Part shown: piece after piece, positions 1 to 64,000 of the stretch | Layout: every line of letters begins with the position of its first letter | How positions within the stretch are numbered: position 1 is the stretch's first letter | Assembly: GCA_965202665.1 (NCBI GenBank) | Contig: OZ241841.1 | Location: forward strand, 768,001 to 832,000 | Origin: Candidatus Spongiisociaceae bacterium | GTDB taxonomy: Bacteria; Actinomycetota; Acidimicrobiia; Spongiisociales; Spongiisociaceae | Length of the DNA stretch: 64,000 bases | Direction: 5' to 3' | Notes under the pieces: model-generated | What the model saw: the letters and a program-made list of their open reading frames with translations, nothing else | The model's database searches: none | What the model was told of the DNA's origin: nothing | Made by a program: the position numbers and the translations under genes

Positions 1-3000
1 GACGCGGTCGTCGGGGGTGAGGTTGAGGGTGATGTTGGTGGTGGCGTAGTTGGTGTTGGCGGGGATTCTGATATCGAACGGGGCCAGCGTTTGGTAGTCT
101 TCTCCGGCGGTGGCGGTTCCGTTGTTTACGGTTACTCGGATGGTTTTCTGAGCGGTTTGGGTGACGCCGGCCGAGAAGGCGGCTTTCACGGTAACATTTT
201 GGCGGGTTCCTTCGGCGGCTTGGGCGACATCCAGGGAGAGGGTTACGGCGCTTTCGTCGTCGACGAGGGTTAGGGTGTCTTCACCGACGGTGAAGGCGGT
301 CAGGGTGTCGTCGGGGTCGCCTCGTACGGTGATCGTTTCGGGGCTCTCAGGGTCATCGTCGTCGATGGCTTCTAGATCGAAGCGGGCGGTTCCTTGCGTT
401 TGGTAGGCGGGGATGGTAATGGAAGGGGGCGAGGTTACGTCCTTGTAGTCCGTGTCGGGTATGGCAGTGTCGCCGACTTTGGCTACTCCCAGGGGGACGA
501 TCACCGAGTGGGGCAGAGTGTTGGTACCCTGGTAGGCGGCTTTTACGACCACCGGAGTGGTGGCTGTTGTTTCGAATATTTGGGCGAGGTCGGCCCCGCC
601 GGGGGTTTGCAGGGTGATGGTTATTTCATCGGGGGCTTGGTCGTCGTCGGTGATGTTCAGGTTGGCTCCTATAACCGGCAGGGTGGATCCGCCCAGCGTC
701 AGGGTCCCGCCTTCGATGTGGATAGTTTCCGGGTCGGCCCCTTCCGACGCTCCCTCGGCGGTGTTGTCGTCGTTTACCTGCAAGGTTACCGTCGCGTGGC
801 CGCTGGTTTCCCCGGCGGAGATAGCGACGGCTAGGTCGTATCCGGCGGGCGGGGCGGGACTGGTGGGCAGGGTGATGCGGTAATCTTCCCCGGTTCCGAA
901 ACCGGTGGAGGCGGCGGCGGGGGCGGCGGTGCCGTTGGCGATGTTCACTCCTATGACGGCGCCTCCGGCGGGGGCTACCACGGGTATGGAGGCGGTTATG
1001 CGCAGGGTGGTGGTTCCGCTGTCCTCCGCGATGGCGGTCAGGGGGGTTCCGGTGTTGTTGGCCCAGCCCAGAGTCACGCCTTGGTCGACGATTTCCAACC
1101 GGGCGGCGGTAGCGGTCACCGCAGAGCCGTCTACCTGCGCGGTAGCGGTGAGGGAAACCCGTTCGGTGGATTCCCCTGTGCTGTCAGCGCGGGCGACAAT
1201 GCGGAAGGTGGCTGCGCCGCTGGTCCGTCCGGCGGGGATGTTCACCGTCAGCTGCCGGTTGGAAGGCAGGTTGGTGTACCAGTCGTTGCTGGTGCCGTGG
1301 GTGGCGGTGTCATCGGCGAGGGTGACCGTCACCGGAACAGCCGCAGTACGGGCGGAAGAGGCTACGTTGTCGAAGGCGGCGGTGACGGTCACAATGTAAT
1401 GGTTGGGTCTTTCCACCAGCAGATCGGGGGTAGCGCTGATGGTGAGGGCGGTGTCGGCGTCGGCGACCGCCAACACCGCGGAAGCAGCGGCGCCCAAAGC
1501 GGAGGTTCCGCTGATAATGATCGTCTCCCGCCCTTCGGTTATATCATCATGTTTCACAGTCAGCCCAGTCAGGGCCGTTCCGGCGGCAGCGCCGGTCGCT
1601 TGGGCGGGGATGGTCACGGTGTACGTTCCGCTGTTTTGATAGTCGGCGGGACTGACCGCCGTTCCGTCCCCCACGGTGAGCGTCACCGCGGTGGCGGTGG
1701 CGATTTCGGAGGAGGTGGTCCCGGTTTGGAAAGCGGCCGACACGGTAATCCCCGACCCAGTTCCGCCTTCCGCCGCCGCCGCGCTGGCGGTTAGGACTAT
1801 CACCGAGTCGTCGTCTTGAATAGTCAGCGAGGCGGGAGTAACCGACAGACCGGGGGTGGTTCCCCCCACTTGGATGGTTTCCCCCACCTCGGCGATAGCG
1901 TCATCGGTTATACCCAAACCGGTCAGAGCGGTGGAGGAACTGCTGACCGAGCCAGCCGGGATGGTCACCGTTATCTCACTGCCGGCCCCGGGAGCGGTGT
2001 AATCAGCCGCTTCCGTACCAGCCCCCGCCGCGAACGACAACGTTACGACGGTGGCGACCCCGATCTGGGAGGTGGTTCCCGCCAAAGAGGCGGTCACCCG
2101 GGCCGCTCTCCCGTCGCCGTCTTCTTCCAACGCGTCGGCGGTTACGTTCAGAGTTATACCGGAGTCGTTGTCGGTGATATCAAAAGCGGTGTCCACCACC
2201 GCCAGCACGCTCCCGCTCGCCACCGCCCCATCCACGGATATCGTCTCCGCCGCCCCCTCCGCCGCCCGGTCGTCGTTCACCGCCACCACAATATCCGCCC
2301 AACCGCTGACCCGCCCCGCGGGAATGGAAATCCCCATCCCGTAACCCGCCGGCGGGGAACCCTGCGGATAAGAAACCCGAAAATCCTCCCCCGCCCCGAA
2401 CATACTGTCATCATCCAAAGTGGCGGACCCGCCCGTCACGTTCACCCCCACCACCACCGGCGTACTCGACGCGACCGGGAGGGTGGCGGTTACCCGCACG
2501 GTGGTGGAACCGCTGTCCTCCCCCAACCCGGTCAACGCCGACCCACCGCTACTCACCGACAACTCAATGCCCCGATCCACCACGTTCACCACAGCCGACT
2601 CCACATCCACCGCCAAACCCCCCACCATAGCCGAACCGCTCACGGTCAAAGCCTCGGCCCCCTCGGCGACGTTGTCGTCGCGGGCGGTCAACTGGAACGT
2701 TCCGTTAGCCGACAACGACCCCGCCGGAATAGTAACCGTAAACTGGTTGCCCGTCTTATCCGTACAAGCATCCCCCGACGCCTGCGGACACGGCGCAGCC
2801 GCCAACGCCGCGCCCCCCGACGCGCCCGCCACCTGTACCGCCACATCCACCGCCTCCGTCAACACGGTACTGGAACCTTTGAAACGGGCGGTAACCGTAA
2901 TCGTCTGCGCCCCCGCGCCTTCCGCCACCAACGATGGAGACACCGACAAATCCACATCCACGTCATCATCCCCAATAGTCACCGTCGCCGCCGTAACCGC

Positions 3001-6000
3001 CCCCAACGAAGACGTCCCGTTCACCAAAAACGTTTCCGGGCCCTCCACGATCGTGTCATCAACGATTGTCAATCCGGTTAGCGTGGCCGGAACCAACGAA
3101 TAAGAAACAAGCCTATCAGGAGTCCCAGGGGGGGTCGCCATTGGGTCGCTGCCGTCGCCGTCATGGTCAACCTCTGTACCCGGAATGGTGAAAGAATTCG
3201 GCGACGACGGCGCATACGAGAAATCAGCCGCAACCGCCTTCCCCGCCCCCGGAGTCTCCACCGCCGTCGACAAAGCCACCACCACATCCGAACCTACCTC
3301 GTTGACCGTACCCGACCGGAAACTCCCCGACACCGACACCGAACCAGAACCGCCCTCCCAAATCACCGTCTGATCCCCATCAACATCCCCATCAGTATCC
3401 ACCTGCAAAGCAACCCGAGTATCGTATTCGTCCACAATACTGATAATCCCCGCAACAACAGTAAAACCCGCCGGCTCAGCCACCACCACCTCTATCGTCT
3501 CCACCGCCTCCGCCACCGGGCCATACCTATACACCTGCAAAGTGCTAAAAGCCGAAGCAGCCAACGTAGCAGACAAAGAACCAGCCGGAATAGACACCAA
3601 CACCTGACCTAAATTACCATTCCAACGCCAATCACAGCTCACTAACGGACACGGCCCAGTATAATCCAACGCCGTCCCCTCCCGCATCGTCACCCGCAAA
3701 TTGTTCAAACCGGCACTGTAAGCAGAAGCCGTCGAAGCAGTGAACACCCCACCAGACACACCCCCCAAATCAGCTCTAAAACCCACCTGATGAGTAGTAT
3801 AACTGAAACCACCAGGTAAGGGCTCCGTGTACCGATCAACCAAAGGAGACACCCGAATAAACCGATCCTGATCCGCAATCCCCAAACCAGCCGCCACCAC
3901 CCCATACCCAGCAACAGAACCAGTAAACCATATCATCTCCCGATTCTCAGTGATGGTATCCGACAGGGGCGTTATGGTCACATCCGCCGAACCACTCGTG
4001 CCCTGCGCGGGAATAGTAATCGTCGCCGTAGCCGAACTACGAGTGAAATCAGTGTTCAACAGCGCGTCGCCGCCCGACGCGCCCACCATCACCGTTACGT
4101 TCACCGGGGATGCGCCCACCGCCGCCGAAGCAGTAGCCGTTATCCGCACCGTCTGCGCACCGCCATCCTCTTCTACCTCGGTCAACGCGGCCGGGGTTTG
4201 CGCGGTATCAGTCAAAGTGAGCGTGATCGCCTTATCCGCGTCGCGGACCGTCATCGCCGTCCCCGTCACCTCCACCGCCGCCCCCCCCACCGCGGCTGAG
4301 CCTGAAATCGTCAGGCCTTCTTCGTCGTCGGCGGTGGAGTCCTCCCGGGCGGTCAACTGAAAAGAACCGCTCCCCAGCAACTGCCCGGCCGGGATAGTAA
4401 CCGTAAACTGATTGCTCGTTTTGTCGGTACACACATCATCCCCGGTCTGCGGACACACCGCCGACGACACCACCGCCCCACCCGACGACGCCGCCGCAAC
4501 AGTCACCGTCACAGCAGTATCCGCAGTCAACACCGAGCTGGTCCCCGCGAAACGGGCGGTAACCGTAATCGTCTGCGCCCCCGACCCCTCCGCTACCACC
4601 GCCGGGAACACCGACAACGAAATATCAGCATCATCATCGGCGATAACCAACTCCCCCGAAACGGGATGCCCGGCACCCAGACTGGAAGTACCGCCAAACG
4701 CTATCGTCTCCGGACCCTCCACAATCGAATCATCCACCACCGACAAACCCGCCAACGTCCCCGAAGAACTCTTCAACCCAGACACACCCACCACCGGAGG
4801 CGTAGCCATAAGATCCTCCGCCACCTTAACAGGAATGGTAAACGACAGCGGCGACGGCGGAGCGTAATCAAAATCGGCGTCGCCCGCCTCCCCCGCCTCC
4901 GGTTCCGTATCTTCTTCGATAGTAAGAGTGGCCGTGACCGGCGTCGTGTGACGGGTAGCGGTGACTCCGGAGGGCCATCCCGCCCATACTTCCACTCCTG
5001 TGCCGGAAGCACCCTCCGCTATTTCGGTCTGGTTGCCCATAGTGTTGCCGTCGGTGTCCACCCTGAACACCACCCGCGAATCCGTCACGTCCCGCACCTT
5101 AATCCAGGCTCTTTCCTGAGTGAACCCCGCTGGAAGCGTCCTCGCTCCCAGCCGTTTAATCGCCTCATCCGGATCCGCTGTGTTGTTTACCTCGACGGAA
5201 TGTGATATGTCTTGCGAAGCGGTGAGTGAACCAGACGGAATATTAAAATATTTCCTCAAATAAAACAAATAACTTTCCCAGTCATATACGTGATATCTAG
5301 CAATAGTTCTAGTATTTTGGCTATTGCCAGAACCTTCAGGGGACCACGCCTGCAAATTCATATTGGAACTGTAAGTAGAGGACGTGGAAGGAGTGAACAC
5401 GCCGCCGGAGGTGCCTCCTAAAGTAGCGGTGCCATCCGAAACAACCGAGCTACGGCGGGAAGCCCACTCGTCAATCGTGTCCGGGTTCAAAGTGAACTTG
5501 ATAACCCGGTCTTGGTCGATGATCTGTAGATCGGCTGGTACTACCGCATACCCCGTAGCGGCGCCCGCGAAGCGGATAGTTTCGTGATCTTCAGTGACCC
5601 TGTCCTGCACGGGGGTGATGGTTACGTCGGCGGTTCCGCTGGTGTCATTCGCCGCGATGGTCACCGTTGCCTCCCCGGCGCTGCGTAGATAGTCCCCTAG
5701 CGTTCCCAAGGCGGCGGTGCCGCCTGTGGCGCCTACGGTGACTGTTACGTCGGTGTCGGCGGTGGGGGCCGTCCCGACGGTGGCCACCACCCGCACCGTC
5801 TGCGCGCCGCCGTCTTCTTCCACTGCGGTTAGCGCGGCGGGGGTTTGGGCGGTGTCAGTGAAACTCAACGTAATCGCCCGCCCCGGATCCCGCATCGACA
5901 TTTCGGTTCCGGTGACCGTAGCTGTTGCGCCGCCGACGGTGGCGGAGCCGGTTACCGTCAGTTTCTCATCATCGTCGGCGGTGGTGTCGTCGCGGGCGGT

Positions 6001-9000
6001 GAGCTGGAAAGTAGCGGCGCCGCTGGTTTCCCCGGCGGGGATGGTCACGGTCAGCTGGCTGCTGGTCAAACCGGTAACGCACACATCAGTGGTGGAGGAG
6101 GGGCAGGCGGCCAGGGTGGCACCGTTGCTGGACGCGGAAGCGACCGTCACCGTCACGTCGGTGGCGGCGGTCAGGGCGGAGGTGGTTCCCGCGAAAGCGG
6201 CGGTAACCGTTATCGTCTGCGTACCCGAGCCTTCCGCTACTGAGGCGGGGAACACTGACAGCGTGATGTCGTCGTCGTCGTCGACGATGGTTATAGTAGC
6301 GGGGGTGGCGTCGCCTAACGGGGAAGAACCGCTAATGGTAATCGTCTCCGGCCCTTCCACAATCGCGTCGTCGGTGACCGTCAACCCGGTTAGGGTGGCG
6401 GTGGCTGAGGGGGTGGCGTTGTTAGCGGGGAAAGTGATGGTATTGGGCGTGGCCGGGGTGTAGGTGAAGTCGGCGGCGACGGCCTTCCCGGCTCCGGCCG
6501 GGGTGGGGGCGGCGGCTGATAGGGTCACGTTGGTGGCGGAACTAATGACTGAGGTGGTGGCGTTGTAGTAAGCGGCGGAAACGGTCACACCGGAACCGGT
6601 AGCGCCTTCCGCCAGCGTGGTCTGGGTTCCCGTCGCGCTGTCAGTGTCCACGGTTATCGCTATCTGGTTGGAGTCTTGGATGGTGATCGTCTCCCTGACC
6701 GCGGTCCAACCGGAGGGAACGGCGGGACGGAAGTAAAATATCTGATCCGGTTCCGCCACCGTGTCCTTCAAAACAGCAACCACCGGAACCGCGGTGGGAG
6801 CGTACACTATATTCACATTACCGGAAAGGGCCCCCGCGTTTATAGTCACCTCCAGCGGGTCGTCCGCCTCGCCGTGCTCATGGAAGATATCGTCGGTAGT
6901 GCTAGTCTGGCCGCCCACGGTGGCCGTCCCCGCATCAACCCGCACCCGCATCCCCAAATTAGAACTGTAAGTAGAAGAGGTGGAGGGGGTGAACACCCCG
7001 CCCGACACCCCGCCCAAAACAGCCGTCATACCCCGGAAAAACTTGAGAATGCCATTATACTGGTTAGTCAACGCCTCCCCCTCCCTAGGCTCCCGCACCA
7101 CCAGATCCCCCTCCGCCGCCATCACCTTCACCGCCCGATCCTGATCCTGTATCACCAAATCATTCGCCACCACCGCATACCCAGTGGCTGAACCGGTGAA
7201 CCGGATAATCTCCAAGTCTTCGGTGATGGTATCCGACGCGGGGGTGATAGTCACATCCGCCGTCCCGCTGGTATCGTTGGCGGCGATCGTCACCGACACC
7301 CTATCCGCACTCGACGAATAATCCCCCGCCCCAGCCGTAGTACCCTCCGCCCCCACCACCACATCCACCACCACCGCCGACGTCGGCGCCACCGGCGCAG
7401 AAGCCACCACCCGAATCACTTTAGCCCCCCCATCCTCCCCCACATCCACCAACGGAACCGGCGTAGAAGCAGTGTCAGTAAAACTCAACGCGATGGACCG
7501 GCCCGGATCGTAAATCGTCAACTCCGTCCCCTCCACCACCGCCGCCTCCCCCCCGATAGCGGCCGCGCCGGATACGGTCAGGTCCTCGTCGTTGTCCGCC
7601 GCGTTGTCGCTACGGGCGGTCAGCATAAACGACCCAGACGCCTCAACGCTCCCCGCCGGGATGCTGATAGTGAACTGGTTGTTGGCCTGGTCGGTGCAAG
7701 CATCCTCAGAAGTAGCCGGACACGCCGCCGCCAACGTAGCCCCCAGTTGCGATCCCGCTATGGTGGCCGTCACCGCCGTCGCCGCGGTCAACGCGGAAGT
7801 TTCTCCCCGGAAACGGGCGGTCACCCCGATCCGCTGAGCGGCGGCCTGCTCCAACACCTCCGCCGGGGAAACCAGCACATCTATCACCGCGTCGTCGTCG
7901 ACGATAGCCAACGAACCCGACACCGCAACCCCGGACGCGTCCGTTCCGCCCAACGTCAACCGCTCGGGTCCTTCCACGCTGGCGTCGTTTGTGATAGTAA
8001 GACCAGGAATAGTGCCGCTTACTGAGGTGGAACCAGCCGGGATGGTCAACAACACCGGAGCAGGCGACGGATAAGAAAAATCAGCCGTCCCCGCACTATC
8101 AGCCCCCACCGACGTTAAAGACACCACCAGCGGGTCGGTCAACTCCGACGACCCCGCCGGCAAAAAGGCTTCCACGCCCACTGTTCCGTCTGCGTCCTCC
8201 GACACGCTCCCCCGCAACCCAGGACGGCTGTCATCATCCGTCACCGTCATCAACTGAGGATCCGCCCCGAAACCCGCCGGAAGGCTGGAAATGGTCATCT
8301 GATAAGTCTCATCCCCCTCCGCCACGTCATCCACGCAACTCACCAACTGCACCGTCGCCGTCCCCGACGTGGAACCAGCCGCGATGGTTATGAACTCCCA
8401 AGCGGTGGGCATGGTGTCCACCGCGAACCCATCCGACGAATAATCCTGATTATAAGTAGCCGTACCATCCACCGTCCGCACCCGCCCCCGCACATTACTA
8501 CCCAACGTCGAGGAGGTAGCCGCGGTGAACACCCCCTCCGCCGACAACCCACCCAGGCGGCCGGTCACCGTCCTGGAAAACGGAGCGGAAGTCATACACT
8601 GGCTGCGGGTGGCCCAGCCCGACTGCGGATCCCCACCCTCCCCGTACGACGCCTCCCCCTCCCCCACCCCTATCCCCACCGTTCGGTCCTGGTCGGTGAT
8701 TTCCAAATCAGCCCCCCGCACCGCATACCCCCCCGCCGAACCCCCGACGCGGATCGTCTCGTTCTCTTCTGATATGGTGTCCTCCAACGGGGTGACCGTC
8801 ACATCCACCGACCCGCTCGTCCCTCCCGACGGAATAGTGATCGTCGCCGGATCCGACTTTGCGTAATCCCCTCCCGTGCAAACCTCGTTCTGCCCCGACC
8901 CCGCGCACGACTGCGGATCAGCCGAACCCCCCGCCGCGCCCACCGTCACCGACACCACCGTCTCCGCCGACACCGCCGCCGGAGCAGTAGCCGTCACCCG

Positions 9001-12000
9001 CACCACCCGCGCCCCCCCGTCCTCCCCCACCGCCGTCAACGCCACAGGAGTTTGCGCGGTGTCGGTCAAAGACAAATCAATCGCCTGCCCCGGATCAAAC
9101 ACGCTAATCTCCGCGGACGCCACCGCCACCGCCGCGCCCCCCACCGACGCCGTCCCCGACAACACCAGCCCCTCTCCCCCCTCCGCGTTGCCGTCGTCCC
9201 GGGCGGTCAGCCGCAACGTCGCCGACCCGCTGGTGGCGCCCGCCGGGATGGACACCGTGAACTGATTATTGGTCTTGTCGGAACACACGTCTCCACTGGT
9301 CTGCGGACACACCGCCGACGACAACACCGCCCCACCCGACGCCGCGCTCGCCAACGTCACCGTCACATCAGTCGCCGCCGTCAAAACGGAACTGCTCCCC
9401 CTAAAAGCCGCCCTCACCGTGATCGCCTGCTCCCCGGCTCCTTCCAGCACCGACGACTCCGACACCGTCAAATCAATATCCGCATCATCATCCACAATCG
9501 TCACCGAACTATCCGCCGCCGACACCCCCGCCACCCCCGTAACCACCCCCGACAAAACAAACGTCTCCGGACCCTCCACCACACCATCATCCACCACCGC
9601 CAACCCCCCCAACGCCGCCGACCCCGACACACTATTAGCCGCCACCGAAACCGTGTTCGGGGAAGCGGGCGCATACGTGAAATCAACCGCCGACGCCACC
9701 CCCGCCCCCGGCGCACCCAACCCCGCAGACAAAACAACCGAAGTCGCCGACCCGATCGTAGACGAACCCGCCGAAAACGCCGCCACCCCCACCGCCCCCG
9801 ACAACGACTCCCCCTCCCGCAACGGCTGCACCCCAGTTGTTCCCCCATCAGCGTCTATCGACAGATTAAGCGCCGAATCCGGATCTGTGATATACACGTT
9901 GGGATTCGGCGACAAACTATAACCCGCTACCTGGCTGTTCCCCCACTCAAAACGGAAATCCTCCGTACCCTCCGCCTTATTATCAGCATAAAAGTTGAAA
10001 GGCCACGTCACCGACCCCGACACCGAACCAGCCGCGATGGAAATATCCCTAAAAGAAAAGCCAATCTGATAAAAATCATCTACATTGCCTTGATCGTCCT
10101 CCTGCGTCGCCGACTGGTCCCGAAAATACAACCGCGAAGTAAAACTACTGCTATGAGTGCTGGACGTCGACGGAACAAACACATTATCAACCATCTGCCC
10201 AAACCGGGCCGTCAACCGCATATCATTACGGGTATTGCCCGACGCAGGCTCCGCTACCGTCGACGGCGACACGCTCAAATCCACATACCGATCCCCATCA
10301 TTAATAGTCAACATCGCCGGAGCGACCACCCACTGCGAATTGGAGCGACCCCAAAACACCACCGACTCCCCATCCTCCGTCACCGTATCATCATACGTAG
10401 TGATCGTCACATCCCCCACCGTCGCCATCGAATCACTCGGCTCCATACGAACAGTCACCTCCCCCGTGCTCCGCCCGAAATCCCCCGTGCACACCCGGCT
10501 CTGACCCGAACCCGAACACGACCCCAACGTAGCCGAACCCCCCACCGAACCCGGCGTCACCCACACCACCCTCGAATACCGCGACTCCCACACCGACTGC
10601 CACGACCCGGCCATAGTAGCCCGCACCCGCACCGCCTTCCCAACCCCCTCCCCCACCGATGACAACCCCGCCTCCCCGGTCGCCGTCTCATGCAACGACA
10701 ACCCAATCACCTTCGGATGAGCCGCGTCGTAAATCTGAAAACTCGTACTCGACACATCCACCGACCTGCCCCCCACCGACGCCGTCCCCGATAACGTTAC
10801 CCCCTCCACCCCCTCCGACGCGCCCCCCTCATCCCGCGCCGTCATCGCAACCGTCGCCGACCCGCTCAACTCCCCCGCCGGGATCGTCACCGAAAACGAA
10901 TTCCCCGCATCAGTACAAACATCCCCGCTCGTCTGCGGACACGCCCCCGACGACACCACCGCCCCATTCGTCGTCGACGACGCAAAACTCACATTCACCA
11001 CCGTATCCGACGGGATCACCGAACGAACCGCGTCCCTAAACCTCGCCGTCACCGTCACCGGCTGCGGAATATCACTCTCCGCGAACGCCGAAAAAGAACT
11101 ATTAGACGACGACACCGACAACGCAATGTTCGTATCATCATCCACAATCGTCACCGGCGCCCCCGACACATAACCACGATCCACCGTCACATAAAACACC
11201 TCCGGTGGCTCCGCCACTCGATCCCCCACCTCCGACAAAGCCTGAAACCTAACATCCTCAACCGAATCCGACGCAACCCACGGCCTAATACCCACCAAAC
11301 GCCGATTCGCCAACACCGCATTATTAAAATGCGCAAACTCGTAATCGCGTCTCTCATCCGTCACCCCCGACACCACCCCCTTCGCCGTACCATCCACCGC
11401 CCTCACCTGCACATCCCCCACACTAGCAGAAGTCAAATTAGCCGTAACAGGCACAAACACCCCACTCGACGTATCCCCCCAACGCAACGACACCGTACCC
11501 GACTGACCCACCCCCGCCATCCCCTCACTAACCTCACTAACAGAATACGCCACCCCCAACCTACGATCCCGATCCGCAATACTCAACCCCACCTCAGTAT
11601 TCGCATACGAAAACCCACTAACTTTAGCCCAATCATAGAGTTTTATCTTAAACGACTCATAATACTCCCGCACCGTATCATCCACCATCCTCAACGTAAA
11701 ATCAATCTGTTTATGAGTGTCTCCACTACCCCAATTAAACCACGAATTGTCTGTGATATGATCATTCCAATTACTAGCAGATGTACAACAGTTACCATGC
11801 AAACCAAACTGATAATCCACATGACGAGTAGCACCACCAGCCGTATTAAAAAACGCATCACCACCTTTATGCGCCGCAGGCGAAATATTCACATGAAGCC
11901 GCAACTGCAAATCCCCATCATTCTCAGCAACAGACGAAACCGGATTATTACTCCGATCCGTAATACTAAACGAAACAGTCGGCACCTGCCCCACCACCCC

Positions 12001-12105
12001 CACCGGAACCAACGGCAACAACCCCACCACCAACACCACCGCCAAACCCAACCCCCACACACGCCCCCACACCCCACCGAACCCAACCCCGGACATCCGC
12101 CCCAT
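1..12105 (-). CDS. Giant secreted Calx-beta/Ig-like repeat surface protein (adhesin), >=4035 aa, 3' end outside window
   Basis: ATG at 12105 follows GGAGG. The N-terminus MGRMSGVGFGGVWGRVWGLGLAVVLVVGLLPLVPVGVVGQ is signal-like. The same frame near base 1 reads NGTATAGEDYQTLAPFDIRIPAN (Calx-beta-like motif). The track lists no minus-strand ORF terminating in this frame, consistent with no stop before the window edge. Spot translations at 5221-5400 and 9241-9360 are open. Confidence 0.9.
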   Translation of the reverse strand, partial: MGRMSGVGFGGVWGRVWGLGLAVVLVVGLLPLVPVGVVGQVPTVSFSITDRSNNPVSSVAENDGDLQLRLHVNISPAAHKGGDAFFNTAGGATRHVDYQFGLHGNCCTSASNWNDHITDNSWFNWGSGDTHKQIDFTLRMVDDTVREYYESFKIKLYDWAKVSGFSYANTEVGLSIADRDRRLGVAYSVSEVSEGMAGVGQSGTVSLRWGDTSSGVFVPVTANLTSASVGDVQVRAVDGTAKGVVSGVTDERRDYEFAHFNNAVLANRRLVGIRPWVASDSVEDVRFQALSEVGDRVAEPPEVFYVTVDRGYVSGAPVTIVDDDTNIALSVSSSNSSFSAFAESDIPQPVTVTARFRDAVRSVIPSDTVVNVSFASSTTNGAVVSSGACPQTSGDVCTDAGNSFSVTIPAGELSGSATVAMTARDEGGASEGVEGVTLSGTASVGGRSVDVSSTSFQIYDAAHPKVIGLSLHETATGEAGLSSVGEGVGKAVRVRATMAGSWQSVWESRYSRVVWVTPGSVGGSATLGSCSGSGQSRVCTGDFGRSTGEVTVRMEPSDSMATVGDVTITTYDDTVTEDGESVVFWGRSNSQWVVAPAMLTINDGDRYVDLSVSPSTVAEPASGNTRNDMRLTARFGQMVDNVFVPSTSSTHSSSFTSRLYFRDQSATQEDDQGNVDDFYQIGFSFRDISIAAGSVSGSVTWPFNFYADNKAEGTEDFRFEWGNSQVAGYSLSPNPNVYITDPDSALNLSIDADGGTTGVQPLREGESLSGAVGVAAFSAGSSTIGSATSVVLSAGLGAPGAGVASAVDFTYAPASPNTVSVAANSVSGSAALGGLAVVDDGVVEGPETFVLSGVVTGVAGVSAADSSVTIVDDDADIDLTVSESSVLEGAGEQAITVRAAFRGSSSVLTAATDVTVTLASAASGGAVLSSAVCPQTSGDVCSDKTNNQFTVSIPAGATSGSATLRLTARDDGNAEGGEGLVLSGTASVGGAAVAVASAEISVFDPGQAIDLSLTDTAQTPVALTAVGEDGGARVVRVTATAPAAVSAETVVSVTVGAAGGSADPQSCAGSGQNEVCTGGDYAKSDPATITIPSGGTSGSVDVTVTPLEDTISEENETIRVGGSAGGYAVRGADLEITDQDRTVGIGVGEGEASYGEGGDPQSGWATRSQCMTSAPFSRTVTGRLGGLSAEGVFTAATSSTLGSNVRGRVRTVDGTATYNQDYSSDGFAVDTMPTAWEFITIAAGSTSGTATVQLVSCVDDVAEGDETYQMTISSLPAGFGADPQLMTVTDDDSRPGLRGSVSEDADGTVGVEAFLPAGSSELTDPLVVSLTSVGADSAGTADFSYPSPAPVLLTIPAGSTSVSGTIPGLTITNDASVEGPERLTLGGTDASGVAVSGSLAIVDDDAVIDVLVSPAEVLEQAAAQRIGVTARFRGETSALTAATAVTATIAGSQLGATLAAACPATSEDACTDQANNQFTISIPAGSVEASGSFMLTARSDNAADNDEDLTVSGAAAIGGEAAVVEGTELTIYDPGRSIALSFTDTASTPVPLVDVGEDGGAKVIRVVASAPVAPTSAVVVDVVVGAEGTTAGAGDYSSSADRVSVTIAANDTSGTADVTITPASDTITEDLEIIRFTGSATGYAVVANDLVIQDQDRAVKVMAAEGDLVVREPREGEALTNQYNGILKFFRGMTAVLGGVSGGVFTPSTSSTYSSNLGMRVRVDAGTATVGGQTSTTDDIFHEHGEADDPLEVTINAGALSGNVNIVYAPTAVPVVAVLKDTVAEPDQIFYFRPAVPSGWTAVRETITIQDSNQIAITVDTDSATGTQTTLAEGATGSGVTVSAAYYNATTSVISSATNVTLSAAAPTPAGAGKAVAADFTYTPATPNTITFPANNATPSATATLTGLTVTDDAIVEGPETITISGSSPLGDATPATITIVDDDDDITLSVFPASVAEGSGTQTITVTAAFAGTTSALTAATDVTVTVASASSNGATLAACPSSTTDVCVTGLTSSQLTVTIPAGETSGAATFQLTARDDTTADDDEKLTVTGSATVGGATATVTGTEMSMRDPGRAITLSFTDTAQTPAALTAVEEDGGAQTVRVVATVGTAPTADTDVTVTVGATGGTAALGTLGDYLRSAGEATVTIAANDTSGTADVTITPVQDRVTEDHETIRFAGAATGYAVVPADLQIIDQDRVIKFTLNPDTIDEWASRRSSVVSDGTATLGGTSGGVFTPSTSSTYSSNMNLQAWSPEGSGNSQNTRTIARYHVYDWESYLFYLRKYFNIPSGSLTASQDISHSVEVNNTADPDEAIKRLGARTLPAGFTQERAWIKVRDVTDSRVVFRVDTDGNTMGNQTEIAEGASGTGVEVWAGWPSGVTATRHTTPVTATLTIEEDTEPEAGEAGDADFDYAPPSPLSFTIPVKVAEDLMATPPVVGVSGLKSSSGTLAGLSVVDDSIVEGPETIAFGGTSSLGAGHPVSGELVIADDDADISLSVFPAVVAEGSGAQTITVTARFAGTSSVLTADTAVTVTVAAASSGGAVVSSAVCPQTGDDVCTDKTSNQFTVTIPAGQLLGSGSFQLTAREDSTADDEEGLTISGSAAVGGAAVEVTGTAMTVRDADKAITLTLTDTAQTPAALTEVEEDGGAQTVRITATASAAVGASPVNVTVMVGASGGDALLNTDFTRSSATATITIPAQGTSGSADVTITPLSDTITENREMIWFTGSVAGYGVVAAGLGIADQDRFIRVSPLVDRYTEPLPGGFSYTTHQVGFRADLGGVSGGVFTASTASAYSAGLNNLRVTMREGTALDYTGPCPLVSCDWRWNGNLGQVLVSIPAGSLSATLAASAFSTLQVYRYGPVAEAVETIEVVVAEPAGFTVVAGIISIVDEYDTRVALQVDTDGDVDGDQTVIWEGGSGSVSVSGSFRSGTVNEVGSDVVVALSTAVETPGAGKAVAADFSYAPSSPNSFTIPGTEVDHDGDGSDPMATPPGTPDRLVSYSLVPATLTGLTIVDDTIVEGPETFLVNGTSSLGAVTAATVTIGDDDVDVDLSVSPSLVAEGAGAQTITVTARFKGSSTVLTEAVDVAVQVAGASGGAALAAAPCPQASGDACTDKTGNQFTVTIPAGSLSANGTFQLTARDDNVAEGAEALTVSGSAMVGGLAVDVESAVVNVVDRGIELSVSSGGSALTGLGEDSGSTTVRVTATLPVASSTPVVVGVNVTGGSATLDDDSMFGAGEDFRVSYPQGSPPAGYGMGISIPAGRVSGWADIVVAVNDDRAAEGAAETISVDGAVASGSVLAVVDTAFDITDNDSGITLNVTADALEEDGDGRAARVTASLAGTTSQIGVATVVTLSFAAGAGTEAADYTAPGAGSEITVTIPAGSVSSSSTALTGLGITDDAIAEVGETIQVGGTTPGLSVTPASLTIQDDDSVIVLTASAAAAEGGTGSGITVSAAFQTGTTSSEIATATAVTLTVGDGTAVSPADYQNSGTYTVTIPAQATGAAAGTALTGLTVKHDDITEGRETIIISGTSALGAAASAVLAVADADTALTISATPDLLVERPNHYIVTVTAAFDNVASSARTAAVPVTVTLADDTATHGTSNDWYTNLPSNRQLTVNIPAGRTSGAATFRIVARADSTGESTERVSLTATAQVDGSAVTATAARLEIVDQGVTLGWANNTGTPLTAIAEDSGTTTLRITASIPVVAPAGGAVIGVNIANGTAAPAAASTGFGTGEDYRITLPTSPAPPAGYDLAVAISAGETSGHATVTLQVNDDNTAEGASEGADPETIHIEGGTLTLGGSTLPVIGANLNITDDDQAPDEITITLQTPGGADLAQIFETTATTPVVVKAAYQGTNTLPHSVIVPLGVAKVGDTAIPDTDYKDVTSPPSITIPAYQTQGTARFDLEAIDDDDPESPETITVRGDPDDTLTAFTVGEDTLTLVDDESAVTLSLDVAQAAEGTRQNVTVKAAFSAGVTQTAQKTIRVTVNNGTATAGEDYQTLAPFDIRIPANTNYATTNITLNLTPDDRV
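1260..10960 (-). repeat. ~1.6-kb (~540 aa) intragenic super-repeats, 6-7 copies
   Basis: The motif CPxxxxDxC...(F/L)T(V/I)xIPAG recurs at ~10930, 9290, 7710, 6090, 4440 and 2780, with a Cys-less version at ~1290. The (GG)VF(T/V)x(S/A)T(S/A)S motif recurs at ~10160, 8530, 6985, 5390 and 3745. Confidence 0.85.
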
Positions 12106-12194
12106 CACCAACCTCCAAACTCTCCAACGACGAACCAATACCAAACCCGCCGCCGCAACAGGCCACCGAACCCACACAGAGCCCAGCACCCAAA

Positions 12195-12222
12195 ACCCTA
12201 ACCCCCCCCCCCAATATGTCAA
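12195..12222 (-). promoter_or_regulatory. Sigma-70-type promoter of the adhesin: -35 TTGACA (12222-12217), 16-nt spacer containing G11 (12212-12202), -10 TAGGGT (12200-12195)
   Basis: Perfect -35 and a TANNNT -10, about 90 nt upstream of the ATG; read directly from the sequence. Confidence 0.7.
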
Positions 12223-12250
12223 ACCGCCGCCCACGCCCAGCCGCTGAAGC

Positions 12251-12851
12251 GGTTCTTCGCGTTTGAGGGGGGAGTAGGGGGTTGGGGGGTATTGAGGTGG
12301 TGGGGGCGTAGGAGACAGTTGAGGGCCTGCTGGTGGGGGTGCGATTGGAGGGGAGACCGCGGTGCGGGGGCGGGGTGTTGAGTAAGGGTTGGAAGAGGGC
12401 GCGGTTGGTGGATCAGCCTAGTTTCGGCCGGTCGGTGATTCTGGAGTGGCGGAAACACCGGGGGCGGTGTCCTGATGCGGGGTGCGGGTGGGGTCGTTTA
12501 CGGAGCAGGACCCGCGGATAGCCCCAGTGCGAGCCCGATTGACCACGCGGGCGGGTAGGTGGGCGACATGGCAGGTGGGTCGGGGGCGGACGGTGGAGGA
12601 GGAGGAGGAGGAGGAGCTGGTTTGCTCGTGGCATACCGCGTCCAAGGAGGTGAACCGGTGGTCCAAGCAGGAGAACTCCACAGGGAAGTACGCGACGCAT
12701 GGCACGCTAAAGAAACGTACCAGGAATCTACCAAACCAACCACCCCCCCGAAGGCGACAAATACATCCGCCTGCTCGCCGCAGACCTCCAAGACCAACCC
12801 TGCTCCCCCGAAGTCAGCCAACTCGGACCAACCTCGGCCTCAAGCGTAAGC
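12251..12851 (+). pseudogene. Internally deleted, frameshifted ISL3-family transposase remnant
   Basis: The left end GGTTCTTCGCGTTTGAG resembles ISL3 termini, with a degenerate complement at ~12839-12851. Fragments in several frames match ISL3 segments: RLVDQPSFGRSVILEWRKHRGRCPDAGC, SFTEQDPRIAPVRARLTTRAGRWATWQVGRGRTV, EVRDAWHAKET and DLQDQPCSPEVSQLG. Confidence 0.8.
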
Positions 12852-12863
12852 GGGCAGGTTGGA

Positions 12864-13499
12864 TCAGAGGGGGAGGGGGGGGCGGTAGAGCCAGATGAAA
12901 CCGGCCAGCCAGGCCGCGTACAGCAGGGCCGGGGCGTGCTCCCGCCAACGGGGAGAGGCGAATTGCCGCACCAGCCACAGCAAAGGAACCCCCGCCGCCA
13001 GAGCCGCCGACACTCCGCTCCGGGCCGTCAGGGACAACTGATCGGGAATCAAACCGAACAGGTCGGAGAAAGAAACCAGGCGCCGGGCGAACCCGGCTAA
13101 AAGCCCCGCCACCGGCGCGAACACCACCAGCCCCACCGCGGTGGCCGCCGCCGACTCCCAAGCTTTGGTTCCCTCGACGTGATCCGAGGCGCGCAGGCCG
13201 CTCTCCACCGCCAACCCCAACAGGAAAGTTCCCAGCAGGGCGGTCACCAAACCGGACGACAGGGCTTCCGCCTCCGGCCCGGCGATGTCCAACGTCCGCA
13301 CCCCCGTCCCGTGCACCAGCAACCCCAGCCCGGCTCCGGTCACAGCCGTTCCCGCCACCGCCAAACCCACCCCCCACACGGTGCGCCACGAGCGCAAAGT
13401 CAGCCCCGCCCAGCGGCGGAACTCCGAGCCGGCCTGCAGAAAACCGGGCAGGCCCTCCCCCGCCCGCAACCGGGACCAACCCCCCCGCATGCGGCTCAC
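12864..13499 (-). CDS. Hypothetical integral membrane protein
   Basis: About 5 hydrophobic segments; start overlaps the glcF stop. Confidence 0.7.
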   Translation of the reverse strand: MSRMRGGWSRLRAGEGLPGFLQAGSEFRRWAGLTLRSWRTVWGVGLAVAGTAVTGAGLGLLVHGTGVRTLDIAGPEAEALSSGLVTALLGTFLLGLAVESGLRASDHVEGTKAWESAAATAVGLVVFAPVAGLLAGFARRLVSFSDLFGLIPDQLSLTARSGVSAALAAGVPLLWLVRQFASPRWREHAPALLYAAWLAGFIWLYRPPLPL

Positions 13500-14719
13500 G
13501 AACCCGTCCCCGCCAGGGCATCCCGGTACAACTCCACCGGATGGGCCACCCGCACCTCCCCGCCCAGGTAACTGCGCAGCTGGATTTCACATCCCGGGTT
13601 GGCCGACGCCACCGTGTCCGTCCCGGCGCCCCGCACTTGGTCGGCTTTGGCCCGGCCCAGCATGGCCGACATTTCCGGCTCCAACATGGAATAGAGGCCG
13701 GCAGCCCCGCAACATTGCCCGTCCGGGTCGATTTCCACCGGACGCAGGCCGGCCGCGGCCAGCACCTGCCGGGGCTGGTCGGTTATCCGCTGCGCGTGGC
13801 GGAGATGGCACGGATCCTGCACCGCCACCTCCCTCCCCCGCTCCTCCAGCCGGGGCAGCCGCCCGTCGGCGATCGCCTCCGCCACCACCTCGGTAATGTC
13901 CGCCGTTTTGGCGGCCAACTCCTCCCCGCCCTCCGTCCAATGCCCGTACTCTTTCAAATGGGCCCCGCATCCGGCGGCGTCGGCCACCACCAGATCGACT
14001 TCCCGGAAAGCGGCCAAGTTGACCTCCGCCATCCGCCGGGCCTCCCCCGCCCACCCGTCGTGGGCGGCCAGGGCGCCGCAACAGGTCTGGTCGGGCGGGA
14101 CAATCACCTCGTAACCCGCCCGGGCCAGCAACTCGGCCGCCGCCTCATGCACCTCCGGGAACCAAACGTCCATCACGCATCCGGACAGCAAAGCCGCCCG
14201 GCCCCGCGCCTTCCCCGCCGCGGGCTGCGCCTCCCCCGCCGTCGGGCGGCCGCGCCGCGACATGGGGCGGAGGCCGAGCAGCGCGGAGCGCATAGGGCGG
14301 GGGGCCAACCGGTAAAGGCCGGTGCGGCGGGCCAGAACCGCCATCCGGGTGACGGCCCGCAAAGCCGCCCGGCTGCGCAGCAACCTGGTGGTGGCCAGGC
14401 GGCGCATCCGCCGGCCCGGCCCCGGCGACTGGACGGCCGCCTCCGCCCGGGCTCCTTCCATGGCCCGCCCGAAGGGGACGAAAGACGGGCAGGCCGTCTC
14501 GCACGCCCGGCACTGCAGGCACAACCCCATCATCCCGGCGAACCGGTCGTCCACCGGCATGCCCAAAGCGGCGGCCGACATGGCCGTCAGACGGCCCCGG
14601 GGGGAGGCGGTCTCCTGGCCGGTGAGCCGGAAAGTGGGACACGCCGGCAGGCACAGGCCGCATTGGATGCAGCCGTTCAGGTCGTCCCACAGGGGGGCGT
14701 GCTCCGTCACCCAGGGCAT
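13496..14719 (-). CDS. glcF: Glycolate oxidase Fe-S subunit (GlcF-like)
   Basis: CIQCGLCLPACP and CLQCRACETACP 4Fe-4S motifs plus two CCG domains; true start MPWVTEH is TGATG-coupled to glcE. Confidence 0.85.
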   Translation of the reverse strand: MPWVTEHAPLWDDLNGCIQCGLCLPACPTFRLTGQETASPRGRLTAMSAAALGMPVDDRFAGMMGLCLQCRACETACPSFVPFGRAMEGARAEAAVQSPGPGRRMRRLATTRLLRSRAALRAVTRMAVLARRTGLYRLAPRPMRSALLGLRPMSRRGRPTAGEAQPAAGKARGRAALLSGCVMDVWFPEVHEAAAELLARAGYEVIVPPDQTCCGALAAHDGWAGEARRMAEVNLAAFREVDLVVADAAGCGAHLKEYGHWTEGGEELAAKTADITEVVAEAIADGRLPRLEERGREVAVQDPCHLRHAQRITDQPRQVLAAAGLRPVEIDPDGQCCGAAGLYSMLEPEMSAMLGRAKADQVRGAGTDTVASANPGCEIQLRSYLGGEVRVAHPVELYRDALAGTGS

Positions 14720-15795
14720 CACAGGCCGCCCGGCAGAACGCCCGGATTCAGAATCCGATCCGGATCGAACAGGGAAACCAGTTTCCGCTGGATGGGCAAA
14801 GAGGCGGGCGGGGTCCCCCACGGGTCCACCCGCTCCCGCAACTCGGCCGGGGCCTCCAGCAACGCCAGGCATCCCCCGTCCGCTTCCGCCTGCGCCCGCA
14901 AGCCGTTCAAGAAATCCGGTTCGGCCCGCCCGGCGGCGGTTACCTCCCCCACCCCGAACTGGGCCACATAGGCGAAACCGGCGGCGGCCCGCAGGCGGTT
15001 GACGATGGAACGCAGCCGGGAAGGGGGGGTCCGCACCGAAAACCGGAGGGGGCCGGCGGGAGGGTCCGGCCAAACCCAGCCTTCGGAAACCTCCCCTCCC
15101 AGAGCAGCCGACTGCCCCTCCACTTCTTCGGGGGTTCCCGACAGGAACACGGAAGTCCCCCGCTCGGTTTCCAAAACGGCCAATGGGCGGTAGGCGCGGG
15201 ACAGGGCCTCCTCGGCGGATGAAACCCCGACGGTGGCCCGTGCCATGGGCAAAGGCCACAGCTTCAGGCACACTTGCGCGATCAGGCCCAGCGAACCCAG
15301 GGAACCCACCGCCAAGCGGGGCAGGTCGTAGCCGGTGACGTTTTTCACCAGTCGCCCCCCGGCGGTGACCGTCCGCCCGTCCCCGGTCACCAACGTCACT
15401 TCCAACACCCGGTCCCGGAGGGGGCCGTAGCGGAAGCGCCGCCATCCCGACCGGCCGGCCGCCAGCGCCCCTCCCACCGTGCCCTCCCCGGGGCGTTCGG
15501 TCAGGGCCGCCGTCTGGCCCCGTTCGGCCAGGACGCCCTCCAACTCCCGGATGGGCAGTCCCGCTTCCACCGCCACCGTCAAATCCTCCGGCTCCCAAGC
15601 CGTTATCTTCCGCAGTCCGGCGGTGGACACCTCCAAATCCGGGCTGAAAGGGTAACCGAGGCCCTGCTGGGTTCCGCCCCCCCGCACCCGGATGCGGGTT
15701 CCGGAGGCAGAGGCGTCGGCCAGCAAACTAGCCGCCTCCCCGACCGTCTCCGGGACGACCTGCGGCGGACCGGGCGAAGCCGGCACGGCGCTCAC
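14719..15795 (-). CDS. glcE: Glycolate oxidase FAD-binding subunit (GlcE-like)
   Basis: VRGGGT, EPEDLTVAVEAG and GGRLVKNVTGYDL motifs; lies between glcD and glcF. Confidence 0.85.
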   Translation of the reverse strand: MSAVPASPGPPQVVPETVGEAASLLADASASGTRIRVRGGGTQQGLGYPFSPDLEVSTAGLRKITAWEPEDLTVAVEAGLPIRELEGVLAERGQTAALTERPGEGTVGGALAAGRSGWRRFRYGPLRDRVLEVTLVTGDGRTVTAGGRLVKNVTGYDLPRLAVGSLGSLGLIAQVCLKLWPLPMARATVGVSSAEEALSRAYRPLAVLETERGTSVFLSGTPEEVEGQSAALGGEVSEGWVWPDPPAGPLRFSVRTPPSRLRSIVNRLRAAAGFAYVAQFGVGEVTAAGRAEPDFLNGLRAQAEADGGCLALLEAPAELRERVDPWGTPPASLPIQRKLVSLFDPDRILNPGVLPGGL

Positions 15796-17216
15796 ACCCA
15801 GGCGCCCTCGGGGGGAGGGCGGCCGAAATCAAAACAGCGGGAGCCTTCGGGGAGGATCTTGTTCGGGTTGAGCAAGCCGTCCGGATCGAAGGCCTCCCGG
15901 ATGCGGGCTTGGGCGTCCAAGTCGGTTTCGTTGAAAACCAGCGGCATGAAATCCCGTTTTTCCACTCCGATGCCGTGCTCCCCGGACAGGGCCCCGCCCA
16001 GTTTCACGCACATCTCAATCAGGTCTTCGCCCGCCGCCGCCACCCGCTCCCTCACCCCCGGTTCGGAGGCGTCGAAAGTCATCAGCGGATGCAGGTTGCC
16101 GTCGCCGGCGTGGAACACGTTCAGCATCGGGATGTCATGGCGGCGGGAAATCTCATAGACGCTTTCGATGGCCTCCACCAGCTTGGTGCGGGGAACCACC
16201 GTGTCGTGCAGGTAATAGTCGGGTTTCATCTGGGCGATGGCCCCGAAAGCCGCCTTGCGGCCCCGCCAGATGTCGTCCCGTTCCGCTTCATCGGCCGCCG
16301 CCCGGATAATGACCGCCCGGTTCCGCTCGGCGATGCCCCGGATGAGCCGGGATTCGGCTTCCACGGCCATGGGATGGCCGGTCACTTCGGCGATCAGCAC
16401 CGCCCCCGCCTCGGTGGGGAACCCGGCCCGGGCGAACCTTTCCACCGCCTCCACCATCGCCTGGTCCATCATCTCCAAAGCGGCGGGCACCACCCCGGCC
16501 GCGATCACCTCCGACACCACGGCCGCCGCCTCGGCGACCCGTTCGAAAGCCAGCAACAGGGTGCCCACCGCCGGGGGATTGGGGGTGAGTTTGACCAACA
16601 CGTCCGTGACGATCCCCAAAGTTCCTTCGGAGCCGACCAGGGCGGCCCGCAAGTCCAAACCGATCGGGTCGGGAGCGGGCCCCCCGACGATGAAAACCTC
16701 TCCGTCGGAGGCCACCACCTCCAAAGCCAAAACGTGATTGGCGGTGGTTCCCTCGGCCAGGCAGTGCGGGCCGCCCGAATTGTTGGCCACGTTCCCACCG
16801 ATGGTGCAGGCCGACTGCGAGGACGGGTCGGGGGCGAAATGGAACCCGAAGGGGGTCAAATGCTTGGTCAGGTCCAGGTTGACAACCCCCGGCTGCGCCC
16901 AAACGCAACGATCCTCCACCGACACTTCGCCGATGCGGTTCATGCGGGTGACCACCAGCAACACCGCCGGGGTGGTGGCGACGGTTCCGCCCGCCAAACC
17001 GGTGCCCGCCCCGCGGGGTATCACCGCCGTCTCGTGCTTTTTAGCGGATTTGACGATGGCGGCCACCTCGGCGGTGTTGTGCGGAAACACCACCAGGCTG
17101 GGCTCGCCCCGGTCGATCCCGGCGTCCTTGCTGAACACGTAGCGTTCCAACGGGTCGGACAGCACCCGGTCGTCGCCCAACAGGTCCCGCAAATCCGACT
17201 CCAACATCTGCAACAT
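15792..17216 (-). CDS. glcD: Glycolate oxidase FAD-linked subunit (GlcD-like)
   Basis: PRGAGTGLAGG, APDPSSQSACTIGGN, HAGDGNLHP and GEHGIGVEK motifs. Confidence 0.9.
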   Translation of the reverse strand: MLQMLESDLRDLLGDDRVLSDPLERYVFSKDAGIDRGEPSLVVFPHNTAEVAAIVKSAKKHETAVIPRGAGTGLAGGTVATTPAVLLVVTRMNRIGEVSVEDRCVWAQPGVVNLDLTKHLTPFGFHFAPDPSSQSACTIGGNVANNSGGPHCLAEGTTANHVLALEVVASDGEVFIVGGPAPDPIGLDLRAALVGSEGTLGIVTDVLVKLTPNPPAVGTLLLAFERVAEAAAVVSEVIAAGVVPAALEMMDQAMVEAVERFARAGFPTEAGAVLIAEVTGHPMAVEAESRLIRGIAERNRAVIIRAAADEAERDDIWRGRKAAFGAIAQMKPDYYLHDTVVPRTKLVEAIESVYEISRRHDIPMLNVFHAGDGNLHPLMTFDASEPGVRERVAAAGEDLIEMCVKLGGALSGEHGIGVEKRDFMPLVFNETDLDAQARIREAFDPDGLLNPNKILPEGSRCFDFGRPPPEGAWV

Positions 17217-17332
17217 AAGGTTGATGGTAATACCCGCGCGTGACGGAAACGCTGTCGGCGGCGGCGGGAGCGGCCTGTTACGATGGGATGGGTTTCCGCC
17301 GGGAGGGCCGGCGGAGGCCGGCAGGAGGAGAA

Positions 17333-17590
17333 ATGGCGATCGTCGCCCAGCCCACCCCCAATCCCAACGCCTACAAATTCGCGGTCGGCAGGCCGGTGGG
17401 CGGCCCGGCCAGTTACACGGCGGGGGACGGGGCGGACCATCCGGCGGCGGCCGAGTTGCTGGAAGTGGAAGGCGTGTCCGGCGTGTTCATGTCCGCCGAC
17501 TTTTTCACCCTCTCCAAAACCCCCGAATCCGACTGGGAAAACCTCATCCCCGCCGCCCGGTCCATCCTGGAAACCCACTACCCGGACTGA
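17333..17590 (+). CDS. Nfu/NifU N-terminal domain protein
   Basis: PTPNPNAYKF...GVSGVFMSADFFTLSK; GGAGGAG RBS. Confidence 0.8.
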   Translation: MAIVAQPTPNPNAYKFAVGRPVGGPASYTAGDGADHPAAAELLEVEGVSGVFMSADFFTLSKTPESDWENLIPAARSILETHYPD

Positions 17591-17632
17591 CCCCCCGCTC
17601 CTTGCGCGCCCGTTGCCGCGTCGGCCCGGGTT

Positions 17633-18688
17633 CTATCCCGCTCCGCTCAGAAAACAGCGCAGGGTTTTATAGGCTTCATCCAGATTGGCCAGGGGGACGC
17701 TTTCCCCGGCTTGGTGGGCTTGGGCGGTTTCGCCGGGGCCGTAGTTGACAGCGGGTACGCCATGGGCGGCCAAACGGGCTACGTCCGTCCACGCCTGTTT
17801 GGGTTCCACCGGGGCGTCCGCGCACCGGCGGAGCCGTTCCAAAAACGGATTGTCCTCCGGGACCGGGGCGGCCGGGGCGATGTCGGTAATCTCCACTTCG
17901 TCCGCCCCCGACGACGCCTCCAACAGGCGCCGGCGCGCTTCGTCCGGGGTGCGGTGGGGAGCGAACCGGTAGTTCAGGTTTATTTCAAAGGCGCCGGGGA
18001 TGACGTTGTTGGCCACTCCGCCCGCCGCCCGCGTCACCGAAAACACCTCGTAGAAGGTGAGGCCGCCCGACTCATGGGGCTCCGGCTCCCGGCGGTGCAT
18101 CCCGGCCAGCCAGCCGCCCGCTTTGGTCACCGCGTTCTCCCCCAACCAGGGGCGGGCGCTGTGGGCGGCCCGGCCCGTAAAGCGCACCGCCGCGTTGACC
18201 ACCCCGGTGCATCCCAACTGCAGGGCCAGGTCGGTGGGCTCCCCCACGATGGCGAACTGGGCCTCGGCCAGCCAGGGGAGGGCCCGCAACGTCGGCTCCA
18301 AGCCGTTGGCGGCGAACGGCCCCTCTTCGGCGTCGTAGAACACCCCCGCCGTATCGTAGGGCCCGTCCATGGCCGCGGCCTCTTCCAGCAGGTGGAGCAT
18401 CACCGCCAAACCGGCTTTCATATCGGAAGCCCCCAACCCGTACAGCCGCCCGTTCTCCATCCGGGCCGGGCCCTGCCCTTGGCGGGGAACCGTGTCCAAA
18501 TGGCCCACCAGCAGGACCAGGGGGCGGCCGGTGCGCCGGCCCGCCACCAGGCTGTTGCCCACCCGGCGCATCTCGTCTTCCCGATAGACGGCGGACAGCC
18601 GTTCCGCCAAGGCCGCGCACAGCGGCCCCTCCTCCCCGGTCGCCGACGGCGTATCCACCAGCCACGTCAAAGTGTCGGCCAGGTTCAA
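17633..18688 (-). CDS. dapE: Succinyl-diaminopimelate desuccinylase
   Basis: GHLDTVP, GASDMKAG, AHSARPWLGENA and WTDVARL motifs; TTG start overlaps the dapD stop. Confidence 0.9.
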   Translation of the reverse strand: MNLADTLTWLVDTPSATGEEGPLCAALAERLSAVYREDEMRRVGNSLVAGRRTGRPLVLLVGHLDTVPRQGQGPARMENGRLYGLGASDMKAGLAVMLHLLEEAAAMDGPYDTAGVFYDAEEGPFAANGLEPTLRALPWLAEAQFAIVGEPTDLALQLGCTGVVNAAVRFTGRAAHSARPWLGENAVTKAGGWLAGMHRREPEPHESGGLTFYEVFSVTRAAGGVANNVIPGAFEINLNYRFAPHRTPDEARRRLLEASSGADEVEITDIAPAAPVPEDNPFLERLRRCADAPVEPKQAWTDVARLAAHGVPAVNYGPGETAQAHQAGESVPLANLDEAYKTLRCFLSGAG

Positions 18689-19491
18689 ACCGTCACCTCG
18701 AAGACGCGCAGGGCCTCGTTGAGCGAAGTGCGGTCGTCGGTGCCCGCGGTGCGTTGGCCGATGATGTAGGCGCAGGCCAGGGAGGCGGTTCCGGACGGGA
18801 ACTCTTTGGGGCGGGTTCCGGGAACCACCACCGAACGGGCGGGCACCCGGCCCCGGTACTCCGTCCGCTCCGGGCCGGTCAGGTCGATGATGGGGGTGGA
18901 AGCGGTTATGGCCACGTTGGCGGCCAGCACCGCCCCCTCCTCGATCAGGGCCCCTTCGGTGACGATGCACCGGCTGCCCACGAACGCCCCGTCCTCCACG
19001 ATCACCGGCCGGGCGTTGGGGGGCTCCAGCACCCCCCCTATCCCCACCCCGCCGGACAGGTGGACCCCCGCACCGATCTGGGCGCAGGAACCGACCGTGG
19101 CCCAAGTGTCCACCATCGTCCCGGCCGCCACATAGGCCCCGATGTTCACATAGCCGGGCATCACGATCACCCCCGGCTCGCAGAAGGCCCCGTAGCGCAC
19201 CGCGCCGGGGGGGACCACCCGCACCCCCGCCTCGGCCAGATTCTGCTTGGTGGGAATCTTGTCGTAAAACCCGATGTCGCCGGCCCGCATCTCCCGCATT
19301 TCGGCCACCCCGAAGTAGAGCAGGATGGCCTGTTTGACCCACTCGTTCACCACCCACACCCCGCCGGTTTTTTCCGCCACCCGAATCTCCCCGGCGTCCA
19401 AGCGGGCGATGGCCTCCAGCACCGCCGTCCGAGCATCCCTCAGGCGGCTGCGGTCCGCAAAGGCCGCCTCTATCAGTTCACGGTCAGACAT
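18685..19491 (-). CDS. dapD: Tetrahydrodipicolinate N-succinyltransferase
   Basis: WVKQAILLYF, YDKIPTK and MVDTWATVGSCAQIG..HLSGGVGIGGVLEP motifs. Confidence 0.95.
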   Translation of the reverse strand: MSDRELIEAAFADRSRLRDARTAVLEAIARLDAGEIRVAEKTGGVWVVNEWVKQAILLYFGVAEMREMRAGDIGFYDKIPTKQNLAEAGVRVVPPGAVRYGAFCEPGVIVMPGYVNIGAYVAAGTMVDTWATVGSCAQIGAGVHLSGGVGIGGVLEPPNARPVIVEDGAFVGSRCIVTEGALIEEGAVLAANVAITASTPIIDLTGPERTEYRGRVPARSVVVPGTRPKEFPSGTASLACAYIIGQRTAGTDDRTSLNEALRVFEVTV

Positions 19492-20612
19492 TTTTGCATC
19501 ACCTCCATCGCCTGTTCGCATTCTTCCACGGTCGGAACCAAAGCCAGCCGAATGTAGTTTCGGCCGCCCGGACCGAACGCCCGGCCGGGGGTGACCGCCA
19601 CCCCCGCGTCCAACAGCCGGTCGGCGACCGCCAGGTCATCGTCCACCTTCGCCCACAGGTAAAGGCCCGCTTGGGAAGCGACCGGCTCCAAACCGGCGGC
19701 GGCCAAGCCCCGGCTCAGGACCGCCCTTCGTTCCCGGATGATCTCCCGCACCCGGGCCGCATGCCGGTCGTCCCCCCAAGCGGCTGCGGCCGCCGCCTGC
19801 ACGAAATCGGGGGAAGCCGTGCCGGTTCCGGTGCGGAGCAACTTCAAGGCGGATACGGCGGCCGGGTCGCCCACCACCGCCCCGCTGCGGTATCCGGTCA
19901 TCCCGCTCCGTTTGGACAGGCTCATATATACCAGGACGCCTTCGGTCCCGTTCACTTGCAGCAGGGAAGGCGGCGGCCGGTCCTCGTAGATGTCGGCGTA
20001 GCATTCGTCCGAGCAGAGCAAAGTCTCTTCGGCGGCGGCCCGTTCCCGGAACCGGGCCAACTCATCGAGCGGGATGACGGAACCGGCCGGGTTGTGCGGC
20101 GTGCACAACCACAGCATCCGGGCTTTGCGCCACACCTCGTCGGGGACATCGGAGGCCCGGAAAATGAAGTCATCCCGCGTGGGAAGCGGGACGGACTCCG
20201 CCCCGGCGAACAGCGCCCCCCGTTCGTATACGGGGTAGCCGGGGGTGGACCAAGCCACCGCTTGCCCCGCCGCCCGGTCGATGAAAGCCAGCGGAGTTGA
20301 AAAAATGGCTTCTTTCGCCCCCGAGCAGGGGAGAACCTCCCGGTCGGGGTCCGCTCGCACCCCGAACCGCCGCCGCACATAGCCGGCCACGGCCTCCCGC
20401 AGGGCGGGCAAACCGGCCACCGTCGGATACTGGGAGACGGACGGAACCGCCTCCCGCAAGGTCTGCGGGATGACGTCCTCAGTGGGCTCCCGCAGATCGC
20501 CGATGGAAAAATCGGCCAGCAACTTTCCGGCCTCCCGCAAAGCCCGCGTCCGGTCGTGTACGGCGGTGACGGGATTTTTACCCACCCGCTCCAAAATCGG
20601 ATTAAGGCGCAT
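19473..20612 (-). CDS. dapC: PLP aminotransferase class I/II, succinyldiaminopimelate transaminase
   Basis: PHNPAG, SDECY and SLSKRSGMTGYRSG motifs; operonic with dapD and dapE. Confidence 0.85.
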   Translation of the reverse strand: MRLNPILERVGKNPVTAVHDRTRALREAGKLLADFSIGDLREPTEDVIPQTLREAVPSVSQYPTVAGLPALREAVAGYVRRRFGVRADPDREVLPCSGAKEAIFSTPLAFIDRAAGQAVAWSTPGYPVYERGALFAGAESVPLPTRDDFIFRASDVPDEVWRKARMLWLCTPHNPAGSVIPLDELARFRERAAAEETLLCSDECYADIYEDRPPPSLLQVNGTEGVLVYMSLSKRSGMTGYRSGAVVGDPAAVSALKLLRTGTGTASPDFVQAAAAAAWGDDRHAARVREIIRERRAVLSRGLAAAGLEPVASQAGLYLWAKVDDDLAVADRLLDAGVAVTPGRAFGPGGRNYIRLALVPTVEECEQAMEVMQKCLTVN

Positions 20613-20679
20613 CCTCCGAGAATAGCCCCCGGCCGGAATTATTCCGAACGGCTACAGCTGTACATGGCCAGTAGGTTGG

Positions 20680-21627
20680 TTACAGTCTGGAGGTTGGTGG
20701 TTTGCCTCCGAGGCTGTAGCGGGGTCGGTGGTTATTGTAGTAGTGGAGCCAGTGGCGGAGGGCTTGGTTTCGGGTTTGGTTGTCGGGCCAGGGTTGGGAG
20801 TTGGCCCATTCGCGTTTGAGGGTTTGGTTGTATCGCTCCACTTTGCCGTTCCGCTGGGGATGATACGGTCTGATCGTGATATGACGGATGTCGTGCTGGG
20901 CGAGCAGGGAAGCGAACGCTCGGCTGCGGGTGTAGCTCCAGTGGTTGTCGGTCATGATCTCCGCGATGTGGGTTATGCCTAGTTGGCGGAAGTGGTGGAG
21001 GGCGCGGGCGGTGAACGCGGCGACGGTGGTTCCTTTCTCGTCTGATAGCGTTTCGGAGTAGGCGAGGCGGGTGTAGTCGTCCACGATGGAGTGCACAAAG
21101 GTCCATCCCGCTCCGCTGGCGGGGGCGTTGCCCCGGCCGTGTACCTTCCATCCCCCGCCGGGCGGTATGGAAGAAAGCTTCTTAACGTCCATATGCAGCA
21201 ACTCACCAGGCCGTTCCCGTTCATACCGCACCACCGGCCCGGGAGGGGTTTTGAGCGGTTCGCCGGTCAGCAGGTCGCATTCCCACAGACGCAACACTCC
21301 GCGGCGGCGGAGGATGCGGCTGATCGTCCGCTCCGGCACCCCCGTAAACGCCGACAACCGAGCGGGCCCCGCCCGCAACCGCCGCCGCGCCCGCAGCACC
21401 AGCTCTTCCACCGCCGGGCTGGTACGCATAGGGGAACAACGCGGCCGAGACGACCGGTCCTCCAAACCGGCCTCGCCTTCCTCCCGGTAACGGCGCACCC
21501 ACTTGGACACGCACTGCCGAGACAGGCCCATTCCCCGAGCCACCCGCGCCACCGGCTCCCCTTCTTCTATCACCCGCAACACCATCCCCAAACGTCCCAA
21601 AGGCGACGACCTCGCGTTACCATGCAT
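20680..21627 (-). CDS. IS481-family DDE transposase
   Basis: MHGNA start, HTH, RYERERPGELLHMDVKKL, VDDYTRLAYSE, MTDN and PQRNGKVERYN motifs. Confidence 0.95.
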   Translation of the reverse strand: MHGNARSSPLGRLGMVLRVIEEGEPVARVARGMGLSRQCVSKWVRRYREEGEAGLEDRSSRPRCSPMRTSPAVEELVLRARRRLRAGPARLSAFTGVPERTISRILRRRGVLRLWECDLLTGEPLKTPPGPVVRYERERPGELLHMDVKKLSSIPPGGGWKVHGRGNAPASGAGWTFVHSIVDDYTRLAYSETLSDEKGTTVAAFTARALHHFRQLGITHIAEIMTDNHWSYTRSRAFASLLAQHDIRHITIRPYHPQRNGKVERYNQTLKREWANSQPWPDNQTRNQALRHWLHYYNNHRPRYSLGGKPPTSRL

Positions 21628-21630
21628 CCC

Positions 21631-21690
21631 TGAAGACCTCCTCCCGTGCTATAGGGTGCTTTCACTCCCCATAACACCAGGAGGTCTTCA
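21631..21690 (-). promoter_or_regulatory. 12-bp perfect inverted repeat that could sequester the transposase RBS
   Basis: TGAAGACCTCCT (21631-21642) / AGGAGGTCTTCA (21679-21690), immediately upstream of the transposase ATG. Confidence 0.65.
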
Positions 21691-22171
21691 CTTATGCAAC
21701 AACCAAACCGTCGCCAACGTCCTGGCCAAGTACAACTAGCGTGCACAGGCAGAAAGGCCCTACCAGATCCAAGTTGGGTAGAATCTCCCCCAAGGTGCCC
21801 TCTGGATTCCGGGCAGTTTCAGAACACATTTCACAAACATTTCAATTTCATCCGCAACTAGCAGACCAGCAGATAGGCTTTTGTCAGCAAGTAATCACGG
21901 TACCGGTATAGGATTGCCTGCTGGCATTAACCCTGTCAGACTATCATTATCAGGTCTGTGTTCGTTAGCAGAAGAGAAGCTGCTGATTACAGGCTTATCC
22001 CCTGGTATGTTCCTGTAACGACCGTGTTCTTGCCTAGATAGTCTACCTGACCAACCAGCCGAAACAAACAAGCCTGTGCTGTCCAGACTGGTCAGGCCAT
22101 ATAGATTACCGGTCAGGCCTGTGGGGTCAAATAAGACTAACCATCAGGCATAAGATGTTACTGGTCAGACA

Positions 22172-22930
22172 TCAGGACGCACGCAAGATGTTATCAAAAG
22201 CCTGCCCTCCCTGCTCCATAACCTGTTTGGCATCCTGTACTATCTGTACGGCATACTGGATTGTCTGCTCTTCCTGTTGGTTCACCTGCGTTTCCAGGTC
22301 GATGGCAAACCGGACAGCCTGGTCAGTGTCCAGAACATTCTGCCATTCCTGCTCCGTGACCCGGATAGTCTGTCCTACCTGTTGCTGGTATTTTGCCCTG
22401 ACCAGCAGGACTGCCGTCAGCACTGCCTGTCCTGTATCTGCTACCTCCAGCCTGGCGGCCTCTATACCACTAATAGCATCATCCGCCCCATCATATATTT
22501 TCTTTTTTGCCTCTAAGTACTGTATGATTGCTTGCCAGGCTAACTGCCTAACCTGCTTTTTCTGCCGTCTGCCCTTAGCAATCTGCCACATCTGGTAAGC
22601 ACCCTGTAATGCCTGGACACCAGACCGCAGGTTTGGGATACCCTCTGTCCTAACATTCTGGATAGCTTGACGGAACACCTGAATGCTAACCTGATGATGT
22701 TGAATGGCAGTCAGATAGGTTCTGACAGCCTGTCTGATGGTTTCCAGAACATCCAGAATACTGGTCTGTTCTGACCATCCACCATCTACTGGTTGTATCC
22801 AGTTGCTGATGGCAGGAACAGACGGGCTTGCACTGTCATCAGGACTGACCAAGTCATACAGCCTATCCAGGCCTGCAATGTCTGACGGACTGTCGCCAAG
22901 CCACTGGGCAGGGTGCTGCTGGTCTGACAT
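22172..22930 (-). CDS. Orphan Gln-rich helical protein (252 aa)
   Basis: Long ORF, TGATG-coupled to the upstream ORF; no family recognised. Confidence 0.7.
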   Translation of the reverse strand: MSDQQHPAQWLGDSPSDIAGLDRLYDLVSPDDSASPSVPAISNWIQPVDGGWSEQTSILDVLETIRQAVRTYLTAIQHHQVSIQVFRQAIQNVRTEGIPNLRSGVQALQGAYQMWQIAKGRRQKKQVRQLAWQAIIQYLEAKKKIYDGADDAISGIEAARLEVADTGQAVLTAVLLVRAKYQQQVGQTIRVTEQEWQNVLDTDQAVRFAIDLETQVNQQEEQTIQYAVQIVQDAKQVMEQGGQAFDNILRAS

Positions 22931-23211
22931 CAGCGTTCCTGCTCTGTGACCTGGATAGCAGACCTGTATTTCCTATAAATTTCTATAATACCCTGCCGGT
23001 AATCATCCTGGGCTATCAGGTCAGTCCAGTTCCTGTCTATGTTCAGCATCATCGCCCGCACCTCCTTATAGAACAGGCACCTGTCATCCAGAGGAACCGT
23101 TTGCCACCCTGAACAGAGAGCCTGATGGAAATCATCCTCTGCCAGCATAACCTGTATGGCATCTATCAGTTCAGCAGGCATATCCTGGTTATGCTCTGTG
23201 GTGGTGAACAT
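22930..23211 (-). CDS. Orphan 93-aa protein
   Basis: GGAGG 5 nt before the ATG (MFTTTEHN...); stop overlaps the next start. Confidence 0.65.
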   Translation of the reverse strand: MFTTTEHNQDMPAELIDAIQVMLAEDDFHQALCSGWQTVPLDDRCLFYKEVRAMMLNIDRNWTDLIAQDDYRQGIIEIYRKYRSAIQVTEQER

Positions 23212-23474
23212 ATGTTCCTCCATTGTGTTTCTGATGGGTCTGATGACCAGCCTGTTCTGTTCAGTATAGACTGGTCTGTGGAAATGCCAATCCGTCAGGC
23301 AGGACAAGCCTGGATATTAGACAGACCAGCAGACCAGAGAAGATCCGATTAATGGAGGGCCCACCTCAAACTAGCGTAACCACCCAACCCCTCACCCCCC
23401 TCAAACTACGAAGAGTCTGTAAAAGTGGTAACATAAGGAAGGCCGCTGACTGCGGAATGGGAAAGGAGGTTCCT

Positions 23475-24395
23475 ATGGCCAAGGATTATCAACTGGGCCG
23501 CCTGGAGAAGGTGGACCTGCGCGAGGTGTGGGCGGACGAGGCCGGGGACTTCACGCCGTGGCTGGCCGGTGAGGAAAATATCGCCCTGCTCTCCGATGCC
23601 ATAGGCCTGGACTTGGAGGTCGAAGAAACCGAGAAGAGAGTCGGCTCCTTTGCGGCGGACATCGTCTGCAGGGAGTGGGGAACCGAACATCGGGTTCTGA
23701 TCGAAAATCAGTTTGGGGAGACCGACCACGATCATCTTGGCAAACTTATAACTTATGCCGCAGGGTTGGATGCCGCTACTGTCATCTGGATAGCCAGCGA
23801 CCTGCGCGAGGAGCACCGAACCGCTTTGGACTGGTTGAACGACAACATCAGAGAAGAGTTTGGGTTTTTGGGAATTAAAATAGAACTATATCGTATTGGG
23901 GACTCCTTGCCTGCTCCGAAATTTTATATTATCTCGAAACCAAACAAATGGGATATGGTTACTAAACAGTTACCAAACCTGTATACAATAAGACTGGAAT
24001 ATTGGACGCAATTTTGTGAATTAGTGAAAAAAAGAGGTGGTCCGGTCAAGCCAGCTGAACCTAGTAAGACATGGATAAGACATTCAGTTCTACCCGGTTT
24101 TAAATTAGATATGGGAAATAATAGTATCAAAAAAACGATAAATATCAATGTAAGTCTGACAAAAACAGACTATAAAGAAGTATTTAAAGTGCTGGAGAAA
24201 GACAAAGAGCAAATTAAACAGGAGGCCGGGGAAAAATTTGAATGGCGTCAAAGAACTGGTCAAATTTTTCTTAGGAAATATTCGTGTGATATAAGGGATA
24301 GTGAAAGTTGGCCGGAGCAACATGATTGGCTTTATGAAAAACTGCAGTTGTTCCATAAAGTGTTCACGCCGCGAATTGAGAAAATTTATGACTAA
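23475..24395 (+). CDS. PD-(D/E)XK (NucS/EndoMS-like) nuclease domain + DUF4268 protein
   Basis: LGRLEKVDLREVWADEAGDFTPWL..ADI..VLIENQFGETDHDHLGKLITYAAG; C-terminal YWTQF...WPEQHDWL; AAGGAGG RBS. Confidence 0.85.
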   Translation: MAKDYQLGRLEKVDLREVWADEAGDFTPWLAGEENIALLSDAIGLDLEVEETEKRVGSFAADIVCREWGTEHRVLIENQFGETDHDHLGKLITYAAGLDAATVIWIASDLREEHRTALDWLNDNIREEFGFLGIKIELYRIGDSLPAPKFYIISKPNKWDMVTKQLPNLYTIRLEYWTQFCELVKKRGGPVKPAEPSKTWIRHSVLPGFKLDMGNNSIKKTININVSLTKTDYKEVFKVLEKDKEQIKQEAGEKFEWRQRTGQIFLRKYSCDIRDSESWPEQHDWLYEKLQLFHKVFTPRIEKIYD

Positions 24396-24789
24396 GGGAC
24401 GGTATCGGGCATTGTTTTTACTGTTGGGGGCGGCGGGGTTGGCGGTGGTGGCACTCGCCTTCTTGTACGGCTCGCCGGAGCGGGAGCGGGAACCGTTGCC
24501 CGACGTGTTGGAAGCCGTCAGCCCGCAACCGGGCAGCCAGGTGCCCCGGCAGACGGCGGTGGAAGTGGACCTGCCGGTCGGATACCGGCTGGAAATGTTC
24601 GCGGACAACTTCCGGGTGCCCCCCTCCGAAATTCGGTTCGTGGAAGGCACCGGGGTCCACACTTGGTCGCCCTCCTCCTCCTCCTCCATCCAATGGGGGG
24701 CCGGGGAGCATCGGGTGCTGGTGCGCTGGGAGCGTCTCAGCGGACTGCCCGATGTCGGCGAATATTCTTGGAGTTTCCGGGTTTTCTGA
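24388..24789 (+). CDS. Membrane-anchored Ig/CopC-like hypothetical protein
   Basis: N-terminal TM segment, then SPQPGSQV..GEHRVLVRW..YSWSF. Confidence 0.65.
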   Translation: MTKGRYRALFLLLGAAGLAVVALAFLYGSPEREREPLPDVLEAVSPQPGSQVPRQTAVEVDLPVGYRLEMFADNFRVPPSEIRFVEGTGVHTWSPSSSSSIQWGAGEHRVLVRWERLSGLPDVGEYSWSFRVF

Positions 24790-24814
24790 GCGGACGCCGC
24801 CCCCGGCCCCTCGC

Positions 24815-26908
<2,094 letters not shown>

Positions 26909-26921
26909 CTACTTCACCGGG

Positions 26922-27977
26922 TCAAGCGGCGGCGGAGATGATCCCGCCCCCCGCCACTTCCTCCCCGTGATAGAAAGCGGCCGTCTGACCGGGGGACACC
27001 CCCCACGCCGGCTGCTCCAGCCGCACCCGCCACATCCCTTCCCCCGCCTCTTCCAAAAAACCGGGATGGGCGGTTCCGTGCGCCCGGTACTGCACCAGGG
27101 CCGGGCCCGGAGCCGGAGCGTCCACCCAACTCACCTGCCGCACCTCCATCTCGCGCACCTGCAGATGATGACGGCGGCCCAAAGTGACGGTGGCGGAAGC
27201 CGGGTCGATGGAGGCCACGTAACGGGCTTCGCCCACCGCCACCCCCAAACCCCGCCGCTGGCCGATGGTGAACCCGGCCACTCCCTGATGCTCGCCCAGT
27301 TCCGTCCCGTCGTGGTCCACGATCGGGCCGGGCCGGGAGCCGGCGCCCTGGTCGGCCAGAAACCGGCGGTAGTCGCCTTGCCCGACGAAGCAAATGTCCT
27401 GGCTGTCCGGCTTGGCGGCGATGCGCAAGCCCAACTCGGCCGCCTCCCGCCTGGTCCGCTCCTTGGTCATCTCCCCCACCGGAAACCGCGCCCGCTCCAA
27501 CTCGGACTGCCCCAGCATGGACAGCACGTAAGACTGGTCTTTGTCCGGATCGGCGCCCCGCAACAACCGCCGCCGACCCCCGTCTTGGATGTTGCGGGCG
27601 TAATGGCCGGTGGCCACCACCCGGCAATCCAAATCGGCCGCCTGCTCCAAAAGGCGGGCGAACTTGACGGTGCGGTTGCATTCCACGCACGGGTTGGGGG
27701 TGCGGCCCGCAACGTAATCGCCGATGAACCGCTCCACCACCCCGCCCATGAACTCCTCGGTGTAATCCCACACGTAATAGGGGATGTCCAACCGGGCCGC
27801 CACCCGCCGGGCGTCTTCGGCGTCGGAGACGGTGCAGCACCCGGCGGAGGGGGCCTCCCCGTTCGGCCCCTGCCAGAGTTTCATAGTCACCCCGATCACC
27901 TCCCACCCCCGGCGGAGCATCAGGGCGGCCGCCACCGACGAATCCACGCCGCCCGACATCGCAACCAGGGCCCTCAT
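26922..27977 (-). CDS. mnmA: tRNA 2-thiouridine synthase
   Basis: AMSGGVDS, TPNPCVECN, ATGHYA, KDQSY and DSQDICF motifs. Confidence 0.96.
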   Translation of the reverse strand: MRALVAMSGGVDSSVAAALMLRRGWEVIGVTMKLWQGPNGEAPSAGCCTVSDAEDARRVAARLDIPYYVWDYTEEFMGGVVERFIGDYVAGRTPNPCVECNRTVKFARLLEQAADLDCRVVATGHYARNIQDGGRRRLLRGADPDKDQSYVLSMLGQSELERARFPVGEMTKERTRREAAELGLRIAAKPDSQDICFVGQGDYRRFLADQGAGSRPGPIVDHDGTELGEHQGVAGFTIGQRRGLGVAVGEARYVASIDPASATVTLGRRHHLQVREMEVRQVSWVDAPAPGPALVQYRAHGTAHPGFLEEAGEGMWRVRLEQPAWGVSPGQTAAFYHGEEVAGGGIISAAA

Positions 27978-29113
27978 CGCAGGGCCTCCGCCTGTTCGGC
28001 CGCCAAACGGGCCGCCGCCGCCCCCTCCCCGGGGCGGGTGGTCCACCCGAACGAAAAACGCAGGCACTCCCGGGCCCGGCCCGGGCCGTAGCCCATCGCC
28101 TCCAACACATGGGAGGCGGCCGCCGCCCCCGACTGGCAGGCGGAGGCGGCCGAGGCGCACGCCCCGGCCTGATCCAAGCGGGCCAACAGGGTTTCGTTGC
28201 GAACACCGGGGATTCGCACATGGCTGATGTGCGGGACGCGGGACAGGTCGGCGGCGGTGATTTGGGTTTCCGGCAGGCGGGCGGTCAAAACCCGTTCAAA
28301 ATCATCCCGCTCCCGGGCGGTTCGCGCCCGAAAGTCGTCCCGGTCGTCCGCCGCGGCCCGCATGGCGGCCGCCATGCCCGCCGCCCCCATCACGTTGTGG
28401 GTGCCCGACCGCCGCCCCAACTCCTGGCCCCCCCCGTGCAGCAACGGCTCCAGCGGGGTCCCCTCCCGGACGTACAGGACCCCCGTCCCTTTGGGACCGC
28501 CGAACTTGTGGGCGGACAGGGTAAGCAAATCCACCCCCAACTGGTCCACGTGCAACGGTTCGGATGCGAATCCTTGCACGGCGTCGGTGTGCGCCGCCGC
28601 CAGCGGATTGGCCTCCCGCACCGCCGCCGCCGTCTCCGCCACCGGCTGGATGACGCCGGTTTCGTTGTTGGCCAGCATCATCGACGCCACCGCCGTTTCG
28701 CGGTCCACGAAGGAGGCGACCTGGTCCGGATCCGCCAGCCCGCGGGAATCCACGGCGGCCAAGGCCACCGGAAAACCATGCGCTTGGCAGAACCGGGCCG
28801 CGTCCAGCACCGCCGCGTGTTCCACCGCGGTAGCCACCACGCCGCGCCGCCCGTCTCCGGCGAAAACCGGGCCTTTGACGGCCAGGTTGTCGGATTCGGT
28901 GCCCCCCCCGGTGAAGACGATCTCCAACGGGCGGGCCCCCAGCAGTTCGGCTATCCGCTCCCTGGCCTCCTCCAAGGCGTTTTTGGCGCGGCGGGAAACG
29001 CTATGGGAACCGGAAGGGTTTCCATAGTCGCCGTCCTGGTAGGGCGCCATCGCCTCCCGGGCCTGCGGACGCAGGGGGGAGGAAGCGGCGTGATCCAGAT
29101 ACAAGGTTTCCAT
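27974..29113 (-). CDS. iscS: IscS/NifS-type cysteine desulfurase
   Basis: YLDHAA, GNPSGSH, HTDAVQ, SAHKFGGPKG and SAASAC motifs; coupled to mnmA. Confidence 0.88.
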   Translation of the reverse strand: METLYLDHAASSPLRPQAREAMAPYQDGDYGNPSGSHSVSRRAKNALEEARERIAELLGARPLEIVFTGGGTESDNLAVKGPVFAGDGRRGVVATAVEHAAVLDAARFCQAHGFPVALAAVDSRGLADPDQVASFVDRETAVASMMLANNETGVIQPVAETAAAVREANPLAAAHTDAVQGFASEPLHVDQLGVDLLTLSAHKFGGPKGTGVLYVREGTPLEPLLHGGGQELGRRSGTHNVMGAAGMAAAMRAAADDRDDFRARTARERDDFERVLTARLPETQITAADLSRVPHISHVRIPGVRNETLLARLDQAGACASAASACQSGAAAASHVLEAMGYGPGRARECLRFSFGWTTRPGEGAAAARLAAEQAEALR

Positions 29114-29181
29114 GCCGTACATTTTGCCCTATTGTCGCGCGCCGGTGCGACAGGCTCCGCCGCCGGCTCTAATCTGGGGGC

Positions 29182-29628
29182 GTGCAAACCGAGGTTGCCG
29201 TTGAAATCGAAGCCCCGTTGCCCCGGGTGTGGGAGGAAGTGACCGACTTTCCCTCCCATGTTCGATGGATGCGGGACGCCCGTTCCATCCGAGTGGAACC
29301 GCCCGGGGAAGCGGGGGTGGGGTCGGTTTTGGTGATCGACACCCGGGTGGGCCCTTTTCGCACCATCGACCGATTTCAGATCACCAAGATGATTCCGATG
29401 TCGCGGGTGGCCGGCCGCCACCGGGGCCTGTTCACCGGCGAAGGGCGGTTCGAACTGTCCGAGGCGGGGCCGGGCCGCACCCGGTTCGCCTGGCGGGAAA
29501 AAGTCTCCTTCCCCTGGTTTTTCGGCGGCGGCCTGACGGCTTGGGCCGCCAAACCGATCCTGACCCGCATCTGGAGCTCCAACCTGCGCTCCTTCAAAGA
29601 ACTGGTGGAAGGCGACCCCGAAATCTGA
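29182..29628 (+). CDS. SRPBCC family protein
   Basis: VEIEAPLPRVWEEVTDFPSHVRWM pattern. Confidence 0.8.
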   Translation: MQTEVAVEIEAPLPRVWEEVTDFPSHVRWMRDARSIRVEPPGEAGVGSVLVIDTRVGPFRTIDRFQITKMIPMSRVAGRHRGLFTGEGRFELSEAGPGRTRFAWREKVSFPWFFGGGLTAWAAKPILTRIWSSNLRSFKELVEGDPEI

Positions 29629-30105
29629 TTATCCACCGCCCGCGGCCTCCCGCCGGACCTGGAAATCGGGGCATCGTTCCACTTTCTCCACCATGAAAGT
29701 CTCGGTGGGGAGTTCCTCCACTTTCAGCAAGGCCACCTCCCGCCCCTCCGCCACCACCGTCCCGGTGCGGGCGTCTATGACGTGAATCCCGTAGTCGTCC
29801 GCCCCGTAGCGGGGGGCGAGGATGTCCGCCTCCTCCACCATGGCGTCGAACGGAGTGCGGGCCCCCACCGCCTCCGGGTCCCGCTCCGCGACGGCGACGG
29901 CCCTTTCATCGCCCATCTCCGGCGGGCAATCCAAATCCCCGTCCGGGGCGCCGGGGGGCGGAGCCGGTTGCGAACCGCAGGAGGCCCCCGCCGCCAGCGC
30001 CAAAGCCGACAGGAGGGCCGCCGCTCCTATTCTCCGACGAACTCGGCCCGTCGTTTCTCCAAAAATGCGGACACTCCCTCTTTGGCGTCTTTGGTGTAGA
30101 AGCAT
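29629..30105 (-). CDS. Putative lipoprotein (start uncertain)
   Basis: [21 protein letters not shown] resembles a lipoprotein signal. Confidence 0.55.
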   Translation of the reverse strand: MLLHQRRQRGSVRIFGETTGRVRRRIGAAALLSALALAAGASCGSQPAPPPGAPDGDLDCPPEMGDERAVAVAERDPEAVGARTPFDAMVEEADILAPRYGADDYGIHVIDARTGTVVAEGREVALLKVEELPTETFMVEKVERCPDFQVRREAAGGG

Positions 30106-30794
30106 TCCCGAAAGGCGTCCGCCTCCACCCGCAGGGCGTCGTCGATCGGCTTGCCCCAGCCTTCGTTTACGGCCCGCTTGGCCGCTCCCAAAGCCGCGGT
30201 GGGGCCGGAGGCGTATTCGGCCGCGTCGGCGATGGCCGCCTCCAGCAACTCATCGGCCGGGAAAACCTTGTCGGCCAACCCCATGGCCAAGGCCTCGTCG
30301 GCCGGAACGTGGCGGCCCGAATAGACCAGTTCCTTGCCGCGGCTGAAACCGACAAGCCGGGGAAGGCGCTGGGTGCCGCCCGCGCCGGGGATGATTCCCA
30401 ATCGGATTTCAGGCTGGCCCACTTTGGCGTCTTCGGCCAGGTAGCGGAAGTCGGCGCCCATCGCCAACTCCAAGCCTCCCCCCAGGGCGTAGCCGAAAAC
30501 GGCGGCGATGACCGGCTTGGGGACCTGCTCCAAACGGCGGATCACCGCGTCGATGTTGTTGTCCTCCAAGCCTTCTTTGCCGCCGGCGTGGGCAGTTTTG
30601 AAACCGGAAATGTCCGCCCCGGCCGCGAAGTGGGGACGGCCGGTGATCACCACCGCCCGAACGGAGGAGCCGCCGACTTCGGCCACCGCCTGATCCAAAT
30701 CGTCGGCCAACTCCCCGGACAGGGCGTTGACCGGGGGGCGGTTCAACTCGATGATCCCCACCTGCCCTTGCGAAGTATATGAAACCAGTTCCAC
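30027..30794 (-). CDS. Enoyl-CoA hydratase/isomerase
   Basis: [24 protein letters not shown] and [19 protein letters not shown] motifs. Confidence 0.92.
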
Positions 30795-30875
30795 TTGCTC
30801 TCCTCCTTGCGGTTAGCGCGACGGCTGTTCGCCCGTTTCGGAAAGAATAGAGGGCGCGAGAGGGGGACGCCGCCC

Positions 30876-31808
30876 CTACCCCAGCAACCGGGCGGCGGCC
30901 GTCCACGGATCCACTTCCCCGGCCGCAACCTGGGCCGCCGCCTCGTCCAAACCGGGAGTTTCGCCGGACCCCAGGCGGCGGACGGCCGCTTCCCGCACCG
31001 CCTCCTCCATTATCGCCCGCGCCCGGCGGAGGCGCCGTTCCGCCAGTCCGCCTTCTTCCAGATGGGCGGCGTGCCCGGCCAAAGCCTCCCACAGCCGGTC
31101 CATCCCCGACCCGTCGGAGGCGACGGTTTCCACCACCGGCGGTCGCCACCCGCCGCCCGGCCCCATATCCAACATCATCTCCAAATCGCGCCGAGCGTCG
31201 GCCGCTCCGGGACGGTCCGCCTTGTTGACCGCAAACACGTCCCCGATTTCCAGCAGGCCCGCCTTCCCGGCCTGGATACCGTCCCCCCAGCCGGGGGTGA
31301 CCGCCACCATTACGGTGTCCGCCTCCAGCATAATGTCCACCTCCGCCTGCCCCACCCCCACCGTTTCCACGATAAGAAAGTCGAAGCCGGCCCCGTCCAA
31401 AACCGCCGCCGCCTTGGGGGCGGCCGCCGACATCCCGCCCAGATGCCCCCGTCCGGCCAGCGAACGCACGTACACCTGCGGGTCGTCGATGTGCTCCTGC
31501 ATGCGGATGCGGTCGCCGAGCACCGCCCCGCCGGTGAACGGGCTGGACGGGTCCACCGCCAGCACCCCCACCGCGTCTCCCTGGCGGCGGATGATTTCTA
31601 TCAGGCGGGAGGCGAGGGTGCTTTTTCCGGCCCCGGGGGCCCCGGTCAGGCCGATGCGCCGCGCGCCGCCCGCCCCGGCGTGAAACAGGCGCAACAGTTC
31701 GGAGGAGGATGGGGCTCCGTCTTCCACGGCGCTGACCGCCCGGGCCAGGGCGCGGCGGTCGCCCGCTCTGGCCTTGCGAACCAGTTCCGGCGGGGAATCC
31801 GGTTTCAC
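30876..31808 (-). CDS. meaB: B12-mutase-associated GTPase MeaB/ArgK
   Basis: GAPGAGKST, AVDPSSPFTGGAVLGDRIRM, ETVGVGQ and NKAD motifs. Confidence 0.93.
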   Translation of the reverse strand: MKPDSPPELVRKARAGDRRALARAVSAVEDGAPSSSELLRLFHAGAGGARRIGLTGAPGAGKSTLASRLIEIIRRQGDAVGVLAVDPSSPFTGGAVLGDRIRMQEHIDDPQVYVRSLAGRGHLGGMSAAAPKAAAVLDGAGFDFLIVETVGVGQAEVDIMLEADTVMVAVTPGWGDGIQAGKAGLLEIGDVFAVNKADRPGAADARRDLEMMLDMGPGGGWRPPVVETVASDGSGMDRLWEALAGHAAHLEEGGLAERRLRRARAIMEEAVREAAVRRLGSGETPGLDEAAAQVAAGEVDPWTAAARLLG

Positions 31809-31822
31809 GGGGGGAAGCCGGG

Positions 31823-32170
31823 TCAGGCGGCCCGCACCGAGGTGACTCCCGGAACCCGGTCAGTGAGGATGCGCTCAATGCCGGCGGTCAAAGTCATCAT
31901 GGACAGGGGGCACCCCGAACAGGCCCCCACCAACTGCAAATCGACCGCGCCGTCCGCATCCACCCCGTTCAGTATCAGGTCGCCGCCGTCGGCTTGCAGG
32001 GCGGGGCGGATGTACTCCAAGGTGGCCTGCAGCAGTTTCATGTCCACCGGGCTGTCCGCCGCCGGTTGTTCCGTTCCCGACGGCGCGTCCGGCCGCCCGG
32101 TATCCGATGCGCCGGGCGGAGCGGGCAGGTCCAAAGTCACGGTGGCGGGCGAGGCGGTCACGGGGGTCAT
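31823..32170 (-). CDS. NifU C-terminal (NfuA-like) domain protein
   Basis: IRPALQADGGD..GACSGCP motif. Confidence 0.88.
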   Translation of the reverse strand: MTPVTASPATVTLDLPAPPGASDTGRPDAPSGTEQPAADSPVDMKLLQATLEYIRPALQADGGDLILNGVDADGAVDLQLVGACSGCPLSMMTLTAGIERILTDRVPGVTSVRAA

Positions 32171-32171
32171 T

Positions 32172-32960
32172 CTAGCCGGGGGCGGTGGCCCTCATCTCCA
32201 AAGACAACCGCTCGGCGTCCAAACCTTCGCTCCGAACCCGCAACTCCAGATAAGCCACCGCCAACACTACGAACAGAAACATCTCAAAAAGGGCCCCTAT
32301 CACCGCCGACCATAGGATGGCGAACGGCCGCCCGGTGATGAGCAGGGTGGGCAAAGCCGCCGTCGCGGCCCCCATCACCACCACGATGGCCGCCGCCCCC
32401 ACCGCCGTCCCGCACATGTGCCACCAACGGGAACGGACCAGGCGCCATGACCGGCGCAGGGCGCCCCTGATGCCCTGATTTTCCACCGTCATCGGCCCCG
32501 GCCACACCGCCCAAGACAGGATGAGGAACAAGCCGGGCAGAATGAACAGTATCGTTCCCAAGACGACCGCCGGCAAGGTGAGCGCATACAGGCCCAAGAT
32601 GGGAAGCAGACGGGAGAAGGCGGCGGCCAGGGCGGTGCGCCATCCCTGTTCGGTTCCGGCGTAGGCGTCCGCCGTCAAGCGGAACACGGCCGCCGCGGCC
32701 ACCACCGAAACCAGGGAGGTGACCAGGAACTGGAACCCGACGACGGGGGCGGTTTCCGCCATCCATCCGGTCACCTCCTCCAAAGTCGCCTGCTCGGAGG
32801 GCGGAACGGGAAGTTCGATCAAGGTCGACAAAAGCACCGACGCCGGAACAGGCAGGACCAGAGCCACCGCCGCCAGCGAACCGAACCGTTGCCGCACCAC
32901 CGTCAAAGCATCGGTGAACACCCCTCCGATGTCCAAAGGACGAAGATGCAAAGTTTCCAC
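32172..32960 (-). CDS. Integral membrane protein
   Basis: LRPLDIGGVF..ALRRSWRLVR..YLELRVRSEGLD; multiple TM segments. Confidence 0.75.
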   Translation of the reverse strand: METLHLRPLDIGGVFTDALTVVRQRFGSLAAVALVLPVPASVLLSTLIELPVPPSEQATLEEVTGWMAETAPVVGFQFLVTSLVSVVAAAAVFRLTADAYAGTEQGWRTALAAAFSRLLPILGLYALTLPAVVLGTILFILPGLFLILSWAVWPGPMTVENQGIRGALRRSWRLVRSRWWHMCGTAVGAAAIVVVMGAATAALPTLLITGRPFAILWSAVIGALFEMFLFVVLAVAYLELRVRSEGLDAERLSLEMRATAPG

Positions 32961-33058
32961 GCCCCCGATGGTAATAGGGAGCCCTCAGGCCACCGACACG
33001 CGCGGGCCGCGGGAGCCCGCTAGCCTCGCCGTAAGACAGCGGGGAGGTTGATAACCCA

Positions 33059-33517
33059 ATGCAAGTAGCCATCGGGGCGGACCATGCCGGCGTTTCACTA
33101 AAAAGCTTCCTAGTGGAACATCTGGAGGGACTGGGTTATCAGGTGGCCGACCTGGGAACCCATTCCGAGCAACCGGTGGACTACCCGGATTCGGCGGCGG
33201 CGGTGGGGGAGGCGGTGCGCTCCGGGGCGGCGGAGCGGGGCATCGCCGTGTGCGGGTCGGGAGCGGGGACGGCCATCGCCGCCAACAAACTGCCCGGTAT
33301 CCGGGCGGCGGTGGCCCACGACCACTACACCGCCCATCAGATGGTGGAACACGACGATGTCAACCTGCTGTGCCTGGGGGCCAGGGTGGTGGGCCAAAGC
33401 TTGGCGGCCGAGCTGGCCGAAACGTTCCTGACCGCCGTATTCTCCGGCGAAGAACGCCACCTGCGCCGCCTGCAAAAAATCCACGCCCTGGAAAAAACGA
33501 AACCCGTTGCCGACTAA
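33059..33517 (+). CDS. rpiB: Ribose-5-phosphate isomerase B
   Basis: GADHAG, DYPD, CGSGAG and ANKLPGIRAA motifs. Confidence 0.95.
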   Translation: MQVAIGADHAGVSLKSFLVEHLEGLGYQVADLGTHSEQPVDYPDSAAAVGEAVRSGAAERGIAVCGSGAGTAIAANKLPGIRAAVAHDHYTAHQMVEHDDVNLLCLGARVVGQSLAAELAETFLTAVFSGEERHLRRLQKIHALEKTKPVAD

Positions 33518-33869
33518 TCAACCTCCGGCCGTATCAGGCAAAGCAAATCGAAAAGGGCGTTATCTACCTTGACTCTGTCCGACGCTGAAAGGCGGCCCAA
33601 GGTTGTTACGTAACGGTTCTGGTTGACGGAACGGATCTGCTCGCACTGCAGGTAGCTGGTTTCCTCGAGCCCGTTTTCCTCGCTTGGCTCCACCTCAATA
33701 TACGAGTCTAAATCGCGGGGCGTAGTCGTAAAGGGCGCCACAACCACATTGGGAACATCCAGCCCGGCGGGGGACCCAGAACCAAAGCTGGGCGGTAACT
33801 AGCGGGGTCCGCCGGGTACTCCGGGTCCCTCGTAACAAAATCCACCAACCCTATTTCGTTGACCGGCAT
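33514..33869 (-). pseudogene. PemK/MazF toxin copy C (4-nt deletion frameshift near 33760)
   Basis: MPVNEIGLVDFVTRDPEYPADPASYRPALVLGPPPG, then in another frame DVPNVVVAPFTTT...LLCLIRPEVD*; near-identical to 34945-35295. Confidence 0.8.
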
Positions 33870-34199
33870 CCGGCGAAGCAAATCGCGAATGGTGTTATCT
33901 ACCTTGACTCTGTCCGACGCTGAAAGGTAGCCCAAGACGTTGATGTGAGGGTCCTTGTTAACGGAGCGAATCTGCTCGCACTGCAGGTAGCTGATTTCCT
34001 TAAGGCCGTTCTCCTTGTTTGGTTCCACTTCAACATACGAGCGGAGGTCGCGGGGCGTTGTCGTAAAGGGGCCCACAATCACGTTGGGACCCGCTGGCCC
34101 TCTCAGCGGGGGACCCAGGACCAAAGCTGGGCGGAGATCAGCAGGTTCCGCCGGGTACTCCGGACCAAAATCCACCGATAATATTACATTGGTGATCAT
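33708..34199 (-). CDS. PemK/MazF toxin copy B, fused in frame (no stop) to the start of copy C
   Basis: MITNVILSVDFGPEYPAEPADLRPALVL..PFTTT..QCEQIRSV..DLLRR|MPVNEIG. Confidence 0.75.
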   Translation of the reverse strand: MITNVILSVDFGPEYPAEPADLRPALVLGPPLRGPAGPNVIVGPFTTTPRDLRSYVEVEPNKENGLKEISYLQCEQIRSVNKDPHINVLGYLSASDRVKVDNTIRDLLRRMPVNEIGLVDFVTRDPEYPADPASYRPALVLGPPPGWMFPMWLWRPLRLRPAI

Positions 34200-34210
34200 A
34201 GCTCGCCACG

Positions 34211-34276
34211 TTAGCAAGCAACCCTTGCCAAACCCCCTGGACCAAAATCCACCAACCATATTTCGTTGACCGGCAT
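34211..34276 (-). pseudogene. 21-aa MazF stub
   Basis: Reads MPVNEIWLVDFGPGGLARVAC*, at the position equivalent to the copy A start (offset 1019). Confidence 0.7.
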
Positions 34277-34319
34277 ATCGCTATTCCTGCGACAATGCTT
34301 CGGCTACAAATACCTTTCC

Positions 34320-34850
34320 CTATTCCCGTTCGGGGCCAACCTCTCCCGGGGCGGCGTCCTGCGACATTACCTTGGCTACCAAATCCTTCCATTCATACGG
34401 ATCTACGTACCAAGGGTTCGGTTTTCTCCATTCCAACACAGCTCCGGCCGACCATCCATATCCAAACTGCTCCGTTGCTAAAGCCTCTACCGCTCTGGCT
34501 ACTGCCCTGTAGGCCCGGACGGCTCGGAGGGCCAGCTCCGGGTTCCCTATAATTTCGGCTATCTCATCGAAGCCCGCCAAGGCCTTTTGGAGGGGACCCA
34601 AATCGTAGATGACATACCCGCCCAAATCGCCTTGGGACTCCGCCGTCTGGTTGAATTCAGCCGCCGCCCGGCGAACTTCGTCCAGATCTAAACTCCGGGC
34701 CGCGTCGCGGGCCGACGGGAAGTCGAAGGCTTTGATGGCCGCCAGGACCGCCTCGGCGAGTTCGGCCCCTTCCTCCTCACCGCCCAGCTCCCGTAGCAGG
34801 TTGTGGACATCCGCCACCTGTTGCTCGCGACTCTTCATCAAGGGAAGCAT
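34320..34850 (-). CDS. Orphan 176-aa MazF partner, copy 2
   Basis: 169/176 identical to 35339-35869; AAGGAG upstream. Confidence 0.8.
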   Translation of the reverse strand: MLPLMKSREQQVADVHNLLRELGGEEEGAELAEAVLAAIKAFDFPSARDAARSLDLDEVRRAAAEFNQTAESQGDLGGYVIYDLGPLQKALAGFDEIAEIIGNPELALRAVRAYRAVARAVEALATEQFGYGWSAGAVLEWRKPNPWYVDPYEWKDLVAKVMSQDAAPGEVGPERE

Positions 34851-34944
34851 AATACGCTCCTTTCGTCGTTGCGATCTCGTCGAGCGGATTCGCCGGGATT
34901 GGCGCCGCCCCCGTTTCCAACATCAAAACTTTTGGGGGAGACAA

Positions 34945-35295
34945 CTAATCAACTCCCGGCCGCCTCAGGCAAAGCAAATCGAGAATTGCTTTATCCACCT
35001 TGACTCTGTCCGACGCTGAAAGGCGGCCCAAGGTTGTTACGTAACGGTTCTGGTTGACGGAGCGGATCTGCTCGCACTGCAGGTAGCTGATTTCCTCAAG
35101 CCCGTTTTCCTCGCTTGGCTCCACCTCAATATACGAGTCCAAGTCGCGGGGCGTAGTCGTAAAGGGCGCCACAACCACGTTGGGAACATCCACCCAACCC
35201 GGCCGGGGGCCAAGAACCAAAGCTGGGCGGTAACCAGCGGGTTCCGCCGGGTACCCCGGATCAAAATCCACCAACCAGATTTCGTTGACCGGCAT
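34945..35295 (-). CDS. PemK/MazF-family endoribonuclease toxin, intact copy A
   Basis: EIWLVDFDP...EPAGYRPALVL..VVVAPFTT..ENGL..SYLQCEQIRSV..LGRL; the catalytic-type Arg and Thr positions are retained. Confidence 0.88.
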   Translation of the reverse strand: MPVNEIWLVDFDPGYPAEPAGYRPALVLGPRPGWVDVPNVVVAPFTTTPRDLDSYIEVEPSEENGLEEISYLQCEQIRSVNQNRYVTTLGRLSASDRVKVDKAILDLLCLRRPGVD

Positions 35296-35338
35296 ATCGC
35301 TATTCCTGCGACAATGCTTCGGCTACAAATACCTTTCC

Positions 35339-35869
35339 CTATTCCCGTTCGGGGCCAACCTCTCCCGGGGCGGCGTCCTGCGACATTACCTTGGCTACCA
35401 AATCCTTCCATTCATACGGATCTACGTACCAAGGGTTCGGTTTTCTCCATTCCAACACAGCTCCGGCCGACCATTTATATCCAAACTGCTCCGTTGCTAA
35501 AGCCTCTACTTCTATGGCTACTGCGCTGTAGGCCCGGACGGCTCGGAGGGCCAGCTCCGGGTTCCCTATGATCTCGGCTATCTCATCGAAGCCCGCCAAG
35601 GCCTTTTGGAGGGGACCCAAATCGTAGATGACATACCCGCCCAAATCGCCTTGGGACTCCGCCGTCTGGTTGAATTCAGCCGCCGCCCGGCGTACTTCGT
35701 CCAGATCGAATCTCTCGGCCGCGTCGCGGGCCGACGGGAAGTCGAAGGCTTTGATGGCCGCCAGGACCGCCTCGGCGAGTTCGGCCCCTTCCTCCTCACC
35801 GCCCAGCTCCCGTAGCAGGTTGTGGACATCCGCCACCTGTTGCTCGCGACTCTTCATCAAGGGAAGCAT
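35339..35869 (-). CDS. Orphan 176-aa MazF partner (putative non-canonical antitoxin), copy 1
   Basis: Sits directly upstream of mazF in the same orientation; acidic and helical. Confidence 0.8.
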   Translation of the reverse strand: MLPLMKSREQQVADVHNLLRELGGEEEGAELAEAVLAAIKAFDFPSARDAAERFDLDEVRRAAAEFNQTAESQGDLGGYVIYDLGPLQKALAGFDEIAEIIGNPELALRAVRAYSAVAIEVEALATEQFGYKWSAGAVLEWRKPNPWYVDPYEWKDLVAKVMSQDAAPGEVGPERE

Positions 35870-35997
35870 AATACGCTCCTTTCGTCGTTGCGGTCTCGTC
35901 GAGCGGGTTCGCCGGGATTGGCGCCGCCCCTGCTTCCAACATACAAAACTTTGGGGGAGACAACTAGGGGGTTGTTTTTTGACGACGGAGCGGGAGC

Positions 35998-36977
35998 CCG
36001 GCCCGAGGGCGACTGCTCCGGAGGGCGGCGAAAGGGGGTAGATTTGGGGCGTTCGGGAGGAGAAGCCCGCAATGTTCTAATCGTAGAACAGTAGGCGGAG
36101 GGGCGGCAGGTCGTAAACATCCGCCCGCTGCCACCCCCCCCCCCGTCCGCTACCCGGCGGGAATCCCGCCCCTCGGACCCGGCGGATGGTCGTCATCCCC
36201 CTGGATTCGGCGACTCGGCGGGATGATGTCGCAATCCCCTATCGGAGTAAAGGAATCCCTCCGGCCTGGACGGGCGGGCGGGTTATCCTCCCACCGCCGT
36301 TTGTCCTGCGACCGAACCGAACCCCGGCGGGAATCCGGGAATCATCCCCCGGCGGGATGACCGCCGCCAAGTCCTGCGACCCGCCGCCGTTCGTCATTCG
36401 TGGATTCCGAACCGCCCGCCCGGTCGGTCGCCGTCATCCCAAACAGGCTACGCAGTTCGTCCCGAACCGCCGCCTGCGTCTCCGCCAACTCGGCGGGCGA
36501 CAGGTTAGCCGCCGCCCCTTCCCGGATAGCCGCCCATCCGTCCGTAGTCGGATAATGGCCGCCCACTTCCTGGATGATGGCATTTAATGCCGCCGCCAGT
36601 TCGGCGGGCGACATCCCGCAGTTCGGGTCGTTAATCGGGTTCGTCATCATTCCCCCTTTTCCTAGTTATCGGAATACCCTACCCCCGAATTAAACAGTAT
36701 GGTGGATGGTCTAACAAAGCCTGATTTTCAGACACCTCTGATGATTACTTACAACCACAGGCTGTACCGTGGAATAGATAAGCACCAGGCACCAGAGCAG
36801 ACAGCACAGGATCGTCAGTGTCAGTATCAGGGTCATACGCGGGATCTGCTTTGGCCTGCTTTGTTGTGTGGTTCTGGTTCAGGTCCCGCCCTGCTGTCCT
36901 GCTGGATCCGGCCCGGGGGCGCCTGCTCCGGAGGGTGGCGAAAGGGGGTAGATTTGGGGCGTTCGGGAGGAGGAGCC
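35998..36977 (+). repeat. 70-bp imperfect direct repeat (35998-36067 / 36908-36977, 66/70) flanking an ~840-bp insert
   Basis: CCGGCCCG(A/G)GGGCG(A/C)CTGCTCCGGAGGG(C/T)GGCGAAAGGGGGTAGATTTGGGGCGTTCGGGAGGAG(A/G)AGCC occurs twice. Confidence 0.9.
36342..36650 (-). CDS. Orphan 102-aa protein with internal SPAELA repeat
   Basis: AAGGGG RBS; lies inside the repeat-flanked insert. Confidence 0.55.
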   Translation of the reverse strand: MMTNPINDPNCGMSPAELAAALNAIIQEVGGHYPTTDGWAAIREGAAANLSPAELAETQAAVRDELRSLFGMTATDRAGGSESTNDERRRVAGLGGGHPAGG

Positions 36978-36978
36978 T

Positions 36979-37197
36979 TTGCAAATAACCAAGACGGTTC
37001 GGATAGCCGGAGAGTCGGAGACCTCCATCGAAGCGGCCATCGGGTCGGTGCTGACGCGGGCCGCCGCCTCGTTGCGGGATGTGCAAACCTATGAGGTGGT
37101 GCGGGTGGGGGGCCGCTTGGGCGACGGCGGGACCTGGGTGCACGAAGTCACCTGCGATGTGACCTTCGGCGTCAAAGAGCCCGCCGCCTACGGGTGA
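36979..37197 (+). CDS. Dodecin-family protein
   Basis: K..IAGES..SIEAAI...RAAASLR..YEV..VTF; GGAGGAGG RBS. Confidence 0.75.
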   Translation: MQITKTVRIAGESETSIEAAIGSVLTRAAASLRDVQTYEVVRVGGRLGDGGTWVHEVTCDVTFGVKEPAAYG

Positions 37198-38165
37198 GCC
37201 CCGAACCGGTCCCCCTCGGCTCGGGCATCCACCGGGTGACGCTGCAACTGCCCATAATCAGCCCGCCCGCCGTCAACTGCTACATCATTGAAGGCGGCGA
37301 CGGGCTGACGGTGATCGACTGCGGGGTGGAACAACGGGAACGTCTGGACGAACTGGGCTCCGCCCTGTCCGCCATCGCGGGCGGGGAAGCGCCGGTGGAA
37401 CGGTTGGCGTGCACCCACCTGCATTTCGACCATATGGGAGGGGCCGCCTCTTTTGTGCGCCAACACCAGTCGGAGTTCATCATGCACCGCACCGCCGCCG
37501 GCCTGACGGACGAGTACAACGACTGGTCGATCATTATGGAACGGATGTTGCGCTGGGCCCGTCGCAGCGGGGCCCCTCCCGACGACTTGGAGGCGATGGC
37601 GGACTGGCCCCGCCCCGACTACGCGGGCCGGGCCATCGCCCCCACCCGCCCGGTGGAGGACGGCGACCGCATCCCCCTCGGCGGGGACCGGAACTTGGAG
37701 GTCATCCACACCCCCGGCCATCATCTCACCCACATTTGCCTGCGGGACAGCCGCACCGGCCGCCTGTTCAGCGGAGACCACATCCTGCCCCGCATCACCC
37801 CTTTCGTGGCCCATCAGGACGACCGGGACGCGCTGGCCGAATACCTGGATTCCCTGGAACGGATCGAACTGCTGGACCCGGGAACCACCCTGCCCGCCCA
37901 TGGCGACACCGTGGAGCAGGGCCGGGCCCGGGCCCGCCAGATAACCCTCCACCATCAAAGGCGGCTGGGGGCCATGGCCCAGGTAACCCGCGCCCGCCCC
38001 GCCACCGCCTGGGAGGTGATGACCGAAACTTTCCGCCCCGACCTGACCGTCCAGCAACGGTTTCTGGCCTTTCAAGAAACGTTGGCCCATTTGGAGCATC
38101 TGGTCGCCCAAGGCCGCCTGCGCCGGGCGGAAGAAGAAGGCCTGCTGCGCTACGGCCCGCCGTAA
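37194..38165 (+). CDS. MBL-fold metallo-hydrolase
   Basis: THLHFDHMG, HTPGH, SGDHIL and PAHG motifs. Confidence 0.9.
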   Translation: MSPEPVPLGSGIHRVTLQLPIISPPAVNCYIIEGGDGLTVIDCGVEQRERLDELGSALSAIAGGEAPVERLACTHLHFDHMGGAASFVRQHQSEFIMHRTAAGLTDEYNDWSIIMERMLRWARRSGAPPDDLEAMADWPRPDYAGRAIAPTRPVEDGDRIPLGGDRNLEVIHTPGHHLTHICLRDSRTGRLFSGDHILPRITPFVAHQDDRDALAEYLDSLERIELLDPGTTLPAHGDTVEQGRARARQITLHHQRRLGAMAQVTRARPATAWEVMTETFRPDLTVQQRFLAFQETLAHLEHLVAQGRLRRAEEEGLLRYGPP

Positions 38166-38192
38166 CCCCCGCGCCCGGCCCGGAACCGGAGG

Positions 38193-38405
38193 CTATTTGA
38201 TTTTGACGGGGCGGAACCCCCGGTTGCGGGCTTCCGCCAGCGTGTCCGGCCCGAAGGTTTGGACGAGTTTGCGGCCCGCCAAATCCTCCGCCTCCATCCT
38301 TTCCTCCAAGGCGGCGAACTGCTCCGGGCGGTCGCAGTCGTACACCCGCATCGTGTCCCGCGCGCCCACGAACCGGTTCCCGGAGAAATGGCGCAACCGG
38401 CCCAC
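38193..38405 (-). CDS. Small hypothetical protein
   Basis: RFVGARDTMRVYDCD..FGPDTLAEARNRGF; operonic position. Confidence 0.65.
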   Translation of the reverse strand: MGRLRHFSGNRFVGARDTMRVYDCDRPEQFAALEERMEAEDLAGRKLVQTFGPDTLAEARNRGFRPVKIK

Positions 38406-38414
38406 GCCCGCCCC

Positions 38415-38750
38415 CTAACCTCTCCGCCCGGCAACGGCGGCGGACACCGCCGTCACCGCCGACCAGTCGTCGCCGGGGGAGGTCCGGCAACGGCTGACAT
38501 GTCCGCAGTCGGCGCACCGATGGACGATCTTCGTCCGGCCGCCTCCGGTCTCCACCCCCACCGGCTCCATCATCCCCCCACAACGGGCGGCCCGGTCGCC
38601 GGGGCGGACGTCCACATGCCGGGACCACAGGCAACGGCGGCAGTGGTTGGTGTAGCCGTCCCCCGGATTGCGCTCCCCGCACCGGGAACAGGCGAAATCC
38701 TCCACCCGGCGTCGAAACCCGCCTCCGGGGGCCGTCCGCTCCGTCCGCAC
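38415..38750 (-). CDS. RNHCP-domain Zn-binding protein
   Basis: FACSRCG..YTNHCRRCLWSRHVDVRPGDR..CGGMM..HRCADCG. Confidence 0.85.
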   Translation of the reverse strand: MRTERTAPGGGFRRRVEDFACSRCGERNPGDGYTNHCRRCLWSRHVDVRPGDRAARCGGMMEPVGVETGGGRTKIVHRCADCGHVSRCRTSPGDDWSAVTAVSAAVAGRRG

Positions 38751-38759
38751 CCCGCCCCC

Positions 38760-40400
38760 TCAGATTCGGGAAGGTTCCCGATAGGCGCCGAACACGGCCC
38801 GCAACGAGTCGGTTATCTCCCCCAGGGTGGCCCGCGCCCGGGCCGCCTCCACCAGCAAAGGCATCAGGTTGGCTTCCCCGGCGGCGGCTTTTTCCAAATC
38901 CTGCCGGAGGGCCGCCACCGCCTCCTCATCCCGGCCGGCCCGCACCGCGGCCAGCCTCTCCCGCTGGCCCTCCTCCACTTCCGGGCCGATGCGCAACAGT
39001 TCAATATCGGACGTTTCTTCGCTCTGGTGGCAGTTCACCCCCACCACTTTCCGCTCCCCGCGGTCCACCGCCCGCTCGAAGCGGTAGGCGGAGTCGGCGA
39101 TGGCCGACTGGAAAAACCCTTCTTCTATACCCCGCAACGCCCCGGTCAGCATGGACCCGCCGCCCAGATCCGCCACCTGCTCCATAATCTTCTCCGCCTG
39201 GGCTTCCATCCGGTCGGTCATCTCCTCCACCAGCCACGATCCGCCCAGGGGGTCGATGCTGTCCGCAATCCCCGTTTCCGAAGCGATCACCTGCTGGGTG
39301 CGCAAGGCGATTTCCGAGGCCCGTTCGGTGGGCAGGGCGTACACCTCGTCCAAAGCGTTGGTGTGCAGGCTTTGCGCCCCGCCCAGCGTCGCCGCCAAAG
39401 CTTCGACGGCGGTGCGCACGATGTTGTTCTCCGGTTGCTGGGCGGTCAGCGACACCCCGGCGGTCTGGGCGTGGAAACGGAGTTTCAGGGAACGTTCCGA
39501 ACGGGCCCCGTAGCGTTCCCGCAACCAGCGGGCCCACAGGCGGCGGGCGGCCCGGAATTTGGCGATCTCCTCGAAGAAGTCGATGTGGGCGTCGAAGAAA
39601 AAGGACAGGCGGGGCGCAAAGTCGTCCACCGCCAGCCCGCGGCGCATCCCCGCCTCCACGTAGGCGAACCCGTCCCCCAAGGTGAAAGCCAACTCTTGGG
39701 CGGCGGTGGCCCCCGCCTCCCGGATGTGATAGCCGGACACGGAAATGGTGTTCCACAACGGGGTTTCCGCCAAGCAGTATTCCATCTGGTCGGTGAGCAG
39801 CCGAATGTGCGGTTCGGGCGGAAAAACCCATTCTTTTTGAGCGATGTATTCTTTGAGGATGTCGGCTTGCAGGGTGCCCCGCAACCGCGCCCGGCGGGCC
39901 CCCTGTTCCTCCGCCGCCACCAGGAAAAAGGCGAACAGAATCTGAGCGGGGCCGCTGATGGTCATGGAAACCGAAACCGTCTCCAAGTCAATCCCCTCGT
40001 ACAGGCGGGCCATGTCGTCCACGGTGTCCACCGCCACCCCGCAGTGCCCCACCTCCCCCGCCGCCCGGGGATGGTCGCTGTCGTAACCCATCAGGGTGGG
40101 CATGTCAAAAGCGGTGCTCAGCCCGTCCTGCCCTTGCTCCAGCAACTGGCGGAACCGGCGGTTGGTGGCCCCGGCGTCGGCGAAGCCGGCGAACTGGCGC
40201 ATCGTCCACAACCGGCCCCGGTAGCCGGAGGCGTGGATGCCGCGCGTGTAGGGGTACTGCCCCGGATAGCCGATGGAGGGCGGAACTTCACCCGTCGCCG
40301 GTTCCCCCAGAGCGGGGACCGGCTCGAAGGAAAGCGTGGAAAAAGCGGGGGCCCGTTTGTCCGCCCGGTCGTAGGCGGTACGCCATTCCCGCCCGCCCAT
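38760..40400 (-). CDS. icmA: Acyl-CoA mutase large subunit, isobutyryl-CoA mutase type
   Basis: WTMRQFAGF and KEYIAQKEW (Phe/Gln where MCM has Tyr/Arg); no B12-binding domain. Confidence 0.75.
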   Translation of the reverse strand: MGGREWRTAYDRADKRAPAFSTLSFEPVPALGEPATGEVPPSIGYPGQYPYTRGIHASGYRGRLWTMRQFAGFADAGATNRRFRQLLEQGQDGLSTAFDMPTLMGYDSDHPRAAGEVGHCGVAVDTVDDMARLYEGIDLETVSVSMTISGPAQILFAFFLVAAEEQGARRARLRGTLQADILKEYIAQKEWVFPPEPHIRLLTDQMEYCLAETPLWNTISVSGYHIREAGATAAQELAFTLGDGFAYVEAGMRRGLAVDDFAPRLSFFFDAHIDFFEEIAKFRAARRLWARWLRERYGARSERSLKLRFHAQTAGVSLTAQQPENNIVRTAVEALAATLGGAQSLHTNALDEVYALPTERASEIALRTQQVIASETGIADSIDPLGGSWLVEEMTDRMEAQAEKIMEQVADLGGGSMLTGALRGIEEGFFQSAIADSAYRFERAVDRGERKVVGVNCHQSEETSDIELLRIGPEVEEGQRERLAAVRAGRDEEAVAALRQDLEKAAAGEANLMPLLVEAARARATLGEITDSLRAVFGAYREPSRI

Positions 40401-40403
40401 CGC

Positions 40404-40775
40404 CTACCCGCCGCTCCACATCGGGTCCGGCCCCCAGCCGGCCCCGCCGGCCTCGGGGTCGGGTTCCGGGGCGGGACGGGGGCCGACGGCCACCATCGCC
40501 CCGCACATCGGACAGGGGGCTTCGCCGACGTCGCCCACTATGAAACTGAACCCGCATTCTTCGCTTGCGCACCGCACCCGGGCGGAGGGCCTCTCCGGCG
40601 GAAGAGGCGGGGGCGGAGGCTCGGGGCCCGCCGGGGGCATTCCCCCCGGTCCCATGCCGCCGGGGGGCCCGGCCGTTCCCCGCACCTCGTTGGCGGTGCC
40701 GCAGGCCGGGCAGGCGTAACGGCCCGGCCCCATTACTTCAAAGCCGCTCCCGCAACGTCCGCAACGCGCTCTCAT
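40404..40775 (-). CDS. Double Zn-ribbon protein with Pro/Gly linker
   Basis: CGRC, CPAC, CASEEC and CPMC motifs. Confidence 0.7.
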   Translation of the reverse strand: MRARCGRCGSGFEVMGPGRYACPACGTANEVRGTAGPPGGMGPGGMPPAGPEPPPPPLPPERPSARVRCASEECGFSFIVGDVGEAPCPMCGAMVAVGPRPAPEPDPEAGGAGWGPDPMWSGG

Positions 40776-40973
40776 AGGGTCTCCGCCTCCCTTTCCGCCA
40801 CCGGCTCTTCCCGCAACCCCCAGTCGAAACAACGCCCGGCGGCCGGCCGCCGCCGCAATGTCCTCCGTTGCCCCTCTGATAATATCAGACGGGGTTTCGG
40901 AAACCGATCCAAAGGGACGCTCGGTAGGCATCCGGGGGGCAACCGGCCAACCCGCAAGGCGCAAAAAGGGCGC

Positions 40974-41414
40974 TCATGTGGCCTCCGCCTCCGTTTCCGC
41001 CACCGGCTCCCCCACGGCCCCTATCGAAAACAGGTATTCCGCCTCGGCGGCCAGCACCGTCGCAATGTCCTCCGGCGAATAATCGAAGCCTTTTTTGAGG
41101 AGGGACTCCCGGATGTATTCCACGGCCCCCCCTTCCCCGCCCGCAATCACCCGCAAACCCCGCCGGCGGGCGGCCGGAACCGCCAGCCCCTGCAAATAGT
41201 GGGCCGACCATTCCAGGATGCGCCCCACCCCCGCCTTGCCCAACCGCTCCCGCACCAACGGGTCCACCTGTTGGCAGGCGAAGGCGATTGCTTCGCGAAT
41301 CACGTACTGCGGCTCGGAGGCCGTGCGGCGGTTGCGGGCCTCCAGCAGGGCCACCGCCGCTACCGCCAACACCAAAGCCGCCGCCAACAACGCTCCGATC
41401 GCCAAAACCGGCAT
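40974..41414 (-). CDS. Membrane-anchored hypothetical protein
   Basis: N-terminal TM segment; C-terminal YLFSIGAVG. Confidence 0.7.
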   Translation of the reverse strand: MPVLAIGALLAAALVLAVAAVALLEARNRRTASEPQYVIREAIAFACQQVDPLVRERLGKAGVGRILEWSAHYLQGLAVPAARRRGLRVIAGGEGGAVEYIRESLLKKGFDYSPEDIATVLAAEAEYLFSIGAVGEPVAETEAEAT

Positions 41415-41423
41415 GTCCGTGCC

Positions 41424-42605
41424 CTAAATCCCGATACGGTCCGCCAGACGGGCCCGGTGGTAGGCGGGGTCTCCGAACATTATCTCCGAACTTTTGGCCC
41501 GTTTGAAAAACAGGTGGGCGTCGTGCTCCCAGGTGAAACCTATCCCCCCGTGAATCTGAATGTTTTCGGCCGCGCACTGAAAATAGGCTTCCGAACAGTA
41601 GGACTTGGCCAGCGGGGCCGCCACCGACAGGTCCTCCCCGCCTTCCCCGGCCGCCGCCCGGGCCGCGTAGTAGGCGGCTGATTTGGCCGACTCCACCGCC
41701 ACCAGCATGTCGGCGCACTTGTGCTTGATGGCCTGAAAGGAGCCGATGGGCCGTCCGAACTGATGGCGGGTGCGGGCGTATTCCACCGCCATATCCAGAC
41801 AGGCCTGGGCCCCTCCCACCTGCTCGGCGGCCAAGGCGACGACCGCCATATCCAACACCCGGTCCACCGCCGCCCAGCCGCCCCCTTCCGGGCCGACCCG
41901 CGCCCCGTCCGGAACTTCCACTCCCGCAAACCGGACTTCGGCCAAAGAACGGGTTTGGTCCATGGACGGGATTTTGGCGGCGTCCACCCCCGGGGCGTCG
42001 GCGGGTACGATAAAAACGGTTATCCCCTCCGCCGGATGGTCGGCGGGGGCGGTGCGGCACACCGCCAGCAGGTTGTGGGCGATGTGGCCGTCCACCACGT
42101 AGGATTTGGTACCGTCCAAAGTCCAGCCGTCCCCGTTGCGAACGGCCGTCATTTGCACCCCGGCGGGATCCCATTTGCCGCCCGGCTCGGTAAGGGCCAG
42201 GGCCCACAGGCTTTCCCCGGCGGCGATGCCGGGCAAATGGGCGGCTTTCTGCTCTTCGGAACCGGCTTCCATGAGCAGTCCCGCCGCCAGGATCACCGTG
42301 GACAGGTAGGGGGCGGGCATCAGGACCCTCCCCATTTCCTCCATCAGCACCGCCGTCTCCACCGGGGTGGCCCCCGCCCCCCCGTACTCTTCGGGAACGG
42401 CCATGGCCTGCCAGCCCATTTCGGCGATGGCCGCCCACGACTCAGGGTCGTATCCGGCCTCGGTTTCCATCAGGGAGCGGGCGGTATCCAACCCGGCCCG
42501 CTCCTCCAGGAACCGGCGGGCGGCGTCGCGCAACATTTGCTGTTCTTCGGACAGGGTCAACCTCAGACGGGACTCCTCGGTAGCTTCCGCCTGATGATAA
42601 CCCAA
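41424..42605 (-). CDS. Acyl-CoA dehydrogenase family protein (start uncertain)
   Basis: PEEYGG, ALTEPG, GTKSYV, RHQFGRPIGSFQAIKHK and QIHGGIGFTWE motifs. Confidence 0.92.
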   Translation of the reverse strand: MGYHQAEATEESRLRLTLSEEQQMLRDAARRFLEERAGLDTARSLMETEAGYDPESWAAIAEMGWQAMAVPEEYGGAGATPVETAVLMEEMGRVLMPAPYLSTVILAAGLLMEAGSEEQKAAHLPGIAAGESLWALALTEPGGKWDPAGVQMTAVRNGDGWTLDGTKSYVVDGHIAHNLLAVCRTAPADHPAEGITVFIVPADAPGVDAAKIPSMDQTRSLAEVRFAGVEVPDGARVGPEGGGWAAVDRVLDMAVVALAAEQVGGAQACLDMAVEYARTRHQFGRPIGSFQAIKHKCADMLVAVESAKSAAYYAARAAAGEGGEDLSVAAPLAKSYCSEAYFQCAAENIQIHGGIGFTWEHDAHLFFKRAKSSEIMFGDPAYHRARLADRIGI

Positions 42606-42636
42606 CGGCGCGGCGGGTCGTCCGTCCGCCGCGCCG
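42606..42636 (-). terminator. 11-bp GC hairpin downstream of the beta-propeller operon
   Basis: CGGCGCGGCGG-N9-CCGCCGCGCCG; the U tail is weak. Confidence 0.45.
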
Positions 42637-42651
42637 CCGGGGCGTAAAACC

Positions 42652-44739
42652 TCAGAAACCGATCCAGGAGGTTTCCCGGAGGGTGTCCAAGTCGTAGCCG
42701 GCCAGTCCGCCCTCGGACAGGGTGAACAGCGTATCGCCCACCACCAGGGAGCGGCGCAGGGGCAGCCAATCCTCGCCCCAAGGTTCGATCGCCTCCGACT
42801 GCGCCCCGCTCGGCTCGTCCAAGCCGGTGCGTCGGATGGAGCCGTGGCCGCGCAGCAGTTCCCGTTGCCGCACCCGCTCCGGGGAAACCTCCAAAGCCAC
42901 CGCCCCTTGGAACGAATCCTTGATGTTCCCGTCCTCCTCCCAAGTCCAGTATTGAACGGGCAACACCGCCAGATCCTCCGGGGCCCAGTAGAGGAAGGCC
43001 CGGTGGTCGTATTCCGCCTCCGAAAAAGCGTCCCGCATGGTGAGCTGGGCGGTGCGGCGCGGGTTGTCCAAGTCGGACACGTCGAACACCGACACCTGCA
43101 ACCCGGAGATGACCCCTTGTTCGTCGGCGTCCTGCCCCACCCCCAGCAGCACCCCGTCCCCTATCGGATGCAGATAGGAGGAGAAGCCGAGGATTTTCAA
43201 CTCGCCCGTGGTGCGGGGGGCGGTCGGGTCGGACAGGTCGATGGTGTACAGCGGGTCGGTTTGCCGGAAAGTGACCACGTATCCGATCTCGCCTAGGAAG
43301 CGCACCGCGAATATCTGCTCCCCTTTGCCCAAGCCGCCCACCGAACCGACCAGGTTCAACCGGCCGCCTTCCTGGGCCAGCACATCCACCCGGCTCTCCG
43401 ACTTTCCCTCCTCCCCGAACCAGGACGGCTGGTTGGTGGAGGCCGCCCGCAGATAGCCCTGGTGTTCGGACAGGGAAAACTGGTTAAGCAGGAACCCATC
43501 CACCGTCCCGCTGGCCGCATACCGCGCCCCGTCCGGGCCGGCGATGTCGAACTTGTGGATGTCGGTGGTGTAATTCTCCGCCTCCCGGCGCCGGGCGTCC
43601 TCCGGGATCCCCCACCAGTCCACCCACCGTTGCGTCGTCACGTACAGGCTGTCCGAAGAGGCGTAGATGTTATCCGCGCCGGACATCACCGTGGTCACCG
43701 CCCCCGGATCAAGGGAACCGGTTACGTCGGCGGTCAGCACGCTCGCCAAAGCCCGCCCGGAGAAGTTCTGCGGCACATAGGAGGCGGCGCAGTCGATGAA
43801 CAGCCCTTCCTCCACCGTTCCCCCCCGCTCGTAGCGATAGGAGGGAACCCAGTCGGCCAAAGTCGATTCCCGAACCGCCTGCCGGTTGATCTCCTCCGCC
43901 CGGTCCCGGGACTCCTCGGAGTCGGAGGCCGGATAGACGAAGCCGGGCAGGGGAGGAGGATAGTAGGTGAACACCGCGGTGGCCCGTTCCCCCACCAGCC
44001 GGGCCGAAACATAAGACCCGCTCACCTGCAGGCTTTCGGTGATGGCCATCCGGCCGGGGTCGGAAATGTCGATCAGGGCGACCATTCCGTCGTAGTAGTT
44101 GTCGCCGGACCCGGACGCCAACCCGGCGCCGGACAGCAACAGCATCACCGTGTCGCCGCTCATAAAAAGTTCCCGCACCCACCCTTGGGGGAGGAACAGA
44201 GACGACCGCAACTCCGGTTTCTCCCCGGTTGCGTCCACGTACCACAAACGTCCGTTGCCCACCGCCAGTATCCGCCGCCCGTCGGTTTTCACAATGTCCG
44301 GTTCGTCCACCCCGGCCTCTTGGATGTTGGTGGTGGAAAAGTCCTCCCCCGCCTGCGGCGCCCGGGGCGCGGCCGGCACCAAAGAGGCGATGGCCCCCCC
44401 GTCGGACGATTCATCCACCGAGAACATCGCGTCGCCTTCCATTATCATCGGGCCCCCGCCTCCCCCCAGCCCGTAGGGGCCGACTTCTTCCAAGGCTTCG
44501 GCCTGAATGCGTTCCAACAGGGCGGGACAGGTTTTGGTTTCCACCAAGGAGGAGGCGAACAAGCCCACCGGCCCCGCTGAGCCGGGTTCGCTTCCGGCCG
44601 TAGTCGCCGGAGCGGCGGTGGAATCAACGGCGGCCGCGGTGGTGGCCGGGGCGGTGGGAACGGTCAGCAACGGTTCCTCGCCCGCGCAAGCGGCCAAGAC
44701 CATCGCCAACGCGGCTACTAGGACGATATGTTTTTTCAT
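42652..44739 (-). CDS. Beta-propeller domain lipoprotein (Beta_propel type)
   Basis: MKK..LAAC lipobox; STTNIQEAGVDEPDIVKTDG, GFLLNQFSLSE, YVVTFRQTDPL and GELKILGFSSYLHP motifs. Confidence 0.9.
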   Translation of the reverse strand: MKKHIVLVAALAMVLAACAGEEPLLTVPTAPATTAAAVDSTAAPATTAGSEPGSAGPVGLFASSLVETKTCPALLERIQAEALEEVGPYGLGGGGGPMIMEGDAMFSVDESSDGGAIASLVPAAPRAPQAGEDFSTTNIQEAGVDEPDIVKTDGRRILAVGNGRLWYVDATGEKPELRSSLFLPQGWVRELFMSGDTVMLLLSGAGLASGSGDNYYDGMVALIDISDPGRMAITESLQVSGSYVSARLVGERATAVFTYYPPPLPGFVYPASDSEESRDRAEEINRQAVRESTLADWVPSYRYERGGTVEEGLFIDCAASYVPQNFSGRALASVLTADVTGSLDPGAVTTVMSGADNIYASSDSLYVTTQRWVDWWGIPEDARRREAENYTTDIHKFDIAGPDGARYAASGTVDGFLLNQFSLSEHQGYLRAASTNQPSWFGEEGKSESRVDVLAQEGGRLNLVGSVGGLGKGEQIFAVRFLGEIGYVVTFRQTDPLYTIDLSDPTAPRTTGELKILGFSSYLHPIGDGVLLGVGQDADEQGVISGLQVSVFDVSDLDNPRRTAQLTMRDAFSEAEYDHRAFLYWAPEDLAVLPVQYWTWEEDGNIKDSFQGAVALEVSPERVRQRELLRGHGSIRRTGLDEPSGAQSEAIEPWGEDWLPLRRSLVVGDTLFTLSEGGLAGYDLDTLRETSWIGF

Positions 44740-44936
44740 GGGATTCTCCTTTGAACGAGGTTATCAGTTAGACGACCGCCGCCGCCGGTAAGGTTCCCAC
44801 CTTGTTCCTCCGCCTGCCTACGCCCCGCACCCTCCAGGCGCACTCCCTCCGCCACATCGCCTAGGAGCATCAGAGCGGCGGTGGCAGGAGCGGCCACCAT
44901 CCCAACGAGCAGGAGGGTTAGAACCAGCCGTTTCAT
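44736..44936 (-). CDS. 66-aa signal/TM peptide
   Basis: MKRLVLTLLLVGMVAAPATAA; ATGA overlaps at both ends. Confidence 0.6.
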   Translation of the reverse strand: MKRLVLTLLLVGMVAAPATAALMLLGDVAEGVRLEGAGRRQAEEQGGNLTGGGGRLTDNLVQRRIP

Positions 44937-45334
44937 AGCAGTTTCAGCAGGAACCTGAAACCCACCACCGACACGCGCCCCCACATCAGGTTCCGTCCCG
45001 TCGCGGCGTTAATTATCTCACAGGCGACAATCAGAACAAGAATGCCGGCGCAACCGAAGAAGAACCAAAACATCTTCCACTTGTCGTCCATCGGCGGTTT
45101 CATAGGCCGATACACTGGGTTGCGTTCCTCACGCTCCCAGTAATTCACCGCCTTCTCCCGCTGTGCCTGCCGGTGAGCCTCATAAACGGCAGGCCGTACC
45201 TCGCCGTGGGCGGTGGCCTGCCACTTCTGCGGCAACTCCCACCCTTCCGTCAACTGCCACCGCCAAACCCCCCGCTCACGCTCCCGCCGTTTCGGCAGGG
45301 GCCGCCGATAGAGTTGGATGCCGCGCTCCCCCAT
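44933..45334 (-). CDS. 133-aa Trp-rich protein with C-terminal TM
   Basis: Translationally coupled on both sides. Confidence 0.65.
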   Translation of the reverse strand: MGERGIQLYRRPLPKRRERERGVWRWQLTEGWELPQKWQATAHGEVRPAVYEAHRQAQREKAVNYWEREERNPVYRPMKPPMDDKWKMFWFFFGCAGILVLIVACEIINAATGRNLMWGRVSVVGFRFLLKLL

Positions 45335-45546
45335 CAGCGTCTCTCCAACCTAAACCGGTCAGGCAACGCTTGCCGCAACAGCCGCATCGCCAGCACCGGT
45401 ATCCCGGCCAGCATCGTCCACTCCATCACCGCCCCCGCGAAGTGGAAGATGGTCTCCACCACCGCGTAGACGGTAACGACAATGAGAGTGAGGGTAGTAA
45501 CCCGGATAATCCAACGGGCTGCCCATTCCCCTAGTAGTTCAAACAT
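45334..45546 (-). CDS. 70-aa two-TM protein
   Basis: AAAGGA RBS; two hydrophobic helices; TGATG overlap. Confidence 0.65.
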   Translation of the reverse strand: MFELLGEWAARWIIRVTTLTLIVVTVYAVVETIFHFAGAVMEWTMLAGIPVLAMRLLRQALPDRFRLERR

Positions 45547-45601
45547 CAGGTCCGTCCTTTCACTTGCCGCCCTGCCTTGTCATCTGTCGGGAACCCTTTG
45601 G

Positions 45602-45769
45602 TTATCCGTTCCACAACCGGTCGCCTAACAGGGCCGCTTCCAGCAACACCCAGGCAACCAACGCCGCCCACGGCCACCGCGTCCGCCACCGCTCCGCTAC
45701 CCACAAAACGAACCAGACCGCCAACACCAACCCCTCACCGCAACCCCCGTCGCTGTCCCGTTTAGCCAT
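45602..45769 (-). CDS. 55-aa two-TM Trp-rich protein (below the track cut-off)
   Basis: Translated by hand: MAKRDSDGGCGEGLVLAVWFVLWVAERWRTRWPWAALVAWVLLEAALLGDRLWNG*. Confidence 0.55.
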   Translation of the reverse strand: MAKRDSDGGCGEGLVLAVWFVLWVAERWRTRWPWAALVAWVLLEAALLGDRLWNG

Positions 45770-45832
45770 CAGATTTGGCCTTAGAGAAGAAATTGCCGCC
45801 CGGCTCGATCAGAGCCGGGCGGCAAGGGTTTG

Positions 45833-47959
45833 CTAAGACGCCAGTTTCGCCTGCGGCTCCATCAAGGCCAGATCGGAGTCGAAACTGATCCAAGAAGTCT
45901 CCCGCAGGGAAGCCAAGTCGTAGCAGGCCAGGCCTCCATCGGACATGGTAAAGAGGGAGTCGCCCACCACTAAGGAGCGAAGCAGGGGCAACCGGCGCCT
46001 GCGTCCGAACCCAGACATCCATCCACCAAGCGCTGATTCGCGGATGGAAGCGTGATTACGCAACAGTTCCCGTTGCCGTACGCGCTCTTTGGAAACCTCC
46101 AAGGCCAAAGCTCCCGTCCCATCTTCCCTGTACCACCGGTGATTCACAGGGAGCACCGCCAGACGTTTCGGGGCCCAGTAGAGGAAGGCCCGGTGGTCGC
46201 GTTCCGCTTCCGAGGAGGCGCCCTCCAAGGTGAACTGGGCGGTGCGGCGCGGGTTGTCCAAATCGGACACGTCGAACACCGACACCTGCGTCCCGGAGGT
46301 CCACCCCCTTTCGTTGGCGTCCTGTCCCACTCCCAGCAACAACCCGTCCCCTATCGGATGCAGATAAGAGGAGTAGCCGAGAATTTTCAACTCGCCCGCA
46401 GTACGGGGGGCGGTCGGGTCGGACAGGTCGATGGTGTACAACGGGTCGGTCTCCCGGAAGGTAACCACGTATCCGATCTTCCCCATGAACCGCACCGCGT
46501 AAATCTCCTCTCCCAGGCCCAAGCCGCCCACCGAACCGACCACCCGCAACCGGTTGCCATCGCGGGCCAGCACATCCACCCGGCTCTCCGAATCTTCGTT
46601 CCACCAGCGGGCGCGCTGGTTGGTGGTGGCGACCCGCAGGAAACCGTCGTGTTCGGACATGGCGAACTGGTTGAGCAAAAACCCATTCACCGTTCCGCTG
46701 GCAACGTACCGGGCCCGGTCCTGCCCGGCGATGTCGAACTTGTGGATGTTGGTGGAGTAGTTCCCCGCCCCGCCCGTCGGTTGCTCGGCGGTCACGTACA
46801 GACTGCGGGAAGAGGCGTAGATGTACCGGGACGAAGCGCGGACATCCTGCTCGCCGGTCATCACCGTGGTCACCCCCTCCGGATTGAGGGAGCCGGTCAT
46901 GTCCACGGTCAGCACGCTAACCATATCCCTCCCGGAGAAGGTTTTCGACACATAGGCGAAGGCGCAGTCGACGAACAAACCTTTCTCAACCGTCTTCCCC
47001 CGCTCATGGATATAGGAGGGAACCCAGTCGGCCAGGGTTGATTCCCGAACCACCTGCCGGTTGAACTCCTTTGCCCGGCTCAACGACTCGTCAGAATCGG
47101 AAGAGGGGAACACGAACTCGGGCAGAGGGGGCGAATGGTGGGTAAACACCGCCGTAACCCGCTCCCCTACCAACCGGGCCGAAACATATTCTCCGCTCAC
47201 CCGCAGGGTTTCGGAGATGTCCATCCGTTCCGGGTCGGAAATGTCGATCAAAACCGCTATTGCCTTGTAGTCGCCCCCCCACTCCTGCAACAGCAACACC
47301 CTGTCGCCGCTCATGAACATCTCCCGCGCCCGCCCATGGGGCAGTTCCAGCGACGACCGCAACTCCGGTATTTCCCCGGCGACGTCCACGTACCACAGCC
47401 GGCCGTCCCCCACGGCCAGGATACGCCGCCCGTCGGTTTTTACTATGTCCGGCTCGTCCACCCCCGCCTCCTGAATGTTGGTGGCGGAAAAGTCCACACC
47501 CTCTTGCGGAGCCCGGAGCGCGACCGATGAAGGTTCGGCGGAAGGAACCGTGCAGTACGCGACCGCCGGATTAATCTCCATATCCGCCATAGCCATCGGT
47601 CGCGGGACCTGATTGTATTGTTCAAAGCCCTGCTCCCGGTAGGCATTCCAACCTCGCCGGTGATTGCGAAGATGTTCGCAGGTCCAACAATCATCGTCCT
47701 CTTCGCACAAGCCGTCTTGGAGGCCGTAGGGGCCTACTTCCTCCATGGCTTCGGCCTGAATGCGCGCCAACAGGGCGGAGGCCGTTTTGGTCGCCACCAG
47801 GGCGGAGGCGGCCATGCCCGCCGGCCCGGCGGCGGTCGGCGGAGCCAGCGTCCGCAACCAGGACCACGGCCCCCTCGCTTGGCTCATCGGCCCCGGGGCG
47901 GAGGGGCGGTCGGCGACAGCTCCCCGCCCGAGGCGGTTCAAAAAGGTTGGTTTCCTCAT
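45833..47959 (-). CDS. Beta-propeller paralog lacking a lipoprotein signal
   Basis: Collinear and highly similar to 42652-44739; AAGGAG before MRKPTF. Confidence 0.88.
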   Translation of the reverse strand: MRKPTFLNRLGRGAVADRPSAPGPMSQARGPWSWLRTLAPPTAAGPAGMAASALVATKTASALLARIQAEAMEEVGPYGLQDGLCEEDDDCWTCEHLRNHRRGWNAYREQGFEQYNQVPRPMAMADMEINPAVAYCTVPSAEPSSVALRAPQEGVDFSATNIQEAGVDEPDIVKTDGRRILAVGDGRLWYVDVAGEIPELRSSLELPHGRAREMFMSGDRVLLLQEWGGDYKAIAVLIDISDPERMDISETLRVSGEYVSARLVGERVTAVFTHHSPPLPEFVFPSSDSDESLSRAKEFNRQVVRESTLADWVPSYIHERGKTVEKGLFVDCAFAYVSKTFSGRDMVSVLTVDMTGSLNPEGVTTVMTGEQDVRASSRYIYASSRSLYVTAEQPTGGAGNYSTNIHKFDIAGQDRARYVASGTVNGFLLNQFAMSEHDGFLRVATTNQRARWWNEDSESRVDVLARDGNRLRVVGSVGGLGLGEEIYAVRFMGKIGYVVTFRETDPLYTIDLSDPTAPRTAGELKILGYSSYLHPIGDGLLLGVGQDANERGWTSGTQVSVFDVSDLDNPRRTAQFTLEGASSEAERDHRAFLYWAPKRLAVLPVNHRWYREDGTGALALEVSKERVRQRELLRNHASIRESALGGWMSGFGRRRRLPLLRSLVVGDSLFTMSDGGLACYDLASLRETSWISFDSDLALMEPQAKLAS

Positions 47960-48335
47960 CGGAATCTCCTTTAGTAGAAGTTGCCCGTTAGCTGTTCGTT
48001 TCGGCGTTTCCGCTTTCCCGTTCACTAACGGATTACCAGACCACTAATACCCTTACCCGCAAAAGGTTGTCAAATCAGATTTATTATTTTATTTATTTTA
48101 TTATTATATAAGATTTTATAGCAGTTTTAAAAAATATTTTACTCAGGAGCGAAAAACCCTGTCGGTGAGCTGCTTCCCGCAAAACCGGGTCGGCGACATT
48201 CTGGCCGAGCGCGCCCAACCCCAGCGTCGTCGGCGAGCGCGGCCGCCCGGTCGGGGTTTCCCTTTTTTTCCCGTATCATTAGCCTGGGCGATGGCCGCCC
48301 AAGACGGAGCGGCGCCCATCCACTTAGGAGAACCT

Positions 48336-49094
48336 GTGAACGACGAGCATCCGCTCTTGGTAATCGAAGACCTGCACGTTGCGGTGGACGGCTCCCCTAT
48401 CTTGCGCGGAGTGGACCTGACGGTGCGGCTGGGGCAAGTGCACGCTCTGATGGGTCCGAACGGCTCCGGCAAGTCCACTTTGGCCAAAGTTCTGCTGGGC
48501 CATCCCGGTTACGAGGTCACCTCCGGGGCCGTTTACTACAAAGGCGAGGACATCACCGACGCCGACCCGCCGGACCGGGCCATGCTGGGAATGTTTTTGG
48601 CCTTCCAGTATCCGGAGGAGATTCCGGGAGTGTCGGTGGTCAACTTCCTGCGCACCGCCCTCAGCAACCGCACCGGCGTCAACTACACCGTCTTGGAGCT
48701 GCGCCTGCGGGTTATGGACGCCATGAAAGAGCTGGGAATGGACTCCTCCTTCGCCGACCGCTACCTGAACCAGGGGTTCTCCGGCGGGGAAAGGAAGCGC
48801 AACGAGGCGCTGCAGATGGCGGTGCTGGAACCGGAGTTGGCGATTATGGACGAAACCGACTCCGGGTTGGACATCGACGCCCTGCGGGTGGTGGCGGACG
48901 GGGTGAAGCGGCTCACCGGCCCGGAGAGGGCCTTTTTGGTCATCACCCATTATCAAAGGCTGTTGGAATACCTGACCCCGGACGCGGTGCATGTGTTCGT
49001 CGACGGGCGGATAACGGAGTCGGGCGGTCCGGAATTGGCCCAAGCTTTGGAGCGGGAAGGCTACGAGTCCCGCCGGGCGGCGGTCGCCTCGTGA
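48336..49094 (+). CDS. sufC: Fe-S assembly ATPase SufC
   Basis: [36 protein letters not shown] and ITHY motifs. Confidence 0.95.
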   Translation: MNDEHPLLVIEDLHVAVDGSPILRGVDLTVRLGQVHALMGPNGSGKSTLAKVLLGHPGYEVTSGAVYYKGEDITDADPPDRAMLGMFLAFQYPEEIPGVSVVNFLRTALSNRTGVNYTVLELRLRVMDAMKELGMDSSFADRYLNQGFSGGERKRNEALQMAVLEPELAIMDETDSGLDIDALRVVADGVKRLTGPERAFLVITHYQRLLEYLTPDAVHVFVDGRITESGGPELAQALEREGYESRRAAVAS

Positions 49095-50320
49095 CCGACC
49101 TGCGCCGCCTCCGGGACGACTTTCCCATCCTCCGCCGCACCGTCAACGGCCGCCCGTTGGCCTTCTTGGATTCGGCGGCCTCCTCCCAAAAACCGGCGCA
49201 GGTGATCGAGGCCATGGCCGGCCTGTACCGCTCCAACTACGCCAACGTGCACCGGGGGGCCTACACCCTGTCCCAAGAGTCCACCGAAGCCTACGAGGAG
49301 GCCCGGCGCAAAGTGGCCCGGTTCCTGAACGCCTCCGACGAGCGGGAGGTTGTTTTCACCCGCAACACCACCGCCGGGCTGAACCACATCGCCTACGGCT
49401 GGGGGCTGAATCGGCTGAAGGAAGGGGATCGCATCCTGACCAGCGTCATGGAGCACCATTCCAACATCGTGCCCTGGCAGATTATCGCCCGCCACACCGG
49501 GGCCGAGCTGGCCTACGCGGACATCTCCGAAGACTTTCGCGTGGAGCCGGAACGGGTGGAGGCCAACTTGGACGAACGGACCAAACTGGTCACCCTGTCC
49601 GGAATGTCCAACGTGCTGGGCGCCATGCCCGACATCCCCGCCATCGCCCGGATGGCCCATCAAGCGGGAGCGGTGATGGCGGTGGACGGGGCGCAACTGG
49701 TTCCGCACGCCCCGGTGGACGTGCAAACCTTGGGGGCCGATTTCCTGGCTTTCTCCGGGCACAAGATGCTGGGGCCGACCGGAATCGGAGTGCTGTGGGG
49801 GCGGTTGGAGATGCTGGAGGAAATGGAACCGGCCGAAGGGGGCGGGGAGATGATCCGCGACGTGACCCTGTACGAGTCCACTTGGGCGGAGGTTCCCCAC
49901 AAGTTCGAGGCGGGCACCCCCCCGTTCGCGGAGGCGGTGGGACTGGGGGCGGCGGTGGATTACCTGTCGGCGGTGGGGATGGAGGCCGTTCTGGAACACG
50001 ACCGGGAACTGACCGCCTACGCCCTGCGGCGGCTGGGGGAAGTGGAGGGCCTGTCCGTGCAAGGGCCGTCCGAGGTGCGGGACCGGGGAGGGGCGGTGTC
50101 TTTTTCCATGGAGGGCATCCACCCCCACGACCTGGCCAGCATCCTGGACCAGGAGGGGGTGGCGGTGCGGGCCGGACACCACTGCGCCAAACCGCTGATG
50201 CGGCGCCTGGAGTTGCCGGCCACCGCCCGGGCCTCCTTCTACTTGTACAACGTTCCCGAAGAGGTGGACGCGTTGGTTTCCGCCTTGGAGACCGCCCGGC
50301 GAATATTCGGTTTGAACTGA
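49091..50320 (+). CDS. sufS: SufS cysteine desulfurase
   Basis: LDSAASSQKP, ANVHRG, EHHSNIVPWQ, SGHKM and RAGHHCA motifs. Confidence 0.95.
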   Translation: MTDLRRLRDDFPILRRTVNGRPLAFLDSAASSQKPAQVIEAMAGLYRSNYANVHRGAYTLSQESTEAYEEARRKVARFLNASDEREVVFTRNTTAGLNHIAYGWGLNRLKEGDRILTSVMEHHSNIVPWQIIARHTGAELAYADISEDFRVEPERVEANLDERTKLVTLSGMSNVLGAMPDIPAIARMAHQAGAVMAVDGAQLVPHAPVDVQTLGADFLAFSGHKMLGPTGIGVLWGRLEMLEEMEPAEGGGEMIRDVTLYESTWAEVPHKFEAGTPPFAEAVGLGAAVDYLSAVGMEAVLEHDRELTAYALRRLGEVEGLSVQGPSEVRDRGGAVSFSMEGIHPHDLASILDQEGVAVRAGHHCAKPLMRRLELPATARASFYLYNVPEEVDALVSALETARRIFGLN

Positions 50321-50321
50321 G

Positions 50322-50774
50322 ATGTCTTTGGAAGAGCTGTACCGCGAGGTCATCCTGGACCACTACCGCAACCCCCGCAACCGGGGGACGTTGGACGACC
50401 CGGACGCCTCCGCCGACGGCTCCAACCCGCTGTGCGGGGATGATGTTCACATCGATCTGGCTTTGGACGGCGAGGTTATCTCCGCGGTGGCGGTCACCGG
50501 CCAGGGATGTTCCATCTCCCAAGCTTCCGCTTCCATGATGAGCGAAGCCGTCAAAGGCGAAACGGTGGCCGCCGTCCGGGATCTGACCGCCCGCTTCAAA
50601 GGAATGATGAGCATCGGGGAGCAGGCCGATCCCGGTTTGGACCCGGAACGGCCGGGGGCGGCCTTGGGCGACTTGGAGGCTTTGCAGGGGGTGCGCAAGT
50701 TCCCGGTGCGCATCAAATGCGCCGACCTGCCCTGGACCACCCTCGCCCAAGCCTTGGACGGCCAACCCGGCTGA
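50322..50774 (+). CDS. sufU: SufU scaffold/sulfur transfer protein
   Basis: LYREVILDHY, NPLCGD, GCSISQAS and RIKCA motifs. Confidence 0.93.
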   Translation: MSLEELYREVILDHYRNPRNRGTLDDPDASADGSNPLCGDDVHIDLALDGEVISAVAVTGQGCSISQASASMMSEAVKGETVAAVRDLTARFKGMMSIGEQADPGLDPERPGAALGDLEALQGVRKFPVRIKCADLPWTTLAQALDGQPG

Positions 50775-50802
50775 ACCCCCGCCCAAAGGGAGGGCGGAGG
50801 GA

Positions 50803-52194
50803 CTACAGCACCCCCCCTTCGGTCATTTTTTTGATGTCCAAGGCGACGTCCAGTTCCGCTTCGGTCATCAGGCCTTTTTCCAACACCACTTCCCGCACGG
50901 TGCGGCCGGTGGCGTGGGCCTGCTTGGCCACCTCCGCCCCCTGGTCGTAGCCGATGTGGGGGTTGAGGGCGGTAACCACGATCAGGTTGGCTTCCGCCAG
51001 GGCCCGGGCCCGTTCCTCGTCGGCTTCTATCCCCTCCACGCACCGCTCCCGCAATACGGCGGCGGCGTTGGCCAGCAGGTCGATGGCTTCCAGCAGGTTG
51101 TGGGCGATCATGGGCATCATCACGTTCAACTCCAGGTTGCCGTTGGCCGCCCCCCAGGCGATGGCCGCATCGTTGCCCATGATGTGGGCCGCCGCCTGCA
51201 TGGCCATCTCCGGGATGACCGGGTTGACTTTGCCGGGCATTATCGAAGATCCGGGCTGCAGGGCGGGCAGCCGTATTTCGGCCAAGCCGGTGCGGGGGCC
51301 GGAGGACAGCCAGCGCAGATCGTTGGCGATTTTGAACAGGGAAACGGCCGCCGCCCGCAGGGCGCCCGAGGCCATCACCACCGCGTCTTTGGCGGCTTGC
51401 GCCTCAAAATGGTCCTCCGCTTCCCGAAAAGGCAGGTCCGTATCCCGGGCGATGAGGGCGATGGCCCGGGCCGCGAATCCGGCGGGGGCGTTGATGCCGG
51501 TGCCGACCGCGGTGCCGCCCAAAGCCAACTCGTCCAGATCGGGCAGGACCGCCACCAGCCGCTCCACTCCCCGCCGCATCTGGGTGGCGTAGCCGGAGAA
51601 TTCCTGGCCGAGGGTGACCGGGGTGGCGTCCATCAGGTGGGTGCGGCCCGATTTGACCACCTCGGCGAACTGCCCCGCTTTGGCGGCCAGGGAGGCGGCC
51701 AGCTCCTGCAGGGCGGGCAACAGGTCTTCGCGGATGGCGGCCGAAGCCGCCAAATGGATGGCGGAGGGGATCACATCGTTGGAGGACTGCCCGAAGTTGA
51801 CATGGTCGTTGGGATGCACCGGGTGCTCCCCCGGGGCCGAACCCAGCAGTTGACAGGCCCGGGCGGCGATCACCTCGTTGGCGTTGGTGTTGGTGGAGGT
51901 GCCGGAACCGGTCTGGAAAATGTCCAGCACGAACTGGTCGTCGTGGTCGCCCGCCGACACTTCATCGGCCGCCTGGGAGACGGCCCGGGCTATCTCCGGC
52001 GGCAGATGTCCCCCTTCGCCCGCCGCCCGGGCCGCCGCGCTCTTGATAAGGCCCAGGGCCCAGATGAAGCGGCGCCCGAATCGCAGGTCGGAGATGGGGA
52101 AGTTCTCCACCGCCCGTTGCGTGGACGCCCCGTACAAGGCCCCCTCCGGCACCCGCACTTCCCCCATGGAATCGGTTTCAATTCGATAGCCCAC
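50803..52194 (-). CDS. fumC: Class II fumarate hydratase
   Basis: [24 protein letters not shown] and [11 protein letters not shown] motifs. Confidence 0.95.
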
Positions 52195-52273
52195 ATCGCT
52201 CCCTTCGCCGCCGACCTCCCCATCGTACCGGACTCCCCCGCCGCAACCGTCCCGCCGGCCATCGCTTTCAGGA

Positions 52274-53083
52274 TTACACGTCGAAAGGGGTGTCGGTGAA
52301 GAAGTCGGCCGGCTTCCGTTCCGCCGGTTGCGGAGCGGGGGCTTGCAGGCCGAGCCGGGCGCGAACCGCCTCGTAGCCGCCCTCCTCCAAATCGTCGGCC
52401 AAATGCGGGCCGCCCGAATCCACAATCCGCCCCCCCATCATTATGTGCACCCGGTCCGGACGGACGTAGTTCAGGATCCGGTTGTAGTGGGTGATCATCA
52501 CGATCGCCACCTCCTCCCCCCGCATCTCCGACACCGCCCCCGCTACTTTGCGCACCGCGTCGATGTCCAAACCGGAGTCGATTTCATCCAACAGCAGCAC
52601 TTTCGGACGCAACACCGCCGCCTGGAACACCTCCGAGGTTTTCGTCTCCCCGCCGGACAGCCCGCCGTTCACCGCCCGTCCCAGAAACTCCCCCATCCCG
52701 AACCGCTCCGCCTCCGCCGCCATCCGTTTCCGGGTTTCCGCCGGGTCCGTCCCCCGCGCTCCGGCCGCTTCCTCCAAAAACACTTCCAGTTCCAACCCGG
52801 GCACCTCCACCGGATATTGGAAGGCGCACATCAGCCCGGCTTGCGCCCGCTCATCCACCGGCAACCCGTCCAGGGCCGTCCCGTCCACCGTCGCCGAACC
52901 GGACACCCGGTAGCCGGGCTTGCCCGCCAGGGCATGGCAGAAAGTGGATTTGCCGGAGCCGTTGGGCCCCATGATGGCGTGCACCTCTCCGAACGGAACC
53001 CGCAGGTTCACCCCGCTCAGGATTTCCAAGCCGCCCAGCCCGACGTCCAAATCTTCCACAACCAGCGCCGGCCGTCCCATCAT
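52274..53083 (-). CDS. sufC: Second, divergent SufC
   Basis: [34 protein letters not shown] and ITHY motifs. Confidence 0.85.
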
Positions 53084-53394
53084 TCCTCCTCCAACCCGAT
53101 CAGCACCCGCCCCGCATCCACCAGCACCCGGTAAACGGGCACCGGGCGGGTGGCGGGCAACGACAAATGTTCGCCAGTGCGCAAGTCAAACCCGGCCCCG
53201 TGCAACGGACATTCCACCTCGCAGTCGAACACTTCCCCTTCCGCCAGCGACGCCTCGGCGTGACTGCACCGGTCCCCCAAAGCGTAGAAGTCGTCCTCCA
53301 CGCGGAACACGGCCACCTCCCGCCCTCTTATCTCCACCCGGGTTCCGCCCGGCGGGAAGGCGTCCGCCTCGCCCACATCCAACCATTCCATCAT
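53080..53394 (-). CDS. Rieske-type ferredoxin
   Basis: CSH...CPLH motif. Confidence 0.9.
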   Translation of the reverse strand: MMEWLDVGEADAFPPGGTRVEIRGREVAVFRVEDDFYALGDRCSHAEASLAEGEVFDCEVECPLHGAGFDLRTGEHLSLPATRPVPVYRVLVDAGRVLIGLEEE

Positions 53395-54680
53395 CCGCTC
53401 CCGGCGGCCCGCTGGGCGGCGGCGAATTTGGCGGCCACCGTCCGCCGGGCCGGTTCGGCCAAGCCCGGTTCGGCCAAGTCGGACAGTATCTCGTCGAAAA
53501 ATCCCCGCACCAGCAACCGTTCGGCCAAGTGGCGGCCCATCCCCCGGCTCATCAGGTAATAGAGTTGCTCCTCCTCCAACGGTCCGGAGGAAGAACCGTG
53601 CCCGCACTGCAGGTCGTCGGTGAGTATTTCCAGGTTGGGCACCGAATGAACTTTGGCCCCGTCGGAGAGAACCAGGTTGCGGTTGGTTTCAAAAGCGGAA
53701 GTGCCCGTTGCTTCTTTTTCGATGCGCATCAGCCCGGTCCAGATGGCCTGCGCCTTGTCGGCCACCGCTCCTTTCAGGAAAATGTTGGAAGTGGTGCGCG
53801 GCCCCCGGTGGGTGACGAACATCCGGTAATCCAACGTTTGGGAGCCGTCCCCGAAGTAGATGCCGCCCATTTCCACCGAAGACCCGGCCCCGGCCAAATC
53901 GATGCCCATTCGTTGCCGGGCGTAGCCGCCGCCCAAGCCCACCTCCCCTATTTTGATGTGGGAATCCCGCCCGGTGGCGTACCGGTGGTGGGCCACCATG
54001 CGCGCCGCCTCCGACAGCCGTTGCACTACCGTCACGTTCAGGCGCGCCCCGTCTCCGGTGAAGGCTTCTATGACCGGGACGGCCAGCAGTTCCGCTCCCG
54101 GGGCCGAACGGTAGGCCGCCACCACCGACGCCTGCGAGTCGGCCCCCGCCACCACGGTTATGTGGGGGAAAACCGCCGCGCCGGGGGTCACCGCGCAGAC
54201 GTCCGCCACCACCGGGGCGGACGCCGCCCGGCCCGGCGGAATGACAATCACCGCCCCCGGCGGGGCGGACGCTTGGTGGGCGGCCGCGAAAATGTCGGCG
54301 TCGATGGGCGTGGCCGACCCGTAACGCCGCACCGCCTCCTCCGCCCAATCGCCGTTGAACAGGGAGTGCGGGGGCCCCGCCGCCACCTCCTTCTCCGTTA
54401 TCTGAACCGCGGTCAGATGGCCGTCCACCAGGCGGATCAGTGCGCCGGGCTCCGGGAGGGCGGACAAGTAGTCGTCTTCGCCCAACGGGTCGGGGTCGGC
54501 GGGCGGGGGGGCGGGGCGGTAATCGGCCAAGTCGAAGTCGATCTCCGCGTAACGCCATTCCTCCAAGGCGGGGGTGGGCATGACGGCCGCCGCCTGCGCC
54601 GTCCGGCCCGCGTTGCGCCGTTCCGCCAACCAGTCCGGTTCGCGTTCGGCGGGCGGGGCGGTTGTGTCGGAGGTTGTCAT
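53391..54680 (-). CDS. sufD: Fe-S assembly protein SufD
   Basis: EEWRY, NRNLVLS, SVPNLEI..CGHGS and YYLMSRG motifs. Confidence 0.88.
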   Translation of the reverse strand: MTTSDTTAPPAEREPDWLAERRNAGRTAQAAAVMPTPALEEWRYAEIDFDLADYRPAPPPADPDPLGEDDYLSALPEPGALIRLVDGHLTAVQITEKEVAAGPPHSLFNGDWAEEAVRRYGSATPIDADIFAAAHQASAPPGAVIVIPPGRAASAPVVADVCAVTPGAAVFPHITVVAGADSQASVVAAYRSAPGAELLAVPVIEAFTGDGARLNVTVVQRLSEAARMVAHHRYATGRDSHIKIGEVGLGGGYARQRMGIDLAGAGSSVEMGGIYFGDGSQTLDYRMFVTHRGPRTTSNIFLKGAVADKAQAIWTGLMRIEKEATGTSAFETNRNLVLSDGAKVHSVPNLEILTDDLQCGHGSSSGPLEEEQLYYLMSRGMGRHLAERLLVRGFFDEILSDLAEPGLAEPARRTVAAKFAAAQRAAGSG

Positions 54681-54772
54681 CTCGGCTTTCTCGGTCGTCT
54701 CGCGGGAGCCGGGCGCGGCTCTTCGCCTCCAAAAGGCGGGAGGGCCATCGTACATTGAAAAAGGCGCATCTA

Positions 54773-55501
54773 CTAACCCGGCCGGTGGGCGGAGCGCGGG
54801 CGGGCGAGCAGGCGGGCGGCCCGGGCGAACACCGCGTCCAGCATTTCCTCCGTGAGCAGGCCGGTGAAGGTGTTCTGCTGCGAAGGGTGGTAGCAGGCGA
54901 TGAGCAAGGGGGCGTCCGGGCCGCAGTCCACTTCGGCGCCGTGTCCGAAACGCGGTTTGGGGCGGGGGATCTCCCAGCCCTTCTGCCGTCCCAGCCGGAG
55001 CACCTGATCGTAGGCCATCCGTCCCAGGCACACGATGACCCGCGCCCCGCTCAACTCCAGTTCCTCCCGCAGCCAACGGGCGCACGTTTCCCGCTCCTCC
55101 GGGGTGGGCTTGTTGGCGGGCGGGGCGCACCGCACGATGGCGGTCACCGCCGCATCCATCAGTTCCAACCCGTCATCGGAGGCCGTCGAATGGGGCTGGT
55201 TGGCGAATCCGGCCCGATGCAGGGCCCGGAACAGCCAATCCCCGGAGCGGTCCCCGGTGAACATCCGCCCGGTGCGGTTGGCCCCATGGGCGGCCGGGGC
55301 CAGCCCCACCAGCAACAGGCCGGCGGAGGCCTCCCCCAGCATGGGGACCGGGCGGCCCCAGTAGGCTTGCTCCCGGAAGGCGGCCCGCTTGTCGGTCGCC
55401 GTCCGCTCCCGCCATTCCACCAAGCGGGGGCATCGGCGGCATTCCACCAGTTCGGCCTGCAGTCGGGCGCGGGCGGCCCGGATTCGGCCGGGTTCGCTCA
55501 C
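54773..55501 (-). CDS. Family-5 uracil-DNA glycosylase (UdgB-like)
   Basis: [29 protein letters not shown] and HPSQQN motifs. Confidence 0.9.
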
Positions 55502-57198
55502 GAATCCCCGGCCGGGTCCGCCGGCTCCTCCGCCGCCGGGTCCCCTTCTCCCGCCTCCCCTTCCTGCGCAACTCCCTCGTCTGCCCCTCCCGCTTGGTCG
55601 ACGGCGGGCTGTTCCGCCTCCGGGGCCGGGTCTTCCTGCGGAACCGCATCCAGGGCCGCCCATTGGAAACGGCTGTAGGCGTTCCACAGCATCCATCCCA
55701 TGGAGCGGTTTTCGGCAGCGTCGATCTGGGCGCGCACCTGGGAGGCGTTGTAGTAGAAGTCCTGCAACCAGGGGCGGACGATGGCCGGGCCTTCCAAACG
55801 CGTCATGCCGTCGTCCAAGGCGGAGCCGACCACCGAGCCGGGATGGGAGTTGGGGTCGTCGTATCCGAACCACCCGCTTGAATAGTGGCTGGGATAGACC
55901 ATCGGCGACAGCACATCGGCGGTGGAGGACAGCCGGGTGAATTCCTGGCCGATGCCGCCGTCGTTGTTCACCGAGGTGATGAAGCCGAAAATATCGGCCG
56001 CCACCGCGCACCCCATCGGATGCAAAAGGTCGCCGGCTTTGTTCAGGAAAGAGTCGATGGCTTCCACCCGCACCTCCTCGGAGGAACCCCCGTCGAAGAC
56101 GGCGGTGGACGGATAGCCGTCCGGAAAGCGCACGTAGTCGAACTGGATTTCGTCGAACCCGGCTCCGCACACTTCAACGGCCAAGTCCAGGGCGTAGGCC
56201 CGGGCCTGCTCGTCGGTGGGGTCCAAAAAGTACTGGCCCCGCTTGTTGAACGGCCCGCCGGTGGCGGTGTTGAAAACGGCCAAATCGGGGGCGGCCTGGG
56301 CGGCGACCGGGTCTTGGAAGGTGACGATGCGGGCGATTTTGTACAAGTCGGCTTCGTCCATGTCGGCCGCCACCGTCTCCAAGTCGAAGCGGGGGGTGAC
56401 GGCCCCCACCTCGCGGGCCCGCTCCACCTGGCTGCTGTAATAAATGCGCCCGCTTTCGTTTTTCACGTCCACTACGAAGGAGTTGACCACGGTGGTGGCG
56501 GCCACGTCCAGCATCTCCGCCCAGCGTGCGGCGTCGCCGGGGATGTCGGCCGCAATGTGCAGGGCGCGGACTATGCGGGGCTGCATGACCAGTTCGGTGA
56601 CCAGTGACTCGCCGTCCCAGTCCAGTTGGGCGTCGTGCCAGCCGGGGCGGGAAGAAGTCAGCAACCCTTTGGTGGCCCCCGCCACTTCGAACCGGCCGTT
56701 TTCGTCGGTGCCCGCCTCCTGGTCGTTGAGGGTGACGGTCGCCCCTCCCAGCCCGTTGCCGGCGCGGTCCAGCACCGCCCCCCGCAACAGCACCGGCCGC
56801 AGTTTCAACTCATAGGGTTCCTCCCGGAACTCTTTGACCGCCAAGCCGCTGGGGAAAAAGCCGGGGGCTTTCACCTGCACCGAAATGTCCCTGCCCTCCC
56901 ATTCCACGCCGGCCCGGCCTTGTTCATCGGTGACCAGTTCCCCCCTGCCCGCTATTACCGCCGCCCCGGGGATGGGGTGCCCGGAATCGTTGGTGACCAG
57001 CACCGTCACCACCGGGACGGCCCGCGGGGGGGGCACCGGGGTTTCGCCGACCATCACCACCGACTGGGGGGCGCAGGCCGAGGCCGCCAAACAGAAGGCC
57101 AAGGCGCAGGCTAAACGGACGGGGAACGGGAAACGTTTCCCAGGGTGATCAACCCGCTCCCCGCCTTGACGGGCGGTCCGTTGCGCAACGATGGACAT
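55498..57198 (-). CDS. Lipoprotein with carboxypeptidase-regulatory-like domains and a DUF4015-type putative glycoside hydrolase
   Basis: AASAC lipobox; [35 protein letters not shown] and RPWLQDF motifs; start uncertain. Confidence 0.8.
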
Positions 57199-57316
57199 TT
57201 GCGTCATTTTAGCCCAGAGCCGGGTTTTTGGCGCGCAACCGAATTTCCAGATTTTGCCAATTTTGCGATAGGTGATATTTTGCCGTAGCCATGGGACGGA
57301 GAGAGGGGCGCAGAGA

Positions 57317-58249
57317 GTGACAACACTGGCGCGGGAGGCATTGCCCACCACCGATACGGTAGGGCTTTACTTTGAAGAAGTATCGGCCCACGAACTGTTG
57401 ACCGCCAACGACGAAGTGGATCTGGCCCGCACCATGGAACAGGGCCTGCTGGCCCAAGAGAAACTGGACGCCGCCAAACAGCTGAGCAACACCCAGAAGA
57501 TACGGCTCCGCCGCCAGGTGACGGACGGCCGGGACGCCAAGGCGGTGTTCATCAAGTCCAACCTGCGGCTGGTGATCTCCATCGCCAAACGTTACAGCGG
57601 GCGGGGAATGGACCTGACCGACCTGATCCAGGAGGGCAACCTGGGGCTGATCCGGGCGGTGGAAAAATTCGACTGGCGGAAAGGGTTCAAGTTCTCCACC
57701 TACGCCACCTGGTGGATCCGCCAAGCCATCACCCGCGGACTGGGAAACCAGTCGCGCACCATCCGCCTGCCGGTGCATATGGCCGACATCGTGCGCACCG
57801 TCAACGAAACCTGGCACACCCTGGCCGACCAGCTGAGCCGTCATCCCACCCGGCAGGAGGTCGCCGAAGCCAGCGGGCTGGACATCGAACGGGTGAACGC
57901 CGCCATGGACTCGCCCACCAACACCATATCCCTGGACCGGCCGATGAACGACGACGGGGACGCCACCTTGGGGGACTTCGTGGAAGATCAGACGGCCACC
58001 GACCCGTTCGCCCACGCCGCACTGTCCCTGCGCCGGGGCTACATCGACCAGGCGCTGGAGGTGCTGGAACCGGAGGAGCGGCTGGTGATCATCCTCCGCT
58101 ACGGCCTAGACGGCAAAGACCCCCGCACTCTGTCCGACGTGGGGGCCAACTTCGACATAACCCGCGAACGGGTCCGCCAGATAGAAAACCGCGCCCTGGC
58201 CAAACTGCGCCACCCCAGCTGCCCCCACGACCTGGGCCACCTCCTCTAG
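57317..58249 (+). CDS. RpoD/SigA-family (group 2-like) sigma factor
   Basis: NLRLVISIAKRY, DLIQEGNLGL, KFSTYATWWIRQ and TRERVRQIE motifs; lacks region 1.1. Confidence 0.93.
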   Translation: MTTLAREALPTTDTVGLYFEEVSAHELLTANDEVDLARTMEQGLLAQEKLDAAKQLSNTQKIRLRRQVTDGRDAKAVFIKSNLRLVISIAKRYSGRGMDLTDLIQEGNLGLIRAVEKFDWRKGFKFSTYATWWIRQAITRGLGNQSRTIRLPVHMADIVRTVNETWHTLADQLSRHPTRQEVAEASGLDIERVNAAMDSPTNTISLDRPMNDDGDATLGDFVEDQTATDPFAHAALSLRRGYIDQALEVLEPEERLVIILRYGLDGKDPRTLSDVGANFDITRERVRQIENRALAKLRHPSCPHDLGHLL

Positions 58250-58947
58250 GGCTCTAGTCCGACCTGCCCGCGCCGCTGCCCGGGCAATTCCTTGATCCAA
58301 CGCGAGGCGAGGGCCACCGCCTCTTCCCGCACCTGTTGGGAGGTGCGACCGGCGCGGCGGGGGACGGCCAGGGAATGGTCGGCGTCGGGGATGATTTCCA
58401 CGGTCGCCTGCGGGAGGGGGCGCAGATGCCGGTCGGTCAAAAGGGGATGGGCCAGCGGATCGCGGGAGCCGGTTATGAAAAGCATGGGGACCGCCACTCG
58501 GGGCAGATGCTCCACCCGCAGTTTCTCCGGGCGCCCGGCCGGGTGGAGGGGATAGGAGAAGGCGACCACGCCCGCGCACGGCTCCCCCTCCGCCGCCAGA
58601 ATGGTGGACATCCGCCCTCCCATGGAACGGCCCGCCAGCGCCACCGTCTCAAACCGGCTGCGCAACCAGGAGGCGGCCGCCCGATGGCATTCCAAAAGCC
58701 GGGCCGGCCGGTCCGGGGGACGCCGGGTTCCCCGTTGCGCCCGCTCCTCCATGTAGGGGTAGTTGAAGGTGAGCACCGGGTGCCCCAGCCCGGCCAAGCC
58801 GTCCCGAATGCCGGCCAGCGCCGGGTGATCCTGTCCGGCCCCCGCCCCGTGCGCCAACAGCACCGCCGGTCCCCGGGCTTGACGGGGGCGGCGCCACCGG
58901 CCGGTCACCCCTCCCCCCTCCCATCTGATCGCCACCCGCCTGGCCAT
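58246..58947 (-). CDS. Alpha/beta hydrolase (KANL3/Tex30-like)
   Basis: LAHGAG, GRSMGGR and YPLHP motifs. Confidence 0.85.
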   Translation of the reverse strand: MARRVAIRWEGGGVTGRWRRPRQARGPAVLLAHGAGAGQDHPALAGIRDGLAGLGHPVLTFNYPYMEERAQRGTRRPPDRPARLLECHRAAASWLRSRFETVALAGRSMGGRMSTILAAEGEPCAGVVAFSYPLHPAGRPEKLRVEHLPRVAVPMLFITGSRDPLAHPLLTDRHLRPLPQATVEIIPDADHSLAVPRRAGRTSQQVREEAVALASRWIKELPGQRRGQVGLEP

Positions 58948-59036
58948 GGCGCCTCCTCTCCCGCCGGACGCCGGCCCCGAACGGCCGCGCGCGCCGCGCC
59001 CTTGGGCGACAGGTTAGGGAAGGTAAGGTTGGCTCG

Positions 59037-59759
59037 GTGAACATCCAACCGGAAGTGATCATTTTCCCCGATGCGGAGGCTTTGGCCGCGGGGGCGGCCC
59101 GGCGCATCGCCGACTTCATACGCAACCATCCCCGCCCCGGGGTGACCATCGCCTTGGCGGGCGGCTCCACCCCGGCCGGAGCTTACCGGCGGTTGCGGAA
59201 AATGGATGTCCCCTGGGAGCGGGTAACGGCCTGGGTGGGGGATGAGCGCAACGTCCCGCCCGGCCATCCCGACCATAACGGGAGCATGGCCGACCGGTTG
59301 CTCTTGGCCGGGACCGGGGCCGCCCTCCGCCAGATACCCTGGCATGAGGGGGAACCGGAGCGAATGGCCGCCGAATACCGGCGAATGTTGGGCGGGATCC
59401 TGCATATCAGGGACGGGAAGCCCTGCCCGGATCTGGCCCTGGCCGGGATCGGCGACGACGGCCACACCCTGTCCCTGTTTCCCGGCGGCGCCGGTTTGGA
59501 AATCAACGACCGGGATTACGCGGCGGTGTGGGTGGAGTCCAAGCAGGACTGGCGGCTGACCGCCACCTTCCCGCTGATGCACCGGGCGGAGCGGATAATG
59601 GTCCTGGTCTCGGGCGCGGGCAAAGCCGCCGCCTTGGCCGAGATTCTTTCCCCCGATGCAACCCCCGCCCTCCCCGCACGACAACTGATGGACGGGGCGG
59701 CCCCGGTCACCTGGCTGGCGGATGCAGCCGCCGCCTCCCTCTGGGAAGGGACCGGTTGA
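59037..59759 (+). CDS. pgl: 6-phosphogluconolactonase
   Basis: ALAGGSTP, GDERNVP and GDDGHTLSLFP motifs. Confidence 0.9.
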   Translation: MNIQPEVIIFPDAEALAAGAARRIADFIRNHPRPGVTIALAGGSTPAGAYRRLRKMDVPWERVTAWVGDERNVPPGHPDHNGSMADRLLLAGTGAALRQIPWHEGEPERMAAEYRRMLGGILHIRDGKPCPDLALAGIGDDGHTLSLFPGGAGLEINDRDYAAVWVESKQDWRLTATFPLMHRAERIMVLVSGAGKAAALAEILSPDATPALPARQLMDGAAPVTWLADAAAASLWEGTG

Positions 59760-60625
59760 GCGCCGCTTACCGCTGGAAGCCGGATCATCCCCTGGATCTG
59801 TCGTGGGCCATCCGGCGCCACGTCCGCTGGGGGGAGGATCCGACCAACGCGGTCCGCCGGGACCGCATTTACCGGACCACCGCCGGAGGCTCCCCCTACC
59901 GGGTCCGCCAACTGGACGACGGCCGGGTGGAGGTGGCCGCGGAGCGGGATTTGGAGGCGGCGGTGGCCGAAACCCGGTTTCGGATGGGAGAAACCCTGCC
60001 GCTGGAGCCGTTGCTGCGGGTGGCGGAACGGGTTCCGGCGGTGGCCGAACAGCGGGAGCGGCGTCCCGGATTCCGCCCGCCGCTCAACCCGGCGGTGACC
60101 GACAGCCTGGTTTCCTCCATCTGCGCTCAGCAGATCAACCTGGCCTGGGCGGCCGCCCTCCGCCGCCGGCTGGTGGAACGTTACGGGACGATGGTGGAAT
60201 GGGAGGGGGTGCGGATATGGCGCTTCCCCGACCCGGCGGTTTTGGGGGCGGCCGACCCGGATGAGTTGCGGGGCATGCAGTTTTCCGCCCGCAAGGCGGA
60301 GTACGTAATCGGGGCGGGACGGGCGGTAAGCGAAGGGGTTCTGGACGGGTTGTCGGCGGACGGCAACGAACGGGTAGCGGAGCGGATAACCGCCCTGCGC
60401 GGGATGGGGCGGTGGACCGCGGAATGGTTTTTGGCCCGGTGCCTGGCCCGGCCCGATGTCATCCCCGCCGGAGATCTGGGGGTGCGCAAGGCGGTGTCCC
60501 GGCTGGTGGCCGAAACCGACCGCCTTCTCACCGAGGAGGAAGTGCGGGCGGAGACCGCCGACTGGGGGGAGGGGGCCAACCTGGCCGCGCACTTGCTGTT
60601 GGAAGGCTTGGCCGATCCCGGATAG
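59756..60625 (+). CDS. AlkA-family HhH-GPD DNA glycosylase
   Basis: ICAQQI, LRGMGRWTAE and GDLGVR motifs. Confidence 0.85.
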   Translation: MSAAYRWKPDHPLDLSWAIRRHVRWGEDPTNAVRRDRIYRTTAGGSPYRVRQLDDGRVEVAAERDLEAAVAETRFRMGETLPLEPLLRVAERVPAVAEQRERRPGFRPPLNPAVTDSLVSSICAQQINLAWAAALRRRLVERYGTMVEWEGVRIWRFPDPAVLGAADPDELRGMQFSARKAEYVIGAGRAVSEGVLDGLSADGNERVAERITALRGMGRWTAEWFLARCLARPDVIPAGDLGVRKAVSRLVAETDRLLTEEEVRAETADWGEGANLAAHLLLEGLADPG

Positions 60626-60631
60626 AAGCCT

Positions 60632-61537
60632 TTACAGGGGACGGATGTCGCGGGGCGCGGCCCGGGGGCCGTAGGCGGGGGCGCGCCCCGCGTAACGTTC
60701 CAGAAGCCGCACCACCCGGCCCCGTTGCCCGGCGTAGGGGGCCAGCAGTTCCAGCATCCGTTCATCGGAGGCCCGGGCCTCCCCCGCCAAAGCCCAGGCC
60801 ACGGTGTTGGCTGCGTGAAAATCCCCCACCGGCACCGCGTCCGCATCGCCCCCAACCGCCTGCGCGGCGTTGGCCGAAGTCCACGGACCGATTCCGGGCA
60901 GGGAATGCAGCAACCGGCGCATTTCGTCCAAGCCGCCCCGGGCGGCCGCCTCCAGCCGGGGGGCGGCCCGGCAGGCCCGCAACACGGTCTCCGCCCGCCG
61001 GCGCTCCACCCCCAACGGGTGAAAGTCGTAATAGGCCAGTTGCGCCAGGCGGGAAGGGTCGGGCGGCAGGGGCAGGTTTCCGGGGCCGGGGGCGGGTTCC
61101 CCGTAGCGGGCGGTCAGCAGGCGGTAACTGCGGGAGGATTCAACGCCGGTCACCTTCTGGGCCAAGATGATCGAAACCAGAACCTCCGTCAGCCCGCCCA
61201 CCGCGCACATTCGCATCCCCCGCCCCAGCCGGGCGGCCCGCTTCAACTCCGGGTGCCGGGGAACCAGGGCGTCCGGGTCGTCGTTCTCCCCGATCCATTG
61301 GGGGACATGCTCCAAGGCCCATTCCGCCCCCTCCCCCCACGCCCCGGCGTCAAGTTCCCGGCCCGACAGCCGCATCCGCACCGCGGCCGGACCCTGCGGG
61401 GTGCGGGTGGCCCACCACAACCCGTCCGGGCGGACCCGCAGGCAGGGCCCCTTCACCCCGTCCACCGCCAAAGTGGCCCGCAAATCCAAAGGCCGTACCA
61501 GCCTTATCACCCGCCGGCCGGCCGGTTCATCGGCCAT
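60632..61537 (-). CDS. Second AlkA-like HhH-GPD glycosylase
   Basis: ILAQKVTG, LPGIGPWT and DAVPVGDFH motifs. Confidence 0.85.
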   Translation of the reverse strand: MADEPAGRRVIRLVRPLDLRATLAVDGVKGPCLRVRPDGLWWATRTPQGPAAVRMRLSGRELDAGAWGEGAEWALEHVPQWIGENDDPDALVPRHPELKRAARLGRGMRMCAVGGLTEVLVSIILAQKVTGVESSRSYRLLTARYGEPAPGPGNLPLPPDPSRLAQLAYYDFHPLGVERRRAETVLRACRAAPRLEAAARGGLDEMRRLLHSLPGIGPWTSANAAQAVGGDADAVPVGDFHAANTVAWALAGEARASDERMLELLAPYAGQRGRVVRLLERYAGRAPAYGPRAAPRDIRPL

Positions 61538-61606
61538 CCCGGAATCCTCCCGGAGAATCCGCAAAGGAGGGGAGCGGGACAAGGCCGGCCGCGCCCGCCC
61601 GCATAT

Positions 61607-63166
61607 CTATCCCGTCCCGCCTTCCCCGCCCCCTTCGTCCTTCTCGCCGGGCCGGGGGGTTTTGAGCAGGGACGGCAAGCCGGGTTTGCGGATTTTGCCG
61701 GCGGGGGTGCGGGGAAACTCATCTACGAAGACCACGTAGCGGGGCCGGGCGCGGCGCTCCAGGCTCCCCGCTACCAGGTCTTTCACCTCCTGTTCCCCGA
61801 CTTCCGCCCCGGGGCGCAGTTTGACGGCCGCGGCCGGGGTTTCCCCCCACTCCTCATCCTCCACCCCGAACACCGCCGCCTCCTCCACTCCCGGATGGGC
61901 GGCTATCGCCCGCTCCACCTGCGCCGGATACACGTTTGCCCCGCCGGAAATGATCACCTCCCGGCTGCGGCCGACGATGGTCAGAAAACCCTCTTCGTCC
62001 TCCGTAGCCAAGTCGCCGGTGAGCAGCCACCCGTCCCGGAAAGCGGCCGCCGTTTCCTGCGGGTTTCCCCAGTAACCGGACATCACCTTGCGGCTGCGCA
62101 CCGTGATTTCCCCCACCTCCCCCGGTTCGGAGGCCGTCCCGTCCGGCCGGCGCACCACCGCCTCCACCCCGGGAATGGGCCGCCCCACCGAACCCAGGCG
62201 GGGGTCGTCCGGCCCGGTCAAATTCCGATGGTCGGCGGCGGTGAGGGCGGTCACCACCGTGCACGCCTCGGTCAGCCCGTAGCCGTGGTACAACCCGCAC
62301 GAGGCCTCCTCCCGCATCCGCCGCAGCAGGGAACGGGCGCTGGGGGCGGCCCCGTACACCAGCAGCCGCAAAGACGCCAAGCGTTCCGGGGCGTAGGAGG
62401 GGTGGTCCAAAATGCGGCTGATCTGGGTGGGGACGGCGATGGTACTGGCCACCCGGCCCCCCTCCACCGCCTCCAGCCAATCGGGAACGGTGAAACGGGG
62501 CAGAACCAGATGGGTGTGGCCGCCCAGCGCCATCGTGAACACCCGCAAACCGGCCGAGGCGTGATACAAGGGAGTGGAAGTCAGGTAAACCTCATGCTCC
62601 CCGAACTCTTGGGAGAGGGCCGCTAGGGCGGCGTTGCGGGCGATGGCGTCTTGGCTGAGGCACACCCCTTTGGGATGGCCGGTGGTGCCGCTGGTGTAGA
62701 TGATGAGGGCCGTGTCGGACGGATCCGGTTCGGGCAGCGGAGCGGTGGGCGCGGTCAGGGCCCGCCGGTATTCGGAATCCCCCTCCGCCGCCGTCTCCAC
62801 CCCGGCCGCGGCCAGGGCCTCCGCCCCCGGCTCATCGGCGAACCCCAGGGCGGGGCGGCAATCCCCCACTAGTTGTTCCACTGCGGAGGCGGACAGGCCG
62901 GAGCCCACCGGGACGGCGGCCGCCCCCAGCCGGGAGGCGGCCAGATAGGCGTAAAAGTGGAGCAGGCCGTTGTCGGCCCGCACCATGATCCTGTCCCCCC
63001 GGCCCGCGCCCCGCCCGGCCATCCAGCAGGCCAGGCTTTCCACCCGTTCCGCCAACCGCCGATAGGAGACCGACTCCCCCCCGATTATCCGCACCGCGGT
63101 GCGCTCCGGGAAGCGGGCGGCCGCCTGGCGCAACAGGGCGGGAAGGGCGACGGCGGGCGGGTTCAT
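61607..63166 (-). CDS. Class I adenylate-forming enzyme (acyl-CoA ligase)
   Basis: YTSGTTGHPKG, YGLTE, TGD and GGANVYP motifs. Confidence 0.92.
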   Translation of the reverse strand: MNPPAVALPALLRQAAARFPERTAVRIIGGESVSYRRLAERVESLACWMAGRGAGRGDRIMVRADNGLLHFYAYLAASRLGAAAVPVGSGLSASAVEQLVGDCRPALGFADEPGAEALAAAGVETAAEGDSEYRRALTAPTAPLPEPDPSDTALIIYTSGTTGHPKGVCLSQDAIARNAALAALSQEFGEHEVYLTSTPLYHASAGLRVFTMALGGHTHLVLPRFTVPDWLEAVEGGRVASTIAVPTQISRILDHPSYAPERLASLRLLVYGAAPSARSLLRRMREEASCGLYHGYGLTEACTVVTALTAADHRNLTGPDDPRLGSVGRPIPGVEAVVRRPDGTASEPGEVGEITVRSRKVMSGYWGNPQETAAAFRDGWLLTGDLATEDEEGFLTIVGRSREVIISGGANVYPAQVERAIAAHPGVEEAAVFGVEDEEWGETPAAAVKLRPGAEVGEQEVKDLVAGSLERRARPRYVVFVDEFPRTPAGKIRKPGLPSLLKTPRPGEKDEGGGEGGTG

Positions 63167-63176
63167 CCGCCCCAGG

Positions 63177-64000
63177 TTACGACGCCGGATAGAGGGCCAC
63201 CGGCATGCGGGCCGGGGCCCGCAACACGTAACCCTCGTCCTCCGGCGGTCCGTCGGTGAACTCGGCCCGCTCGAACCGGTCCAGCAAGGCCCCCATCACC
63301 ACCTCCATTTCCATTTGGGCCAGAAGCGACCCGGTGCAGTGGTGGACGCCCGCCCCGAAAGGGAGGATGTCCGAGCGGGGCGTGAACTGCCGGAAGGCGT
63401 CGTCTTGGAAGCGGTCCAGCAGAAAACGGTCCGGTTCGGGGAAAATATTCCCGTCCCGGTTGGCCGACCCGACCAACGCGAACATCTTCTCCCCCGGCGC
63501 CAACTCCCGGCCGGCCATTTCCACCGGGGCGGTGACTTGGCGCACCAAGCCGTGGGCGGGGGCGTTGAAACGCAAGGTTTCGGCGCAGGCCGGAACCACC
63601 AGTTCCCGCTCCGCCCGCAACCTCCCCCACAGGTTCCCGGTCAGCAGGGACTTCTGCAGGTTGGAGAGGGCCCGGGAGGTGGTTTCCACCCCGGCCGCCA
63701 ACAGCAAGGAGCAGGCGGAGGCGATGGCCTGGTCGGCGAGGGGCTCCCCCTCGTATTCGGCGGCGCACATTTCGGACAGCAGATCGTCCTCCGGCTGGGA
63801 ACGTTTCCGGCGCAGGACGGGGGCCAGCCACTCCCCCAGGGCCCGGCGGGCCTCCGCCCCCCGCTTTTCCACCTGCGGATCGTTTTTGATGTTGGAGACG
63901 CTGGCCTGGGCGATGGCGTCGTACCAGGGGCGGAAGGCGGCCACCTCCGGGATGCCCATAAAAGTGGCGGTCATCACCATCGGCATTTCCGTGTTGAGGG
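63177..64000 (-). CDS. Cytochrome P450 (5' end outside window)
   Basis: AGVETT, ETLR and FGAGVHHCTG heme motif; frame is open to the window edge. Confidence 0.93.
   Translation of the reverse strand, partial: LNTEMPMVMTATFMGIPEVAAFRPWYDAIAQASVSNIKNDPQVEKRGAEARRALGEWLAPVLRRKRSQPEDDLLSEMCAAEYEGEPLADQAIASACSLLLAAGVETTSRALSNLQKSLLTGNLWGRLRAERELVVPACAETLRFNAPAHGLVRQVTAPVEMAGRELAPGEKMFALVGSANRDGNIFPEPDRFLLDRFQDDAFRQFTPRSDILPFGAGVHHCTGSLLAQMEMEVVMGALLDRFERAEFTDGPPEDEGYVLRAPARMPVALYPAS

Follow-up and report, generated by a model that had tools for sequence, protein, structure and literature searches.

The question raised by this locus is whether a run of eleven G residues inside a promoter sets the expression of a giant surface protein. 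The window is a stretch of 64,000 nucleotides (G000:C1:768001-832000) from G000, a genome assembled as a single 2.77-Mb contig with 64% GC. The giant gene lies on the minus strand at window positions 1..12105, with its ATG at 12105; its frame of 4,455 aa extends 1,263 bases past the window edge and ends at G000 766,738. The predicted promoter, of the sigma-70 type and about 90 nt upstream of the gene, consists on the minus strand of a -35 hexamer TTGACA (12222-12217), TATT (12216-12213), the G11 tract (12212-12202), a single T (12201) and a predicted -10 hexamer TAGGGT of the TANNNT type (12200-12195). The tract, which has G11 and G12 alleles, is thus the bulk of a spacer of 4+11+1 = 16 nt. 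A preliminary description had read TTGACA-TATT-G11-T-TAGGGT with a 16-nt spacer on the minus strand, and this reading was confirmed. Judging from the position of the -10 hexamer, transcription would start at 12187..12189 (minus strand). A Shine-Dalgarno-like GGAGGT (12116-12111, minus strand) is located 5 nt before the ATG and is identical in both paralogs of the gene. TAGGGT fits TANNNT and agrees with TATAAT at only three of six positions; the site is absent from a generic promoter scan because the scan scores against TATAAT. The leader RNA has a fold z of -2.3. About 55 bp upstream of the -35 box is the end of an internally deleted ISL3 remnant (12278..12835), which matches a longer copy at G000 388-389 kb with 82-88% identity; the longer copy encodes an ISL3 transposase. 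Elsewhere in the window are an IS481-family transposase (20680-21627, minus strand), a second G11 run that is intergenic and has no TTGACA ahead of it (36134-36144, minus strand), and a sigma-70 group 1/2 factor (57272-58249, plus strand) that is nearest to mycobacterial SigB/SigA and Streptomyces HrdB. This affinity and the presence of NucS mark the uncultured, sponge-associated source as a likely actinobacterium; a weak hint in the same direction is that the sole trigger-factor relative with a class name was an Acidimicrobiia protein at 40%.

The giant protein is predicted to be a wall-anchored surface fibre. Its N-terminus is signal-peptide-like, as judged by eye, and a repeat-end motif is matched 28 times in it, at intervals of about 100-300 residues, a Calx-beta-like spacing. 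A Gly/Pro linker follows, and then a C-terminal SLH region that scores above the Pfam cut-off; Calx-beta scores below it. For residues 40-780, the look-alikes in the Atlas belong to Calx-beta and LapA clusters, with scores of 0.90-0.93, and provide a lead. From this content of repeats and anchor domain we infer a role as an adhesin. The gene has two paralogs, of 4,455 and 4,473 aa, whose promoters are near-identical and carry G11 (at 2,217,500) and G12 (at 2,454,376), respectively. GGAGGT-ATG and a signal-peptide-like start, located downstream of the tract, are common to all three paralogs of about 4,450 aa. The paralogs are 51-100% identical to the giant protein depending on the segment, and the nearest partner switches along the gene, that is, the genes are mosaic. 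GC skew changes sign several times within the giant gene (window 1-12105), in keeping with segments exchanged among paralogs. A tRNA-Ser gene precedes one paralog promoter (G000:C1:2217376-2217465) and a matching tRNA 3' piece precedes the other (about 2454250-2454340), hinting at duplication through the tRNA. In the sister species of the same genus, G001, the giant gene is missing at the syntenic locus and has no ortholog there; that locus is simpler, without the giant gene. Downstream of the giant gene in G000 (G000:C1:763000-766600), an NYN-domain gene and the end of the upstream membrane-protein gene are present as broken tandem copies.

The promoter is one member of a genome-wide family and not a lone site. 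G000 contains 24 TTGACA/poly-G/TANNNT promoters, with spacers of 15 (8 promoters), 16 (11) and 17 nt (5). Downstream of them are 14 proteins with C-terminal SLH, nine with N-terminal SLH and one methylase-HNH gene; six SLH proteins were scanned with Pfam and the others were assigned by phmmer with their SLH regions. Most of the tract promoters thus stand before SLH proteins of 1,175-4,470 aa, and FG-GAP was found in two of the three N-terminal-SLH-type proteins scanned. Among the 49 SLH-type frames of G000, a long tract lies upstream of 27 of the 35 that have at least 1,150 aa (23 with a G spacer and four with a C tract) and of none of the 14 that are shorter. G001 has 42 such sites. In all 41 that were examined the tract, G11-G19, fills the spacer between the -35 and -10 hexamers, and the spacers are 15 (19 sites), 16 (15), 17 (2), 18 (2), 19, 22 and 23 nt. 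Two other genomes with the design, G004 and G009, have five and three sites, respectively, with TTGACA ahead of the run. TANNNT follows the run at 72 of these 73 sites (24 in G000, 41 in G001 and eight in G004 and G009). There are 13 different -10 hexamers among them in which T, A and the last T are fixed, and such retention of TANNNT is the conservation expected of a working -10 box. The shortest tract among the 73 promoters is G11. The G run is retained in two genera while the adjoining bases diverge. These promoters multiplied by duplication and hence are not independent origins.

We also searched for the design more widely. Of 28 other genomes searched in the family, 25 gave no match to the TTGACA/poly-G pattern; this is not read as absence because most of these assemblies are probably fragmented (contig numbers were seen for four). 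A pattern scan of JGI metagenome contigs gave no stretches, and a protein-based scan gave two distant loci with 28% identity. A GTDB-wide pattern scan gave at least 125 stretches, with many phyla among the matches listed, from which only the existence of the motif elsewhere, and not its frequency, can be read. The complete MAG chromosomes with TTGACA/poly-G/TANNNT in the matches listed include ones from Dehalococcoidia, Promineifilaceae, Spirochaetia and Tepidiformaceae.

A census of homopolymers revealed that long G/C runs form a class of their own. G000 has 865 G/C runs of 7 nt, 96 of 8, one of 9, none of 10, 24 of 11, 28 of 12, 14 of 13 and nine longer. This distribution is bimodal; 75 runs of at least 11 nt were observed versus about six expected from the decay of short runs, while there is one G9 versus 63 expected and no G10 versus 17 expected. 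A/T runs of at least 11 nt show no excess (1 versus 1.1 expected). TTGACA, which occurs 492 times in the genome, lies within 7 nt ahead of 24 of the 75 long runs; chance expectation is about 0.05 by arithmetic, in which paralogs are not independent. G001 has no G9 or G10 and 81 runs of at least 11 nt, so that the two genomes together have a single G9, no G10 and 156 long runs. Three genomes of a second, neighbouring genus do have G9 and G10. This suggests a genus-specific length floor, and the absent G9-G10 class is a testable clue to slippage bias in an organism with NucS only. Of 24 other genomes in the family, 21 have runs of at least 11 nt; in the order's other families, three of 15 published genomes have them, one unpublished genome being left out of the count.

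The long runs are concentrated at particular genes. Sixty of the 75 are at surface-protein or restriction-modification genes: 24 are in the spacer promoters, six are C runs at large surface genes and 30 are at restriction-modification or helicase genes. The other 15 of the 75 are unclassified. The 30 tracts are in or at methylase, type I, type ISP, Eco57I-like, DUF1156, DUF4007 or helicase genes, and several of these genes are split at the tract. Other large surface genes, three of which encode 8,000-12,700 aa, have the six C runs ahead of them or at their start. G000 therefore shows the feature by which a phasome of the Campylobacter/Neisseria type is recognised, i.e., an excess of long G/C runs that cluster in surface and restriction-modification genes, some of which are split at the tract. 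C12-C13 runs at G000:C1:1172644, 1652180, 2390131 and 2167818 are upstream of 10,400-, 8,080- and 12,700-aa genes and of a 1,537-aa LRR/Calx-beta gene, and at least two of these sites resemble -35/C-run/-10 promoters with 18-nt spacers. At G000:C1:1215758-1232900, three tandem type ISP restriction-modification-like genes carry 11 G11-G13 tracts, several of them in the 3' specificity region, and two of the genes appear split at a tract; one of the three was scanned and the other two were assigned by similarity and position.

Which spacer length does this genome prefer? Tract-free intergenic matches to TTGAC[ACT]..TANNNT in G000, with intergenic regions set by our own rough gene calls, number 3, 13, 29, 31 and 15 at spacers of 15-19 nt, and a control with reversed hexamers gave 5, 6, 8, 2 and 12. 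Ordinary promoters thus peak at 17-18 nt, and 15-nt spacers are not enriched among them (3 versus 5 in the control). A one-base change at the locus moves the spacer from 16 to 17 nt, onto the preferred length. Two tract-free paralogs carry fixed 16-nt spacers. This suggests that 16 nt is probably usable and not silent, and that the difference in output between 16 and 17 nt may be small. As to repair, MutS_V has no match in G000 (94% complete; control 11/14) and NucS is present. In M. smegmatis, NucS leaves indels of 1-2 bp unrepaired (PMC11551767), and frequent frameshifts at long runs have been described in mycobacteria (PMC10159617).

Tract length was followed in public sequencing data. At least half of the sampled words are found in each of 14 public runs, which include four with the label sponge metagenome and four with the label marine metagenome (X10 and X7 are one run of each), and no RNA run was among the matches listed. 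Five runs were compared as k=31 contigs, not reads; contigs drop rare alleles and the platforms are not on record. The sole length change listed at the tract in the five runs is +1 base, and no G10 or G13 allele is listed in their contigs, from which rare alleles are dropped. The G11 form is found in contigs of X3 and X7 and is therefore not an assembly artefact. In X7, left and right pieces specific to the window (depths 41.2 and 46.2) are bridged by a G11 arm of 49 nt (12.7) and also by G12 arms of 40 nt (13.9) and 38 nt (12.9). Hence G11 and G12 stand at about 1:1 between locus-specific flanks, and the arms sum to about 60% of the flank depth. In the same run the first paralog keeps only G12, and its tract-spanning depth looks low. 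Stutter or dropped alleles may account for these depths. A k-mer model with both alleles at the locus and without the second paralog predicts pieces of 88, 78, 49, 40 and 38 nt and a right piece that starts at 12202; all six of the compared lengths or start points match. If G12 is instead given to the second paralog, the model expects a start at 12203 together with pieces of 33 nt and, from the paralog, 70 nt; none of these three is among the 8 of 9 X7 records listed. The assembly DNA may come from X7, although several flank positions are different there; X1 and X3 are further possible sources.

In X10, the downstream flank of the window type continues without a break through G12 (10.6) and the flank of the second paralog through G11 (17.6), which is the reverse of the assembly, with both lengths in one run. 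In X6, G12 arms have depths of 306-353 and the only G11-spanning piece listed has 3.8 (8 of 16 records). X3 is broadly like the assembly (G11 at 85-90, G12 at 77.5); its piece lengths (78 and 62) are also those expected if the first paralog had a minor G12 allele, and one X3 length is explained by neither model. X1 and X3 are uninformative on variation within the locus because the G12 paralog shares the 31-base context. In summary, across samples with near-identical flanks the tract is G11 in the assembly and X3, G12 in X10 and mainly in X6, and both in X7. Strain mixture or sequencing stutter is a possible source of the G11/G12 mix in X7; strain mixture gives the same contig picture as switching within a lineage.

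We consider it quite probable that the tract mediates slipped-strand phase variation of the porA/tp0126 type, in which G11 (16 nt) and G12 (17 nt) interconvert between a predicted lower and a predicted higher output. Replication slippage would change the run by one base, from G11 to G12 and the spacer from 16 to 17 nt, and such small indels would go unrepaired, as in mycobacteria, if NucS without a MutS match has the same consequence here. The primary sigma factor would read the site, and output would track the length of the spacer, lower at 16 nt and higher at 17 nt. The tract would act as a heritable, reversible dimmer on the giant surface protein. The preliminary description had proposed such a spacer-length switch, with 17 nt at G12 as the optimum. 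The tract in 24 promoters, the G11/G12 variation and the 17-18 nt preference of ordinary promoters in G000 support both proposals, and its suggestion to look at tract length was taken up with contigs, in which G11 and G12 occur across samples and within X7. The G10 state with a 15-nt spacer that it also envisaged was not seen; there is no G10 run in G000 or G001, and only the +1 allele is listed in the contigs of the five runs, from which rare alleles drop out. Two listed lengths and no promoter tract below G11 make a narrow range for a graded rheostat. Spacers of 15-16 nt are found in 19 of the 24 promoters in G000 and in 34 of 41 in the sister genome, so that each cell would strongly express only part of the repertoire.

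The G run might be an inherited, mutable but functionally neutral spacer that was copied with the duplicated promoters, with 15-17 nt about equally good. The paralogs share flanks and are mosaic, and the fixed 16-nt spacers in the two tract-free paralogs also agree with this idea. However, G8-G10 are depleted genome-wide and the long runs are mostly (60/75) at surface and restriction-modification genes. In addition, the run is kept in two genera despite the divergence of neighbouring bases, and ordinary promoters are not enriched for 15-nt spacers. We therefore regard a neutral spacer as unlikely. Could the G-rich stretch act mainly through a G-quadruplex, either as a regulator of transcription or as a trigger of gene conversion between paralogs, the length change being incidental? 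Gonococcal pilE has a G-quadruplex that is tied to gene conversion in antigenic variation. At this locus, a canonical four-run motif predicted by sequence, G11-TTA-GGG-TTTT-GGG-TGCT-GGG (12182..12212, minus strand), spans the spacer, the -10 box and the predicted start site, and the mosaic identity of the three paralogs of about 4,450 aa would suit gene conversion. Nevertheless, the motif is present in just three of the 73 promoters, those of the three paralogs, whereas the -35/run/-10 geometry is present in 72; a mechanism of the pilE type would call for the motif at all variable loci. This makes the G-quadruplex very unlikely as the main function, although it could be an added layer at this locus.

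A third alternative is that the tract is a translational frameshift switch, since an open frame leads from a GTG at 12234 across G11 into the gene and a one-base change would disrupt it; in the G11 paralog the frame is likewise open through the tract, and in the G12 paralog it is closed. This is highly improbable, because the upstream GTG lacks a clear ribosome-binding site, the 43-residue extension is not conserved (the upstream DNA of the paralogs is tRNA-Ser or tRNA-like), a large frame spans the tract at only six of 24 sites, and the shared GGAGGT-ATG start lies downstream of the tract in all three paralogs. It is equally hard to believe that the tract is in fact fixed and that errors in sequencing or assembling a long homopolymer produced the different lengths, since, for all the unrecorded platforms, the reduced tract-spanning depth in X7 and contigs that are simplified graphs, X10 keeps both lengths at different flanks in the reverse of the assembly, the X7 paralog keeps only G12 while the giant-gene locus keeps both, and long A/T runs are not inflated in the assembly.

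With slipped-strand phase variation as the preferred reading, a larger picture can be drawn tentatively, and we hold it to be possible rather than probable. In this picture, a sponge symbiont keeps a bank for antigenic variation in the style of pathogens: one promoter design, copied onto 23-40 large surface proteins, is set such that the commonest tract lengths, G11-G12 and never less in this genus, place the majority of copies at 15-16 nt and a shifting minority at 17 nt. Each cell would show a random small subset of mosaic fibres, as long as 4,500 aa, that gene conversion reshuffles, and some 30 further tracts would switch restriction-modification genes. If true, diversifying pressure from sponge immune cells or phages would be comparable to that on human pathogens. 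The 24-42 spacer-tract promoters and the roughly 30 restriction-modification tracts of this uncultured, sponge-associated lineage suggest that diversity of the surface and of phage defence is strongly selected for in an early-branching animal host. Tract length per molecule would also serve as a DNA-only readout of which surface proteins are likely turned up in a wild symbiont population. We found no description of phase variation in sponge actinobacteria in the open-access literature.

Phase variation by promoter tracts is a textbook mechanism, known mainly from pathogens and mucosal commensals of vertebrates; here the mechanism is already known, and the host and the scale are unusual. The vlp system is a multigene family of a handful of lipoprotein genes with one poly-A tract per gene, and the family described here is like it in that each surface gene of the family has its own tract, which is poly-G instead of poly-A. 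In fim, a poly-C tract lies between an activator site and the -10 hexamer, unlike the poly-G within the -35/-10 spacer here. Both vlp of Mycoplasma hyorhinis and fim of Bordetella pertussis are surface-protein genes switched by promoter repeats (PMC3899988). Among actinobacteria, espA of M. tuberculosis is the nearest case as described in the cited source; an intergenic tract, a 7-base poly-A beside a start site rather than in a -35/-10 spacer, alters transcription with an effect of about 40% (PMC10334774). The espA, glpK and espK tracts of M. tuberculosis are shorter and not repeated over a gene family, unlike the long spacer tract across a family here. Mycobacterial repair with NucS only leaves small indels uncorrected (PMC11551767, PMC10159617). 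In Treponema pallidum, promoter poly-G is found at several surface genes, tprE/G/J/L, with lengths that vary within isolates; the tprL run has 7-11 G and does not change the -35/-10 spacing (PMC7864442). T. pallidum tp0126 has poly-G between -35 and -10, as here, with best transcription at 17 nt (PMC7864442). The differences from T. pallidum are that no promoter run here is shorter than 11 and that one design is repeated over a large paralog family. In Neisseria meningitidis porA, poly-G also lies between -35 and -10, one-base changes alter transcription and 17 nt is optimal (PMC3899988, PMC7864442). The present locus is like porA in having a poly-G spacer in the promoter of a surface protein, here a predicted one. 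It is unlike porA, a single outer-membrane gene of a pathogen, in that 24 predicted promoters (42 in the sister genome), mostly before SLH proteins, share the design in an uncultured, sponge-associated bacterium without a MutS match. The features of the porA/tp0126 type that are found here are a homopolymer between the hexamers, a one-base shift to the preferred length, length variation and a predicted surface target.

Follow-up and report, generated by a model that had tools for sequence, protein, structure and literature searches.

The window analysed here, a 64,000-nucleotide stretch of the closed 2.77-Mb, GC 0.64 genome of a bacterial host (G000), whose gene content suggests an actinobacterium, carries a two-gene island lying, as originally predicted, between an IS481 end and a DUF4268 gene. 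The IS481-family element to its left is on the minus strand (20659–21734; transposase, 20680–21627). The DUF4268 gene to its right is on the plus strand (23475–24395), matches PADLOC PDC-S11 (E = 1.6e-104), has normal CpG and is also present in a congener (G001). Both island genes are on the minus strand: ORF93 (22930–23211) is joined by TGATG coupling to ORF252 (22172–22930), which encodes a Gln-rich protein (15% Q). A GGAGG Shine–Dalgarno sequence (23217–23221, minus strand) sits 5 nt upstream of the ORF93 ATG. Further upstream of both genes is a sigma70-like site, TTGGCA-16-TATACT (23263–23290, minus strand; 10 of 12 matches), which is not significant alone, as shuffled sequences yield 1.9 such sites.

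The stop-free run containing ORF252 is 266 codons long, a length reached by 4 of 1,000 third-order Markov simulations. Exhaustive searching identified two homologs, P0004 (38% identity, E = 2e-24, on a 15.7-kb contig) and P0008 (on a 3.6-kb contig), and a profile search added a third, P0009 (38%, on a 15.0-kb contig). All three are unnamed, span 31–38% identity and form a small family with ORF252, in which every one of the four members contains 14–19% Gln. The remaining three of the five non-self hits (P0005–P0007) were repetitive eukaryotic proteins with low-complexity matches and were dropped. The confident AlphaFold model of ORF252 (pLDDT 83) consists of three helices of about 60 residues each; Foldseek returned no match with an E of 0.001 or lower in either PDB or BFVD, and the best ESM Atlas scores, 0.81 and 0.79, fell under the lead threshold. 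No Pfam, PHROG or PADLOC match was found for ORF252, and ORF93 had no homolog, including in a search of five genomes run without a positive control. Both genes had been predicted to be orphans: the Shine–Dalgarno sequence, the coupling and the Gln-richness of the longer product all held, but ORF252 turned out to have distant relatives.

No island ORF encodes an integrase. Comparison of 14 proteins with PHROGs gave none at E <0.04, with no island ORF matching and no phage hallmark gene. By their layout, ORF93 and ORF252 look like the small, coupled accessory genes found in phages and plasmids. As it stands, the island is a remnant of two stranded genes.

Edges of the island and history of its slot

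The 9-bp sequence AACTAGCGT occurs at 21734 and at 23369 and nowhere else in the genome. The original prediction, which took this pair as the edges of the island, placed the repeats correctly, but foreign composition stops at about 23343, 25 bp short of the right copy. A degenerate ISL3-family end (23344–23425, no strand assigned), with 68 of 85 positions identical to a genomic copy elsewhere and an alignment score of 84 against a best shuffle of 48, begins there and marks the true right edge. The right AACTAGCGT (23369–23377, plus strand) lies within this remnant, the alignment of which continues on both sides of it. The left AACTAGCGT (21734–21742, plus strand) comprises the final base of the IS481 end, a 6-bp NCTAGN target and GT; this reading follows from the four other full IS481 copies in the genome, all of which have matching 6-bp NCTAGN flanks. 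Unlike these, the copy beside the island has mismatched 6-bp flanks (left, TACAGC; right, ACTAGC) and so has likely been rearranged. IS481 and ISL3 DNA adjoining the islands has normal CpG.

An IS481 composite transposon was rejected, as there is only one IS481 element and its flanks differ where those of the other four copies match. A repeat-bounded, site-specific integrative element was rejected because the right AACTAGCGT is inside the ISL3-end remnant. The same placement, the IS481-end-plus-target make-up of the left copy, the absence of an integrase and the lack of an empty site led us to reject AACTAGCGT as an att site or TSD; the repeats are thus probably not att sites. Their 9-mer match is unlikely to be due to chance, even with four CTAG sites in the region, and they may have acted as microhomology during capture.

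The corresponding slot of G001, flanked by the aminotransferase and DUF4268 genes, is occupied by a Fic gene of 1,352 bp (SoFic, E = 7.5e-51). In the dominant strain of run X4, position 20651 is joined to 23444 by about 1.33 kb of other sequence, a length derived from the record table. An empty site with a single AACTAGCGT, which had been proposed as a check, was not seen in either of these; the alternative alleles hold about 1.35 kb instead. Taken with the PDC-S11 neighbour, the Fic gene and the alternative sequence of X4 indicate that IS481, island and ISL3 end replaced a defence candidate gene (Fic/SoFic) in a variable slot.

Runs containing the island come from six studies and include sponge and marine metagenomes; no RNA run was among those listed, which is uninformative as to expression. 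In X4, one contig spans the IS481–island junction and another the right junction, both with no differences, and contig pieces of the island from four other runs show 0–3 differences over 230–1376 nt among the matches listed. There is thus no sign of ongoing mutation or of mis-assembly.

Composition of the island

Between 21734 and 23377 the island has a GC content of 0.50 and 35 CG dinucleotides, a CpG observed/expected ratio (o/e) of 0.34, compared with a genome mean of 1.03 (sd 0.09, 1.6-kb windows). It is the lowest point of the genome, where one of 6,918 such windows has a CpG o/e of 0.40 or less. Low GC does not explain the deficit, as the median CpG o/e of the 371 windows at 45–55% GC is 1.01. 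The foreign core (21743–23343, no strand), both CpG-poor and CAG/CTG-rich, has a GC content of 0.50, CpG o/e of 0.32 and CWG o/e of 3.05. The prediction of a CpG-depleted island in a CpG-rich genome was therefore borne out, as was its claim of CAG/CTG at two to three times expectation (n = 152, o/e 2.98 for 21734–23377).

Every flanking context of CG is depleted (TCG 0.16, GCG 0.21, ACG 0.33, CCG 0.58), GpC is normal (0.98) and TpG/CpA stands at 1.39, with CTG (2.98) the sole clearly elevated NTG word. The prediction had invoked conversion of CCG to CTG and of CGG to CAG; the two products are indeed raised, but the loss affects all four NCG contexts and not only CCG/CGG. The deficit is equally present in both ORFs and in the non-coding parts (0.13–0.36).

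Correction for coding content, which had been named as a way to refute the deficit, left CpG far below expectation. ORF252 has 17 CG, compared with 45 ± 5 expected with amino acids fixed and GC matched (0 of 1,000 simulations as low) and 30 ± 3 under a codon shuffle (0 of 2,000); ORF93 and an SLH-domain gene of another island, described below, show the same shortfall after correction. Across nine pooled island ORFs, third positions have a C-to-T ratio of 20:142 when G follows and of 215:180 when another base follows; Arg is encoded by 39 AGR and 21 CGN codons. Because the deficit goes beyond amino-acid and codon expectation, the effect on CpG is exerted at the DNA level, in genes that have remained intact.

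Several 4-bp palindromes are also avoided in the islands relative to expectation from 3-mers: TGCA (3 vs 41), CATG (2 vs 25), GATC (8 vs 33) and AGCT (4 vs 22), all counts being both-strand totals halved. The pattern is that of restriction avoidance in mobile DNA. The trinucleotide TTC, the likely PAM of the host's type I-G CRISPR system (one exact protospacer agrees), is not depleted (1.05), and PAM depletion was rejected as a source of the island composition.

Other CpG-poor loci, CpG-rich look-alikes and CRISPR spacers

Sliding windows and a Markov scan revealed seven loci of this style in the host genome (CpG 0.08–0.45, CWG 2.4–3.8), at 124.6k, 789.7k (the studied island), 804.7k, 1752.2k, 1784.6–1786.3k, 1795.1k and 2252.4k. 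They have no mutual sequence similarity, except for a 130-bp promoter region common to two (78%), and no CpG-rich parent copy of any was found in the genome. For five of the seven, IS481 or ISL3 homology is at most 25 bp away; the same holds for 3% of random 1-kb windows. The locus at 804.7k is also within the window (36693–36907, no strand; CpG 0.36, CWG 3.2), where it is joined to a CpG-rich segment (36070–36690; CpG 1.23), with 56-bp direct repeats at 36007 and 36917 enclosing both. Direct fusion of CpG-poor and CpG-rich segments is seen at two loci.

One other island carries a complete gene for an SLH-domain secreted protein. An SLH cassette inside another island has its homologs confined, among 29 genomes, to the two of this genus. 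The host genome as a whole has 96 SLH-domain matches. Other samples contain variants of an ORF from a further island, at 91% and 85%, and one of these variants is on an 11.9-kb contig. A sample of the G001 genome, consisting of 10 regions and 30 of its 37 pattern-hit loci, contained no CpG-poor island; one flagged 200-bp CpG-poor window there proved to be a low-GC gene and was set aside.

The CpG-rich pieces are series of short, coupled ORFs with CpG 1.2–1.5 and CWG 0.4–0.6, which adjoin two of the islands, stand alone at 2242k and also occur in G001. In composition they mirror the islands. In the islands the middle base of CxG is A.43, C.07, G.07 and T.43; in the CpG-rich sister fragments it is A.07, C.43, G.43 and T.07. 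Proteins of the CpG-rich fragments contain 12.9% R and 0.9% Q (325 residues), and those of the islands 5.3% R and 8.6% Q (1,124 residues).

The type I-G CRISPR array of the host has 60 spacers, eight of which are free of CG, compared with 1.7 in shuffles (1 of 2,000 shuffles reached eight). Four have an island-like score, compared with 0.3–0.4% of host 36-mers. The array of the congener has no such excess, with 3 of 161 spacers CG-free and none island-like. The link between spacers and islands is compositional only, with 8 of 60 spacers fitting: the islands contain no protospacer of the CG-free spacers, and none of any spacer beyond a chance-level match of 19 of 21. Comparison of contigs with the CRISPR array gave targets for some spacers, with none for spacers 5, 17, 26, 45–47 and 53 among the matches listed; one contig matched by CG-free spacer 4 is not CpG-poor, with 5 CG in 60 flanking bases.

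Origin of the CpG deficit

The direction of base changes could be followed in two alignments. In the 130-bp promoter region shared by two islands, the one alignable CpG-poor pair, seven of eight changed CG positions are C>T/G>A and the GC control has 2 of 22 counts changed; this agrees with the predicted bias at CpG, the numbers being small. In the SLH-cassette gene, compared with three CpG-rich G001 paralogues that are not independent of one another, 49 CG fall at identical residues: 19 are kept, 15 have become TG/CA, 13 AG and 2 are otherwise changed, with no TG/CA-to-CG change and 32 of 37 GC control positions kept. This SLH segment is itself not CpG-poor (0.95 at GC 0.40). Among four-fold sites that lack a preceding C, T is no more frequent before G (0.26 vs 0.28, n = 61). 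The AG class and the absence of a T gain at these sites are compatible with selection against CG.

We also simulated decay as random conversion of CG to TG/CA. Applied to all CpG in four sister fragments, this brought the correlation of their 4-mers with those of the islands up from 0.005 to 0.69–0.73 (ceiling 0.79). Models of CCG-only decay reached 0.32–0.48, an inferior fit, and CCG-only methylation was rejected. Ordinary host DNA put through the same decay came to 0.65–0.70, near the sister-fragment result. The simulations thus suggest that the islands descend from CpG-rich sister-type fragments and, because host DNA decays into the island spectrum nearly as well, support decay itself better than such ancestry. 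Overall, deamination is favoured as the probable cause of the CpG loss.

We consider it quite likely that the island originates from an invading mobile element. For its composition, the account we prefer, with a little over even confidence, is that it is a two-gene fragment of a host-invading phage or plasmid lineage whose CG was eroded by methylation and deamination. The lineage would invade the host repeatedly, and the spacers would record that the host meets it again and again. The donor would carry a CG-specific C5-methyltransferase, probably its own, as a shield against CG-containing restriction sites, and deamination of 5mC would drive CG to TG/CA under purifying selection on the proteins. 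Arg codons would shift to AGR, and CCG and CGG would become CTG and CAG. These two products could dominate if the starting DNA was rich in CCG/CGG and if other products, TGCA and CATG, were themselves avoided; the avoidance of both words in the islands helps to explain why CTG/CAG is the visible decay product. Capture, after a long period of such decay, would have come about through IS-associated recombination and not through integration at AACTAGCGT, leaving the fragment between insertion-sequence ends. A broader version, to which we give somewhat less than even weight, is that this sponge-associated genus has a phage or plasmid family, as yet undescribed, with two recombining lineages, one CpG-rich and one CpG-eroded, the eroded one having its own CG-specific DNA methyltransferase.

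The same phage or plasmid origin could instead be combined with a donor lacking CG methylation, whose CpG was lost because a host defence cutting or sensing CG-containing words selected against it; such a defence could act at many CG-containing restriction sites or be a modification-dependent nuclease. We hold this to be unlikely, yet it is the main rival. The strong avoidance of non-CG palindromes proves that selection has acted on words in the island DNA, CG-to-AG changes (13) rival transitions (15) in the SLH-cassette alignments, T is not raised before G at the non-C four-fold sites, and the neighbouring PDC-S11 and SoFic genes are defence candidates. Yet the chromosome of the same host has a CpG o/e of 1.03, and CpG-rich invader fragments and spacers persist in it. 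CpG loss spans every NCG context, non-palindromic ones among them, decay by transitions alone recovers most of the 4-mer spectrum, and the likely PAM is not depleted, all of which count against this reading.

The pieces might also derive, by transformation or transduction, from the chromosome of another bacterium of the habitat that methylates CpG with an enzyme like M.SssI or M.MpeI, and for this the SLH-domain secreted-protein gene, a cellular gene type, and the absence of phage hallmark genes can be cited. Such a source appears improbable, as the islands are series of short, coupled ORFs with no database matches, DNA of this style has repeatedly been acquired by CRISPR, the SLH cassette has its narrow distribution within the genus, and the ORF252 and D110 families are absent from every GTDB genome searched.

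Local hypermutation had also been put forward; in a RIP-like form, acting on inserted DNA near IS ends, it could draw on the five of seven loci that adjoin IS ends and on the direct joining of CpG-poor to CpG-rich segments at two loci. It is largely refuted and very improbable: the genome has no CpG-rich parent copy, the neighbouring IS481 and ISL3 DNA is normal in CpG, ORF252 is intact and its CpG loss mostly synonymous, the copies in other runs are near-identical, and the free homologs of ORF252 are equally Gln-rich. Sponge DNA, depleted of CpG by an animal DNMT and then inserted or mis-assembled, is scarcely credible; animal genomes are CpG-poor and CAG/CTG-rich and sponge metagenomes are among the runs with the island, but against it stand traits of prokaryotes, namely the Shine–Dalgarno sequence, the coupling by TGATG, the SLH gene, a restriction-type avoidance of palindromes and the CRISPR spacers, and the X4 contigs across both junctions exclude an assembly artefact.

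The foreign, phage- or plasmid-like donor with CpG loss proposed from the outset is thus largely upheld as an idea, although no donor genome was found in the databases searched: IMG/VR, GTDB contigs, JGI metagenomes, INPHARED and PLSDB yielded neither the donor nor a relative. The homolog search that had been advised accordingly yielded the three ORF252 relatives and none from the viral and plasmid databases (IMG/VR, INPHARED and PLSDB). ORF252 and its alignment had no relative in IMG/VR, GTDB contigs or 400 genomes of the class, the D110 alignment none in IMG/VR or GTDB contigs and the SLH protein E250 none in IMG/VR; the island DNA was not found in 60 relatives. Spacer and promoter patterns led to four loci of ordinary composition, each with a 17–20-nt match alone. 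In the family, 50 C5-methyltransferase loci were compared and not one lay in CpG-poor surroundings (lowest whole-locus CpG 0.97). The host's own C5-methyltransferases were rejected as the cause: its two genes each adjoin what the ORF layout suggests is probably a restriction gene, and the DNA there has a CpG of 1.13. The literature, with coverage weak for subscription journals, gave no report of such an element or of a CpG-eroded actinobacterial phage, and the portion of PMC11954522 consulted contains nothing on CpG.

Among bacteria, the well-documented cases of CG-specific methylation accompanied by CpG erosion throughout the genome are mainly Mollicutes. According to the sections of PMC11282364 drawn on here, Mycoplasma penetrans is a clear bacterial case tying a CpG methyltransferase to CpG loss, and CpG methylation is otherwise not prevalent in bacteria. 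The Mollicutes with M.MpeI (Mycoplasma penetrans) and M.SssI (Spiroplasma) likewise show all-context CG loss and elevated TG/CA; here, in contrast, the signature is found in scattered foreign fragments and spacers of a CpG-rich, 64%-GC chromosome, and the enzyme is a presumed one. A precedent for virus-wide dinucleotide methylation against restriction comes from TET-encoding phages, which, in the part of PMC8256090 used here, have GpC-specific orphan C5-methyltransferases. M.CviPI belongs with these dinucleotide-specific enzymes. The same part of the paper names solely M.SssI as a CpG-specific prokaryotic enzyme and describes no CpG erosion; GpC is normal in our island.

If the methylation account is correct, a bacterial mobile element bears a vertebrate-like methylation signature and its proteins have been shifted from Arg-rich to Gln-rich. 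Such an element would show, as a natural experiment, what CpG methylation costs in mutations, and could supply a CG-specific enzyme from outside Mollicutes. Retrieval of the donor would allow methylation-driven decay and anti-CpG selection to be told apart in a prokaryotic element, and would thereby lead either to a new CG methyltransferase or to a defence that senses CG. Together, the fragments and spacers suggest that a CpG-rich host has been invaded by an element whose CpG loss is of vertebrate level, beside CpG-rich look-alikes. Like other IS-associated phage and plasmid remnants in defence slots, the islands are atypical short ORF strings, here beside IS481 and ISL3 ends and replacing SoFic next to PDC-S11. 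Ordinary remnants of this sort differ mainly in GC, whereas the islands stand out by a CpG/CWG signature like that of vertebrates and are found together with CpG-rich pieces that mirror them.

Repeat-flanked unit and shared promoter region

Direct repeats of 56 bp, with 2 mismatches, enclose a 910-bp unit (window 36007-36972) in which a CpG-poor segment (36693-36907) is joined to a CpG-rich ORF string (36070-36690). Its layout resembles that of an insertion, either integrated or with a duplicated target, and it is the strongest candidate nearby for a genuinely att-bounded piece of the element family behind the islands, the CpG-poor, CAG/CTG-rich foreign fragments of the source genome (contig C1). 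Two islands have in common a 130-bp promoter region (C1 1752068-1752196 and 1786098-1786226) carrying TGGACA-17-TATAAT/TATAAA; it is preceded by a TGACCTGCG motif, which may be a regulatory site conserved in the donor family.

Defence loci

The main island lies upstream of the dap genes, in a defence slot of variable content (window 20636-24395), occupied here by IS481, the island and the DUF4268 gene PDC-S11, and in the congener G001 (C1 2469123-2471400, locus L134) by the Fic gene SoFic and PDC-S11. In three genomes from a different genus the slot has neither SoFic nor PDC-S11. Metagenome run X4 carries a PDC-S11 allele that diverges around window 23597-23767.

The source genome also holds a type I-G CRISPR array of 61 repeats (C1 1613945-1618334; locus L105 8900-13400). 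Apparent protospacers for several of its spacers are present on contigs from sponge and marine runs, that of spacer 59 being exact and followed by GAA (TTC on the other strand). Spacers differ in other strains, and some of those are CAG/CTG-rich.

Surface-protein regions and other atypical stretches

Tandem secreted SLH-domain cassettes in G001 (C1 788600-790600, locus L017, and 1978000-1978800, locus L014) have a genus-restricted C-terminal domain and lie in CpG-rich, mid-GC DNA adjoined by an IS481 end; the 1978k copy is flanked by two similar genes whose N-terminus appeared J-domain-like by eye. The source genome has numerous SLH frames, between 1,200 and 12,700 aa long. Positions 1-11500 of the window form an extensive surface-protein region of low complexity, in which CpG is raised (observed/expected up to 1.6) and GpC is low; an SLH match, in a frame of 4,559 aa, lies immediately upstream of the window start.

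A lower-GC stretch (window 33500-35500) contains repeated peptide motifs in ORFs 33514-33747 and 33708-34259, which we take to be MazF/PemK-like. A foreign region of 41% GC (C1 2664000-2670000) is mildly CpG-depleted (0.53-0.56) but without CAG/CTG excess, and its donor was therefore different from that of the islands.

Follow-up and report, generated by a model that had tools for sequence, protein, structure and literature searches.

The window analysed here, a stretch of 64,000 nucleotides from a bacterium that is likely a sponge symbiont, carries beside rpiB an array in which mazF genes alternate with a partner gene of 176 codons. This partner is likely a variant of a known MazE antitoxin and not the member of a new family. 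We consider its homology to a 78-aa RHH MazE probable, on the basis of a similarity that is weak but supported by several profile comparisons, and we lean towards the reading in which an expanded MazE still neutralizes MazF A within an array subject to birth and death of its copies. According to this reading, the partner likely descends from the 78-aa RHH MazE that accompanies a related MazF lineage elsewhere, was likely lengthened through local duplications of one helical segment, and likely lost its role as a DNA-binding repressor, while the C-terminal helices, which it kept, would continue to plug the dimer of MazF A. The partner-mazF unit would duplicate in tandem, with surplus partners persisting and surplus toxins (the stub, C and probably B) decaying. 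We infer the RNase activity of A, its binding and neutralization by the partner and the loss of autoregulation from sequence.

Organization of the array and state of the toxin genes

The six genes of the array (STATISTICALLY) are all located on the − strand in the order partner 1, mazF A, partner 2, mazF stub, mazF B and mazF C (Table 1). Both this order and the tail-to-tail insertion against rpiB, described in a previous sequence-only reading of the window, were recovered, and the stop codon of mazF C (at 33514) overlaps that of rpiB. The duplication with an offset of 1019 was likewise found again; it covers 714 nt with 96.9% identity, and partner 2 differs from partner 1 in seven residues (52-54, 115, 119, 120 and 132). 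As that reading had supposed, the partner occupies the antitoxin position, directly upstream of mazF A and on the same strand. A gap of 43 nt separates the stop of partner 1 from the start of mazF A, whereas the genes of canonical loci overlap. The search for a sigma-70 consensus promoter found none.

Table 1. Features of the partner-mazF array and its flank (positions within the window)
Feature	Position	Strand	Description
rpiB	33059..33517	+	Flanking core gene, PF02502 E 1.4e-52
mazF C pseudogene	33514..33869	-	Lacks 4 nt near 33758 compared with A
B-C ORF	33708..34199	-	163 aa, ATG at 34199; MazF B, first part of C and frameshifted tail
mazF stub	34211..34276	-	21 aa
Duplicated unit, copy 2	34235..34947	.	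Leader, partner, mazF start
Partner 2	34320..34850	-	176 aa, 96% identity to partner 1
mazF A	34945..35295	-	116 aa, intact frame, PF02452 E 4e-20
Duplicated unit, copy 1	35254..35966	.	Leader, partner, mazF start
Partner 1	35339..35869	-	176 aa; likely expanded MazE

The PF02452 scores were 72.5 bits for A, 57.6 for B and 43.5 for the 3′ part of C, with a cut-off of 23.1. MazF A is the only copy that looks intact, and it keeps R23 (in the RPAL motif) and T46/T47, residues assigned by motif. The domain of MazF B (110 aa, 67% identity to A) lies on a long branch and keeps the catalytic Arg and Thr, yet it bears W7L, L8S and a fused tail, given that B has no stop codon and continues in frame into C. 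Since C lacks 4 nt with respect to A, the B-C ORF ends at 33708 and the rest of C is in another frame. In addition, the N-terminus of C shows W7G and E18D, two changes at sites with little or no variation elsewhere. An allele of C from another strain does not have the 4-nt loss, and carries R23C and a loss of 1 nt at 33606, giving a protein of 212 aa; the two alleles of C that were seen are both broken, by different lesions. An intact single-chain B-C dimer of MazF was rejected as a candidate in view of this second allele. B and C do not represent the two toxin genes previously proposed, and a diversifying set of RNases is unsupported because both alleles of C are broken while B carries N-terminal damage and the fused tail. 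Neither is the N-terminal loop the most variable region: among 28 distinct MazF sequences of the clade the mean entropy was 0.48 bits at residues 12-22, compared with 1.15, 1.04 and 1.07 bits at residues 31-38, 48-54 and 96-110, respectively. A stub-like segment was found in frame with a full MazF in protein P0069 of a related strain.

Similarity of the partner to the cognate MazE

The partner is, as previously described, a protein of 176 aa that is acidic (net charge −16) and predicted, with low confidence, to be all-helical. The aromatic tail attributed to it is reduced to W147 and W154, which are invariant, while W141, Y148 and Y152 vary. Its length ranges from 158 to 176 aa in seven cluster representatives and does not match the size of canonical RHH MazE (about 70-90 aa). 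Residues 13-42 resemble the RHH helices and residues 118-163 (net charge −5) MazE's C-terminal half; both segments are separated by about 75 residues of internal repeats ([FY]D[FL], about 42-103), with offsets of 12, 28 and 40. A full MazE-MazE tandem was rejected, the alignment of one half against the other giving only the 52-75/80-103 repeat. The partner had no match in Pfam or PADLOC and nothing above the cut-off in NCBIfam or PHROGs. With models of low confidence (pLDDT 49.6 and 50.0), the fold searches gave no Foldseek match at E 0.001 and a best Z of 6.3, to generic helical bundles only. The best scores of Atlas feature searches were 0.82-0.83, which are leads only.

A 78-aa RHH-type gene overlaps or abuts the start of the nearest outside MazFs in all 10 of the best loci in genomes of the family. 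Of 80 metagenome loci, 78 also had the 78-aa RHH MazE, and in the remaining two the upstream sequence was limited to 53 and 61 nt. The MazFs linked to the partner form one clade (100/100) with respect to eight canonical rows, and the genome containing the window (G000) had neither a canonical cognate MazE (best E 0.137) nor any further PF02452 gene beyond the locus.

Ranking 5,936 ORFs with the partner profile put cognate MazE ORFs in 48 of the first 50 places, compared with 3 for the reversed profile; among 25 column shuffles, one attained 47 of 50 in this ranking, and the MazE rows are related to each other. Conversely, the MazE profile ranked the partners in places 1-7 among 22,558 sequences (E 0.007-0.33). 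Two colinear segments were aligned by hhalign, partner 13-42 with MazE 10-38 and partner 118-163 with MazE 32-70, with HH probabilities of 3-6 and 21-45%, respectively, and none of 60 column shuffles reached the score of either segment. With regard to specificity, five other types of MazF-adjacent antitoxin from the same bacterial family scored 9.4-13.5, while cognate subsamples of five had a median of 22.5. The signal came mainly from far-clade partners (21-31); near-clade partners alone scored 13-21, within the range of 400 composition-matched genome windows (maximum 23.0). A hand-picked register pairs invariant partner residues with conserved MazE residues (H16/H13, L19/L16, G28/G24, L124/L38, R142/R55, D150/D57 and W154/W61), and the partner has the identical residue in only three of the nine columns that are invariant in MazE. 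The terminal D75, invariant in MazE, has no counterpart in the partner, Y64 is replaced by L or F, and far-clade partners end before this region. The terminal Asp of a solved relative, described as adding to affinity, may be the equivalent of D75 judging from its position. It should be noted that the MazE family was picked for testing after the likeness had been spotted by eye, and that a first MazE profile of 10 sequences gave no significant similarity to the partner. Given that the partner is remotely and colinearly similar to the cognate RHH MazE, the proposal of a new antitoxin family is unsupported.

The ribbon residues T4, T5 and R7 were present in 64 of 64 MazE sequences and absent from the partner, which has in their place KSREQQV, a predicted helix of low confidence. 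GTA[GT]A[CT] boxes occur within 60 nt upstream of all 63 canonical genes, the same loci from which the pattern was derived, and none was found within 60 nt upstream of three partner genes (both window partners and that of genome G004). The partner is likely no longer a DNA-binding repressor, and autoregulation would have been lost. If the homology is true, an antitoxin has doubled its size and lost both the DNA-reading strand and the operator, and therefore escapes every family profile tried; this would be a natural size increase that can be traced through internal repeats. In that case, apparently orphan neighbors of MazF could be hidden MazEs. Moreover, the canonical 78-aa MazE, the far- and near-clade partners and about 28 toxin alleles provide a small test set for asking whether a MazEF pair without autoregulation is functional and why an antitoxin outlives its toxin.

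Distribution of the partner and alternative roles

The partner is restricted to one genus in the data searched, and the reach of the finding is therefore limited. It was absent from 400 other genomes of the class and from 27 of the 28 other genomes of the family, and gave no match in the metagenome contigs searched, a set that may lack near relatives. An HMM search of 1.84 billion representatives yielded six matches: P0006 is a member of the partner family, P0180 and P0181 match only in part, and P0182-P0184, which are long repeat proteins, were rejected as summed-repeat artefacts. The literature covered, with few subscription papers and no supplements, contained no paper on the locus or on a repeat-expanded MazE. 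The linkage of partner homologs to mazF, anticipated in the sequence-only reading, may hold for the near clade, in which the partner appears to travel with MazF in 15 of 23 contigs of at least 5 kb, a count that is a proxy from equal-sized contigs and not from read gene neighborhoods. It does not hold in G004 (same genus, 91% complete), where the partner is found at the same site with no PF02452 match, and to this extent a refuting condition named in that reading, partner homologs unlinked to mazF, applies in part.

The partner is under purifying selection, the dN/dS of the G004 copy being 0.32-0.38 with respect to the window copies (0.28 for rpiB). This conservation in a genome without MazF, together with a clade MazF (P0062) without R23, goes against the reading that we favor. 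Both fit a partner, derived from MazE or not, that was kept and duplicated for a toxin-independent job, the MazF copies being weak or dying passengers that need little neutralizing. The same explanation would account for the far clade, where by the equal-size proxy only one of 11 contigs of at least 5 kb pairs a partner contig with a MazF contig, and for the eight near-clade contigs that carry two partner sequences by that proxy. It would also agree with the missing terminal Asp and with the loss of R23 in the C part of P0163 as well as in P0062. Furthermore, runs X12 and X16 have a contig in which rpiB is joined to the 3′ end of a partner and the stub, B and C are skipped, so that one partner copy has no toxin behind it; the missing cover of B and C in these runs was used only via the joining contigs, and the cover in X11 and X18 was too thin. 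We nevertheless regard a toxin-independent job as rather unlikely, although to be taken seriously, given that A keeps its catalytic residues, that a dN/dS of 0.24 was obtained for A against the 3′ part of C, that R23 is kept in 27 of 28 distinct clade MazF sequences, that A has no canonical antitoxin left to neutralize it, and that the MazE-like motif at the C-terminus does not vary among the 57 partners.

A signal-gated or anti-phage module, in which the repeat insert binds a trigger and frees MazF variants with different cleavage sites, seems improbable to us. The insert does have conserved columns, and residues 50-53, which adjoin the catalytic Thr, vary in the clade (entropy 0.68, 1.65, 1.50 and 2.19 bits), whereas R50 and L52 do not vary among 70 canonical toxins. 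Moreover, the 110-codon domain of B stayed open over its long branch (dN/dS 0.58), strains and species differ in the genes present at the site, and with the operator boxes lost only post-translational control would remain. The MazF variation is, however, equally compatible with relaxed selection, and C is broken in both alleles. None of six proteins matched PADLOC at E 0.1 (library from 2023), and no partner match was found in the viral contigs, phages and plasmids searched. It is to the same small degree conceivable that MazE gave up autoregulation through DNA and gained an insert built from repeats, which senses a ligand and gates MazF variants with a Thr-adjacent loop retuned to new RNA targets; in this case, a sponge symbiont lineage would show a type II module on its way to an RNase system gated by a sensor.

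Still more doubtful is that the partner is an unrelated helical orphan, behind which mazF landed at a variable site and was co-duplicated, with its MazE likeness arising by chance between acidic helices. The low HH probabilities, the shuffle nearly equal to the partner-profile ranking, the near-clade scores within the null range and a 43-nt gap in place of the usual overlap are in its favor. They are opposed by the two colinear segments, the reciprocal top ranks, the preference for the cognate MazE over five other antitoxin types and the equal size of a far-clade partner contig and a far-clade MazF contig. Finally, although no single contig examined spans the whole stretch, an assembly artefact, the test proposed in the sequence-only reading itself, is scarcely credible and largely refuted already: the duplicated copies differ at 17 of 647 nt, A is 67% identical to B, runs X1 and X3 gave contigs with the window alleles of B and C, runs from studies P1, P2 and P3 gave contigs with B, C and the B-C junction, and proteins of the partner, A and B-C types are encoded on a second long contig.

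Comparison with known systems

The expanded MazE that we favor is closest to the family of 78-aa RHH MazE and 112-aa MazF (loci L006-L015 and L040-L119), whose toxins are 43-54% identical to A and whose genes follow the same antitoxin-then-toxin order as at the window locus. This MazE shares with the partner an H-x-x-L..G helix motif and an L..F..R..DP..W C-terminal motif. In contrast, the partner, with about 75 aa of inserted repeats, is 158-176 aa long, has neither the TTxR ribbon, the terminal DG nor the upstream GTAGAC boxes, and is placed 43 nt from mazF; tandem duplication and toxin decay are found only in the clade of the window.

The best solved match was MazE7/MazF7 of M. tuberculosis (as labeled in PDB 6A6X, 5WYG and 7DU4; given as mt9 in papers), with E 8e-12 for the toxin profile and 0.003 for the cognate MazE profile. 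MazE7 is described as binding its toxin via C-terminal helices and, unlike the partner, keeps the ribbon strand; the models of the partner gave no fold match. Pairing of MazF-fold toxins with non-standard partners has been described for MazF-mx and MrpC in Myxococcus and for combinatorial TA networks (NetFlax). Compared with these, the partner looks like a cognate MazE that was remodelled, lies next to its toxin and was duplicated together with it, and not like a swapped-in domain.

Organization and setting of the array

The order partner 1, mazF A, partner 2, mazF stub, mazF B and mazF C, claimed for 33514-35966 by the sequence-only reading, was recovered entirely on the minus strand, together with the claimed duplication at an offset of 1019 bp, a unit of 714 nt with 96.9% identity. 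The G+C content of the array was 55-62%, and most bins flanking it had 64-72%. A, B and the 3' part of C passed the PF02452 cut-off, and no other match to this family was found in the window's genome.

Genes of the array, in window coordinates
Gene	Coordinates	Strand	Reading order	Remarks
partner 1	35339-35869	-	first	176 aa
mazF A	34945-35295	-	second	116 aa
partner 2	34320-34850	-	third	96% identical to partner 1
mazF stub	34211-34276	-	fourth	21 codons
mazF B	from 34199	-	fifth	
mazF C	33869-33514	-	last	stop overlaps rpiB stop

Partner homologues formed seven clusters at 90% identity and two clades, with 84-99% (near clade) and 58-60% (far clade) identity to partner 1. Where the runs listed had a named habitat, it was a marine or sponge metagenome. 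The partner was present in one of 28 other genomes of the family (G004, of the same genus as the window's host) and in none of 400 other genomes of the class. In G004 it lay at the same site, between dodecin and rpiB. Two Cys-rich ORFs on the opposite strand separated it from rpiB, and no mazF came after it; the whole genome (91% complete) was devoid of PF02452 matches. Those related ORFs, of 126 and 78 aa with CxxC-type motifs (8504-9136 of the G004 locus L003, minus strand), had no Pfam match. Judged from dN/dS between the two species (0.32-0.38; rpiB had 0.28 and the hydrolase 0.19), the partner is under purifying selection. The seven amino acid differences between partners 1 and 2 clustered at residues 52-54 and 115-120, plus 132 (35474-35716 vs. 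34455-34697); other strains showed mixed combinations, a sign that the copies may have exchanged sequence.

In the window, a 70-nt direct repeat (94%; 35998-36067 and 36908-36977, the second copy lying directly upstream of dodecin) bracketed a 910-nt segment, absent from G004, with a 102-aa ORF (36342-36650, minus strand) that has a paralogue at G000:C1:1137645-1137812 of the same genome (62% over 56 aa). Past the hydrolase gene, L003 4045-6366 held a second, partial copy of the hydrolase 3' part, together with an orphan of 128 aa and a Thr/Ala-rich protein of 407 aa that starts like a lipoprotein. ARAGORN reported a tRNA-Sec (G000:C1:1881888-1881976, minus strand) and a tRNA-like element whose anticodon is TTA (stop-reading; G000:C1:1560765-1560846, minus strand); the latter may be an artefact.

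Probable relationship of the partner to MazE

The nearest outside toxins (43-54% identity) had a 78-aa RHH-type gene at the toxin start in all 10 best family loci (L006-L015) and in 78 of 80 metagenome loci (L040-L119). Among solved structures, this widespread MazE was best matched by PDB 6A6X chain C (E 0.003), whose partner is the best toxin match; in the two members scanned, RHH_1 stayed under the Pfam cut-off (E 7e-4 and 0.035). Its strongly conserved GTAGAC-type boxes provide a ready operator prediction: GTA[GT]A[CT] occurred within 60 nt upstream of 63/63 canonical genes, at least twice in 61, vs. a background of 0.03 per 60 nt for a pattern derived from these same loci. The gene was absent from the window's genome. 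A 72-aa ORF (G000:C1:478368-478586, minus strand) weakly resembling the profile of this RHH antitoxin (E 0.79) precedes a membrane-protein-like ORF, not a mazF, and is a remote trans-acting candidate.

With a partner profile (57 rows), 48 of the 50 best-ranked sequences out of 5,936 ORFs were canonical antitoxins. Conversely, an antitoxin profile (64 rows) placed far-clade partners at ranks 1-7 of 22,558 sequences (E 0.007-0.33) and near-clade partners at rank 9 and lower (E above 1). By hhalign, partner residues 118-163 aligned with MazE 32-70 (probability 21-45%, E 2e-4 to 1e-3) and, colinearly, 13-42 with 10-38 (3-6%); the repeats between both segments begin with FDF (42), FDL (54) and YDL (82). 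Five other MazF-adjacent antitoxin types of the same bacterial family scored 9.4-13.5, vs. medians of 22.5 (n = 5) and 17.9 (n = 1) for cognate MazE subsamples. Of the nine invariant MazE columns, L16, L38 and W61 were identical in the partner, Y64 was replaced by L or F, and T4, T5, R7, A34 and D75 were missing. No GTA[GT]A[CT] box was found within 60 nt upstream of either window partner or the G004 partner. Loss of ribbon and boxes is the expected look of lost autoregulation, but an unrelated gene would also lack both. The partner is likely a MazE derivative and may work like MazE.

Proposed mechanism and alternative explanations

Binding of MazE through its C-terminus is general according to the excerpted text of PMC8593223 and PMC5408214. 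Similarly, partner residues 118-163 would plug the MazF A dimer, the partner would no longer repress its own operon, and tandem duplication would add partners while surplus toxins decay. We consider this reading just on the probable side, with doubt arising mainly from the lack of a terminal Asp in the partner and of any toxin at the G004 locus.

A partner acting independently of any toxin is rather unlikely. Linkage was approximated by pairing the longest contigs of equal nucleotide length in place of gene neighbourhoods, an incomplete proxy that covered, for the largest partner cluster, 15 of its 30 members and, for the toxins, members from 10 of 14 clade MazF clusters. By this proxy, 15/23 near-clade and 1/11 far-clade partner contigs of at least 5 kb paired with a MazF contig; from the toxin side, 16/22 MazF contigs of at least 5 kb paired with a partner contig. 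Eight near-clade contig sizes held two partner sequences each. A sensor or defence module, for which PADLOC gave no match, is improbable.

Chance likeness to MazE is more doubtful still. The C-terminal likeness was first spotted by eye and tested afterwards, and the 25 column shuffles of the partner profile placed 2-47 antitoxins, so that one nearly equalled the real 48, while the reversed profile placed 3. Single near-clade partners scored 13-21, vs. a maximum of 23.0 for 400 composition-matched genome windows, and are therefore not significant alone; far-clade partners scored 21-31. None of 60 shuffles matched the hhalign score in any of three tests.

The separate toxin genes B and C of the sequence-only reading were not sustained: B has no stop codon and reads in frame into C, which is 4 nt shorter than A, so that the B-C ORF stops at 163 aa and the remainder of C lies in another frame. 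This lesion is genuine, because contigs from two runs of different studies, X3 and X1 (the latter perhaps the source sample), match gap-free; that the array is an artefact is scarcely conceivable. Runs X4 and X5, from one study, retain the 4 nt, yet differ at 33794 (R23C) and are 1 nt short at 33606; these two lesions account for P0163, a B-C fusion of 212 aa encoded on another long contig. Therefore, C is broken in both alleles seen, by separate events. The window C also carries W7G and E18D. B (67% identity to A, branch length 0.68, W7L, L8S) retains R23 and the threonines and, with a dN/dS of 0.58 vs. A, may be relaxed or altered. In X12 and X16, a contig linked rpiB to a partner 3' end (from 33497 or 33499 to 34342), as read from its two matching sides, the shorter of which measured 44 and 64 nt; stub, B and C therefore appear to be absent from this place in those strains. 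P0069, from a related strain, is a 135-aa MazF with its 25-aa N-terminus duplicated in frame; the spacing of 77 nt between the window stub and B starts (34199-34276), instead of 75, suggests a common older arrangement.

A has R23 and T46/T47, which by motif would be the catalytic Arg and Thr described in the excerpted text of PMC11394972. Across 28 distinct clade toxins (two short and one duplicate left out), mean variability was 0.48 bits in the beta1-beta2 region (12-22), vs. 1.04-1.15 bits at residues 31-38, 48-54 and 96-110, which contradicts the claim that the toxins differ most in the N-terminal loop. Positions 50-53 varied in the clade, and R50 and L52 were invariant in 70 canonical toxins; this could be retuned specificity or relaxation.

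Comparison with known systems

Literature searches at the level of listings returned nothing on the array locus. A is a PemK/MazF family member, and most of the toxin array is in decay. Precedent for the pairing of a MazF-fold toxin with a non-standard partner comes from the excerpted text of PMC10440598 and PMC5408214. The partner departed from canonical RHH MazE in the size, ribbon and operator tests and was therefore not filed as such; it is probably a MazE in disguise, restricted to one genus.
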